A stretch of DNA of 64,000 nucleotides, taken from assembly GCA_003971905.1 (NCBI GenBank), contig RSEE01000072.1, forward strand, positions 124,001 to 188,000, given 5' to 3'. Source of the DNA: Moniliella sp. 'wahieum'. Taxonomy: Eukaryota. The position numbers and the translations under genes are program-made. Shown here piece by piece: positions 1-64,000 of this stretch (within the stretch, counting starts at the first letter, position 1; each line of letters begins with the position of its first letter). The notes under the pieces are model-generated. The model saw only the letters and a program-made list of their open reading frames with translations, was not told where the DNA came from and did no database searches.

Positions 1-374
1 GTGGCCGTGGCGGCAGAGGAGGAGGAGGAGGAGGAGGACCAGCACCGGGACCTTATTCTTATCCTCACCAGGCGCACGGGGCGCCCTCTGTACCCCCTGC
101 ACCGGGATACGGGTATGCGCCGTTAGCCTACCCTGCTCCTGCTGTGCCTGGCGGCGCTCCTTGGCCATACTGGCCCGCACCGGCGGCCGCTCCTCAATGG
201 CCCGGCCCTCCACCGCCATCTGCATACCCGGGCTACGATCCGGCTGCGCCAGGTTACCAGCCTGCGTCCGCAGCACCTCCACCAGGTTACCAGCCTGCGT
301 CAGCAGCATCTCCACCAGGCTACCCCCCGCGCCTGGTGCGCCCCCGCCGGGCAGCTACTGAGCTCGCTCACTAG
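1..374 (+). CDS. 3' end of a gene with an RGG/Gly-rich then Pro/Tyr/Ala-rich low-complexity C-terminus (partial, runs in from the left edge)
   Basis: Open frame from position 3 reads GRGGRGGGGGGGPAPGPYSYPHQAHG...PGYQPASAAPPPGYQPASAASPPGY. The stop is at 361 or 374 depending on an indel in a C run. Confidence 0.5.
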   Translation, partial: GRGGRGGGGGGGPAPGPYSYPHQAHGAPSVPPAPGYGYAPLAYPAPAVPGGAPWPYWPAPAAAPQWPGPPPPSAYPGYDPAAPGYQPASAAPPPGYQPASAASPPGYPPRLVRPRRAATELAH

Positions 375-1405
375 TAACTATTCAATCGAGACCCACGCGA
401 CCGTGGCAATGGTGCATGGCAATGCCACATGGCAGGATTACATGGCTTTGTTCTCGCTTGGCGAGATGGGAGGGGACTGGACAACTTGTGTTTCTGCGCG
501 GGCTCAGGACCAGGCCCAGGGCAACCGGTAACACACACAGGGTAGGTTGTAGACCCCAACGCTGATAGAGCGGATCAGTGCGCCGTTCTTCGGGTGCGGG
601 GCAGCTGGCATGACGGATGATGCATGAGATGCGCCATGTGACGTGTGACATCCAGGGAAGCTTCACACACCTCGTCCCCAGCGCCTTTCCGGATATTTCA
701 GGCGTCTCTGACCTCCCCGCCTCGGCCACCCCGCCTGGAGCACGTGTGGGGCTGCGGGATAGTCGACGTATAGTGCAACTAGCTGTGGTTATCTCGAGCT
801 GGCCATCGATGCTCATTACCATTGGGGTCTGCCCAGTGCGGCCTGTTTGGAAAGCTGCTGGTGCGAACAAGATCAGCCGGATCGATGCGTCCATCGTCCA
901 ACTGAACGTTCAAATTCAAACGAGGGAGGGTGCAACCCTAGCACTGAGCCTCGGCTCGGCTGCTGCGTTTGGCCGCGCCCTGCCGCCCAGCGCCCAGCAG
1001 GGCTGTCGCGGGTGGCGCAGTGGCGGCACGGCGTACGGCACAGCGCCAGTGTGGCGCGCAGACGCGCGCGCGGCGCGTCGCAGGCGCGCGCACCGCCCGG
1101 CACAGCAGCAGTGTGCGCCCCGACACTCGTCACACGCCGTGGCTGCTGTGGGATGTCACCGATCGTCTCACCACTCACCGCCCAGCGCTCCTCTCCTTTC
1201 TCATCGATCAGCCATCCTCTCTGCGGAGCGAAGGCTTACAGCAGACACCGCCTCGCCATCACCATCGCCTGCTCCATCTCCATCTCCATCTCCCCCTCTG
1301 TCTCCACCACCACCACCACCACCTCCACCGCCACCTCGCATCCCCCGCCCGCCCTTCTCCCTCGCGGCCCCACGCCCTGCCTCGTGCGTGCGTCCGTTGT
1401 CCCCG

Positions 1406-3707
1406 ATGAGTAGCAGCGCCGACGTGATCACCCAGGTCGCTCCTGAAGCCAGCGCTGGCCTCCTGCCCCTCCGTCGTCCTCTCCCGCTCGCCGCTGCCCT
1501 GCCCTCGCCCGAGCAGACACAACAAGCCATCCACGCTGCTGAACATGCTGCCCGCGCGCACCTTTACCAGCAGCGCCGCCACATCTGTCTTGCTCAGCAC
1601 CTTCCACCTCCCTCCACTCCACCGCCCACTCCGCCCACTTCCCCCCCGTCCGCCCTTGCGTCGTCAGCGCCTCCACCGGCGCCCCGTCCGTCCGACTCCA
1701 CCGCCACTGCTGCCCCCTCGTCTTCCCGTACCACCATCGCCTCTCCGTCGGTACATCCACCGCCTCCCCGTCCGTCCGATTCCACGAGCCCTGCTGCGCC
1801 CTCGTCCTCCCGTGCCACCATTGTATCCCCTGCACAGGCCAACCAGGCTTGCTCCGATGCCGATGCCGTGCCTGATCCTGCGCACCCCCCAACCTCGGGC
1901 CCTACACCCGTATCTTCTTATCGCACCCCGGGTGCACCATTGCGTGGTCAGGCTCAGGCTGGGCCAAAGGACGCCTACGCCTCCTCGCCGCCGCTGTCGC
2001 ACCGAGAAAAGGTCACGCCAGGCAAGAAGGTCGGTCCATTGCGGCGGCTGGTACGGCTGTTTATCTGTGCCTCGGCTGAAACGGAAGAGATGGCCTATGG
2101 AGATGGAGTGTCGGTTTCGGCTTCGGCTGCGGCTGGTGCCGATGCTACGGCTACGGCTACGGGTTCGGGTCCTCCCGCTGTGGAAAAGCATCCTCCAACA
2201 AAAGGCTCACCCAACCTGCTCGGACCTCGGTCTTCCTCGCCCGCTACACCCAACACGCTTGCTCCCCCCCCCGCGCAGGAGAAGGAGAAGGAGAAGGAGA
2301 GCGATGTTCGTGCGCTAGGCGCAGGTACAGGTACAGGTACAGGTACAGGTACAGGGGCAGGCGCCACCGCCCCTTCTCTCCATCCGACACGGGAGACCGC
2401 TACGCCGTCCACGTCGGCGGAAGAAACGGCGGCGGCGAGCGGGACAAGCCAAGCGGCGTTACCCCAAGACGGCTATCGCAGCTAGCTCCACTGCTTCCAT
2501 CCACAAGCACGAGCATGAGCACGAGCACGAGCGAGGGGAGAGGAAGAGTGACCCTTCCCTCCCTGAGCCCACGGGGCAACAGACCACGACGCACCCCCCC
2601 GCCGAACTAGGTGCGTACACCTTGGCTGCGCCACGGATGCAGCACAAGTCCTCTACAGATTCGCGCTGGACGCACGACTCGCGTCCGAGCGGGGCCTACG
2701 CGCCTGGCGTGGTGGGTGGCAAGTTAGTTGGGCGGGAGGAGACGGAAGATGTGTTGTCTGCCGCGGTTGTTCCGCCCGGGTCGAGTTTGCCACCGCCTAC
2801 GCCGACGCTGGAGCGGGCTGCGATGCCCGTGTCGTCTTCGTTGGCCGAGTTGGTGGTTGGGCCTGGTGCGTCGCCTGCTGCGCCCGACCAGACATCGGGT
2901 TCGCCTGCGCAGGAGGAAGAGGTGGCTGGTCTTGGGCTGGATCTGGACGATGGGGATGAGATCGGGATCCCCTCGGAGGACGAGGTGGGGATTGCTGTGA
3001 CACCTGTTGATGGGACGGAAGCGGACGAGACCGAGGTGCCAGGGGAAGAAGAGGATGTGTATTATGATGAGCAGTGGCTTCAATGGGAGTTGGAGGAGGA
3101 GCAACGGTTGATTTTGCAAGGTGGGGCTGGTGTGCCGCATGACGAGCAGGGTAATCCGATGCCTCTGTTGGAAGAGGTGCATCCGCAAGATCAAGGTCGA
3201 AAGTGTCTTGTGCTGGATTTGGACGAGACGTTGGTCCATTCATCGTTCAAGATGATCCCCCAGGCGGACTTTATTGTACCCGTCGAGATTGAGGAGGAAG
3301 TGCACCATGTGTATGTGGCAAAACGGCCGGGGGTGGACGAATTTCTACGCCGGATGGGCGAGGCGTATGAGATTGTAGTCTTTACCGCTTCGTTGAGCAA
3401 GTACGCGGACCCCGTACTGGACCTACTGGACATTCATCGTGTTGTTCGCCACCGTCTGTTTCGGGAACACTGCTTACCCCACCGCGGGACGTACGTGAAA
3501 GACTTATCGATGCTCGGAAGACACGTAAAGGAAGTGATTATCCTGGACAACTCACCCGCTTCCTACATTTTCCACGCTACGAATGCCGTTCCGGTTTCCT
3601 CCTGGTTCTCCGACCCGCACGATACAGAGTTGTTGGACATGTGTCCTTTCCTCCTCGACCTGACCAAGGTGGAGGACGTACGAGCAGTACTGGATGGCGC
3701 ACTCTAA
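1406..3707 (+). CDS. PSR1: Psr1/Psr2-SCP1-like CTD small phosphatase (FCP1/NIF HAD domain) with a long Pro/Ser-rich N-terminus
   Basis: C-terminal [16 protein letters not shown] (DxDxT), [30 protein letters not shown] and [10 protein letters not shown] motifs. The N-terminal part is in ORF 617..2485 (ATG 1406) with a frameshift near 2480. It includes an 84-bp internal duplication (~1682-1830). Confidence 0.88.
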
Positions 3708-4577
3708 CTCCTCCTTCCTCGCTTCTTCCTCCACGGCAGACGTGACGTCAACGACCTTTTTACGCATGTTCCTCCCCCTCCTCCTCTTTGTTCCCAGCTT
3801 CCCTGTTCTCCGCATGGCTCTCTCGGCTCTCTCGACCCCCGTCCCAACCCCCCCAACTCCCACCTCCCACCTCCCACATCCCACCTCCCACATCCCACCT
3901 CCCAACTCCCAACTCCCAACTCCCAGACGCCCCGTACTCGCATCCGCTTCTGTCCCCTAATTTCCTTTACCTTCCGCTCTGTGGTGGACTGTGATACCCC
4001 CGCGCCCTCAACCCCCACCCCTCTCACTCCTCACTCCCCCTCCCCCCTCCCCCCTCTCCCCCAACCGCTAACCCCCAAGGGCGAGCAAGCAAAGTGCATG
4101 GGCCAGCATACGCTACGATCGACCTAGAACTGATTAGTTACCTGGGTAACCTGATTGAAGATCGCGCGATCGCGCAACCGCGCCATCCCGAACCATCGTC
4201 GTACGACCCGCGAAATCCATTTTTTGCAGCATCCTTTCCTTTGCCTGGCTGGGATGCGTGTACGTACGTGTACGTGTACCTCTCCACGAGCCAGGTACCG
4301 CAGCCTAGTTAGGTGCCTCACCGATCGCGCTGCCTGCCGAGCTACCACGGCCAGGCTGCGACCAGGCTACCACATGTCCATAGCCCATTGCCCATTGAGG
4401 ATCGCCCATCGCCCATTGTCATCCTGGTGTGCGGTAGGAGGTTATAAGGGAAAGCCAAAGGCAGGCAGGCCAGTAGGTAGGTAAGGAGAGTAGGAGGGTA
4501 AGGGGGAGGAATGGATGGAGGGAAGGAGGGAGGGAGGGAAGGAGGTGAGATATGAGTGTGAGGGATGGTAGGGTAAT

Positions 4578-5130
4578 TTACTCGACAATACGTTGTGCCT
4601 GCTTTTGGCGCTTCTTATCGGCCTCCTTCTTGAGGACCATGCCGACAAACGCGCCGATACCACTGAGGCCAACGACGAGCGCCACGGCGGGCAGACGGAT
4701 GGCCCACACCCGGTCGGGGAAAAAGGTTTGCAGGTACGCATCGGCCGGTAACAGCGGCTGCACACACACACAAGCACATAACCGCGCAACGTTAGCGTTA
4801 GCGTTAGCGTTACACAACGGGGCATCGTCATAGCAGGAGTGGGAGCGGTAGGTTAGGTGGGTGTCTGGGGCCTACGCCGATCCAGATCCAGGTACAGGTC
4901 CGGGTCCCTGCCAAGCCGGACGAACGAGAGGGGAGAGGCGACGTACAGTGACCAAGGCCCAGAGCGTGTAGTAGGTAAAGATGAACGTGGCGGCGGCCAT
5001 GAGTGAGCCGCCGAGCAAGCGGTCGGAAGCTCCCTGTCGGCAGAGCCAGTCAGCCGTCAGCTCTCAGTCGTCCGCCAGCCACGGAAGAAGAGCAACGAAG
5101 AGGGCGGGAGGAAGGAGGAGGACGTACCAT
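4578..5130 (-). CDS. DPM2: Dolichol-phosphate mannosyltransferase regulatory subunit DPM2 (3 exons)
   Basis: ATG(5130)|GTACGT intron|GASDRLLGGSLMAAATFIFTYYTLWALVT|GTACGT intron|PLLPADAYLQTFFPDRVWAIRLPAVALVVGLSGIGAFVGMVLKKEA. The YYTxW and FFP..WAI..P pattern is the DPM2 signature. Confidence 0.9.
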
Positions 5131-5420
5131 GGCGTGCGAGCAGACGAGGACGAGCGGGACGAGGAAGAGAAGATGCGGTGGCTGGCACCAGCGAGAAGTG
5201 GGGCGGCAGGGCCAAGGGGCGCGCCGCGGCGGAATTCCACAGACACGAGGCAGGCGGAACGCAAGCGGCGTGGCTGCGCGTGTGCCTTCCGCCCGTCTTC
5301 CGCCCCCCGCGGCTGCACAGGCCATCCCGCTGAGAGAGGAGGAAGGAGGAAGGCCCAAGGCAGGCCCAAGCCAGCGCAACGCAGCCCACGCACGAACTTT
5401 GGCCCACCAACCTGCTCGTG

Positions 5421-6660
5421 ATGAAGACTACGCTCCTGCGCCGTCTTCCGGATCTTGTGCGTGCGGGACCGCGTGCCTCCGTGTCCCTGAGCGCGGCTCG
5501 GGGCGCAGTGGGAGCCGCTGCGGCGGTGTCACACGTGTCGCACGGGCCTTCTGCCGTGGGTATGGCTTTTGCAGCGCCGGTGCGGGGCCTGCATGTGTCC
5601 CCCCCGCACTGAAGAAGGACAACAAGAAGGACAACAAGAAGGACAGTAAGAAGGACAAGGGCAAGAAGGGCAAGAAGGTGGAGGAGGACGAGGAGGAGGA
5701 CGATGCGCCGCGGGGCAAAAAGGCCAACAAATCGTCAGCCGGTGAACCCGAGTACGACCCTGACTACGTCCCCTCCAAGGTGGAACATATCCTGACGCGG
5801 GGCAAGACGGCAGTGGCGGACTTGCTGTCGCGTGTGGGCCGGCCGGATCCAAGTACGTTGGTTTGAGGTTGCTTTCCTTTGACTTTGCCTTGTGTTCTTG
5901 CCGCTGAGAAAGAGGGGCGAGCGCCGAACCTGAGACTGATGCGTATGGTGTGGAACAGAGATGCTGGAGAAACTGGTGGTGCAGCTGCACCATAACGACA
6001 AGGACTCGAGTCACAGCCTGATGGAACTCGCTACGGTGGGTGTGCAGAACAACCAGTTCCTCGTTCACTGCTTTGACCCAGAGGTACGCACTTCTCCTCC
6101 CCCCCTTCCTCCCACCTTGGTCTCTACGAGCAAGCTAACGCAAAGGTCCCAGTCGGTCAAGGCGGTGGAGAAGGCCGTGTACGACTCGTCGTTGGATTTG
6201 GTCCCGATGATCCAGCCGGGTGACGAGGAAGGTACGATTCGGATTCCGGTGCCCAAGCCGACGGTGGAGTTGCGGGATGGGTTGATCAAGGACCTTGGCA
6301 AGGCTGCGGAGCATTCCCGAAGGGAGGTGCGCGATGTGCGTCGGGTCGCCATGAAGGGCATCAAGAATGATGTCAATGAGGGTCTCATTGGCGAGTCGGA
6401 GGGCAAAAAGTTCGAGAAGGATGTACGTGATTTGCTCTTGTTTGGTTTGGGTCTTGGGTCTTCGGTTTGGGTCTTTGTTGAGGGGCTTTCGGTTCTTTCC
6501 TTTCCCTCCTGTGGGAGTGGGCGGACGGATGGATGGGATTGAGTTGCTGACGCTACATGTCCAGGTTGACAAGGAGATCAAGAAGGTGACCGATGCGATT
6601 GACAAGCTGCAGACCGAGGGCCAGAAGAAGCTCAAGGCAGTTGTGGTGGACGACGCGTAA
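5421..6660 (+). CDS. RRF1: Mitochondrial ribosome recycling factor (multi-exon), divergent from DPM2
   Basis: Arg-rich presequence-like start MKTTLLRRLPDLVRAG, then RVGRPDP, LMELATVGV, VKAVEKAV and IRIPVPKPTVELRDGLIKDLGKAAEHSRREVRDVRR, which fit the RRF domain. GT-AG introns near 5853, 6083 and 6423. Confidence 0.8.
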
Positions 6661-7143
6661 GTACCAAGTTAAGCGGAAGAAGTGGCGTTACGTTGATTGG
6701 AGACAACGTGTGTATGCTTCCCCACCTTGCCCTAAGAACCTCAGCATCAAGATCAAGATCAAGTGCAATATCAAGGTCGAATGGATATCGAATGGATATC
6801 GATACCGCCCGCCCCAAATCCACTTTGTAGCTCATTCTCTGCTTCTTGGTCCGATGCGACCTTCGCTACGTCCTAGTCATACCCACGATGTGTCGCGTCG
6901 CTGTGCCTAGCTAATCTACCAGCACACCAGGGAGAGAGAGAACGACGATGGATGATGCGGACGATCCTCTGCACTGTGGGTGGGCTTGACCCTACAACTG
7001 ACGGGCGCGAGAAGGGGAGGTCTATTTGGCCGCATTGGAGAGGCATGTGGGGACATAGAAGAGCAGGCGAGGGGGGGGGGGGGGTCAAAAGGGGTGGGGC
7101 AAATCGTTCGAACCCACCCTGACCGAGACGCGACAACTGATGA

Positions 7144-7893
7144 TCACTTGCTTGCTTTGGCCAGGGGGGCATCGAAGGTAACGGTGTACGACCAGTCGGT
7201 AGGGCAGTCCGATGAATGGGTAAGGTCGCAATCTTCTGCGCGGAGACCCGCGGCCGGGTCATGGGCCTGCGTGAAGAAACTAAAGTTGTACTTGGGCGGG
7301 GAGGAGCGTGCGCGCCCGACTGCGGGTTAAATTGGATGGACGTAACGTTAAACCCATCATCGTTGGTGGTGGAGCCCTTAAGGTAAAAGAGTTGCCACTT
7401 GGTCTGTTGGTCCGACACGTCGGTACAAGGCGCATCGATAAACTCGATCAGGGGCGCGTCGACCGAGGTGGTATTGGCCGTCACGCACTTGGACGCGCTC
7501 GAGTCGAGTGTCAGACGGCCAATGGCGCTATCGCCATTCGCACTGGAACTCAGCGACTGGAAGTAGAATTCTTGCGACTTGTTCTGTCCTCAGAGCAGTC
7601 AGCACACGCAGCATCTCGTCGCGCTCAGTCATCAGCTGTGTGACTCTCAAATGGGGGAGGGTCTACCATCAGAGATGCAGGACGTACAGCTGCGGTCGAC
7701 AAGGAGTCAGTTGAGCCCTGGTTGCCAAAGGAGATATAGTTGGTGGAGGCGTAGTTCCCCTCGTTGGCGCGCCCAATGAGCACGAGGTGAGCAGGGCCTT
7801 GAACAGAAGGGGTGTCGCGCGGAAGAGAGGGCATGGCCAGCGCGGCGGGAGCAGGGCGGCGAGAGAGAAGAGGGCGCGGTAGAGGACATGCAT
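7144..7893 (-). CDS. Small predicted secreted protein with 4 Cys, unknown family (effector candidate)
   Basis: Reconstructed signal peptide MHVLYRALFSLAALLPAALA. Intron 7584-7687 (GTACGT..CTGAC..CAG). Mature part NKSQEFYFQ...KCVTANTT...APCTDVSDQQTKWQLF...EDCDLTHSSDCPTDWSYTVTFDAPLAKASK*. TATAAA at ~7991-7996. Needs about 2 frameshift corrections. Confidence 0.6.
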
Positions 7894-10161
7894 GGTGAGA
7901 AAGAGTGGGAAGGCGAGGGGAGGGCGAACAAAAACGTGGAACGGATGTTGGGGTGGAGGAAAAGGGGTGGACATATCGATCCATCGTCTCTTTATATGGT
8001 TGTCCTCAGCGCCGCGGCAAAAAAGCGAATCAGGCAGAGTACTATATGTCTTTGATCTTCCAAATGTGGCGTTGGCCACAAGGCTGCAATGACATACACT
8101 GGGCCCCGCCCGGAGTTCCGTATCCCTCCTCCTCGCTTCTTCCCCAAAGCCGTCGGCCCGTCTCGTTATGATTTTCGTCCACAAACCCAGTAGGCCGGGG
8201 AGCTAGGAAAGGGTCGGAGCTCTGTGGCGTTCGAGCTTGGCGGACATTCTGCGCTAATAGCGAGGGCAAACATCCTATGAGTTTTTGTGGCGCAGGCGCA
8301 ACTATCTAATAGGGAGCCACACCAAGCTCCAAGAGCTATACGATCGCCAAGGTCATCTTGGATGGTCAAGCTTCAAGATTCAATTGAATGACCCTTGTGG
8401 CATTATGTGAGCCCTGGACACCTGAGCACCTGGAGAGCGCACCGCGGCCTCAGCAACCAGCAACCAGCAACCAGCCGTCGGCACCTGCCGGGGCCCAAGC
8501 CGTGGCCCGCAGTCTCTCCCTTACCTCGCCTCGCTCGCTCGGTAGTACAAGTTGCTTCACCAGAGTCCGACACTGGTGGGGTATTGGTCCGATCCGATTC
8601 ATGAGCCTGCTTGAAGCTTGAGCCAACCGGCTCACGTCCGCTCTCCCGATGCATGATGGGTGCCAACGCTGCCAGCTGGAGCTTGCCCCGCAGTTCCGGG
8701 GGCCAGGGAGTGGTCCCCCCGCGGCCAATGGCCTACTTGGCGTTCAGGCTGAGCGCGCTGAGCACAGCCCAGTGGAAGACATGTCCTGCGCCATGGTGGG
8801 GACGGGCGACGCGTGACGGCCCCGGCTCACTAGTCACTGAATAAGCGGAATGGATGACAATTGGAGCGCGGGAGACGCTGGCACGGAACTCCGGTGCGGG
8901 TGGGCGCAACGCAGAGTGAGCAACTAACTCCATGGAGAACAGCCACCAAATCCCCCCGGCTGCGGCTGACAACCAATAATCGACACCCACCAATCGATAA
9001 TCGATAATCCATCCTGCAGTACAGCTAGCTTTGGACGACCGTCCGACGAAGAAGGACGAAGAAGGATTTGGATCCCGCCTGGCAGATACCGACTGCGAAC
9101 CCACCCGCCGAGCTTTGCTCTTGCTCTTGTTTCCCACGACACTCTTCGCGCGGAAGACGGGGACGCGGGTGGTTGGGGTGCTCGTCGCCTCGTCACTGGG
9201 CCCACGAAGATCCAAGCGACGGGACGGGGTACCGCTCCGAGACTCTCAGTGGCTGTACAGGCGTGCGATATGGTCTCTGGTCTCTCTGCGTTGGGTTTGG
9301 ACGACGATGGTCAAAGGCGTGCCTCACCCGGTCTGAGCGGCCGGTGTGCGTTTCTCTGCACCGCGCGCGATGCACCAGCGGCTATGAGTATGATGAGGAT
9401 CAAGTGGTCCACCGTCGTTCCGCTCTACGTAGATTCAATCCTGGAAATCAGCTAAGGAAGATGCGCACATATGCACCGTGACCCGTGACTGATCAAGTTG
9501 ATCTTTACTGTGAGGAGGGGGAGGGGGTGCCACGTCGAATGCACATCCTGGGGATTTCCAATCCAAACAGGTGATGCGGACGAGGTGAGTTCACCGGGAA
9601 CCATAACCATAGGTATGGGCACCAAGCCTTACGCTGTCCATGATGCCAAAGCGGAGGCACCGTGAATGGGCATGCAGCTTGGATGACGCCTGCGGCGGAG
9701 TATACGCGGAAGAATGAGTAGATGGGAGGGGAAGCCCTTATTGATCCCTGACGCGCCTGACATACCATCAACTTGCCGCTGCCCCTCTCCCCCCCCCCAT
9801 ACACTCCCCCATAGGACCGCTCCTTGTTTTTTTCTCCTCCTACACGCAGGAGCACAACTAGCGTCCTGCTGCGGCAGTGGATCTTGAACGAATCAAAGGA
9901 GGCCCCAAAGGCGAAGAGCACACGAGGAAGGTGCAACATGTAGGGTTGAATGCATGGGAGTAGGTGGACACATGGTATGATGGGAACAGTCAAGCTGGGG
10001 AGATGAAAAGGAAAACAAAAAAGATGAACGTTGGTGGTTGTGCAAAGGGAGGGAAGATGCAGGCCCTAGCGAATGGAGTGGGGAGACAACCCAAACTGAG
10101 CGCGATCCTCTTGGACACGCCTAAGGATCCACGCCCAGTGGAGGTAAGTGAGCAAGACGAC

Positions 10162-10624
10162 TTATCCTGCGCGTCCTACCGAGCCCATCTCGAGGCCTTG
10201 GTTACGCGCAGCACGCATGGCGTCTGGGTGGAACGCATGGATGGACCGCGTGACCAGAGTCCATCCTCCAGCAACGCATTGGCACTGAGCCGGAGCGAGC
10301 GGGTGTCCGAGGCGTAGATGGTGATGGTGAGTTCAGCCGGGGCGGGGGCGTGGTGGTGGCGGTAGTGGGGTGCTGCTGCTTCCGGGGGGAGGAGAGAGGA
10401 GGAGAGGAATGGACCAGGTCTTGACCACGTCCATCGGACGCAGTTCCTTGTCGACGGTCAGGACGCGCTGGACGATCTGGGCATCGTGCTGAGACGGGTA
10501 GGGGATGCGCAGCGAGCTGGGTGGGGTGAGTACGCGGGAAGGGGGGGGGCAGAGGGGGGCGGTGAGAAACGTACAGCGAGTGGGGAAGGTCTTCGCCCCT
10601 GGGCAGCGTGGGCGAGGCGGGCAT
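10162..10624 (-). CDS. PCC1: KEOPS/EKC complex subunit Pcc1 (LAGE3-like)
   Basis: MPASPTLPRGEDLPHSL|intron|SLRIPYPSQHDAQIVQRVLTVDKELRPMDVVKTW...IYASDTRSLRLSANALLED..LVTRSIHAF. The IP.P...A..V...L.VD.EL and R.LR.S.N motifs are Pcc1 signatures. Confidence 0.8.
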
Positions 10625-11010
10625 GGGTGTGAGTGTGGATGTGTGTGGGTGTGGGTGTGGGTGTGGTCAGGGTGCGGTTGGTTGGCTACGGAAAGGCAAG
10701 CAACCACAAACGCAGTGGGTCGGTGCAACGTGGCCGAGGCGGAAGCGGACTGGAGCATGGGGGTTGATAATGACCGATGACCGATGATCGGTGATCGATG
10801 ATCGACCAACTCGATTAACGTTTAACCCTTCGCCAGGCCATCCATCCAATATGCTGCCCAAAGAGTCCCACTCGAACGCCACGCATCTACCTTCTCTCGC
10901 ATCTCGCATGTCACAGCTGTAACCTGCTTACAGGCCTGCCGAGCCACCACTGGGGTTGCTCTCGCTTGCGTGCGACCGTCTGCTGTCCACAGCATCCCCG
11001 GGTATCCAAT

Positions 11011-12110
11011 TCACGCCTCCCTCATCCCCCGCTTCGCATCTTGCCCATCTGTATCTGGCTCATCCCTCTCTGGCACGCCTTGCTGAGGCACATCTTGCTC
11101 GGGCGCATCTTTGCAGGTGCACCTTCGCAGGTGCATCTTTCGCAGGTGCACCTTTCGCAGGTGCATCTTTCTCAGGTGCATCTTGCTCAGGCACATCTTT
11201 CGCAGGTGCATCTTGCTCAGGCATCTGCTCGGGGCGGGTCAGTCGAGGCCGCAGGGGCTGGGGAAGCGGAAGAGCCAAGGGCAGCAACGCGAGCGGCAAG
11301 ACGATCGGTACGCTGAGTAAGCGCCTTGACGTTAGCCGTTGGACGAGCATGTTATCTTGGATAGCTTGTTGCAGCTGGGCGAGGAGGAGGGCGCGATGCC
11401 GTTCGCGCTGAGCCAACGTAGCTACATCGTCACCGGCGGTAGCCAGGGAAGTGCGTACGGCCGCCGCTTGGGCATGCACGCCACTTAAACTGCGCATCCG
11501 CGCCAATAGTGCAGCGGGTAAGGGTAACAGGGGTTCGACGCGCGCTTGTGTGCGCGTAGTGCGCCTAGGTCCGCACTTTCCTCCGTCGGGGCAGGGGTGG
11601 ATCGGTGTGCAAGGCGAGCGTTTTGAGTCGGCGCGTGTGATGGCGTCCAGTTGACGCGGTTGGGTGAGAAGCGCGACTTGGTGCGCAGCGTGGCGAGGGC
11701 AGAAAGCAGTGGGGGAGAAGTAGGATCGCGCACGCCAATGTCCCGCGCTAGTTTCTCCACTTGTTCTGCGACCGAGGCCAGAGTTGGTTCGCCCCCGCGC
11801 ACATCGGTAAGGGGCTGAAGTGTGTCGACGGTACGAGAGAGGGAGAGGATTTGGCCCAGCAGGTTGGTAGGTGGGTCTTTGGTGGGTCCTGGGCCCGTGG
11901 CCGTGCCCATGGCCATGGCCACTCCATCATCGTCCAAACTGTGTCGGAATCGTACGTGGCCAAATCTTCAATCTCGGCCCGCAGACGCTCCATCTTCTCT
12001 GCCCGTTTGTCCGCGCGCGAGGAAGGCGGTGGCACGGAAGCGGGGACGCCATCGGAGACGTAGACGTCCGGGGCCGTGTCAAGGTCCGGGAGCGTGCTGT
12101 ACTTGCTCAT
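11011..12110 (-). CDS. DCTN2: Dynactin subunit 2 (dynamitin/p50) with a repetitive C-terminal tail
   Basis: The N-terminus MSKYSTLPDLDTAPDVY is the dynamitin signature. Also KMERLRAEIEDL, a coiled-coil middle, and C-terminal AIQDNM..ANVKALTQRTDRLAARV. Several frameshifts. Confidence 0.75.
11086..11231. repeat. About 10 tandem 15-bp units (GGTGCATCTTKCKCA-like) encoding P-[EA]-[QK]-D-[AV] pentapeptides in the dynamitin tail
   Basis: Directly visible: ggtgcatctttcgca ggtgcacctttcgca ggtgcatctttctca ggtgcatcttgctca ggcacatctttcgca ggtgcatcttgctca. Confidence 0.9.
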
Positions 12111-12547
12111 CGCAGCCAGGGGATGGTGGAGCACGTGGCGCACCCGACGGGGGATGGGCGGAGAGAGAGACTAGTGACTGACTGACTCAAGGGGCGCGGC
12201 GCGGGTGGGCCGGAATTTGAGGTTTGCGCCTGGCTTAGTTGTCATTTCAATTCCTCGCTCCTCCATCAACTAACGTCGTCATCGAGTCATCCATCATGCA
12301 TGCTGCCAAGTCCATGTCGACCATGCCATCCACGACCTCGACCTCTTCCTTCCAAACCGATCCCTTCACCTGCCTTCGCTTGATGCCCGAACTAGATGGT
12401 CTCCGCACAACAGATGAACATGGATGCTATGGCAACTGACACTTGCCCCCCGCCCTCTCCCAACGGGGGGAAATCGAATTCGGGAAAACGAATAGAGGAG
12501 GCTGATAGATTGGCCGTGGATGCCCATTGCACATTCCGCATTAGGGA

Positions 12548-13616
<1,069 letters not shown>

Positions 13617-14351
13617 GGTGGAGGTGAGGGGCGGGGCGAGGGGCGAGAAGGACAGCTGACGGGCGGTGGCGGTGGGGCGAGAAGAAGAAGGCAAGGAGGG
13701 CGCCCGAGCAGCGCGGCGAGTCAGCGATGAGCGATGAGCGATGACGATGACACTGGTATCGCCAGACACGGCTCTCCTGCCTTTCTTCGGCGGCCGCCAC
13801 GGGAATTACGAGTTACTGACGAAGCAATTAATTAATCACCGTCCGCCCGCCCATGTCAGCAGGCGTTTCCTTCAAGTTGAAGTTTCGCCTCAAGTTACTA
13901 GTTACATGGCCGGCGTTGGATGAGGCCGGGTCGGACGATTGTGTGATGTCTTCGATCGTCCCTGCTGAAATCGGTGGTTCTGGCCTCCCCCAACCCACTT
14001 CCACTTCTCATCTCTCGCCTCTCACGCGCAAGCGATTCCTATCCATTCAGCTACCTTCCGCCTGACCTCATCGATCATCCCTCATCGACCTCATCAGAAT
14101 CGAATCATTCTTCCCCTGCCCTGCCCCGTTCCCTAAACACAAGTAACACATGTACGTCCCGAGAAACTATCCATTGAGAATGAGAACGAGGAATTGGGCG
14201 CGTGCCGTGCGCGCAGCAAGGCAAGGAAGGAAATGTAACATGTAATGTGCGAGAAGGCGCGGGGACGTGCGGGGACGTGCGGGGACGTGCGCTGGGCGCT
14301 GTGTGCAGTACGCGGTACCGGACCAGGACCGGCAACGGGACCTGCAAGAGA

Positions 14352-15353
14352 CTAGGACAGACCTGCGGCGCGACGAGCTTGGGCACGAATGGGTTCTGGC
14401 AAAGCCCTTTCGACCTGGGCCAAAACGCGTGCAAGTCGCGCGCCCGTTCGTCCGCCAAGAGTGACGAGCGGAGAATGCGAATGTACTCAGCTTCGCCTGC
14501 ACCCGCCTCGGCGCCCACTGCCGATGCAGATCCATCAACTCATTCTCGGCCCGGACGAGGGCTAAGCGCCGCACGCCCGGCGAAGCATGGCTCAAGTCCT
14601 CCCCTTCGCTCGGCCCTTGCACCGTCCGCGTCCGCGTTCGTGTTCGCGTTCGCGTCCGAAGGTGGAAGCAGCTGGGATGCCAGCCCAGGGTAGCCCGTTT
14701 CCACAGCAGGTGCAGGCGAGGTGGTACAGGTGGGATCGACACCGGGTGCGGCAGGGGGTGTATTTGCGGTTGCGTTTGTATTTGGGGATGCGGGTGGGGG
14801 GTAGGGTGTGTTGTGTGTCTGAGTAGGAGGAACGTGGTGCTGAGCCCTACGCAGCGCCGCTTGCCGTGCCATTTCCCGCGGGTCGGTCTCGGTTTCCGAG
14901 GCAGGTTCCTGTGCCGCCGGAGCCTCGGGGACCGACCTTCGTCCACCGCGGTCAAAGGAATGTCTTCCCACTGCACGACGCCTTGCCGCGTGAGGAAACG
15001 CGTGGGCGGAACGGTCGCTTCTTCCGTAGGAAGACGGATGGTCGGGGCCAAGTGGGGCGGGAGGAAAGGCGGTAAGGGCGTCCATTCCACCGCATCGTCT
15101 TGTGCAACAACGGGGAAGTACTGTTCCAGCAAACGCCGCATCTCTTCCCTGTCGGGAGGGTACAGCGGCGCAGGGTGAGCCGAAGTGCCTTGCTCACCCG
15201 TCTCGGCAGGCCCGGCTCCACCCCCTGCTGGTCGTTCCGTCGGCCGGGGAGGTACCGGCACGGGCGTATCTGTTGGTGCGGGGGGAGCGGCAGGAGCGGG
15301 AGCCGCAGCGGCGGGAGCGGGGCCCGGAGCACCAGCAGCAGCACCAGCAGCAC

Positions 15354-15384
<31 letters not shown>

Positions 15385-16511
15385 GCCAGCTGGCGCAGCT
15401 GCGGGGGCCCTGTCGCCTGCTTGCTGGGCCGGGTCTTGGAAGACGGTGCGGCGGCAGGTGGGACAACTTTGTTGGCGTTCGAGCCAGGCGCGGAGACAAT
15501 GGTAATGAAAGATGTGTCCACAGGGGAGTTTTTTGGGGGCGTAGTTGAGGCCGTCGGGGCCGATAGGGCTTTGGTCGGGCTCGACGGGGGTAAGCGCTTC
15601 GCGGCAAATGATACAGATGCCGTCGGAGAGGTTGTCCAGTTCCTCGGCCGAGGCAGTGGGGTAGCGGTCGTCATGTTGCGTGTGGCGGCGCGGTAGCGTG
15701 CCGTGTCGCGGATCTTGAGCACGATGGAACGGGCGGTGATGTAGATGTCGCGGACGAGGTAGAGAGGAATGCCGTACTCGGGGATGATGAGGGTAAGAAA
15801 GTTGATGTAGACGCCCATTTTGATGCTGTCCAAAAGCAGGTCGATGACAAAGAGGCAAGCGCCCTTGCGCTCCCACACCCCCCATCTCCGCTCCAGAAGG
15901 TTGAGCACGTACTTGCCTGCGCTGGCGACAAGGGTGGCAAGCAGGACAGAGACGTCGCAGGCGTACATGGCGAGCATGGCGACGCGGGAGCTGGAGGCGG
16001 TGCGGACGGGGAGGGTGACGAGCATGAGGAGGCCGGTGTCGGCAAAGAAGAGGACGAGATGGATGGAGACGACGCGGAGGTGAGAGAGGAAGGAAGCGGA
16101 AGCGCATCGACCTGTTCCATGTACTCGATGCGGTCCTCGGCGAGCCAGTGGAAGGTCTTGAGGAAGAGGAGGGAGCCAAAGAGGGCCGCAAAGACGAGGT
16201 CGAACTCTTTGCGGAAGATGGCGGCGACCAGGCTCTCCATGACGGTGAACCAGAGGCCCTCGACGAGGCGGGTGTGCTCGACGGTGCGGAGCGGGCCGAA
16301 GAAGAGGCGCTGGCCGGCGCGGGCGAGGAGGACGGCGTGGACGACGGCGAGGTTGGCGAGGACGACGACGGCGCCGTGGCTGCGGCGAGGGCGATCATGG
16401 CGGCGTAGAAGTTGCTGCGGGTGTTGAGGGCGCGGAGGACGACGCCGGCGGCGGCGACGAGGCGCTCAGCGCGGCGTACGCGCCGAGCCGGCCGGGCAGC
16501 AGGGAGGCCAT
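14352..16511 (-). CDS. HRD1: ERAD E3 ubiquitin ligase Hrd1/synoviolin (transmembrane domain plus RING-H2)
   Basis: RSNFYAAM, LLFLKTFHWLAEDRIEYMEQ, WERKGACLF, YGIPLYLVRDIYIT, RYRAATRNM, RYPTASAEEL, and RING-H2 CIICRE...PKKLPCGHIFHYHCLRAWLERQQSCPTCR. The 3' end is reconstructed across frameshifts. Confidence 0.92.
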
Positions 16512-16575
16512 GGCGGGGTTTGGGGGGTGGGTATCGACGGGCGAAGCGAGCGGAGTGGGAGGGGGGCGCGGGGGG

Positions 16576-16587
16576 TGCCACGTGGCA
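16576..16587. promoter_or_regulatory. Palindromic TGCCACGTGGCA, candidate UPR element (Hac1/Cib1/CREB3-type bZIP site)
   Basis: Perfect 12-bp palindrome about 65 nt upstream of the HRD1 ATG. HRD1 is a classical UPR target. Confidence 0.55.
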
Positions 16588-16605
16588 GCACCTCAACATT
16601 TCAAC

Positions 16606-16671
16606 CCCCCTTGCAACATTGCAACACCCCCTTGCAACATTGCAACACCCCCTTGCAACATTGCAACATTG
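16606..16671. repeat. Three tandem 21-bp units CCCCCTTGCAACATTGCAACA in the HRD1/septin bidirectional promoter
   Basis: Directly visible, with a degenerate preceding unit (cctcaacatttcaac). Confidence 0.9.
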
Positions 16672-16897
16672 TAGACACCGGCGCGCCCCGCGCCCCGCGC
16701 CACGCCCACGCGCCACGCACACTGGCGCGGTGCCCGCCCTGCGCCTGCCGCCTGGCGCGCGGGCGGCAGCAGCCGGCACCAGGCGGCAGAACGCACACAC
16801 TGCTGCCGTGCCGCGCGCCCACACAGAAGCAGCCCAGAAGCCCCCAGCCGATCCCCCTCCCCCCCCCCCCCCCCCCACCACCACCACACCCCCCACC

Positions 16898-18133
16898 ATG
16901 TCCACCTTCGCCTCCCGCAAGCGCGCGACCAAGAAGGGCGTCCCTTCTGCCTCATGGTCGTCGGCGCCAGCGGCACCGGCAAGACCACCTTTGTCAACAC
17001 CCTCTGCGGCGGCGAGGTCCTCAGCCACAAGGTCGCCGACGCCCGCCCAGGCCGCCCAGGAGGAGCCCATCAAGATCAAGCCGTCAATGTCGAGCTGGAG
17101 GAGGACGGGATGCGCATCGGGCTCACCATCGTCGACACCCCCGGCTTTGGCGACAACATTGACAATGCCGCGCAGTTTGATGAGATTGTCGGCTTCCTCG
17201 AGCGCCAGTACGACGACCTGCTCGCCGAGGAGAGCCGCATCAAGCGTTCCCCCCGCTTCCGCGACAACCGCGTGCATGCGCTCCTCTACTTTATCACGCC
17301 CACCGGCCACGCGCTGCGCGAAATCGACATTGAAGTCATGCGCCGTCTGTCGCCGCGGGTGAATGTGATTCCTGTCATTGGCAAGGCCGACACGCTCACC
17401 GCGGCCGAACGCGCGGCGTTCAAGAAGCGCATCGTGGAGGACATTGAGTACTACTCGATCCCCGTCTACAACTTCCCCTACGGAGGAGGACGACGACGAG
17501 ACGATTGCGGACAATGCCGAGTTGCGGGCGATGATGCCGTTTGCGATTGTCGGTTCGGAGGAAGTGGTGGTCGTCAATGGCGAGGCGGTGCGCGCGCGTT
17601 CCTACCCCTGGGGTTTGGTCGAGGTGGAGAATCCCGAGCACAGCGACTTTGCGCGGCTGCGCTCGGCGCTGCTCAGCACCCACCTTGCCGACCTGAAGGA
17701 AATCACGTCGGACTTTTTGTACGAGAACTACCGTACGGAAAAGTTGTCGCGCACGGTCAACCCGGCGTATGCGGACCAGCCGGTGCCCGGAGACGAACTG
17801 GCGAACCAGAGCGTGCGCTTGAAGGAGGACCAGCTGCGGAGGGAAGAGGAGAAACTCCGCGAAATCGAACTCAAGGTGCAGCGCGAAATCCTGGAAAAAC
17901 GCCAAGAGTTGCTGGCCAAGGAGGAGAGCTTGCGTCACCTCGAAGCGCGGCTCGCGCTCCAGAACTCTCAGTCGCCCGCGCCTGCCGCCGACTCGAGTGT
18001 CGTAGGGCGTGTAAGGTGGATTTCCACCTGCACGCGTCACGTGGCCGGGCACAGCTTAGAGGGCCGCGTGTGTGGGTGTAAGGTGCCCCACTCCCCCGCC
18101 CCGCCCCGCTATCCTCCTTTTTTTCCTCTCTAG
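16898..18133 (+). CDS. CDC11: Septin, Cdc11/AspA group
   Basis: KKGV..CLMVVGASGTGKTTFVNTL (P-loop), LTIVDTPGFGDNIDN, RDNRVHALLYFITPTGHALREIDI, IPVIGKADTLT, R.YPWG..EVENPEHSDF and a C-terminal coiled coil ELANQSVRLKEDQLRREEEKLREIE. Exact stop uncertain. Confidence 0.92.
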
Positions 18134-18728
18134 CGCGCTCCTATAGCGAGATGCCCTTTGTCTTTTCCCCCAAATGGCCATGGTCCCCGATGTGTGTGCT
18201 GTCCCATGTAGTGTAGGATGGGATCGGTGAGAGTATAGATCGCCCGGGGTGGTATGACTACTACTTTGGCCATGATGTGCATGGTGGAGCAAGAGGGGAG
18301 GCAGCGAAAACGAGAAACGAAACCCGTAGGTTCTCCGGTGGAACAAAAGAATGCTTCGTGCCAGGCTCGAACTGGCGACCTCAGGATGGCGTGGGAGGAT
18401 CCACTCATACAAGCATGTGTATGAGACCTGCGCGCTAGCCAACTGCGCCAACGAAGCGGCTGCCCCCGGGGGGGGAAACGGCATTGGTCGCGACTATGGA
18501 AGCAAGTAGTGTAACCGGCTCACAGTCGGTTCTATTTACAGCAAGTGTGGTGGCCGCGTCGCTTAGTGGGCTAGCTATGTCGGCCCAGGCAAACAGAGTG
18601 GTGTCGCAATGCAATGAATGTAGCCTAGAGCATCTCGTTTCCAGAGCAGCAGGCTGAGAGAGGGGGTTAAGGGTTGAGGCTGAGAGAGGAGGCTGAAGCT
18701 GAGACTGGGACTGAGACTGGGGCTGAAG

Positions 18729-20203
18729 CTAGGCAGCAGCAGCAGGAGCAGCAGCCGGCTCGCCACCGAGCAAGGTGGGCGAGGAACCTGTCAGCCACCT
18801 CCACAGGCGGACCGGGGTGGGGATGTACTCGGGACATCATCGTCACGGACGTTTCGAACGCAATCAAGTAGATGATGACCAGCTCGAGGTTGTGGCCGCT
18901 CTGCTCGGTCAGCAGCGCACGCAGCACGCCCAGTAGGTTCTCACTCATGTTGAGCTTTTGGTTCACCACGCGGAAGCGCGATTCAATGTCCATCGAGCGC
19001 GACACTTCGTCAAAGTGGTCTGTGGCAGAGAAGCAAAGCAAAGTAAAGCAAAGCCAAACAAAGCAAAGGGGTGTGTCAGCCTGAGGACGAAAGCAAAGCA
19101 CAAGAGGAAAGGAAAGGGAAAGGGGAAAAGAGAAGGAGAAGAAGGGAAAGAGGGGGGGAAGAAAAGGGAAGAACGTACGTTCCAACGATCCATTATCCCA
19201 TGTCCTTCGGGCGAGTCAAAGAAATTATCTTTGGCGAGATTGGTGCGTTGGCGCAGCCGGAGGAGGGTGCCTTGTTTCCGAATGACGTCCTTACGTGGCA
19301 GGGGCACCTTACCACCTTGCTCCAGCTGTTCCGGGATGGTCGCCAAGGACGCCAAAAATTCATCCAACACCTCTTCTTCGGCACTGAGGCGTGCCGAGCG
19401 CGACAGACCTTGCGAGTACGCCAAACGCGCCTGCAAAGGTGTCCACGACTCCCACTTACCACCACCTTCCTGGCTCGCCATTGGCGCCGAACCAAGCACA
19501 ATCACGTCCCCTACAATCCGCGTCGGCTCCTCTTCGTGCCACACGTACTCCAGTGCCTCATCACCTAGGCGCGTGTACCGACGCTGCTCCACCCCTCCTA
19601 CCGGACGCAACACCCTGTCCAGAAACGCACGTGACGCCTCTTCCTCCAGCCCCCACGTGACATACGTGCCTGAAGCAAACACGAACACCTCGCCGCTCCC
19701 GCTCGCCGCTGCCTGTCCCGACGACGCAGCGGCCGACGCAGCATCCGCATCTGCGTCCGCAGCGTTGGCAGCAGGCCAGCACGGGACGTAAATCGCATCG
19801 TTCTCTTCGAGCATCTGCCAACCGGGGGGCAAGTGTCCTGAGGCCGCCAAGGCAGCCAAGTCGTACGAGTCGGCAGTGGCCCAGGCGATAGCTTCACGCA
19901 ACGTGCTCGAGCTGGAAACTTGAGTTGTCGTGCCGCCCGTGCCGACGCCCGTGCCGAGGGAGGCGAGCAGAGCACGCGTGGCCTGCGCTTTGGCTTTGGC
20001 TTTGGCTACAGGTAACTTGCGCCGCGTGCGGTCCGAGACGCCCGTGCGCTCGGCGCACGTCCCCCGCCGACGGCGTGGAGAATGTGCGTGGCGCGGGAGC
20101 GCAACTGGGAGCGGGAGCGTGGGCGCGAGCCGGGACGAGACGGGGCGCGCGCGGAGCACAGGCGCAGGGGGGCGGAGCGCAGAGAGCGCAGAGAGGGGAA
20201 CAT
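18729..20203 (-). CDS. RMD1/SIF2 (DUF155) family protein, probably mitochondrial (MRX10/RMND1-like)
   Basis: Arg/Ser-rich presequence, ATADSYDL, EVFVFASGTYVTWGL, LAYSQGLSRSARLSAEEE, FFDSPE, DIESRFRVVNQKL and LELVIIYLIAFE (C-terminal TM). Intron ~19020-19179. Confidence 0.82.
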
Positions 20204-20470
20204 GGTTGTGGCCGACGCAGAGGGTGGGATGGGTGCAGAAGTGGAGCTGGAGGTGGACGTGTACGTGTACGTTGGAGGGCTGCTGACTGATTAATGGTCC
20301 CGCAACCAAGCGAGAAGAGGAGCGGGCTGGGGGCATTTTTTAATGGGGGAAAAGGCCCGAGTGGGAATTGCTCAATTCCGCTGTGTTGGTTCCGGCGCCA
20401 CTTGGGACGCTGGCTGGGCAAACAACCCAAGCCGGCCGGCCGAAGCTGGAGCGGACTTGCTTGCCTACCG

Positions 20471-23400
20471 ATGCTCGACCGACCCGCCCCGGCTGCTGCT
20501 GGCATTGGTGTGGGCGTTGGTGGTGGTGGCGATGGCGATGGCGATGGAGGTGGCCGTGGTGATGGCCGTGCGGGCGGGGGCGGAGTGGCAGCCGTGTGGT
20601 CTCAACCGCCTCGTCGTCCGCTGCGACCGCGGCGCTGCACGTGGCCGACGCCGACGAGGCTGCGCTGGATGAGCTGAAGCGGTACGAGAGTGTACGTATA
20701 CTACTGTCTGCTGAGGTCCGGCGGTTGGGTGGGGGATGGTAGGCACGTTGGTGGCGAACGTGCTAAACGCTAACCCGCCTCGGGCAGTTCTCCACGGTCG
20801 ACTGGCTGGTGGATGGGGCGCGAGAACGTGCTCGTCTGGCTCGCGATCGGGCGCACCTGAACAGCTCTGTGTGGGGACCGAGTCTTGCGCCGCGGGAACG
20901 GCCGCCGCGCTGGTGGCCCACCCACCTACTTGGTGCGCGTCGCTTGTGGGCCGGCTGGCGTCTACTGCTGGGCTCGCTGCTGGCCATGATGGACAATGGG
21001 GTGGTGATCCTGGCGGGCGCGGTGGTCGGCTGAACATGGCTGTGATCAGTATCATCTCCGAGTGGTTGTCTGACCTGAAGCAAGGACGGTGTACGCAAGG
21101 TTGGTGGCTCAATCGTAAATTCTGTTGTTGGGAGATGCACGACGATGGTGGGGCACAGCATGTGCTCCGTCCCCTCCCTCAAGTCATCTCCATTGCTCCG
21201 CTTCTAATGCGACGGCGTCTGCGTCTGCGACCGCGTCGGCGACCGCCTCAGCCGCCTCTGACACGCTCACTGCTACCGCTGCCCGTGCGGTGCGCCACGC
21301 CTCGCACGCAGCTACCTTCTACGCGTCCCTCTTGCCCAGGGCGACCAAGGACGAGATGGCCGAGGCGTGTCCCTACTGGGTCCCCTGGTCCAGTTGGTCG
21401 CTCCCAGCTTGGATCATGTACATTGGTACGGCGACGGCGATGGCTTGGCTTGCCGCCTCGTTGGTTCGTACTTTTGCCCCCTACGCCGCGGGCAGTGGAA
21501 TCAGTGAAATCAAGTGCATGATTGTCGGCTTTATCATTAATGGCTTTTTGGGCGTATCAACCTTTGTGATCAAGAGTCTGACTTTGCCGCTGACCATTGC
21601 TTCGGGATTGAGCGTGGGCAAGGAAGGCCCGGCGGTTCACGTGGCTTGTTGTGTGGGCAACATTGTGTCCAACTTGTTCCAGCGCGTTCGCAACTCCCAA
21701 ACCAAGGTCCGCGATATCCTCAGCGCAAGTAGCGCTGCCGGTGTCGCTGTCGCTTTTGGCTCGCCCATTGGCGGGTACTGTTTGCTTTGGAGGTACGTTG
21801 CTGTGGTTGCTGGAAACCCTGACCCTTCTCCTTCCTACCCGCTCTTGGGGCTGTTGTTCTTGTTGTTGGTTGTATTTTGTCGTGCGGGCCCAACTGACTT
21901 GACATATAGGAAATGACGGCCGTCTTCCCTGCCACCACCATGTGGCGTAGCTTCATTTGTGCCCTGGCTTCGACCGTGACGCTTTCGTTCATGAACCCCT
22001 TCCGGACAGGCAAGCTGGTTTGTTCCAAGTGTCGTATGACCGGGACTGGCACTACTTTTGAGGTGGTGTTTTACCTGCTGATTGGCGTGTTTGGTGGCTT
22101 GTATGGGGCCTATGTAATCAAATACAACATGCAAGTACAAGCCTTCCGACGCCAGCATCTCGCCCAGCACGGTGTGGCCGAGGCGGCGCTCTTGGCGGGC
22201 TTAACGGCCACCGTGGCCTACTTTAACAAGTTCCTCCGGATCGATATGAGCGAGTCACTGGAAATCTGTTTCGGGAATGCGAGGGGGGCGGGGACTATGC
22301 GGGGCTGTGCCAAACGTCGGAACATGGTGGATGGTCAACTCGCTGCTGCTTGCGACGATCGTTCGGTTCGTGTTGGTCGTGCTCTCCTACGGCGCCAAGG
22401 TGCCTGCTGGGATTTTCATTCCGTCCATGGCGATTGGCGCTACGTTTGGTCGGATGGTAGGCATCCTAGTCAAGGCATTACAATCGGCCTGGCCTAGCGC
22501 TCCCTTTTTCTCCGTGTGCCACCCGGACGTGCCCTGCATCACCCCGGGCACGTACGCCTTTCTCGGTGCGGCGCCGCCTTGGCCGGCGTCACACGCATCA
22601 CGGTCGCCGTGGTGGTGATCATGTTTGAGCTGACTGGCGCGCTCACCTACATCCTGCCCACCATGATCGTCGTGATGGTGAAAAGGGGTGGCAGACTGGA
22701 TTCGGGGGGGTCGGACCAAACGATTCGGCTGAACGGTTACCCGTACCTAGAAGACAGCCACGAAGTCGGGGACACGACGGTACAAGATGCCATGACGGCG
22801 CACCCGATCTGCCTGACGGCCGTGGGCGAGACGGTTGGTTCGCTGGAACGCAAATTGGCGCAGGGCGAGTTTAAAGGGTTCCCCGTCATCGCAAGCGAGC
22901 AGGACTCGACCTTGGTCGGCTACCTAGGCCGAACCGAGTTGCGCTACGCACTGGCCAAGGCCCAACGCGACCGCATCATTGCCCCCGATGCCCAGGTCGA
23001 CTTGACGCCCGGTACGCAGCCCGCGTTAGCCGAGGACGAGGAACGTGTGCCGTCCGGCGCGCACGCTTCGGCTCAGCGCTCACCGCAGCGCCCACCGCAC
23101 TCCCCTTCCTTGACCCAGGTGCAGGTGGAGGCTCCGGTGCAGGCGGAAGATGAGGAGCAGGAGGGTCTGATGGCCGGGCAAGAAGAGGTGTTGGTGGCGC
23201 GGCGGGTGGACCTGGGCGCGTGGGTGGACATTGCACGGTTGGTAGTACCGAGTGCGATGCCGTTGGCGGTGGTGCGGGACCTGTTTACCAAGCTGGGTCC
23301 GCGGGTCATCCTCGTGGTCGACAAGGGCCAGCTGCAAGGGCTGGTGACCATCAAGGACCTGCTCAAGTTCTCGGCCGTGCACCGCCGCCGGACAGAGGGG

Positions 23401-23673
23401 GAGGAAGGGCAGGCAGAGTGGGAGGGCGTGGTGACTGAGCGCTGCACGGGCGGCGTTGGCTCGAGCGCGCGCACGCATGGTATGGCGGGCGTCTGCGTGG
23501 CCGTCGCGGCGGCGGCGGTATGGCGGGTATGCGCAGGCAGCACCAGAGGTGGTGTTTGAGGCGGCGGCACACAAGACGAAGACGAAGACGAAGAGCAGGA
23601 GAGTTATCCCCTCCCTGCGCGTGGCTCGAGCCGAGCGAGCTTTGTGCTGGGCGAGGAGGATCCAGTCGAGTAG
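20471..23673 (+). CDS. CLC family chloride channel/Cl-H+ antiporter (ClC-3/Gef1-like) with CBS domains
   Basis: EWLSDLKQG.C..GWWLNRKFCCW, APYAAGSGISEIK, GLSVGKEGPAVH, GVAVAFGSPIGG, KVPAGIFIPSMAIGA, CITPGTYA, VVVIMFELTGAL, then CBS motifs FKGFPVI and GLVTIKDLLK. Confidence 0.93.
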
Positions 23674-24606
23674 CCCAGCCCCACTCACATTTCCCTATTT
23701 GCCGTTTCGCCTTTGTCCTGTTCGCCTCTGACCCTATTCCCCCTGTCCGCTCCTTTCCCAAACAAGCGTCGCATGAACACGCGAGAACTGCCCAATCGAG
23801 GCTGCTGCGCACGGACCGCCCGTTGAGATAAAGATTAAATAGCCCGGCTGAAAGTATCAGTGGCGCGTTGGCGTGCGGGGGCCATGTAACCTGCACCGCA
23901 TCCCCCCGATACGACAGCACTGATTAATGGTTGATTGATCTGGCCCAGATGATACGCGGCCCTGGTCCGCCAAATTTGCCGCCGCAGCCTATCTATCTCG
24001 TCGGCATCGCTCTCATCGATCATCTCTCGGCGCCTCCCGCTCGGCCACTCGCTCGCCCGCCATGCCCATCCCCATCTTCGCCGCCCCGCGCCATCCCAAT
24101 CCCATCGCCCCCTCTCAGCGCGCAGTGCTCTGCCGTGGCTCGCGTCCCACAGTCCGTAGCCACACGCTGTCATAGTACGCTCCACCCGCTTCCGTGGCGC
24201 ACGTGGGCGATGAGGCCTACGGAGGCTGGTCGGGGCCGGATAAACGATCGCTGCGCGCTAGCAATCTCTGGCAGTTACTATTACTAGTTCCCACAGATCT
24301 CAGATCTCACATGCCATCCCCCGTTTCCCTGCCGAGGGTATGTGCCCTGAGGCTTGAGGAGGGCTGAGGCTCAGGCCTGAGATCGGCCTGAGGCCTGAAC
24401 GATCAGCCTGAGAGATCAGCCTGATCGAGATGGGTAGACCCAGTACCCATAGTCGGCCCGGGGGCCGTGCTTGCCTGCTTACGGTTATTGTTGCACGCCA
24501 ACCCGCTCGATTGCGATTTAAGTGCACCGATCCACCCGTCCTCCTCCCATCTCCTGTGCCTCGCGTGTGCCCATTCGCATTCGCATTCGCATATGTCCGC
24601 CACGCC

Positions 24607-26950
24607 ATGCTCCTCTCTGCCACCCGTACCCGGACCCGCATCCGTCCCCACCCGTTCCCTCTCTCTCGCCCGCCCTCTCGCCCGCCCTCTTGCCCGCCCT
24701 CTCGCCTTCGCGCCGTGCACACCGCACCTCCCACGCCCCCTCCCACACCCGCCTCTACCTCGGCCGCACGCTCTTCTTCCTCCCGCTCGTCCTGGGCGTC
24801 ACCTACCTCTGTCTCCCGCCGCTGCGCACCGAGACGGAGAGCACGAGCACAACCAAGACCAAGACCAAGACCACACGACCGACACGGACGTTGAGGACGG
24901 CTACGTGCCCTATGCGCAGCGTGCGCCTCTGCCTCCGCTCGCGCGCCGAAGCAAGGCAGACATTAGCACGTTAGCCCAAGCGCACCTCATGCCGCAGTAC
25001 GAAGAAAAGGTGCCGGACCTACTGGACTCGAGGGGCGGCCGTACCGCTCTCTATCCTGGTCGGACTTGCTGGGAGGTACGTGGTGTTTAGCGTGTGCTCC
25101 TTCCCGTCCTTGATCGATGCCGCGCCCGGACTGCTCGATTGGGCGTTTTCGTCCTCGGTGCCGCTGGTCAAGCCGTGGCCGAGTGGGTGGTGCGCAAGAC
25201 GTTTTTCAAGCAGGTGCGTCTCCTCCCCTCCTCTATACAGAAAGTGAAAGCAAAGAAAGAACAGTAAGAACAGAGCAGTGTGCTAACCCCCCTTCTTCCT
25301 CCTCTTCTCCTCCTCTTCCTCTCCTCTTCTCTCCTCTTCTCCTCCTCCTGCCCTCCACAAACCAGTTTGTCGGCGACGAATCGTCGGACGAGTGCATTCC
25401 GCTGATCCTCAAGCTGTCGCAAGAAGAGCAAGCTACCCTGTTTGCACTGAGCGTCGAAGCGATCAGTAACTTGGATGGCACCGTGCCGATTTGGACCAGA
25501 TGATTGCGCAGGCCAAAGGCCAGAGTCCGCCTTCCCAGCCGAGCAAACACATCTACACCAACGTGCTCCAAGAGCTTGCGGACAGCGTGACGGTAGGAGC
25601 GCAGATTGTCAAGCAGGACGATTGGCGGTCCATGTCGGATCCAGAGAAGCGGGCGTTGCTCCAAGCGCGCCCGGCACGGTACGGGAGCGCCTTGGTGGCA
25701 ATCAAGTTGTCGGGCATTTTGCGTGACCCATCCGTGTTGGTTCGTGCGTCGCAAACGCTCGTTGCGCCCGACCAGTTCACCTCCAAGCAAGGTCTGGTCT
25801 TGCCTTCGTTTGCGATCAATGCGCCGCCCGGATCGGGCGGCAAGGGCGCCGGGTTGCCCTTGCCGTTGAGCCAGTTGTCGGAACAAGATGCCGAGCGATG
25901 GCGCAGCTGTGGGAAGGCGCACGGCGGCTGTGTGCGCATTCCCAGCGCTGGACCGACGGTGCGACTGATCATTGATGCCGAGTACACGGCCATGCAGCCG
26001 GCGCTGGATGCCATCTGCGAAGGCTTGCAGCGCGAATTCAATCGTATCCCCACGTCTGCCGAAGCAGAGGCGCGGGTGGCGGCGCCGGAGGACAGTTGGT
26101 CCGTGGGCCTTTGGTGTTCAACACGTTCCAAGCTTACCTCCGGCGTACGCCCATGTACTTGGCCGCCTCGTTGGAGCGCGCGCGGCGAACGGGTACGCGT
26201 TGGGGGTCAAGTTGGTCCGCGGCGCATACTACGATCAGGAAAACATCAAAGCCGGCTGTCCGGCAATGGGCTTGGACAGTGAAACGTACCATGCTCAACT
26301 GCTCGCTGTGCATCGCGCGTTGGGACGGAGGTTGTTGCCGCCGCCCGATCCGGCGGTCGAGTCGGACGGGTGGGCATCGCCAATTTGGCCGACGAAGCGG
26401 TGACGGATCGGTCGTACGACGGATGCGCACTGGCACTAGTGGATCTGCTGGCGCAGGACATGGCCGCCTCTTCGTCGAAGGGCGACGTAGCCACCTCCTG
26501 GCCCCACTCTCAGTGTCATATTTGCCTCGCACAATTGGCAGACAGACATGAAAGTGCTTCGTCGGATGGTGCAGCGCGGGCTGCTCGTGCCGACGCGCAG
26601 CACCCCAAGGCAGGCGACACGGACGAGGCGGAGCGCGACCTGGTCGGACTGGAGGTGGCGCCGGGCGTGCGTGGGCGGGCGATGTTTGGCCAGCTGTATG
26701 GGATGAGCGACGTGCTGACGCAGCGCATGACCGCGGCGTTTGATCCGGCCAGCGGGGGCGAGGGGCCGCACATGGTGCTCAAGTACGTGCCATATGGACC
26801 GCTGGCGCTCGTCATGCCCTACCTCGTGCGCGGGCGATCGAGAACAAGTCTGTCCTCCAGACGGTGGGGGGGGCGGCCGCCCGCAGCGGTGGAGGAGCGC
26901 ATGCTGCTGGCCGCGAGGTGCGTGCGCGGCTCAACCCGCTGGGGGGGTGA
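24607..26950 (+). CDS. PUT1: Mitochondrial proline dehydrogenase
   Basis: QFVGDE, VAIKLSG, VRLIIDAEYTAMQPALD, PLVFNTFQAYLR, LGVKLVRGAYY, TDRSYD, FGQLYGMSD and VLKYVPYGPL..VMPYLVR..ENKSV. Presequence-like start MLLSATRTRTR. Confidence 0.9.
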
Positions 26951-27405
26951 GGCCTCAGGAGGAGGGGAGGCCGGCGGCAATCAATCAATAAGTGTGGATA
27001 GGATACGCGCAGAGAATATAGATGTGCTATGCTTCAACCCAATCGACCAACCCTAGCGCGCAGGTGGCGGTGGCGTCGGCCGCACCGGGGATAACAGAAC
27101 AGATCGATCGATCATCGATAGCAAGCCGGCGGACATCGCAGCCGCAACCCTAGTCCACGTGACCAGGCGGCTCCCGGCGGCTGGCTCGGGCCGGGGCGGA
27201 ATGGCGGCTGGCGGCCGACGCCTCCGGCTCGCTCCGCTGGCCGGTGCGGGGAAGCCAGCCCGCCGCCCGTCCCCCGCGTCCCCGCCACGCCGCCACCGCC
27301 GCCACCGCCGCCACCGCCGCCACCACCGCCACCCCATCCGTCGCCGCTGCCGCTGCCTCTGCCTCTTCCCCTGCCAGCCCCACGTGGCCGCAGCGCCCCC
27401 TCGCC

Positions 27406-29024
27406 ATGTCTGCGTACGTCCCTCCCGTCTCCCCCCCGCCCTGCCCTGCTGACCCCCCCCCCCCCCCCGCTCCCAGATACACCATCACCCCCCAGCTCTG
27501 GAAGCAGATCAACCACTATGCTCCTTCCGCCAGACCGGCATCTCTCTCCGCTACATGGTCCGTTTCGGCCAGAACATCAACCCCGGCTCCCTCCTCCAGG
27601 GCGGCAACTTTCTGCGCAGCGAGCTCCCTGTGCGTCTGGCCCACCGTGTCTCTGAGCTGGACAACCTGCCCCGCAGCGCCAGCGAGATGCCTTCCATCAT
27701 CCGCGTCAAGAACTGGTACGCCCAGTCGTTTGAGGAGCTGGTCCAGTTCCCCAAACCGCCCAAGCTGTCGGACGAGCTACAGGCCATCTTGGCCGCCAAC
27801 ACGGCCTTGTCCGCCGCAGCGCTCGCGGCGGCAGCCAAGCCCAACCCTTCTGTCCTGTATGGCGATGGCGCCGAGCACCTCGTCGGCGCTTACCCCGACG
27901 ACGATCCTTCGGTCCGCCCCGCGGTGCGCGCCCAAGCACAGGTGCCCAAGGAAGTGCCCGATATGAGCAAGGTCACCTGGCCGCCAGAGGTGTACGATTA
28001 CAATGAGCGTTTTACGCGCTGCCTCGAAGCTATCAAGCGACGCCACGATGCGGTGGTCACGACGGTCGCACAGGCGTGCTGGAGTACAAGCGCGCCAATC
28101 GGTACACGGCGTTGCAGGCGGACATGCAACGGTTCCTTGACCGCTTCTACCTTTCTCGTATTGGTATTCGGATCTTGATTGGCCAGCATATTGCGCTGGC
28201 TCGCAGCAGTGAGAGCTTGCACGATTCGATCACGGCGGGCAACCGGTCACTGTTGGGCCGTAATGCTCCGCCTCCGCGGTCAGCGAGACGGAAACAGGAT
28301 AAGTACCGCGAAAATTACGTCGGCGTCATCTGTACCAACACCAATGTTGGCGCAATGGCACATGAGGCGATTGAGAATGCACGGTTTGTATGTGAAGAGC
28401 ACTTTGGCTTGTTCAAAGGTCCCCCGGTCCAGCTCATCTGCCCCAAAGACTTGACTTTATGTACATCCCTTCCCATTTGAACGTGCGTCGTTTCCTTCCT
28501 CCCTCCCTCCCTCCCTTCCTTCCTTCCTTCCTTGCGCCTTGCTGGGTCAGACCGACCAAGGCAAGGGAAATGCGGTACGATATGGAAGCTGACCCCTCCC
28601 CCCCTAACCTCTGGCGCATAATAGCACATTTTATTTGAATTGCTCAAGAACTCGTTGCGCGCGGTGGTGGAGCGGTACGGGGTGGAGAACGAGGACCATT
28701 TCCCACCGATCAAGGTGATCGTGGTGGAAGGGCGGGAAGATTTGACGATCAAGATCAGTGATGAAGCCGGAGGGATTCCTCGGAGTGAAGTGCCGTTGGT
28801 ATGGACGTATACTTACACTACGGCCCAATCCGACGATTTGGACCCAGAGTTTGACCAAAGTGACTTTCAAGCGCCATGGCTGGGTTTGGGTACGGCCTCC
28901 CGCTCGCACGCCTCTATGCCCGCTACTTTGGTGGCGACTTAAAGTTGATCTCGATGGAGGGCTATGGCACTGACGTCTACTCTCCCTCAACCGTCTCTCC
29001 TCCTCGACCGAACCTCTGCCGTGA
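27406..29024 (+). CDS. Mitochondrial pyruvate dehydrogenase kinase (BCKDK/PDK family)
   Basis: [113 protein letters not shown] and terminal STEPLP*. Confidence 0.93.
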
Positions 29025-29724
29025 ACGCCGCGGGCGGCAGCGAGAAATACTATACGAATGCAGGACAGTCTACTGTGCGTCGGCGGGGAGGGCGGCGCAG
29101 AGGCAGAAATGCTGGAGAAGAAGGAAGCTGGGGCTAGAGGAGGAGGGGGGGGGGGCAGTGGAGAGGGGATGCAGAGTGAGTAGAAAGCAGTTGGGTCGTT
29201 GCAACTTCCCGATTCCGTTTCCCGATTCCAGATTCCAAGCACACACAGAGAGTAGAACGAGCGAGGAGACACACTGATGGTTTGACCTCATATGCTGCGC
29301 TCGCCTGTTTTAATGGGTTGCCTGACGCCCGCTAGACCACCACCACGCATCCCCCCCTCGTTGCCGAAACCCAGCTAGACGCAGGGGCGCTTACATGCAC
29401 ACACAGGTCGAAGTGGCCATACCGAGTAATTCCATGCGAGTTTTTGTCAGTTGAACGAAACGAAAGAGACACAGCTTCAACGGGTGACAGGGGAAGACAT
29501 GGCGGAGCAAAGGATGCAGCATAGCGCAGGCCGAGATATGATTGCAAAGAAAAAGACAGAGAGTGGTGCCGGGAAGAAAGGAAGTCGCCTAAGGGTGACC
29601 GGTGACGAAGCTTGAGGTGAGGGCCGGGAAGTACCGCTGGCTTCGTCTAGCTAAGAAGGACTGTTCACCAATTACTTTAGAGAAAGTGGAACTGCGGAAA
29701 CGTGGAAATGGGAAAATGCAAAGT

Positions 29725-30304
29725 CTAGGGCTGGGCTTGTGCCGAGGCAGACGGAGTGTCGGGCTCCGCGGCATCGGGGGAGACAGGAAGCATTTCCAAG
29801 GGGATATGATGCCGTTCGCTCTGTTGGATGACCGATGTCAAGTGCGTGTCCTGCTTGATCTGCTTGAGGTAGGACTTGGAAAGGAGATGGACAGAGGGAT
29901 GCTGAGCATCGGGGACAAGGTCATACCCAGCGCAATGGAAACTGTATACCCTCTCCAGCCAGGCAGGGGCCCGCTTGGCCGGGTCAAGTACGCACCCGCC
30001 AACGCGCCCACCAAGAGCCCCCCAGTTGGGTTTGCAATGCTCTCCGTTCCACACCATAATGAGGTCGTGCTCCTTGGGCGTGATGGAAAGGGGCACGTTC
30101 GCGTCAGGGGTCTGGTTGATGGCTCGGCGAGGCGAAGGGAAGGGGGGTGGTAAGCGCGTTGTTCGGCAGTGCGTCCCAGTTGAGCGCTGGCATGGGCGCA
30201 GCCGCGTGGGGGCCAAGCGCCCCACCAAGGCTGAGAGCCGTGTGCTGTGCCGGCGTCGGCTGCAGCGGCGTGGGTGGGGGGGACGCGACAGGGCTGGCCA
30301 CCAT
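29725..30304 (-). CDS. Possible orphan protein, divergent from the makorin gene
   Basis: MVASPVASPPPTP... joins after a frameshift to a globular-looking segment, PLSITPKEHDLIMVWNGEHCKPNWGALGGRVGGCVLDP...WLERVYSFHCAGYDLVP. No family recognised. Confidence 0.35.
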
Positions 30305-30677
30305 TGGGGAGGAGCAAGGATGGTAGGCTGCTGCTATTCGGGGGCCAACCCAGCGGCGCTGGGACGTCCCGCCTAGGCGGTCTGTGCACGCCCACCGAAC
30401 GATCATCATGCATCATGCCTCACTCTCCCGTGCTTGATGTAACCCTACGGTCACATGACCCGTCGCGCCTCTTCCGACGCACTTTTGAAAGTTGATACGA
30501 TGCGGAGTGGCGGCATGTGCAGAGGGCAGGGGGACTCTGTAACCCCCCCACCTCCTCTGCGGCCTCCTTCTCCACCTCCACCTCCACCTCCACCTCCTTC
30601 ACAGCACTTGCCATTCACTACCCCTTCCCTCCCTCTCCATCCCCCTGCGCTCGCTCTAGGACGCATCCTCAGGAGAT

Positions 30678-32015
30678 ATGCCATCTGAGTCCCAGTCACC
30701 TCAGGCGTCGCGGGCGCCCATGTGCCGCTACCACCTCACCCCTGATGGCTGCAGGCGCGGTTCCGCATGCCGCTTCTCCCACTCCCTCCCTCCCTCCCAG
30801 TCCCATACTGGCACTGCCTCCACGTCTACATCCACGCCGCTTCTCTCAACCGCTCCTCCGCCATCTTCCTCCCAGCCTAGCTCCACCTCAAGAGAAGCAT
30901 GCACCCGCCGTGCGACGCCAAGTAATGCTGACTCTAGCACCTCACTTGGACCCAAAAAACCTTGCAGATACTTCAAGAAAGGATACTGTGCCAGGGGGGA
31001 CTCGTGTTGGTATGCCCACGACGCATCCACTCTTCCTCCCAGGTTTGTGGCCGAGATGACTGCAGCGGCAACGGATGGATATTCGTCTCCGGAGCCCACA
31101 TCTGGCCCTACGCGTCCCATGTGTTCCATCTGCTACGAGCTTCCCACCACATATGGATTGTTGTCCTACTGTGACCACATTTTTTGTCTGGATTGCATCA
31201 AAAATGGCGTGCGCGACCCCCTCCGGATTCGAACGAGCCCCTGTTGGAAGAAGAGATGGGCAACCAGAAACGATGTCCCGTATGCCGCACAGTGAGCCTG
31301 TTTGTGATCCCTTCCTCTGTTTTCGTCACGGGCAACAACAAGAAGTCCATCGTAAGTCGCTTCAAGGCCGCCACTCGTACCACGCCGTGCAAGTACTTTG
31401 AAGCGTCGTTGTCCAAACGGACTGGAGTGTTCTGTCCCTTTGCGGGTACGTTGTCCTCTTTGCTTTTTTCATCCTACTTTCTCTGTGCCGATGCAGGACG
31501 CTTACTTTCCCCCCCCCCCTGCCTCGCTTGGCCAGACCAATGTTTTTACTCGCACAAGATTGAGGGGAGCGAGTTTGTTTTCAATATGACGGCGGAAGAA
31601 ATGCTGACGCGCGAATTGCGGCATTCCTTGCTGCGTGTTCGTCGGCAACGAGGCCTCGAGGCAATTGGGTTGGGCGACTCGGTGTATGCGCAAGACGCAT
31701 CTTTGTCCCACAGCCATCGACGCATCCGGCCGTCCCAAATGCACCCGAATCCAAATCCGGCTGGCGACCGCGACGTGCTGGAGTGGGGAAGCGATTCGGA
31801 CCTGATTATTGCTGGGGAAGACGATGATGATTATGATGATTATGATGGTTGGGCCGGGTGGCGGATGTCTCCCCGGATGATATCTTTTCTTTGGAATGGA
31901 GGCAACGTCGGATGATGATGATGATGATGCGGAGGACTGGGACGAGGACGACAATGTGTATGATACATGGGACGACTACGATGTTGATTACGATGATTGG
32001 CAAGACGATGATTGA
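30678..32015 (+). CDS. Makorin-like CCCH zinc finger/RING E3 ligase with acidic tail
   Basis: CCCH fingers CRYHLTPDGCRRGSACRFSH and PCRYFKKGYCARGDSCWYAH. RING CSICYE...YGLLSYCDHIFCLDCIK.W...CPVCRT.S.FVIPS. Last finger PCKYF...CPFA|DQCFYSH. Confidence 0.88.
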
Positions 32016-33439
32016 TCCCCCGCATTTACTTCCCTTGATTTGACACGGCACACCCGGGGGTTCCGGGGGTTGTGCCTTGCGTGGGACTCTCAGTCGTGCA
32101 TTGGTGCACCTGTCAATGCATCCAGCTCGGTCTCCTTTTTCATGCGCCCTGGATTGGCTTGTTTCCAATTGACTTGTATTCTAGCCTAGAGAGTCACAGG
32201 TGAGGACGGGGTGTGGTGTGGGCGACCCGAGCCCATCCGCCAGTACCCATCAACATGGGTGGCTGCGAGGCCGATGCTGGGCGAGGTGTAGGAGGACTCA
32301 GCCGATCGATGAGAAGCAATGCAAAGGGATGTATCGCAAAGTAGTATTAGGACGAAGAGAAGAAGATGGGTAGGAGTACCACTGGTTGGAGAGTAAGGAA
32401 GGGTGTGGGGCGGGGGGTCAGCCGTGGGGACAGGGGTGGGGTGCAATATTGCCAAGTACTGTATGAGGCGTAGGTGCTCCTAGCACTACCCTGTTACACT
32501 TTAAACGCCATATATAAGAGCCAGAACAAGGAAATTTCATACAGGCGAAGTCCGCAGCCGTGTGTTCAGCGTTCTGTTTCGGGTGCAAACACGTTGGCGA
32601 GTGAGCTCACTCCTAACACGCCTCAGTACCTCAGTCCCATACGCGGCGGAACCTCTGACGTTGTCTTAGTACGTCCGAAAGGTTTGCCGCTCTCAGATCT
32701 CATTAATCATTGGTTACGAACAAATGTTGTTGGCAACATTTGTTGGCTCACCTGGCCATGGTCTGAAGCGCCACTCCCGATCGCCCCCGTCCTGACGGCT
32801 TCCACCTCCAGTCTGAAGTCGATCTGAAGCCAGAAGCTTGAAGACTGAAACTCAGTCGCTCGGTGTCGAAACGCAAGCCCACAGTCGTACCTTGTCCGGA
32901 GACACTCTCACAAAGCTGATGCTGGTGATGATCCCGATCATCGATCATCGGCTATCGAATCGGTCATCGATCATCAGTCACGAGTCAGTTCCACTGCTGC
33001 CAGGCTGGTGGCGCGTGCACTCACAACTGGCGTCCGCACGGCGCCAGCGCTGGACAGTGAGCAGCTTGCTCACACTGCCCGTGTGCTGTGCTGCTCATCT
33101 CAAATTCTCAAATCAACAATTAAACTACACCTGGGTCCGGGCACGGCGCCAGTCTCGGCGGAGGTCGACCCACCCCATCATTAACGTTTAACTGCTTTCC
33201 GAGCACCACCTCAGGCCTCAGGTAAGGGCTCAGGCGCTCAGGCCTCTCAGATCTCATGAACAGGAGCAATACGCACCAACAGCCTTCAAGTGAAGCTTTA
33301 CATCTACACCCGCGACGATCGCATCCACTACGCCGTCCGCGTATAAGAGACCCACTGATCTGCCTCGTCCCCCGTTCCCTCCATCCCCACCCACTCCAGC
33401 ACCACTCGCGTGTTACCAACAGCACCCCCCCAATTCGCC

Positions 33440-35470
33440 ATGGCTCCCGTTGAAGGCACCATCACCCTCACCGACTATCTCTGCGAGCGCTTGAAGCAGC
33501 TCGAGGTTGAGTTCGTCCAGGGCCTCCCTGGCGACTTTACCCTGGCCATGCTCACGCGCTGGCGTGAGCGTGGCCTGGGCTGGATCGGCAACTCCAACGA
33601 GCTCAACGCCGGCTACTCGGCCGACGGCCTGGCCCGTGTCCTGTCCGAGGGCCACCCCCGTCCCGCTGTGCTCACCACCACCTTTGGTGTCGGCGAGCTG
33701 AGCGCATGCAATGCCCTCGGTGGCAGCATGGCCGAGCGTCTTCCCGTCATCCACATTGTCGGTACGCCCTCGACCAAGGCCCAGGACGAGGGTCTCCTGC
33801 TCCACCACACTCTTGGTACGTTTTACTCTCCCGCATCACCGCCCGTCCGCCCCACTATATTATGTTGTTGATCGTGCATCTGACCTTTTGCTCCCTCTAC
33901 CAAGGTGACCACAAGTTCGACGCCTTCCTCAACATGGCCCGCCAGATCACCGGCGCCCAGCTGGACCTCTACCAGATGCACCGTGAGGGACGTCTGCCCC
34001 TGATCCCCAAGGGCACCCAGGCCGAGGACATTACCACTGGCCTGGACGCCTGCCGCGCCATTGACTCGATCCTCGAGTTCTGCATTTCCCGCTCTCTCCC
34101 CGTGTACATTGGTTACCCTTCCAACTTGGTTGACCTCCCCCTGCCTATCTCGGCTGCCAAACGCCTGGTGGACTACAAGCTGCAAACCACTGTCACGTCC
34201 AACAACGAGGAGATCGAGCTCAACGTGCTCGACGAGATTGTCAAGCGTGTCAAGGCGGCTACGCAACCCATCATCTTGGTTGACGCTTGCGCTTCGCGCC
34301 ACAACGTCGTTGCCGAGACGCGCAAGTTTGCCGAGGTCACTGGCCTCCCCGTCTTCTCCACCCCCATGGGCAAGACGACCGTCACGGAACTCAACAACGC
34401 CCAGTTTGGTGGCGTGTACCTCGGTAGCCTGAGCAAGCCGGCGGTCAAGGAGATTGTGGAAAGCTCCGACTTGATCCTGTCCGTCGGTGCCCTCCTGTCG
34501 GACTACAACACTGGCTCCTTCTCCTACCGCACTAAGCGCACCGCCACGATTGAGCTTCACTCGGACCACACCAAGATTGGCTACGCTGTCTTTGACGACA
34601 TCAAGATGAAGTGGCTCCTGCCTAAGCTTACGGAAGCTCTCTCGGGTGAGGGTGAGAAGCGTCTTTCTGTCACCAAGTCGCTCCTGGCTCCCGTTCGCTC
34701 CCTGACGCTCAACGCGATCCCCTCGGTCGAGGAGCAGATTGGAGCTCGACGAGCTTACCCTCACGCGCCTTGGTGGTCCCGAGGGCTTCAAGTCCAAGGA
34801 CGTCATTTCCCAGGGCTACTTCTGGCCCCGCATGGGTCAGTTCTTCGGCGAGGGCGACGTTGTTCTTGGCGAGACGGGTACCTCGTCCTTCGGCCTGATC
34901 GACGTGACGTTCCCCAAGAACGCCAAGCTGATTGCGCAGATGCTCTGGGGCTCGATTGGCTTCACGGGCGGTGCAGTTTTGGGTGCGGCGCTTGGTCTGC
35001 GCCAGCTGCAACAGCACAACCCTAACCGCCCTGGCCGCGTTGTGCACTTCATCGGTGACGGCTCCCTCCAACTTACCGCACAGGAACTCGGCACTGTCTT
35101 CCGTCACGGTCTGACGCCTCTCATCTTTATCCTCAACAACGATGGGTACGAAATTGAGCGCCAGATCTTTGGCCCTGACGAGTTCTACAACGACATTGCG
35201 ATCTGGAACCACTCGAAGCTGATTGACTTCCTCACGCCCCCACCTACCTGGACCAAGCCCAACGTGCCCTCGCACGAAGCCGACCCGGTCCCATCTAAGA
35301 CCCAGTTCCACGCTGTCCACACCAAGGCCGAGCTCGAGGCGCTCTTGACCGACCCCGAGTTCAACAAGGCCGACAAGGCTCACGTCGTTGAGGTCTTCCT
35401 CCCCCGTGGCGACTCGCCCCCGGCTCTTAAGCGCCAGGCCGCCCTCTCCGCCGCTAACAACGCTGCCTAA
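33440..35470 (+). CDS. PDC: Thiamine-diphosphate-dependent 2-oxoacid decarboxylase (pyruvate decarboxylase family)
   Basis: GLPGDF, NELNAGYSADG, TTFGVGELSA, LLHHTLG, LLSDYNTGSFSY, ETGTSSFG, LWGSIGF and the ThDP motif GDGSLQLTAQE...NNDGYEIER. Intron 3' of LLHHTL. Strong GC3 codon bias. Confidence 0.93.
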
Positions 35471-37307
35471 GCCCCCCCCTTTGACGCATCCAACGAACTC
35501 CAGACCAACACGAAAAAAACTATCATGCCCGGCCTGCTTCACACACTGCTTTCTTGTGATCTCTATATCCATTCTCTCACCCAACTCATATCTTTGGATT
35601 GGTTCGTTGTACAAAGATATATAGGACGCATATGAGATGCATTTCGTTGCAGAAGAGATGGACTACTACTATATATACCTCGTCTATATACGGCAGCGAC
35701 CAGAGACATATATCAAGGGGCCTGGGGCAATCGGGGGATCAGCAATGGAAGTGAGCCACACTGCGCGACAGGGAAACGCAGGAGGTACGGAGTGCGTACC
35801 GGAGAGTGGTGCACGAGAGCACTGCGTCGCCTTTGGAACGCCGGGAGAAGGTGCTGCTTCAGCTGCTGGAACAAGCAGAATGCGACAAGAACGCCAAGTA
35901 CCAGGGGCGCGCTCAAAAACTGTTTTCCCCTTGGTTTTGACGACGCGAGGATACTACAGCACCAAGACACAGCGGGCAAGATGTTTGCGCATTGGAAGGA
36001 TTTGGCTACTGAGTCTCTCAATGGAAATGGCTCTTCGCTCGGATGTCAACCACGTTCATCCATGTCCACACGCGCTACCTAGGGTACGGGACCGGATGGC
36101 AAACCCACCAGAGGGTCCTGATATCCTAGCGATCCCCCTTGTTTTCAACATTGGTGCCGCTACCAAGTAACTCCCGCAAGATGAACGGTTCACAGTTTAG
36201 AAGCAGCGTTTCCCTGTCCCAGCCTTATTAAGTTCTGTCGATGATATGGATGCAGTATGTACAAGGAGAACGGGACTAGATAAAGAACTGGGAAACAGTC
36301 GCCATCATGCTGGAGAAGACCGCTCCTGGGTGTAGGACATGGAGGACACAAGAGGCCCCGCAGCGGTCCGTCTCAAACGGGAACCAAAGGTTGGTCGCTG
36401 GAACAGAAAAGATAAACAGCCCAGAAGCGACAACTTTCTGTTACGACTGTTTAACAGCGCATCAGGTCTCTTCCATCGAAACGAATCCGCAGAGACTTGG
36501 AATTCCATCAGGCTCCATAGAAATACTCCTCACACGCCAGTTGCCGGACGGCTTCATCGACTCTCCATCTTGGGTTTTCACCTAAATCAAGGACCTCTCC
36601 CTGCTAAAGGGTGGGAGAAGGGGAAGATGGAGGTTGTGTCATTCTAGGAGACCTAGGCGGACTGATGGTAGACATAAAAGGGGAGAGCCGGAGTCAATAA
36701 CAGAGTGGGTAGGGTACGTAAACCACATGCAACCATGTGGTTTAGTCTACGTGATCACGCTGACACTCCCGTCCCCCCATACGGGCCAAAGTCATCTTTT
36801 GAGCCTGGAAGTAGAACTTTTTCCGGTGACGGAGGAAGGCGGAAAGAGAGCGCGAAGACAGACTCGATTCTCTAGGCTTGCCGGTCCATCTGCCCTCATG
36901 ACAACTTATGACTGTCCCTCCATCTTCGTCTCATACAAAATTGATCACATTCCAAACAAACCCTCATTGACAAGGGTTTTCTACTTCAGTCAAAGAGACC
37001 GGTAATAAGACTGATAGCATACCCCATTTCTACCCAACCGTAGTGTGTGGTATAATCCACAGGATAAGGAAAAAAAGCCGTAACACAAAAACCACGCGCA
37101 TTTGACTCTTCACAATGAACCTCCCCTGGCAGAATAGGGGTGTAGGAAAGCGAAACGGCGATTGTCAAAATTTCCGGAAGGGAATAACTGATGGAACATA
37201 GAATGGAAGGTACGTGGGCCCAAAAAGCCTAAACAAAAATCGTACTCGTGTGGCATAAGAGAGGGACAGTGCGACTTCACCTTCTCCTTCTCTAGTATCC
37301 CTTACAA

Positions 37308-40159
37308 TCACGCGCGGGCAATGCTGCCGTTGGTGATCAGCGGTACACACCACCCGGAGAGGAGACCACCATAAGTGTATGTCGTGTTCGCACACACCGT
37401 CCCATTGGGTGTGGGCGCAAATACGGCTCCTGTCCAATCGTTGTCATATACCAACCCATTGAATTGCAGCGTCTTGTCGTTCACTGCTGATGCACCAAAT
37501 CGGGAATCTGTTTCTCGGTTGAGCGAGTATTTCTGCAAGATGCCCATGGCGAGCATGCAAGTGAGCGACGAGCCGATGGAGAGGGCACCAGAGAGAGTAT
37601 TTCATCCTGTCACATACGCCGGCGGAGGAGGGAATTGTCAGTAAGAGAAAAGACGCCAGCCAACTTTTGTTGGGGGAGGGGGGGGGGGGGAGACGCACGA
37701 GATCCAGTAGTTGCTTTGCCGCGACCGGTTGAAACAGTAGGAAAACAGTAGGCCAAAGAAGGACCATGAAGTGTAGCTAATCGCATTATTGGACGTCCAG
37801 TTGGAGACGCACCCAAATATCACCGGCACAACGATCCAGACTGGTCTGACGCGGTAAATCATCGGCCGCCATAGCGATAAGGCATAGACTGGGAGGGGTA
37901 GCAAGGCGCCAATCAAGAAGCCATACAAAGTCCAAGAGTAGAGACGTAGAAATCCATCATGTGGCCCCACACCGCCCCAGTATTCCACATCGGCCTCGTA
38001 TGGAAACAGATTGGATGCAGCACTGTTTGGTACCAAATAGGCCTGGGTGTCATCCCTTGTCGCTTTCTCTCGCAGGATCCAGAACCCAGCATGGACCACA
38101 CCACAGACGAACTGCACACCAACTTGGACAAAAAGTTGGTACGGGGAGGAATCTTGAAGTAATGGCACAGCTTGGAGCCGCCAGCAAAGAGCGCCGCCTG
38201 CTGGACCACATTGCTGCTGAACAGGCTGAACAGAACGAGGCCAGAAGTGTTGTGCACGAATATGAGGCCTGCAAGGAGACATGAAAAGTGACGAAGAGAG
38301 ATTTGGACCCCTGTGATACCCTGAACTAGGCAGATCGGAACGAGAAACACTAAGGCCACAAGAAGAGCGACGACCAAACCCCAGACAGGGAACCCTGTAT
38401 GGTACACGTGCATTGCTGGAATGCAAAAGGCGAGGCACAGACCTAAGCACAAGATTCCACCATGCAGGCACATGCTTATAGTTGGTCAGGATAGCACGCG
38501 TGTGAGGATCGTACGCGCTAGGTGGTTTGTGCCGTAGCCAGTGGAGAATATCAGCCCCATAGAAGAGTCCGACATAACCAGCACAGATGAAACCGCAATA
38601 AAGGAGAAGAAGATGGCCGTAACACCCATGGCGGTCAAGTACGGAAACGAATAATCGTTATAGTCATTTGATGAAAAGACGATTGGCTCCTCCAGGGAAA
38701 GGTTCTCTGCGTGGAGGCTGAGGTATTGGTACGTCGCCGCCGTGTAATCAAAAGGATCCCTAGAAGTGAAGGGGATATTGGCCATGTGCTGAGTATTTGT
38801 ACACATGAGCGCCACCCCGACCACACATCCAGCCAAAATGACCCCTATTAATACGCATACAAGAACATGCGGAGGGACAATCAAGGGAGACAGTCCCATG
38901 CCCGTCACAACCTCGTACCAATCGAGGGAGAGCATGTGCAGGCCCAGACCACCATCGCCGCCAAATATGAGGTTGACAGTGAAGGAATCGGGAGCCATCC
39001 AAGGTAAGAAGCTGAATGTTTGCAATGGTGTGAAAAAGACCGTGGCACCCACTCCCATGCGGAGATAAGCACTAGTGCGCCCCAAAATACTGTTCGCATA
39101 GGCCAATGGGCAACCCGAATTCCGTGCAAGGCAGTCAGCACAGCAGACGTCTCAAGCTGCACGGGCCAGACGAGCGCCTCGGGCCACACAAGCACCTTGT
39201 GGGCCAGGTTGGCAAGAGGGAAGCCGATGAGAGGAGCGGCAATGGAGATAAGAACGATAAATCCATGTTGCCATGCTACTGGTTGATAGCTGTGGCAATT
39301 CACGGCGGCTTGGCAATGTGCGTTCGACAAGGCGGCAAGCATCAGAAGGGTCTGGTTAGGGCCCGTGGTGATTCCAGCAATGATGGTAAGGAGCCTTCAA
39401 TAACAAAAGGGGTTAGAGTCACTAATATAGAGCAGAGAGGCTTGAGATGCAGAATAGGAGAGGATCGAGCTTACGCATGTTCCTTGCAATTGAAGGGGCC
39501 GGGATTGAAGAAGCGTTTGTAAGGCCAGTGGTCGGGATATGGAATCATAGACATGAGCAGGCCCACCCCATATGCGAAAGGCTGTATAAAGACGGACCCC
39601 AGCAGCGTCGAAGCATCGCCACGGTAAAGACAATGTCCAGCTCAAAATACAATACCGATAGTCCGACAGTAAGCGTGGATCCAATCAGCCAAACACGCAC
39701 CGTGTTGATGGGCAGTGACGGGTCATCCTGGTTGGGCACTGTAGCGCGAACTTGGGGCAGAGAGGAAATGGCTTGGTTAAGATCACCGTCGGTATCATAT
39801 CCATTTTCTTCGTCGACCACGGGGATGGGGGTGGTTCCATCATGGGTCGTGTGTTTGCTCGAGCAACTGCTCTGGCCCGTTTTCGTATCATATCCAGAAA
39901 GCCGATGGGTCATCTCGAAGGTTGATTCACGGTCAAGGTCCATGATATCTTGTTCGTTCCAGTCTGCAAGCCTATACCCATGAAAGTCGCTTGGGTTGAC
40001 GGAAGTAGGGCGGATGGGAGGAGGGGTGTCGCCAATTGACGCCGTTTCAACGTGAATAATGCCATCTCCGTTTGCCGTCAGCGGCTCTCGATCAAGGTCG
40101 TCGTTGGAGAGGTGCGACGGCCGCGGCGCAGCATTGGCAGCGGGCGTGGCGTTCCACAT
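37308..40159 (-). CDS. OPT-family oligopeptide/glutathione transporter (divergent, lower GC)
   Basis: PQVRATVPNQDDPSLPINTVRVWLIG, PFNCKEH, LVWPEALVWP..L, NLIFGG.GGLG...LSLDW, SPLIVP, VPI..VQGITG, KLCHYFKIPPRTNF and YWGGVGP. Multiple indels; intron ~37639-37705. Confidence 0.85.
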
Positions 40160-40799
40160 GGGCAGGAGGAGTGGTTGTACTCTGGAGGCAACCAACGGGA
40201 AGAAGTGGCGGTGTATGGCAGCAGCTGGCGACAGAACGCCCCCCGCGGGATAGAGGTGGTGGAGAGGGTGAAGCGGAAAGAGGTAAAAGTGGCCACGTGT
40301 GTCTATACATACCGACCGTGCGCTTTTTCATAGTGGCTCCTTATTTGTCGTGGCGAACACCCCTGATGAAGGCGTGCCGTTGCCGCAACTCCGGTGGGTG
40401 CCCATTCGGTTAGCAGCCGCTGTGGCGCAGCGAATTAGTGCGCCGCTAAGATCTAAGAGAAGCCTTCTCCTACATCCGATCAAAGCAACTCCGCGCTCAC
40501 CTCCATCTCTTCCGCTCGCATCCATCAAGTTTATCGCTGACACTTGCGGCGGAAGAGTTCCGCTCTCACAGGCTGCGTACTCTCGCTCCTATTGAGCCTC
40601 ATTTTCTTTTCTGCCGTTGTTACAAGACTTGTGGCTCACGGCTTTGCCCTCACGCCTTGTCTGAAGGCTGCTTGGCAGCTGATCCATAGGATCGCTGAGT
40701 TCTCCCCAAGTCGCACTCTAGCATCGCGGACCTCCCGACAAGATTTTATCTGATGACTTCCGCTGGACTATCACAACAGAATTTCCATATTAATCTTGC

Positions 40800-41027
40800 G
40801 GTGGACAAGGACAAAGCACAGCTCCCGGTCGTCGAGCCCCGGCAGGGGTAACAGTCATCGTCGACCGTCCGCTCGAAGCGCCCCCGTCGTTGACCTTCAA
40901 CTCGCTCCTGTTGGGACTGAGGCATGACCGATATCTTGATGCGACGGATACCAGGCAAGCCCATGCCACCAGGCGTGGCTGACTCGGTTCCGCCGGTTGC
41001 TGCGCCCAGGCCAGTCAGTACGACAGG
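40800..41027 (-). repeat. Diverged inverted copy of transposon-internal segment 45631-45830
   Basis: Its reverse complement shares, in the same order, CCTGTCGTACTGACTG, AACCGAGTC, GCGAGTTGAAG, TCAACGACGGGG, CGCTTCGAGCGGACGGTCGACG and GCTTTGTCCTT with 45631-45830. Confidence 0.85.
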
Positions 41028-41204
41028 GATCACCGCACTGAGAGTAACAATTCGGTGCCAAGGTCCCCAAAGAGACGAGATCATTGCGGGGAGACAACGA
41101 CCACTGTGACTTCTATAGTACATCGGGGGGGGGAGGGTTCCACGGCAAGGCTTTTGGCCTGCGAGTTGCAGCCTTTTTGCAACGCGATGTGCACACTCAG
41201 CCTC

Positions 41205-41228
41205 TACATAGCTAATCGAAATTTCTAG
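41205..41228 (+). repeat. Left terminal inverted repeat (24 bp perfect, imperfectly extending to ~38 bp)
   Basis: TACATAGCTAATCGAAATTTCTAG. Confidence 0.95.
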
Positions 41229-41230
41229 CC

Positions 41231-41400
41231 CAGAACCTTGCCGGCCACACCACAAGCTTGTCTTTAGATTTGAGGGGCACAACCTTGTCACAGCCTCGCC
41301 AACACAGCTAGCCCCAACCTCTTGGACCACACTGCGGCAAGGCCGCCCAGCGAGGTTGTCCCTAGATTGCTGCCTATAAAGTTCGTCACAACCTTGCCCG
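41231..41400. repeat. Left subterminal repeat array, consensus CACAACCTTGYC
   Basis: cagaaccttgcc (41231), cacaagcttgtc (41251), cacaaccttgtc (41278), cacagcctcgcc (41289), cacaaccttgcc (41387). Confidence 0.8.
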
Positions 41401-41632
41401 CTATTCTAATCACAATATTGTGAACGGCGGCCAGCCTCGAGCCATCTTAAAAAGATGGCCCCCCACGAATTGAACCTGAGGTTTCTCCAGCCAACAGTAG
41501 GAATTGGCCGTTGCACCACCATTGGAGCCTAAGACTCCCGCAGCAATTTGGCAATCTTTGGACAGCACACGTGCTGTGTCCGCTTTCAGCCAAATCGTTA
41601 AAAACTGATAGACTGATGGTGTAGAGTATACA

Positions 41633-44600
41633 TCAACAGTGGTGACTACCATCATTAGTGGCCATTCGGGAAGGATCTAAAGGTTCATTACGGATTGTAC
41701 TGCCTCCAATACATCGTCGGCAGAAGGACATTCTCACCCTCGACCGCCCAGTCCTGGGCAAAAGCCAAGTCCCCAAGTCGCAGAATATCGGTGTGGGGAG
41801 AGAGACAGAGTTGACAAAGTGGTTGAGCAAGTAGCGCTGTACCGCCGACGTCGCAGACAAGTTGTGCTGGAGCCCATCGGACGTCAAGCCAGTGGTTGTA
41901 TCCGTAATGCTGTTGGGGACAACCCGGCACTTTTTGGCCTTCACGCAATTGTGCTGGACGTTAAGCGGGCCAAAGATGGTGTGGATCTGCGAAGCCGGAA
42001 TGTAAGTCATGCGTCGGGCGGACGCGCGCGGTAGCTCCAGGCCTCGCATGTCATATGCCGAGTCGATAGGCATGATGCGAGCCAAAGCGACCTTGACCCA
42101 AAGCACAGGGAGCACAAGGTTGGAACCAGTCCTCGCTGCTCCCGACCCCCCCTCGCGAGAGTCGGATTGGCCCGCCGGTGCACAGCAACCACATATTAGG
42201 CCGTTGGGCGGCAATGTGTTCTATCCGGCCAATGGAGAAGGGCGGCGTATCAGGATTCTGGGCATGGCGGGGTGGGAGGACTTCACCAATATCCTGTTGG
42301 GCAACAAGCACCCAGTCCCCCTAGCACAAAGCTGGCCATGCTGTACGCGGACCAACGGCATGTCGACAATATCTTCGACCGGCCCAGTGGCAGAACACCC
42401 CTCTGCTGTCATTGGTTCAGGAAGCCCCATCTTGTCGTGCACCGATATGACTTTGGCCTTAGCCACAGTCTGGATCGAAGCCGGACACGATGCAGCGCTG
42501 GAAGGGCTGTTGCGGCCCGTACCGGGTGCGGGAGGGACTTGCCACACACTGCCAAGCCCTTGGCCCAAGAGCTGAATCGTCGTGCCAGCCTGAGGTGGTG
42601 TAACATTCAATTGCAAAAATCTGCTGGGCCCCTGCCGATCCAGACGTCTGCGGACAATTTCTTGGTGTTCCCACCGGGCAAACCCTGTGTCACCTCCTCC
42701 CCTTTTCATCGTCAGGGGTTGTATCGCGGGGCACGAGTTTTGCAAGCGGCATGTCGATTGCCCGCCCTCCACATAGCAGGTTTTGCAGGTTCTCCTGGGC
42801 TGTTATCTTGTAGTTCAAGTCATGGCAAATATCTTTTTGCGGTTCGTAAATATGACCGCCTTGCGCATGACGCGGACAAACTCCTCCTCACGCTGTGTGT
42901 CAGCGTTCTTGAGAGGACCCCACAACAGCGCCTGCTGGGAGAGGTGACTCTGAAGGTGGAACTTGGGGCGACGAACGAGCATGGCCGGGTCGATGGCAGC
43001 GATGGCCATGAAAATGTGAATCACCGCCTTGTCAAGCAGTTCCTGTGGGCACATATGTACGGGGCAAAATGTAAGCTGTGAACTTGGACTAGAGAAGATG
43101 ATCACGGGCCCATGAGAGCTAACAGTTTCAGACGTACGCCATATGTAGCCCGGTCTTGAAGTGCGAAGCCATCGATGTAGCAAACCACTTAATGCGTGTG
43201 GCGGCCACAATGCTCTTGCGGACATTCTCCAGCCTCTCAATCTTGCTCAGAAGTCTCTGTCGCGCCGTTTCCGTGACGCCAGGCTTGGCGGAGTCCAACC
43301 GTAGCGTGGCCGCTAAGTTGGGCAGCACCAGAGGGAGAGTTTGGCACAATATCTTGTAGTCAACCCCGTGACTGAGCGCATGCTGTGAACCACTTTAGTG
43401 CATTGAGCCGTCGACCCACCGATTCCATACCCCACGAGTTGAGAGCGAATCTAGCCACAGCGCTAGCGAGGGCCCCTTGTCGAAGTTCGAGTCCGTCAGC
43501 AGCTCGATCGAGGCCTTGACTGGCCCAAGGAGAACTGTGTGCATGACGTCGATCGCCAGGCTCTTGTTGCCGACCGAGAAACTCGAGCACCCCTGCCATT
43601 CGTGGACAGTCAAAGGGGGTTGAACACGTAGCCGTTATTCTTGAACCCATCCAGCAGCTCACGAACGCCGGAGTACAAATTGGAAAGCAGCCTCTTGCGC
43701 TTCTTGCCATTCGTCGCCCCTGCTGAGTCCTCCAGAGTCTTGCGGGACTTGAACAGGATAAAGGATACGTCTTTCATATACTTAACCCCGGTCTGGCTCG
43801 CCCGGTCGTCGACACGGCCGTCGTTCTTGACGACCATGTCGAGTTGGTGATCGACTTCGCGGCTAGTTTCGACACTTGAATGTAGATCGCCTTCCGACTT
43901 GATGTGTCCGCCGGTAATAGTCAGTCCCATTTTGATGCACAACAGTAACACCAGTGGTGTCGTATACGCATCAGACAGTCAGCCACGTTCTCCGGCAACA
44001 TATTCGTTCCCCGTTGCCATCCGCAATCGCAAAAACGGCAGCACACGTGGGCAGTCATGTCCATAATGGAAGCCATCTCGTTCGCGGCCACGTTGTCGCC
44101 CTTTATCATCTGCAGCACGGGCTGTACAACAGGATCCATCCCTCGGTGGTCGAATCCCAGACAGGGATGAGCTCTTCGTGATACTGCCTGCAAGTTCGAA
44201 AAAGACGTTAGCATGCTGCTTTTGCCCAGGAATCACGGTGACTTCAAAGGCAACTTGGCCTAGACTGCGATACTCACTCTAGCTGTTTTACCAACTGCTC
44301 GCACAACGGGAAGAGAGACTTGGCCGTTTCCGATGCAAAGAGAAAAGATTCTTTGCCCATCTAGATTGCGACAACCGTAAAACGTGCATGTTGTTCAGCA
44401 GCATATGCCGTTCAGAGGGCTTGGCCGATTGGACACATTGCCTGCAAAACCATCAGCCCAGCCCCAGCTGGAGACAGACCAGAGCTCGGCCACAGGTCTT
44501 GGCTCGAAGGGGATTGACGCCCTTCCCAATTTCCTCACCGTCCCTTGTTCCTGTGTCGTACCAGGATGTGGAAGTCATCAGTCAACCCGACAAGAATTGC

Positions 44601-45228
44601 CGCTGCGTGAAGAGCGAAAAAACTTACCAATGGTATAGTCGTCATAGAGGCGCAACTTGGTTATGTCCACCTGAGTAAGAATGAAGGCGCGTGTCCTCTC
44701 TTGCCGGTGAACTTCAGCAGGTTGGACGTCTCGTCTTGGACCAGGTCGATTCCGATCCCGTACCAGGAGTCGCTATCAGCGTCGCGTTGCCACAAGACGG
44801 GAAAGATAGGCGCGAAAATGCCGACCAGGGGAACAGATTCGCCAAGGTACATGTGAATAGCCAGATCGCGTGGATGCTTATTGACCATGACCATCGGCTG
44901 AGTCCTTGTGCCGATCAGATCCCATCGTCCCTTGTGTGGTTGTTCAATGAACCCGTCCTTGAGGGGTTGGACCATCGCCCTGAGCGACCAGGGATTGGGA
45001 TACTGTGACATCTTGGAGCGCATGGACGAGTTCGAGGACATGTACGAGGTGGAAAATGCGGTCTCGCCCGAAGGAGACCCAATGTACATCGTCTCCTGAT
45101 ACAATCTGCTCGATGCACACGAGGCGGGCACACCTTCTCGATTGCCTTTTAGTTTTGTTGAGCGAGTAAAGAGGCAATTTCCCTTCGCTCTTGCCCGCGA
45201 CTTGTGCGAATGTGGTCTTCTCTCGCAA
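41633..45228 (-). CDS. Fungal CMC/EnSpm-like DDE transposase (~1,200 codons, split by indels)
   Basis: Motifs in order: QPMV...HMYLGE, NPLRAK..GR, ADGFAGNVS (1st Asp), GDNVAANE.AS...CCRFC (2nd Asp plus C(2)C), IDVMHTVLLGPVK ([M/L]H), RPKFHLQSHL....WGP....TQREE (H(3)H plus Glu), GDWVLV..IGRIEHI and LNVQHNC....C. These match the C(2)C/[M/L]H/H(3-4)H signature of CACTA-Mirage-Chapaev transposases. Confidence 0.8.
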
Positions 45229-45561
45229 CGAGACGGTTGGACTGGAGTATAGTGCTGTATATAGCTGCTGTCACGCGTCACGACTATCTCAAGTGCGTAG
45301 CTTAAAAAACTCTATATATATACTGAACGCCCAGGCTGCAGGTGGGCGCCTTGAGCTGGCGGTGGCGTGCGGGGGCAACACTGGCGCCATGCGGGTGGAC
45401 CGCCGGTGGACCACCGGTAGTTGCGCCTATAACCGCACGCAGCTGCGCCGATGCTCTTGCCTCTCAACTACCACCACCACCGCCACCGCCCCTCTCTCGC
45501 TGGCCACACACTGTGCTACCGGAGCTGGTGACATGTGTCCGGCTCGTTGCGCTGCCATTAT

Positions 45562-46215
45562 ATGCCCCCCCCCGACGCGCTTGCTGTGCTAGCGCCTGGC
45601 CTCGGTATGTCCACGCCCTCCGGGCGGATGCCTGTCGTACTGACTGACCTACGCGCAGCCACCGGAACCGAGTCGGCAACGCCTGGCGATCCCTGATATC
45701 CTTTGCGCCAAGATGCCGGTCATACCTCCCGCAGGCGAGTTGAAGATCAACGACGGGGCGCTTCGAGCGGACGGTCGACGGCGACGGTTTCCCCGGCCAG
45801 GTCAGTACCTGCGCTTTGTCCTTATCCGCCCATATACTGACAACGCCTTTAAGCAGGATGAATGGAGAAGGCGCTCAAGTGTTGAGGAAACGACCACAGA
45901 ACATGTGCTGGCTTGCACACAGATCATCGTTCGCCGTATGGTTGCGGGACTCATTCTCCCTCTCGAACGCGATGACGCTTCGCCCCCACGCCGCAAGTTG
46001 TATGGCTCTTGTTCTTTGCCCTTCTATCCCTATCATCTCGGCGTCCCCATGATGTTTTTGGTCCGCGATTAAACGACGAAGGCAAAGCTTCTGTGGTTGC
46101 CGCCGTCCCGAGGCTCCTCGAACAACCTGCCGTTGCCTTGGCGCTCCTCTACGTCTCTGTGTCTAAACAACCATGGCAATGCATGCTTTTAAAGATAATC
46201 CACTGCCTGATCTGA
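45562..46215 (+). CDS. Putative second, spliced gene inside the transposon, divergent from the transposase; product unknown
   Basis: Two canonical-looking introns: 45605-45658 (GTATGT..TACTGAC..CAG) and 45801-~45856 (GTCAGT..TACTGAC..AG). ORF 45713..46072 spans the region. A TATATATATA run at 45313-45322 lies between it and the transposase. Confidence 0.4.
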
Positions 46216-46226
46216 TAGCATTGTGG

Positions 46227-46286
46227 CACCCTAGCCATCACCCTAGCCACCACCCTAGCCACCACCCTAGCCACCACCTTAGCCGC
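46227..46286. repeat. Five tandem 12-bp units CACCCTAGCCAC in the right subterminal region
   Basis: caccctagccat caccctagccac caccctagccac caccctagccac caccttagccgc. Confidence 0.9.
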
Positions 46287-46527
46287 CAGCCTAGTGAAAA
46301 TATCTGTGGCTAGCCTTGCCACCAGCCTGCCGGCAAGGCTGCGGACTGTCCGGGGATAGGTGGGGGATAGGTGGGGGTAACCTGGGGCCAACCTGTCGGG
46401 TATAGATTGTCTCGACCTTGGCGACCATCTTGCGCAAGCTTTTCTTGTACAGGGTTGTGGCACTTCTAATCATAGACTCACGGTATCAATTTCTCACCTT
46501 GAGGCGAGATCGGCGGCAACGTTGTGA

Positions 46528-46551
46528 CTAGAAATTTCGATTAGCTATGTA
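46528..46551 (-). repeat. Right terminal inverted repeat
   Basis: CTAGAAATTTCGATTAGCTATGTA, the reverse complement of 41205-41228. Confidence 0.95.
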
Positions 46552-46718
46552 CTCTCTCTCATTCTACTCCACATATACTTAGCGTGCTCAGTACTCAGTA
46601 CACTCACTTATTTTGCTTGGTATGATATGGATCTCGAAATGACACAAAACAGACAGAAGGAAGACCTAAGGGGACAGCAATGACGGAAAGGAGAAAGGGA
46701 GAAACCGGGTGAGCTGCG

Positions 46719-49700
46719 CTACACCTGTGGGGCGTCTTGACGAAGCTTGTTGATGTGCTGGTAGAACTGAACGTGAGAAGCGCCCGAGCCATGAGCATAG
46801 ATGAAAGACGCAGCGACAAAGGCAGCAAAGGCCGAGCGGGCGTACGCTGCAGGGATGCGCTCCACCAAGGTATCCAGCCCCACCTTCTTCCGCAGGGTAG
46901 TGGGGAAAACATGGGCCATCACACTGCGTCGCACCACATCGTCGTCGTACAGGTTGGTCGCAGCAATCTCATCAGACAAGACGTTGAGTGCAGTGGAGAG
47001 CTCCGTGGAAAGGACCGAACGAGGACGAGAGGTAGCTTGGTGTTCGCGCCAAATTGCCTCAAACTCCATGGCTGCATTGCGAGCGATGATCGACTGGATG
47101 TCCCGCACATATCCAAGATAGAAGGGAGTAGGCTTGCCTCCTTGGAAGGTCATGTTCTGTAGGAACTCGTCATCAGTGAGCGACAAGCCGCACAACACCT
47201 CGAGTGACGACGAGGTCACGCCACCCTTGTTGGCGCTCGCGTCAGGGTAGAGAATGACACCGTGCTTCTCTAGTTCAATCCGAGCCTGGCGGGTGATGAA
47301 CAGGTTGGCGCCCTCGACAATGTACTTGAAATGGGGCTTTCCATCAGCATCAAACAGTTTGCCAACGTTCGAGATGCTGATTGCCTCGGGCCGTCCACCA
47401 CAGGGAACAAACAAGTCGGCTTGGAAGTTGAGATGTGCCGTGTTGCGATACGACAAGCCGTCCGGCACCACCTCGCCCGACGGGAGCGTCACATCCTTGT
47501 CCTCCACCAGGACGCGGAAGCCGCCCTTGCCCAACTTGGACACGTCAAAGTGATTGATCATCTTGCGCGTTTTGGCCAGGCGGATCAGCTCGGGACGGTC
47601 CAAGCCGGAAGGGTCGCGGATCACACCTGAACCATCAATGATCGTCGTGGTGCGGTCCGAGGAGAGAAGGATCTCGTTCGATCCGAGGTCCCCATCAGGA
47701 CCTCCAGTCTGAACCTTGGTAACGTCTTTCTCGTTCAGGCCGAGGCGACGATACAAGCCCAAGACGTATTGCCGCACCGATAGAGACGTCATGCCCCAGA
47801 CATCATGGGCACTCCACCAAGTGTGGCGGCCGTCTTTCCCGTCGTAAACGATTTCCACCACGGAGCACCGCGGGCCCGAGCATGTTCAGCGCCCCAGTCC
47901 ATAAAGTCGGCCGTGCCCTCGTCAGGACCAAAAAGAGAATCTCTTCCTTGCCATAGAGATCAACAATCTCCTCCTTGACCCCAGGTGTTTCGCCCTTGAT
48001 GAGCAAGTCGATCACCGCATCAACATACTTCTCAAAACACAGCTTGGGGTTGGCATCGAGAGTGGGGAGGATGGTGCCCTTGGACCCGCCTTCAGGAATG
48101 TCCTTGTTCTTGAGGTGCTGGGTCGATGCCAGACCGTAGTTCTCATCAAAGAGCGTACGCTGGTTGATCGAGTAATTCTCCTTGTTGCGAGAGCGGACAA
48201 TGCGAATTCCTCCACGAGCAATGTCCGAGAACCGAACGTGGAACCCACGGAAGTCTGAACCAACGACAAAGAAGACTCCATACGGCTTAACGGGGTACTC
48301 CACCTCGGGAAGGAATCCCGGGTCCAAACGGAATGAAAGAGCGACCTTGGTGGGCGTGTAAAAGTTGGTCTTGAGAACACTCTTGTTGAAAGCCAGAAGT
48401 GCTTCCAGCACCTGGAGCTCATGGGTGCTGGTGGTGGTCTTGCGGATGCGATCATGGATCTGAGCGTCAGTCAGAACCTCCTCCTTCACCAGGCGTTGGT
48501 ACGACAAGGTCGGGACCAATTCATCTTCTCCTGCCCCCCCAGGGTAATGGATGTTGGCAAAATGAACGTAGAGCAGACGGATCAGGTCCGGGTAGCGCTC
48601 CAGCACGTCTTGGATGCCCTCCCGAGTGAAGGTTTCTTCACGGAAGCGGGTCTTGATCTCGTTCAAGATCGACGCTTGGGCCGGGTCAGTATCGTCCAGG
48701 ACGTTGCGCAAGGCTTGGTATGACTGGCCCAGGCGGTTGCAAAAGTGTTGGGCAAAGAGCCAGCCGACATATGCATAGGTGGCTTCCTGGACCGCATGGC
48801 CTTCTTGTTGGTTGGCTGGATCCCCAACTTTGAAGAAGGGGTTGTCCGGTAGAGCATAGAGCAAGGACGCCTCACGCATAATCTGGTTGATCGAGTGGTC
48901 GATGGGAGGGTAGCCAGAAACCGGGAGCGGGTTGAGGTACGCGCACAGAATGGTAACCCCGTTGCTGAACTGCTCAACATACTTGCGCGAGGAAAAGAGA
49001 CCATAAAAGTGGTAGAGATCACTAAAACTGGAGAAGTAGTTGTTGGTAGAGCCTTGGCGGTAACCAATGACCACGCGGTGCTCGCTGCTTCCCTCGACTT
49101 GGTACACCTCTGGGGGGAAAAGAAAATAGAAGGGTCAGCATTCAGTACAAAATACATCCAAAGGGAAAGGCGTACCAATGACAGGGCCGGAACGGCGAAG
49201 AACCTCGGTCATCACTTCCTCGTACATGGCGAGCGTGTTCTCCGATGCACGGGTGAGGAAGTTCTTGTCCGACACTTTGCGGATATCGGTAAAGTCAGGG
49301 CTACCGGGTTGAGGTGCCGCTTGAACGAAGTCGGACTTGGTGAGGAAGTAGCAGCGGAGCTGTTCCTTGGACTGCGCAGAAACCGACCCGGCCGAGCGGT
49401 ACGATTCGAGGCGGTACGAATGGTCCGCACTGGTCTTGTTCAGGTAGCGCTCGTCAATGCGGCGCTCCCAGCGGGGCTTTCCTTTGGACAAACGTGCGAG
49501 TTGAGAAGAATGGATGTAGAGTGCTCCCGAGCCGTCTTCGGCCTCCTTCTCAAGATCAACGTCGAGGCTGGGGTGTGGTTGGTGTAGGCGAGAATCTTGG
49601 CGCCATAGAGGGCCATGATGTGGTCGCCAATCGTGGCGGGCGACTCGAGGGCAAAGTAGTTGTCGTCGATGCCGAGGCTGTGGTAGAACCACTCGACCTC

Positions 49701-49861
49701 GGTCTGGACGAGGCCGGCGGGGATGAAGGCTTTGGCGCGGAGGAGGTCGGCCACCTTGGCGGCTTGGGCGTCCTTGCCGGTAAAGACAGGCGTGGCGTAT
49801 CCGGCCTGATTGGGCACGACGTGGTCGGCGGGTGTGCCGGGCGGCTGCGGAGCGACGCCAT
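46719..49861 (-). CDS. GDH2: NAD-specific glutamate dehydrogenase
   Basis: VFTGKDAQ, EVEWFYHSLGIDDNYF, KTNFYTPTKVALSFRLDP, FRGFHVRFSDIARGGIRIVRS, KNKDIPEGGSKG, QTGGPDGDLGSNEI, FVPCGGRPE, VEGANLF and DASANKGGVTSSSLEV. Confidence 0.96.
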
Positions 49862-49929
49862 GGTGGGAGAGCGGCGGTTAGGGGAGGTTGGGGTGGCGAA
49901 CGCAGCAGAAAGGCAAAGGCGTGCGATCC

Positions 49930-49942
49930 ATATATATATATA
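49930..49942 (-). promoter_or_regulatory. TATA-like (TA)n run upstream of GDH2
   Basis: atatatatatata about 70 nt upstream of the ATG in otherwise GC-rich DNA. Confidence 0.5.
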
Positions 49943-51894
49943 GGGAGCCAGTCGGCCGCTGCGGCTGCTGTGCTGCTCTTCTAGCGAGGGCCTCCGGGAT
50001 TTTTTGGCGCGGGCACAGGGCGAGTGTGGGGGCTGCAATTTCAAGGCCCCCGCGCTGCTATCGGTGGGAAGCGGGTGTGGCTGGTGTGGCCCGTGCGTGA
50101 CCCGCAGAAACTCTGCGCCCGGCACGGGGGTTGTGTGCCGCCCCGCGCCGATGCCCGCCCGCTATTTGCCGCCGGTTCAAATCCTGTGCGGGTGATGGTA
50201 TTCCGCCTCTCCCCCCCTCCCTCGCCATGTCGGTCCCTCCATACACGTTACACCCGCCACAGCATCGCACCTTCCCTGCACCACGACAAGCCAGCCGGCG
50301 GAGCGAAGAGCATGCCCGGCTAGGACCGGCGCAGCCCAGCTGAGTTGTCGCAAGGGGGGATAGCGTCATGAACTGCTGTAGGCGCTTTTGGGGGCCGAGG
50401 AGGCTCAACTATTCCTCGTCGCGCGCGCTGGGAGCACTGTTGAAGCAAAACGCGTGGCGCAATCGATTGACACTCGGAAACTCGCTTGCCGTGACAATCA
50501 TCATCACGGCCGATTGATTGTGCGTGTTTAATGTGCACACAGCTTCCAGCTAGTATAGCGATGGCACTTGCCAGTTATTACCGTATGGCCCATCCCAATA
50601 TAAGAGTTTTCGCCCCGTAACCAGGATAATGTTCTTATCCCAGCGATTCGTGAGCTCTCAGTAATCATTTACATCAAAACCACATCGTTTTTGCGACCCG
50701 ACACAGGTTGTTTTGACACGATTTTGCACTACGGTATCAGCCTGGACGCTGTGCTTCTCTCGGCGCTTGAAACTACGTTGGCACGGACGCACATTGCACC
50801 AAACATGTATGCGCATGCTCTAGCCAGGAACATGTTGGTCGATGCTGCAACGTCTTCAACCGTCGCAGTACGTTCAACCGTCCTCCTTCCCAGTATGACA
50901 AAAGATGAACGATGAACAGGGATGGTATATGGGCCGCGATGGCGAACCGCGACGGGGTAGGTGGTGGTGGCGGGAATTATGCGATTGTTTATCAAGTTTA
51001 TCAAGTGTCGAGCAGGCAACAAAGACCCGAATGCATCTGCACACTCGTGGTGACCGGTGCCCGGCGATCGATGATCGCCTACCATCTCGGGTATCAGCGG
51101 GTCATTTAATCGATTTAATCATTCAATATAAATCGATCATGCATCACATACATCACACGTTATCGATTATCGATCGTCGATCATCGATCATCATTCATCA
51201 GCTGCTAGTCACCGTTCAGTTCACCGTTCTTCTAATATTTGGCCGCCAGCCGAAGACCAAAGACAAGATTTTTGCGTATTTATCCGCCCAGCCCGCCACC
51301 CTCCACCCCACCCTCCGTCCTCCGTACCCCATTCCCCACCCCATACATGTGTTGCCCACGTCTGTCTTGGCACTCAGACTGAGTACTAAGTGTTGGCCGC
51401 GTGCGCTGAGTACTTAGGGACCACTCGGTTGAGCTGGACTCAATACTCAACTCAACGTTGAACGTTGAACGTTGATTAATGATTAATTAATGATTGTTGA
51501 CTACGAAGGACTCGACTGGAAGCGACGACTAGTATAGAGTGAACAGTCGAGGAGAGAGAGAGGTGTGCATCGAGAGGTGCGCTTTCGGGACCAGGTAGGA
51601 TTCTCGTGACCAGTTTCAAGCTTCAAACTTCACTTCAAGCTTCAGGCTTAATGCTTTGAAGACCCGGACCAATCTCTTTCTAACGAGCACAACGTCCTTC
51701 AATACATCCCACTGCGACAACCCGAACGCTATTAGACCCCCGACCGTCTCGGTCGACCCAACCGTCGTCCGTGCACACAGCCAAGGTTCACGTTCATGCG
51801 ATGAATAAAATGAGGGCACGAGATGCAAAATGAGGCGGGTTAGGGGGGGGAGGGAAGAGGGGGAAGAGGCGCAAGAAGCGAGCAAAAAAAGCCA

Positions 51895-54800
51895 CTACAA
51901 GTCCTCATGTCTCTCTGGCTCTGAGTGTGGGTCAGGGTGTGGGTGTCCGCCTCGGATTCGGACTCGGTCCGGTTCGTCTTGAGGGAAGCGACAAAGTTGG
52001 CGATTTCTTGATCGTACACGCTCCATTCGGGCATTTGACGCCGTGCGCGGTCCAACTTGGGTTCCTTGGTCTTGGGATTGGAGCAGAGGTCGATGGTTTT
52101 GGCCTGGGGGAGCCAGTCGGAGGAGCACCAGGTTTCGCACCAGAGCCATTCTTTAGGCAAGGTGTGGATGGGGAGGGAAAATTGCAGACTGTTGGGCAAG
52201 TCTTGGTCCAAGTTGGCCAAACTGCCCCGGTCAGCCGAGAGGGCTTGGTAATGCGCTCGAAGTCGATCGCCCGCGGCCAGTTGGCGGAAGCGAACGAGAT
52301 CGACGGCGTAGAGCGCCGAAATGTGATAGGGCTTGCCGCGCAGAAAGTTTTTCCAGTACCCCGTCTTCCAGAACCGGAACCCATCCATATCGTAGCTGTC
52401 GTCGCCCATGGGGGGGTAGGCGTACGGCTTGCCATGCAGGTCCATCGTTGTCAACTCGTACAGATCCGTCCGCACAATCTGGTCCGCATCAACAAACAAG
52501 ATCCGGTCCAAGTCAAGTGGAAACAGCACGTCCAGGAAGAGAATCTTGTACCCCCAAATGGTACGCTGCTTCTCTGTTTGCGAGCGGAGCCAGTGAGGCC
52601 AGGCGTACGAGACGAGCTCGTATTGGAAGCCGTAGTGGGACGAGAGGGCAGGTAGAAGGTGCTTGAACGACGGCGACAGGAAATCTTCGACAAACCAAAA
52701 CTTGACGCTGTGTTCCGTTTGACGCAAAACACTAAGAACAAAGTGGGGTTAGTCATGCCAGCGGTTCAAAGACAGAAGAGCAAAGACGTAAAGACGTACC
52801 TGAGGATCATGATGGACAAGAACCGCTCATAAAGATGGCCCGAGGCAATGGTGAAAATGTTAATGTCGGCGTGTCGGTTAGGGGCTTTGCCTGGGACCCA
52901 AGCCTTGATCCGCGAGCTGAGGGAGGACCATACTGAGCCTGCCCCACCAGTAGTGGTGGGGACCATGGAAACATACCCATCCTCATCCACAACCGACACA
53001 GGAGCCTCGGGATCCTCAACAAGACGAGCATTGAGCATACCTGGCTGCTTGACAAATTTAGGTTGGATGGTGATGCCTTCGAGCGAGGCAAGCTGCACTG
53101 AAAATGTCTTGAGGTCCGACGCTAACCTATACACCTCGGCCGTCCGACCGGGACGGAGAGACAAGTCCCACTCGCCCGGTTGAGCACGGAACTGGAAATA
53201 AGCGAGGTTGTCCATGACGATCGTGTCGTGTGACTCGAGGGGGACGTCGGCGCTGGCGCTGGCGTCGTAACAGAGGGGGAAGGGCGTTGCAGGAGGAGCT
53301 GCATGCCACTGGGAGATTCCCTCTGACGAGAGGACAGGTCCACAGCATGGCCTTGGACAAGAAGACCCTCAAGAGAGTACGTTGCTTCTACCCCGGCCTC
53401 CTGTCCATCTGGAAGGGCAGAGAGACGTAAGTTGTCCAAATCGTACAGCGCCTTGGTGGGCATGGTGTGCCATGCCGGAGGTGGGACAAGAGCCAGGGTC
53501 AACACCTCATCTTGCGGCACACTCTCACCTCCAAATAGGAGAGGAGGCACAACCCGCTGGCCATGGGCGTCAAACGTCAACTGCGGTACAAGGTGGCGAG
53601 TGAACCGCTTGGCCAACGCCGGTAGCTCTGGTGGCTCGGGCACCTTGGGCTCCACCCCCGCCATTGCCAGACGCGGATCCAATACCTCCTCCTCCTCCGT
53701 ACGGGGTGGGTTCCATACCAATTGGACTTGCACGTTGGGGAAACGCTGAAGAAGAGCCAGTGTGGCTGCCCATTGCGGGGCCTCATCCGAGGTGGGATCC
53801 AAAGCGAGGGTAAAGCTTAAAGGCGAACGTTCAGAGCCAAAGGAAACAGCCGAACCATGGTCCGCAACCACTTTGGCCAATGCCTGGCCCAAACGCGGAG
53901 CCACTCCCCGAGTAAAAAGGATCCCTTCTGGCTTGAAACACAGCATGGCGCACCTCTGCTAGGCGAGTCGCCGAGACAGAGCCAGCAATCGAACCGACCG
54001 CCTCCCTCAGTCCTGCAGCGCGATGGGTGCCCTCGAGCTTGAGGACAGCCACTAGATCTGAGCTGCTGGCTTCCTCCGGATCCACCCACAAGACTCGGCC
54101 GTTGAGCACCAGAGCGACCTTCTGATCGAGAGGAGGCAGAAGAGGGTATGCTGGGTCCACCACAGTTCCGAATCGGGCAATACCTGTCCAGGCGCGTCGA
54201 GGCAAGCAAGTGCCTCGTCTCCCACGTCGGTAGAAGAACCAGGACGGGACAAAAGGGTATACAGACAGCTCGATACAGCTCCCGCCTCAGCGGAAGAAGC
54301 TTGGTGGGAAACGGCAAGATCGATTGGAACGTTTGCAGCAGCGGCCAGGGCAGCACGGAGCACGCTCTGTGTGACCGGTCGGTCCAAATCAGCCACCACA
54401 AGAAGCGACACGTTGGCAGTGGGTTGGCTCGAAACGATCGGGGCGGTAGAAACGTCAACGATCTCGAGTGGGCCCTTGGATCCCAACCGGTCCACCAGAG
54501 GCGAGAAATGAGACAGAGTCCCGGGAAGACGGTAGAAATAGCCCTCAACCGGATCCATCTCGTCCACCACATCATCTTGTATCTCGCCAGTCCGAACGGC
54601 TTCAGTCAGCAACTCCAAATCGCGACCCAAGCTAGCGCTCAGGCGGTTCATCCATCGTTCGTCCACCGTAACCCGTTCGCCATTTAGGAACGCCACACCC
54701 GAGGGAGGAGGGGGAGGAGGGCGCATTCCGGGCCAGACGGGTACGGGACGCGGGAGAGGCACAGCCTCGCTGGCCGGGGGCACACCTAGACGTTTGGCCC

Positions 54801-56850
54801 AAAGGCGAGAAGCTTGCAAGGCCTGCGTACCCACGGTCATCTTCGGTCCCACTCGTCTTGCCCTGCGAGGCACGATGCAGGAGGTTGAGTTGTTCGGTAA
54901 CGGCATGGGCGCCACCAAGGGGACCGTCCAGAACCATGTGGGCGGCTCGTCGTGCGGTGGAAACACTGACCAGGTGCTGCTTGTCCTTGTCCCTAGGCAC
55001 GTCCGAGGCAACCGCCTCAGCCCACAGAAGCACGCCCTCTGGCCCAGCCGAGCGGGAAACGTAGTGCAAAATTCTAGCTAGCTCTTCCGCCACTGCTCCA
55101 GCCTTGGAAGAGGCTGGGGTGAGGGGAACAACAGCCCAGGTCATAGGTACGCTGCCGTAATGTAAGGCAGAGCCTCAGCAAGGAATGCAACGTTCCCCCT
55201 CGCACGTAAGTCAAACGCCCAGACAATCTCAAAAAGGTTGCGCTGCACCAGAGCCGGTGCCACCCTTCCTCCGCCCGATACGGTTTCGAGCAGTGGGGCG
55301 AGGGACGAGTCCCAGTTACGCTGTTCTTCAGTAGGAGCCCTGCGCACGTCGGTCACACGCACAATGGCACCTTTCTCGCCCTCGTGATCGTCCGAGGCGT
55401 CAATACGCAACAGTGTAGTCGAGCCTTGTCCGAGAACTCGATCGTCATTGAGCAACTGAGCGACTTGGTGCTGCCCTTCCTCTGTGGGAAGAGACGAATT
55501 GATTCGGTCGAGGATGTAAGACAACTTGCGCTCCTCGTTGCTCAGGGTGCGCAGGAGAGCTTGTACGTCCTGGTGCGCTGGCGGTGTTCCCGCCGACTCG
55601 GACTCGTCAGGGGCACGCTAGCACCATTGAGCCAGAGCAGGTTGGTGCCCGCTGGCAACAAGCTTGTTGGTTCTACCGACAGTCATGGAGAAGTTGGCGT
55701 ACTCAGCGGCACGAGCGCCTTCGAGGAAAGAAAGAGATTGGATCCATCCCACATGGTTGGGAAGGTCCGAAACCAATGTCGCAATGCCCGCAGCGGATCG
55801 GAAGAAGCCGAGATGAGCCAGCTGACCTTGTGTCCCAGCGGAGTGAACCTGTCCGCCTTGCTCTCGCCCGACCCGACCAAGTCGGTAAACTGAGCACGGA
55901 GCCAGGCCCCATCGTCGTTTGTCGGGTCCTCATCAGCTGGAGAGAGCACGACTTGTTCTTCAGACGAAAGCGGTGCATCCTCCTCAATAGCGCGATCGTC
56001 CAGGACGAGATAGTCGACCTTCTTGAGATCGAGGCTGGCGCCGTATCCGCTCAACTTGACACGTTCGCCCGTGTCCAAAGGTCGGGCCCAGCGTAAAACA
56101 TACTTGACCTTCCCCTCTTGTGCCGCAGCATGCAGGGCAGAATGAAGAGCAAGGCCAGTAGGGGAAAGGAAAGTCTGGCCATCACCGTACAGGATGGCAG
56201 TTGCATTGGGCTCGCCATGAGATACGATGTGGTCCAGGCCTTCAAGGAGAACGGGAGCGGCAGCTGAAAAGGGGAGCTCACGCTCACGCTCCACCGCATC
56301 CAGAAGCTGCGATGCATCACACAGCGTGACGTCCGAGCGCGGCAGGTGGATCCAGGACGGACAGTCGCGGTGGGGGAGAGGGCGGAGCGAGGGTGGCCCA
56401 TTGGGCAGCGAAGCGAGGGGTGGTGGAGCGGGCAGCCACAGCGGTGTGCCACCAGGCACGGTGCGAGGCAGGCGCTCCGAGCGATTGCAGTGCCTTGTCG
56501 AGCAGGGCAAGCTGGTCCGCGTCCGAAGCTGGTTCTGGCACCGCCTGGGCGCGCAGCGCGTCGTGGGCCGCGTCGAGCACGTCGAACAGGCCGATGGCGG
56601 CGGCCTCATCGTCCAGCACAGAGAGGGAGGCGGATGGGCCTAGCGCCACGCCCGCTGCCGACGCGGGCTGGGCCAGGCCAGAGGCGACGTAGGCCCACGC
56701 CTCGAGCAGCTCGGCGCCGAACGGGGGCTCGGTCCGGGCGCGTCGACGCCGACACGGACGGCGTGGGGACGCGTGGTGGGTGCGGCGGCGGAGACAAGGC
56801 TGGCACAGAGCGCGCGCCGCAGCCAGCGTGCCCGCACGCCAACGACGCAT
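51895..56850 (-). CDS. UGGT: UDP-glucose:glycoprotein glucosyltransferase (GT24)
   Basis: Signal peptide, [136 protein letters not shown] and terminal HEDL*. Confidence 0.95.
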
Positions 56851-56894
56851 GGTGGAGGCAGCACGGCAGAGGTGGTGGCAGGTCGGCGGCGCGT

Positions 56895-56925
56895 CCTGCG
56901 TGGCAGCGCCCATGGCCACGTGGAA
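56895..56925 (-). promoter_or_regulatory. CCACGTGG core plus TGCCACGC half-site, candidate UPR element upstream of UGGT
   Basis: Minus strand reads TTCCACGTGGCCATGGGCGCTGCCACGCAGG, with the core about 65 nt upstream of the ATG. Confidence 0.45.
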
Positions 56926-57213
56926 GCCGTGATGCATGATGCATACTGCGATGCATGATCGTGGCAGAAGGTTTGAGCGACCACCATGAAAATGCCCCGA
57001 GCTCTCAGATCTCACGCGCCCATTGCAACTTGCGAGCGAATATACCAACCGCTCTGCTTCTTTCGTCTGCTGTAGCAACTATACAACACGCGATCTAATC
57101 TCCAGGTAGAATCAATTGCCTGGCTTGGTACACCGCTATAGTCATAGTCTGCGTCCTACTCCCCCAGTCGGTCGATGGAACGGGAAAGGACGTGCAAGAT
57201 GCAGGCCCCTCTC

Positions 57214-58376
57214 TTACGCCAACACACCGCCCATGGCCGCCTCGGGGTAGCGCAACCCCGAGACTTGCTTGCTCAGCTGCTGGATCTGCTCGTTGAGCTC
57301 CTCATAGACCTTGTCCGAGATGGACACCTTGGCAGCCTGCGCATTGCTCGCTGCCGTTTCCGGGCGGGTACAGCCAGGCAAGGCGAGCACACGCGGCCCC
57401 TGCCGACGCAGCCAGCATACACGAGCGCGGGGGTGGAGATGCCCTCGCGCTCGGCAATCTTGTGAATCGAGTCGGCCAGCTTGAGGTTCAGATCAAAGTT
57501 GTCCGGGTGGTAGCGTGGCATGTGGAGGCGAACGTCTCCCTCGGGATGTCCTTGATCGACTTGATTTGCCCACCAAGAAAGCCGCGCGACAACGGCGAGT
57601 AGGCCACGAGCGCAATGCCGAGCTCGTTGCACGTCTGCAGCACTTCCTGCTCTACTACATCGAGTGAGAAGGGAGAGAACTCAGCCTCCACCGCGGCAAT
57701 CGGGACAACACTGGCTGTGGCACGGATGGTTGCCGCGCTAACCTCCGACAAGCCAATGTACTTAAAGTGGCCTTCCTGCTGGAGCGTCTTGAGGTTGGTT
57801 GCAATTTGCTCGGGAGAAAGCTGCGGGGCGAGAAAAAATAGTAGGGTACGTTAGTATTCAGATATTCAGGGGGGATAGGGTTTCTTTCGCCAGAGGGGAT
57901 GAGAGGTACGCACCTTGGGGTCCCGACGGGCAGGCTCGAAAATGTCAATCGTCTTGGTCCCAGCCAGTGTCTTGTTGGCAATCTCAAGCTCGGCGCGGAG
58001 AGGCAACAGAAGAGTCAATGGCGCCAAGCTTGTACCAAGGGTTCATGCCGCCCTTGACACTCAGAACCACTTTCTCGGCGGCGGCGGGGTACTTGGTAAA
58101 GTAGCGCTTGAGCAGACTCAAGTTCCACATCTCCTCTTGCGAGCCCGAGTAGAAGGTGCCGGCATTCCAGAAGTTGCTTCCGTTGTCGAGCGCGGCATTG
58201 AGCGTAGCAAAGGCCTGCTCATCCGGAACAGGAGTCGACGCCAGGAAAGGTTCATGAGGCCAAGGCCAACTGCGTAGATACAGTCAGAAGATGAGGAGGG
58301 AGGGGGGGGGGGCAGAGTACGCACCAGCGCCGACTTGGACGCCCTGAGCATCGCCGGAGAGTGTGATGGTGGCCAT
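57214..58376 (-). CDS. Aldo-keto reductase (pyridoxal reductase-like)
   Basis: VGLGLMNLSW, F..YIGLSEVSAATIRA...VPIAAVEAEFSPFS, ELGIALVAYSPLSRGFLGG.IKS, MPRYHPDNF..NLKL and terminal GLRYPE. TATAAA at 58471-58476 on the minus strand. Confidence 0.85.
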
Positions 58377-59434
58377 GGTGGTGCGGGTAAAAAGAGGTGG
58401 TGGAGGTGGAGAAGGGAGTGGGCGGGCGAGGGTGGTGGGGAGTGTGGGGAGGACAGGCACAAAAGGGCTCTTTATAGGCTGGTGGATCGCGAAGAAAGAC
58501 GGGTGCGGCGGCCGAGGAGCGCAGTGGTAATCGACAATCGAGATAATCGAGCATGGATTTGCTGACGAGCGGTAGCCAATACATCCGCACCCTGCGCTGG
58601 AAGCCTAGCCACAGCGCAGCCAGCGCGGGGGCTGCAACATTGAAACAGATCGACCATGTCACCCATCCCATCATCCACCAGCGCGTCAGCACGCACCCGT
58701 CACGCATCAGCCCCCCATCGATGATTGATGATGGGGACCATCCATCATGCATCATGCCTAGCAGGCACGCATGATCGCCACCCACCCCATCCACTGGGTT
58801 GGCGCCCAGTCAGCACGCATGCGGCCTCATGCGTCCTCCACACCACAATGGGTGATAGCTGCTGACCCCCACCAGCATCCTACACCAATATCCACCCCCG
58901 ATCTGCTCGGCAACTGGAAAGACCTCCCCCACTCGGCACCGCCGCTCCTCCATCTACGCGCGCCGCCGCGGCACCGCGGCCAAACGCAAGTACACGCACG
59001 CATGCTTGGGCCGCCCCTCCGTCCATCCCGGCGTTAAGCAGGAACGGGACGGACCAAGGGGACGGCCACACCCTTACAGCCTACCACCGTGCTCCCCCCT
59101 GGTCTTGGGTTGAATACGGATGGGACGGAACGCACTTAGTAGCATCCACTGCACCATGTCCCGTCCAACCTCGCTCCGTCGGCAGCCAGGGCAGAGCGGT
59201 GGCCCATCCCGTTGTTTCTGCCGGGTCTCTAGGTCGACACTAGCACATCGTAGCACATGGACGTAGCACCAGCCAGCCATACTGGCGCTATACAGCTCTT
59301 CTTTGGACGCCAATAGTGTGGCCCCGCTCGCTTCGATTTGAGCAGGTTAAGGGAAGAATACATTGAAGCCTGGCGCTGCGAGCAAAGAACATGCACAATC
59401 AAAGAAAAAAAAAGGAAGGACGCCGTTGTCGGGT

Positions 59435-59515
59435 CGAACGACGCAGGGGTCGAACCTGCAACCTCCTGATTACAACCAGTCGTAGTCAGACGCGCTACCA
59501 TTGCGCCAGCCGTCC
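59435..59515 (-). tRNA. tRNA-Arg(ACG) with a 9-nt intron
   Basis: GGACGGC TGGCGCAATGGTAGCGCG TCTGA CT-ACG-A [CTGGTTGTA] A TCAGG AGGTT GCAGGTTCGACCCCTGC GTCGTTC G. A and B boxes present, with a downstream oligo-T pol III terminator (59405-59413). Confidence 0.93.
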
Positions 59516-60090
59516 TTGTGTGAGTTCGCACGGGATGGAGAAGACCCCATGGCCCGTGTGGCTAGCCTCAACGCAGTAATTTCAACCCCCCCATGTTTTT
59601 AACTTGCCTGCGCTCGCTGTGCCAGCCCAAAACTCAGCATTGCATTCTAACAGCAGGTGTGTTGCGCCAGCAGCGCGAGCCTCAGTGGTGGGCGATCATG
59701 TCGGCGCGGTTTGCCGGAACGCTGCCAATAGATATGGACCGTCAGGCTCTAATCGCGCGACTGGGCTGAACTGGACGCAATACTGTCCCTCTTCCAGCTG
59801 CCTCGCTACATGGCGTGCTACCAGGTGAAATCCGTCTCGGTATTCCGTCAGGTCCCTAAGCCACTGCACTGACATGTACGAAAGTCTGTCCATTGCGGGT
59901 ATAAAACAACAGCGAGGAAGGGGGTCAGAGGAGGAGAGGGGGGGGGGTTGACAGTCCCCCCCCCCTTAGCGGGGCGGTAAGCTAGGCGTCGGCGTGCCCA
60001 AAGTGGAAGGGGGTCGGGGAAGGGCGTAGCCGAGGGGCGGAAGGGGTGCGATCGTCTGTGCTCACAGTCTCCTCAAGTCCAAAGGTAAGT

Positions 60091-63000
60091 CTAAGGACAA
60101 GGACAGGACATGTCCTCTGGCTCGAGCGTCGTTCCTTCCTGCGCGACGAGGGTTGGTACGCAACGAGCACCTCACGTGCCTCGGCCGAACTAAGCTGGCG
60201 GTCGGACACAAGGTGGTAGAGGTCGGCGCGGGAAAGCAGCCATGCTCCGATCAGCCAACATGCGGTGCGAGGCGCGTTCTCTTGTCCCACTACCTTACGC
60301 CGTGAGGCGGCTGCTTTAGGTTCGACGCACTTGTCTCCGGTAAACTGTACAGCCACTTGAGGTGGTTGCGCAGGGTCAGTCCCAGTCCTACGAGTTGGCC
60401 ACAGCGCGCATGGGGCGCCCAGGTAGGCTCGCGACTCAAGTCAGTGGACAAGTGGGAGCGGTGCTGCAGCACCTTCCAGCGTGGCGGTGGGCGATGTTGT
60501 GTGGGCGTCGCGCAAGGCATGGGTTGGGCTCGGCGAGATGGGGAGGGGGCGATTCGTCCAATGTTCTTTCAAGAGTCAGTCAACGAAACGGATGGGAGAC
60601 CACTAGGCGAGCGAAGCGCGAAGCGCCAGGGGGTGCGCGCGCGGGAGGGGAGAACGTACAGACTCCTGCTCCCTGCAGAGCGCCGTGGCTTGGGGGCGAG
60701 ATAGTGAGCCCGACATCGACAGGCACATTGTTGAGCGAGATGGAGGGCCTGCATGCCCGTGGTAGAAACGATCACTTTGAGTTCGGCCAGCACGGAGCAC
60801 CTCGTCCAAGGAGCGTAGGTAGGGTACACGGCGAGGTTTGTCCGCCGACAAACTGGGCCAAGAGCACATCAGTGCCAGTCACACATTCGGCATCAGGGAA
60901 GGATCATGGTCCATGGCCTTGACCACAGGCACGGACAAAGTCCAAACGTTGCCGTTTGTCCCCTAAAGGCCGTACCATGGTGCAACAGCGCCGTCACACA
61001 TCCATCCCCTACAACCCGCGCCTCCCGTTTCCTGCACCACGGGCCACGTACGGCCCGCTCGGACGGGTGGATCTTGCGCTGATACTCGAACGCAGCCCGG
61101 GCGTTCTCAAGGTACCGCACCGCCATGATCGATGCTGTTTGGTGGCAAGGAGCGTGTGGAGCTCGAGCGCCTTTGCGGCCAGCGGCGATCTGGGACGTCT
61201 CAACGGCAATGAGGGTGACGACGCAGTGCAGCGGATGGGACGACCGCGTTGACCGTATGATCCAAAATGTCCATCGCAAAGCGTTGCAGCAACGGAGCCG
61301 AAACAATCACGGCCGCCTCCAGAATGGGATCGAGGTAGCGCTGGACGATCTGGGTACTAATGCTCGATTCGGCAAAGGACTCGGTGTTCCCCACCAACTG
61401 AGCCATGTCCACTTTGCCTTCCGCATCGACGGTCGAGTCGACGGCGCGCTGCTCATCGTTCGCATCCGCCTGCCGACGGTGCTCTTTCCCAAGAAACTCG
61501 GCGAGAATGCGAAGGAGATACTCCTTTTGCCGCGCATTGTCACTTGCGAAATGTGGTCCATGACGGCCTCGGTCGGAGCTTGGGTCCAGAGGGAAGCATA
61601 CGTGCGCAACAACAGTCCCATGTTTTGGAGTGCAGCCAATGCCACACAGGCCAGGGCGAACGGTACAGCGTAACAGCAGGCCGTATACGGTACCTAGGAT
61701 CGAGGTGCCTCCTATTTTGTCGAACAAGGGAGCCAAGTCGGCATGCTCGTTGCGAAGCTGGTCAAAATCGGTGTGTTCGCACACACAGGAGCTCATCGCT
61801 ACCACCAGCGCTTTAGGGCGATCGGCCACACCGAGTTTTTTCTTTGGTGAGCGCAGGGGCGTCGGCAGGCCGCGGGGCCGTCATTTTGGCCACCACATCG
61901 CGCATGCGCAGGACACAAGCCACAAGTGTGCGCACCACAATTTTGTAGTCAAGCGAGAGGTGGAGGGAGGAAGCACAGAAGCAAGCGATCAGTTCTTGAA
62001 TTACTGCTGAAGCTGGCGAGATGGTGGGGGGCGGTTGACGAGCCCAGTAAGCTTTTGCAGTTGCTCATTGAACCCAGTCGAATGCGGGGAAGGCAGGGGA
62101 TGCAGATCGATAAAATCCGCAGCACCATCTCCATCCGGAACAGATCATCAGGTGGTTTGCAACTCGTCAAGAAAGGCAACAGCGTCTGGGCAGTCGCCAC
62201 TGAGACTGCACCCGGATACGCCAAGACAACAGCATGGATCACCTTTAGGCAATCGAGTGTATCCTGCACCTCATCCGTAGCGGACGCAGCGCCTCCCTGT
62301 GATGAGGGAGCATCCGAACCAACGCCTCCACCAATCCGCGCAATTTGACATCGAGCAAAACACAATTTGAAGGGCTGGCTCGTCGACGGACAGCTTTGAA
62401 CACCTCTTCTAATGGTGATGGTCGTTCCCGCAGCTCATGTGCGACGAGCAAAATGATGGGAGCATGATAGGCAAGAGACGCATCTGTAGCGGGTTGCGAA
62501 TCAGGAGCTGAGAAGGGACTGGCTCAGTACTCGGCTGTGCGGACGAAGGGAGGAGAGCAGCCGTGTGGGCGACTGATGGGTGGAAGGTGACTGGGCTGCC
62601 ACCGGGACTGAGGGAGGCAGTTCTTCTCACGAACAAGGACATGCCGAACCACATTTCGCCAGAGCGTCGAGTACGAGTTCATGAAGGTCGGACGTATCGT
62701 ACGCAATGGCACGAACGACTGTGACGCACAACTGTGCCTTGGTCGGCGCATCGGTCAAGCACGCATAAAATCCGGTAAGGATGCGCACCACGCGCTTGCG
62801 CACGCTCACAGCACTGTCCGACAAGCGGGAGAGAATCGAGTCGAGGTACTGAGGAATGTGCTGAGGTGCTTGAAAAAGGTAGTCGCCCAGGAGTTGATGG
62901 CCTGTTCACGCACCGATGCACTTCCATCAACCATTCGTACCTCCACCGTCGTCCGCACCGTCGAATCGTCCAACAAGGAAGGGTCTACAGCGGAGATAGA

Positions 63001-64000
63001 GTTGATCACCCGGAGCGCCCGTTGGCGGGTAGGAATGCTCTTGTCATCCAAGCACGGAGGAGGCCAAGCTTAATAGCAGCAAACGTGGCAAAGGTAGGAC
63101 TTGTGAGGGTGAGCATCTTGATGGTGACGTTGTCCCCCTGGTGTCAAGGAGGCGGGAGCAACGTTGTCACCCCGCCCAGGAGACGCTGTTGTGCCATATC
63201 AAGCGCCGCTTGCAGTGCCTCACGTCATTGACCACATCCAAATCCATCGACGACTCGGAAACCACCTTACGCATGTGCGCCAGTTCGCTCAGCGCCCGCT
63301 CCTTCCAAAAGCGAGCTGGAGTGCCGATGGCTTGAGCATTGCGTCATCAGCCTATTGTTTTTGCCTTGGAGGGATTGGGAGGTTTGGATGTACCCATCCA
63401 AAACAGTAGCTACCTGCTCTGCCGTCCAAGATGCAGTGAACCGTGCATGGGGTAACTTGGCCGCCTTGACTTCCAATTCGGCCAACGCAGTGCCGTAGCA
63501 ATTGCACCAAGGTGTTCCGCTGCAGCCCCGCACATCCGTGGGGGCGCCCCCGTCCAAAAGCTTGAGCAGACCAGCGACCAAGCGCGTGAGGAGGATAGTG
63601 ACCGCAGGCCATTCAGGGAGGAAGAGCATGGCCACCCAATCCGCCACCAAAGTCTCGATGATCATACTGTAACCAAACTCGTGGGCACTCTTGTTGATCT
63701 TAGGTTGACTCACCAATCTAGAGAGCGGACCCAAGCGAATGGAGGGTTAGTTCGTTTCGGCCACCCACGCAAAATAGCAACCAGGAGACGCACTTGTTGA
63801 TTAAGAACGAGACGATGATTCCCCCGCCGCCGCAATCGCACCTTCGATCCCCGATCCTTCATTTACATGGGAAAGCTTTGGTTTCGACTTGGATCGAGCA
63901 TGTCCGGGAAGTCCTGTGGGAGGTCACTAGACTGCTGCAGGTGTCCGACAAGGCATCATCCATGTCGAGATTGATGTTGTGGTCGAGGTCAGTTTGAGTG
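60091..64000 (-). CDS. SCC2: Cohesin loader Scc2/Nipped-B (HEAT repeats plus Nipped-B C domain), 5' part beyond the window
   Basis: D...MLFLPEWPAV..LL, LDDKSIPTRQRALR, RMVDGSASVREQA, DSAVSVRKRVVRIL, ISTQIVQRYLDPILEAA, HPLHCV..LIAVETS and LRNHLKWLY. The C-terminus is reconstructed as LVAQEGTTLEPED. Confidence 0.85.

Follow-up and report, generated by a model that had tools for sequence, protein, structure and literature searches.

The 64,000-nucleotide window analyzed here (contig RSEE01000072.1 of Moniliella sp. 'wahieum', positions 124,001 to 188,000) on balance probably contains a recently inserted cut-and-paste transposon of the CMCT clade in an ustilaginomycete, most likely of the ESTA/CNEST lineage and with a probably defective copy. 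That the element is real is beyond reasonable doubt.

Element ends and target-site duplication

A perfect inverted repeat of 24 nt (41205-41228 and 46528-46551), which reaches 39 nt at 90% identity, was found at the two ends. Given that a homologous site at another place in the genome (contig C123) lacks the element and holds a single TA, lying between two CTC, the element spans 41207-46549, with 22-bp CATAG..CTATG terminal inverted repeats (TIRs) and a 2-bp target-site duplication (TSD) (Table 1). An earlier reading made from the sequence alone (the sequence-only reading) had described perfect 24-bp TIRs; the inverted repeat is present, but its outer TA is the TSD and the TIR is only 22 bp long. 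An empty site, which this reading had proposed to seek in other strains, was found within the same genome.

The TIR pattern gave 114 genome matches at up to 2 mismatches versus 0 for a reversed control, and TIR-bounded copies, whose flanks the sequence-only reading had proposed to compare, do exist. A matching 2-bp TSD was present in 37 of 51 TIR-bounded insertions (eight dinucleotide classes; chance 0.067 each, P 2e-32) and absent in 14, with a 3-bp match in only 2 of the 51. TA accounted for 9 of the 37 matched TSDs versus a background of 2.6% (P 3.5e-7). The ends of the family are CATAG or CATGG and its TSD is any 2 bp, TA being enriched, not exclusive; CATAG ends with a variable 2-bp TSD are hardly in doubt. 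Almost no likelihood is left for the parses offered earlier, either a CACTA-like element that has a 3-bp CTC TSD and TACATAG termini or a strictly TA-specific one beginning with CATAG: CTC and TA both flank symmetrically in this copy alone and the TA enrichment suits the latter, but TA stays between the two CTC at the empty site and CATAG follows GA, TC, TG, TT or CC duplications in other copies, which together with the survey of 51 insertions refutes both as family rules and leaves the CATAG/TA parse valid for this copy.

Table 1. Features of the element, in window positions.
Feature	Positions	Strand	Basis
TSD TA, left copy	41205..41206		single TA between flanks at empty homologous site, contig C123
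TIR 22 bp, begins CATAG, at downstream end of transposase gene	41207..41228	+	homology of copies ends at C of CATAG
Subterminal CACAACCTTG-like motif cluster (putative transposase-binding sites)	41231..41422		4 motifs at <=1 mismatch, 9 at <=2
Transposase gene, frameshifted, approximate limits	41816..45311	-	collinear HMM matches to homolog family
Catalytic Glu, middle E of QREEEF (family ExFESFN)	42884..42886	-	HMM
H(3)H motif, HLQSH	42944..42958	-	HMM
Predicted intron 3, 95 nt, weaker branch site	43043..43137	-	splice signals
MH motif, DVMHT (family EILH..LLG)	43536..43550	-	HMM
C(2)C motif, CRFC	44029..44040	-	HMM; C, R, C invariant in 52 homologs
Second catalytic Asp, KGDN (family GDNPM)	44095..44097	-	HMM i-E 4e-6
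Predicted intron 2, 90 nt, GTGAGT..GCTAAC..CAG	44188..44277	-	splice signals
First catalytic Asp, WADGF (family consensus DDxSGNxSKKWNKH; degenerate here)	44452..44454	-	HMM, position
Predicted intron 1, 77 nt, GTAAGT..CAG	44551..44627	-	splice signals
Subterminal 12-bp tandem array	46227..46294	+	repeat detection
Subterminal CACAACCTTG-like motifs, upstream end	46334..46526		motif count
TIR 22 bp, ends CTATG	46528..46549	-	repeat match and copy comparison
TSD TA, right copy	46550..46551		empty-site comparison

Besides this copy, the genome contains 10 near-full family copies at 92-99% identity, which supports the earlier view of a complete, apparently young CMC-like transposon, here a CMCT element of recent amplification, as well as 3.6-kb derivatives and MITEs of ~117 bp. 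A second family in the same genome, 9.2 kb long and with CACGG ends, also has variable 2-bp TSDs.

The subterminal repeats already seen in the sequence-only reading comprise the 12-bp tandem array and CACAACCTTG-like motifs clustered at the ends: at up to 1 mismatch, 6 are located in the two terminal 260-bp stretches versus 0 in the 4.8-kb interior, and at up to 2 mismatches, 13 versus 7. Similar motifs are visible also in the MITE ends, and we infer that they may be transposase-binding sites. Positions 40800-41031 and 45627-45830 show an inverted match of 73%; capture of flanking DNA was rejected as its origin, the match being an older relative's remnant that continues in paralogous loci on contigs C154 and C72. 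An old element with the neighboring PDC-OPT genes as cargo was also rejected, given that no matching TIR was found near the left edge of the block.

Transposase gene

The sequence-only reading had reported a large minus-strand ORF with D/D/E, C(2)C, MH and H(3)H motifs. The motifs are present in the expected order (WADGF, KGDN, CRFC, DVMHT, HLQSH, QREEEF), but three predicted introns and many frameshifts interrupt the gene and there is therefore no single large ORF, the longest stop-free minus frames within the element being 216, 195 and 193 aa. The first open frame of the gene corresponds to 45311-44661, and once predicted intron 3 is removed, the consensus of subfamily B has a frame of 442 aa. 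The best match of the homolog-family HMM was 4.4e-18 in the window and 4.3e-32 in copy L041. The match at WADGF was weak by itself (i-E 6.6), the first Asp being placed by position, and the family Glu motif ExFESFN aligns to SEGNESGN of RAG1.

The possibility had been raised that the transposase is intact, given that host genes carry indels as well. Host genes are indeed visibly frameshifted in the assembly, private indels in element copies (one every 280-380 nt) are comparable in frequency to indels in host CDS (one every 500 nt or so in each haplotype), and most copies retain all catalytic motifs. An autonomous, intact element in which all frameshifts, including the shared ones, are assembly errors is nevertheless unlikely. 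In host CDS almost every indel is 1 bp long (11 of 12 in 3,086 nt between GDH haplotypes), whereas 21 of the 27 indels that separate the two young subfamilies as fixed differences are 2-3 bp; 20 of the 27 are insertions relative to outgroups, and 19 of those 20 are 2-3 bp. Nine 2-bp frameshifting insertions are common to subfamily members and absent from outgroup copies, and their difference from the mostly 1-bp assembly noise makes an intact transposase doubtful. Even when spliced, the subfamily consensuses change frame between motifs 8 (A) and 5 (B) times, and filling gaps between the two consensuses yielded no single frame. Of three recent comparisons, two gave a pN/pS ratio of 0.65-0.85, versus 0.34-0.48 in older ones. 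As judged from the assembly sequence, this copy is thus quite probably defective, although stop codons are few in the sampled motif frames (0-3 per comparison) and B versus L041, one of the recent comparisons, gave a pN/pS of 0.46.

Homologs and predicted fold

Twelve of 13 phmmer matches belong to one family, and its named members are basidiomycete hypothetical proteins, as had been supposed; one match, P0012, is a beta-propeller repeat protein and was dropped as spurious. The transposase is 24-34% identical to its nearest homologs. The homolog family comprises 710 matches at E<=1e-20, with no Pfam domain among the 120 matches listed. When the 376-aa frame of copy L041 was used in a word-based search of longer proteins, 0 of 4,738 candidates matched, and Pfam gave no match above cut-off for 8 element frames.

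A structure model of the homolog P0010, which is of low confidence (pLDDT 51 overall) and to which this copy is tied by HMM homology, most resembled RAG1 (Z 11.1, rmsd 5.1, 420 aligned), followed by ProtoRAG (10.2), Transib (9.3) and P element (8.4), with the next at 6.1; Foldseek also ranked RAG1 first (E 4e-6). The fold comparison proposed in the sequence-only reading therefore points, for this homolog, to a predicted RNase H-fold transposase related to RAG1 and Transib. A 344-aa fragment of the element itself, when modeled (pLDDT 68), consisted mostly of the helical insertion region, without the RNase H strands, and fold searches with it gave nothing at E<=0.001, the best Z being 7.6 to unrelated helical proteins.

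Relatives on metagenome contigs have ends in which TA is followed by CAC[AG]GC, one base off the TIR start of this element. In a survey of 36 of 60 loci, TA preceded the terminal motif in 16 of 21 cases upstream of the ORF (14 CAC, 2 CAT), 5 of 8 downstream and 0 of 11 inside it. A metagenome scan with P0010 alone gave 44 stretches, 0 of them related.

Classification

According to PMC12730594, the CMCT clade has 5'-CA..TG-3' termini and 2-5-bp TSDs, and ESTA has a TA TSD and a RAG1-like transposase, with CAC at the start of 72 of 72 families listed. CNEST of Cryptococcus neoformans, represented by CNAG_05910 (GenBank PV485210), is 7.2 kb long, with a CACGG start, 33-bp TIRs and a TA TSD, and was shown to be active (PMC12810828). 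The present element has CA..TG termini with a TSD in the CMCT range and a DDE triad, its degenerate first D placed by position, whose second D and E enclose C(2)C and H(3-4)H.

Membership in the ESTA/CNEST lineage is probable from termini, TSD and fold. This type is the most likely because the metagenome relatives carry the signature of ESTA and CNEST; their ends resemble those of listed ESTA families starting with CACAGC or CACGGC. The element shares with ESTA the C(2)C and H(3-4)H motifs, RAG1 as best structural match (for the homolog family), a 2-bp TSD, CA..TG ends and basidiomycete hosts. It differs in its CATAG/CATGG ends versus CAC in the families listed, its TSD of any dinucleotide versus TA, its length of 5.3 kb versus 6.6-14 kb for full-length ESTA among those listed, and its ustilaginomycete host versus rusts and Agaricus for listed ESTA. 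Like CNEST, it is a basidiomycete CMC-type element with short TIRs and a 2-bp TSD whose transposase is annotated as hypothetical, that of CNEST having also been missed by Repbase (PMC12810828); unlike CNEST, it lacks a CACGG start, TA-specific duplication and the 7.2-kb length, and is probably defective.

A Plavaka-type or separate CMCT lineage is improbable. The CAT ends and variable 2-bp TSD suit PlavakaB (CATCA start, variable 2-3-bp TSD, CMCT motifs, basidiomycete; PMC12730594) better than TA-specific, CAC-ended ESTA, the ESM Atlas clusters closest in features belong to Plavaka (0.95), and identity to the nearest homologs is low. However, the Plavaka domain PF18759 was found in 0 of 14 family members at E<=1 and in none of the element's frames, the TIR differs from that of PlavakaB beyond CAT, and the ends of the metagenome relatives are only one base away. 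CACTA/EnSpm elements likewise have subterminal repeats and a D/D/E accompanied by C(2)C, MH and H(3)H, and PF02992 (Transposase_21) shows weak similarity in 6 of 14 homologs; its best score, 18.3 bits, is below the 28.6 cut-off, the ends are not CAC..GTG, the TSD is 2 bp versus 3 bp for fungal EnSpm, and a second (TnpA-like) gene was not recognized in this element.

Discussion

By analogy with RAG1, Transib and CACTA biochemistry, the transposase would bind the TIRs and subterminal motifs, its DDE site would excise the element, and the ends would be joined to target DNA with a 2-nt stagger, repair of which would give the 2-bp duplication. The CAT[AG]GC end may derive from the CAC[AG]GC end of the relatives through a single C-to-T substitution at TIR position 3, and target choice would be relaxed relative to TA-specific ESTA and CNEST. 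This copy and its subfamily are probably defective and, as with the 3.6-kb derivatives and MITEs, may have been mobilized in trans; a trans-acting transposase source was not identifiable in this assembly.

A distinct branch with relaxed specificity, taken alone, has somewhat better than even chances. It is far less likely that a smut-lineage ESTA/CNEST branch both lost TA specificity and broke its own transposase gene. In that case the 2-3-bp tandem duplications would be scars that a 2-bp-stagger transposase and its MITEs left behind, either through recurrent insertion and excision or through integration that was aborted. The predominance of 2-3-bp insertions among the fixed indels, and for the lost specificity the variable TSDs of the CACGG-ended family, favor this proposal, but 2-3-bp indels are common in host paralogous DNA too (6-10 versus 12-16 in the element per 100 substitutions). 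If it were true, the family would inactivate itself through self-targeting.

The novelty of the element boundaries is lower than the sequence-only reading had assumed, comparable boundaries having been published as ESTA (PMC12730594) and CNEST (PMC12810828), although our literature search found no publication on CATAG-ended EnSpm-type terminal inverted repeats in fungi. The surprise is modest, in that CA..TG ends and 2-bp TSDs lie inside the published CMCT range; what sets the element apart from its described relatives, in a recently described fungal group, is a one-letter change at the ends together with less strict selection of the insertion site. The ESTA/CNEST assignment extends this type to Ustilaginomycotina, described as repeat-poor in a survey (PMC5751038), and ties a large basidiomycete family of hypothetical proteins to TA-flanked, CAC-ended elements of the ESTA/CNEST type. 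Annotation with Pfam and CACTA-end filters would miss the family. With TA-specific relatives on one side and this non-specific family on the other, the target choice of a RAG1-like transposase becomes open to comparison.

Boundaries and copies of the element

As the sequence-only reading had proposed, there is a perfect 24-nt inverted repeat, whose outer TA belongs to the target duplication (see table), and the element carries subterminal repeats: besides the 12-bp array, a CACAACCTTG-like motif, sought with one mismatch allowed, was found six times within the outermost 260 bp of the two ends and was absent from the interior. A 22-nt pattern starting with CATAG matched the host genome assembly 114 times with up to two mismatches, and its reversed control gave no match. 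Homology with other copies does not extend beyond the C of CATAG; the next two bases outward are equal on both sides of the element (TA, GA, TC, TG, TT or CC). Contig C123 carries an element-free homologous locus (identity 82% with the left flank, 97% with the right flank), with a single TA at the empty site (CAGCCTC-TA-CTCTCGC). The element therefore has CATAG ends and is flanked by a TA duplication; the alternative parse, TACATAG ends with a CTC duplication, was rejected because it would predict no TA at this site. Given that the flanking DNA has counterparts of 93–94% identity on other contigs, C123 probably represents either the second haplotype or a homeologous copy.

Features of the element and its neighbourhood (positions in the window)
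Feature	Position	Observation
Element	41207–46549	5,343 bp
Inverted repeat, outer TA included	41205–41228 / 46528–46551	24 nt, complementary throughout
12-bp tandem array	46227–46294	Subterminal
Block with a pyruvate-decarboxylase-like and an oligopeptide-transporter-like gene (putative names, read from frames)	33016–41044	Paralogues at 91–94% on C154 and at another place on C72; part of the block also on C123
Extra DNA relative to C123	35655–41044	About 5.4 kb; ends 160 bp from the insertion site
High-copy repeat	35718–36259	540 bp; 84–88% to at least 39 other places
Repeat of about 115 bp	40609–40725	On many contigs; no kinship to the CATGG MITE; partly inside family member L111
Inverted remnant	40800–41044	Older relative of the CATAG family; extends into a longer remnant in the C154/C72 paralogues
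NAD-specific glutamate dehydrogenase gene	46743–49838	Adjoins the right end of the element; C123 has a counterpart at 98%

At least 10 other near-full copies were found at 92–99% identity, plus one at 78%, a lower bound with 40 of 63 candidates scored. Subfamily A comprises the window copy, L032 and L033, and subfamily B six copies, with two outliers besides. Derivatives include 3.6-kb internal deletions and MITEs of about 117 bp, whose distinctive end has 64 genome matches. The ends, the 2-bp duplication, the empty site and a multi-copy family with non-autonomous derivatives were thus all observed, and the earlier description of a complete, young CMC-like transposon holds: the element is a real, well-bounded, recently spread member of the CMCT clade. 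A 3.7-kb copy on C115 (L049) is best parsed with a GC duplication and CGATAG..CTATCG ends, which exceed the usual end of the family by one base.

The C123 counterpart of the glutamate dehydrogenase gene and four further matches to its 3′ end (78–81%) suggest several copies of this gene. It is 78–79% identical to those of several Ustilaginomycotina genera, versus 66–71% for named Agaricomycotina.

Target-site duplications

Every TIR pair in a retrieved set of loci was scored (n = 51). These were 12 full-length copies, six 3.6-kb derivatives and 33 MITEs, which came mainly from 30 of 46 CATGG matches. A 2-bp duplication was present in 37 insertions (7 of 12 full-length, 3 of 6 of 3.6 kb and 27 of 33 MITEs; chance rate 0.067 per site) and a 3-bp match in only two, so that the flanks of other copies favor 2 bp over 3 bp but not TA exclusively. 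The 37 duplications were CA/TG (9), TA (9), AA/TT (6), AG/CT (5), CG (3), CC/GG (2), GA/TC (2) and AT (1). TA exceeded its 2.6% background (P = 3.5e-7) and is hence favored as a target yet dispensable in the CATAG family. The 14 insertions without a 2-bp match include sites with one transition or with changed termini, and some that may be recombinants.

Transposase family and fold

The minus strand contains the motifs WADGF, KGDN, CRFC, DVMHT, HLQSH and QREEEF in this order, so that the D/D/E, C(2)C, MH and H(3)H motifs noted earlier are present, but split over pieces rather than in one large ORF (longest stop-free frames, 216, 195 and 193 amino acids). A Pfam search of the element's frames gave no match above cut-off. 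An unfiltered search with a 344-residue frame of L041 returned 13 proteins, 12 of which have the pattern DDxSGxxSKxWNKH / DNPM / CRxC / LHxxLLG / KPKxH / ExFESFN; those that are named, from Tilletia, Plicaturopsis, Trametes and Sporobolomyces, are annotated as hypothetical. L041 itself (C35) is missing some 480 bp from its 5′ region, yet has the longest unbroken core frame of the family (376 amino acids). The profile of the homologue family (710 proteins at E ≤ 1e-20) aligns collinearly with the frames of the window; PF02992 matched 6 of 14 members weakly, below cut-off, and the nearest clusters by ESM features were Plavaka.

The RNase H-like fold anticipated for the transposase was recovered in a predicted model of a homologue, P0010 (pLDDT 51 overall, 70–90 across 244 residues), which best matched RAG1 (Z 11.1, rmsd 5.1, 420 aligned), followed by ProtoRAG (10.2), Transib (9.3) and P element (8.4), with the next at 6.1; Foldseek was concordant. 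The best PDB sequence match of the family profile was also RAG1, albeit weak (E 0.036), with the glutamate motif aligned to SEGNESGN, the RAG1 segment that contains the catalytic E962. The family is thus RAG1-like in predicted fold. By analogy with RAG1, Transib and CACTA, on which these steps are modelled, the transposase would bind the TIRs and subterminal motifs, excise the element and transfer it into the target with a 2-nt stagger.

Integrity of the window copy

The suggestion that the transposase may be intact, since host genes carry indels at the same rate, found little support. Assembly noise shows in the glutamate dehydrogenase gene, whose two haplotypes have 12 indels between them over 3,086 nt, all but one of 1 bp, and private indels of element copies are likewise mostly of 1 bp. 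Unlike these, the 27 indels fixed between subfamilies A and B over the 3.7-kb gene interval are mainly of 2 bp (15) or 3 bp (6), with four of 1 bp and one each of 7 and 8 bp; comparison with three outgroup copies classes 20 as insertions, 6 as deletions and 1 as mixed. Subfamily A, including the window copy, has nine 2-bp insertions of its own in the ORF, and with three predicted introns removed the consensus changes frame between motifs eight times in A and five times in B. Judged from the assembly sequence, the window copy is rather likely to be defective and to have moved in trans, and the element is probably non-autonomous. Uncorrected pN/pS of 0.34–0.48 at older splits versus 0.65, 0.85 and 0.46 at recent ones points to past purifying selection, with recent relaxation in two of the three latter comparisons.

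The duplication bias among these indels more likely reflects a general mutational tendency, because host paralogous DNA is also rich in 2–3-bp indels (6–10 per 100 substitutions, with 12–16 in the element); it could instead represent transposase footprints.

The transposase group also includes a second family, with five copies of about 9.2 kb at about 99% identity (C3, C16, C19, C153 and C20; L163–L167, L170–L174), those on C153 and C16 with a common right flank. The termini of this family read CACGGGCGG (CACGGGCGGGTGTG), and its copies have long open frames as well as a Cys/His motif at the N terminus. It is a better candidate for an autonomous element. As a helper for the CATAG family it is unlikely, because its TIR differs. 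Its 2-bp duplications vary (TA, GG, TT and CT in four of five copies), so that relaxed target choice in this host reaches beyond the CATAG family. A third related transposase is represented by two degenerate copies within multi-kb inverted repeats on C127 and C44 (L168, L169, L175–L178), for which a search for element ends found none.

Relation to ESTA and CNEST

As outlined by Kojima 2025 (PMC12730594), the CMCT clade is defined by CA..TG ends and 2–5-bp duplications and includes ESTA, with RAG1-like transposases and TA duplications, and PlavakaB, with CATCA ends and 2–3-bp duplications; all 72 ESTA families examined from that source begin with CAC, their hosts being rusts and one Agaricus. 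CNEST, from Cryptococcus, is described as active; it is 7.2 kb long, has CACGG TIRs and makes TA duplications (PMC12810828).

Sixty metagenome loci encoding the homologue family were fetched, and the 36 with some flanking DNA were scanned for CA[CT][AG]GC, a motif refined after an initial TA-requiring look and afterwards run without that requirement. TA directly preceded the motif at 16 of 21 upstream and 5 of 8 downstream positions and at none of 11 inside the ORF. Two upstream ends read TA-CATGGC, and one contig spans TA-CACGG through GTG-TA. These termini indicate that the protein family bears the signature of ESTA and CNEST; a single transition separates CAT[AG]GC from CAC[AG]GC. The element is therefore probably of the ESTA/CNEST lineage, linked by termini, duplication and fold.

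It differs from PlavakaB in its TIR beyond CAT, and PF18759, looked for in 14 homologues, was found in none. It behaves like ESTA and CNEST, but because it lacks two of their stated features (CAC start or CACGG TIRs, and TA-specific duplication), it is classed as a variant, not a member. Relative to these recently described elements, the variant features are CAT ends, a free 2-bp duplication and a smut-related host.
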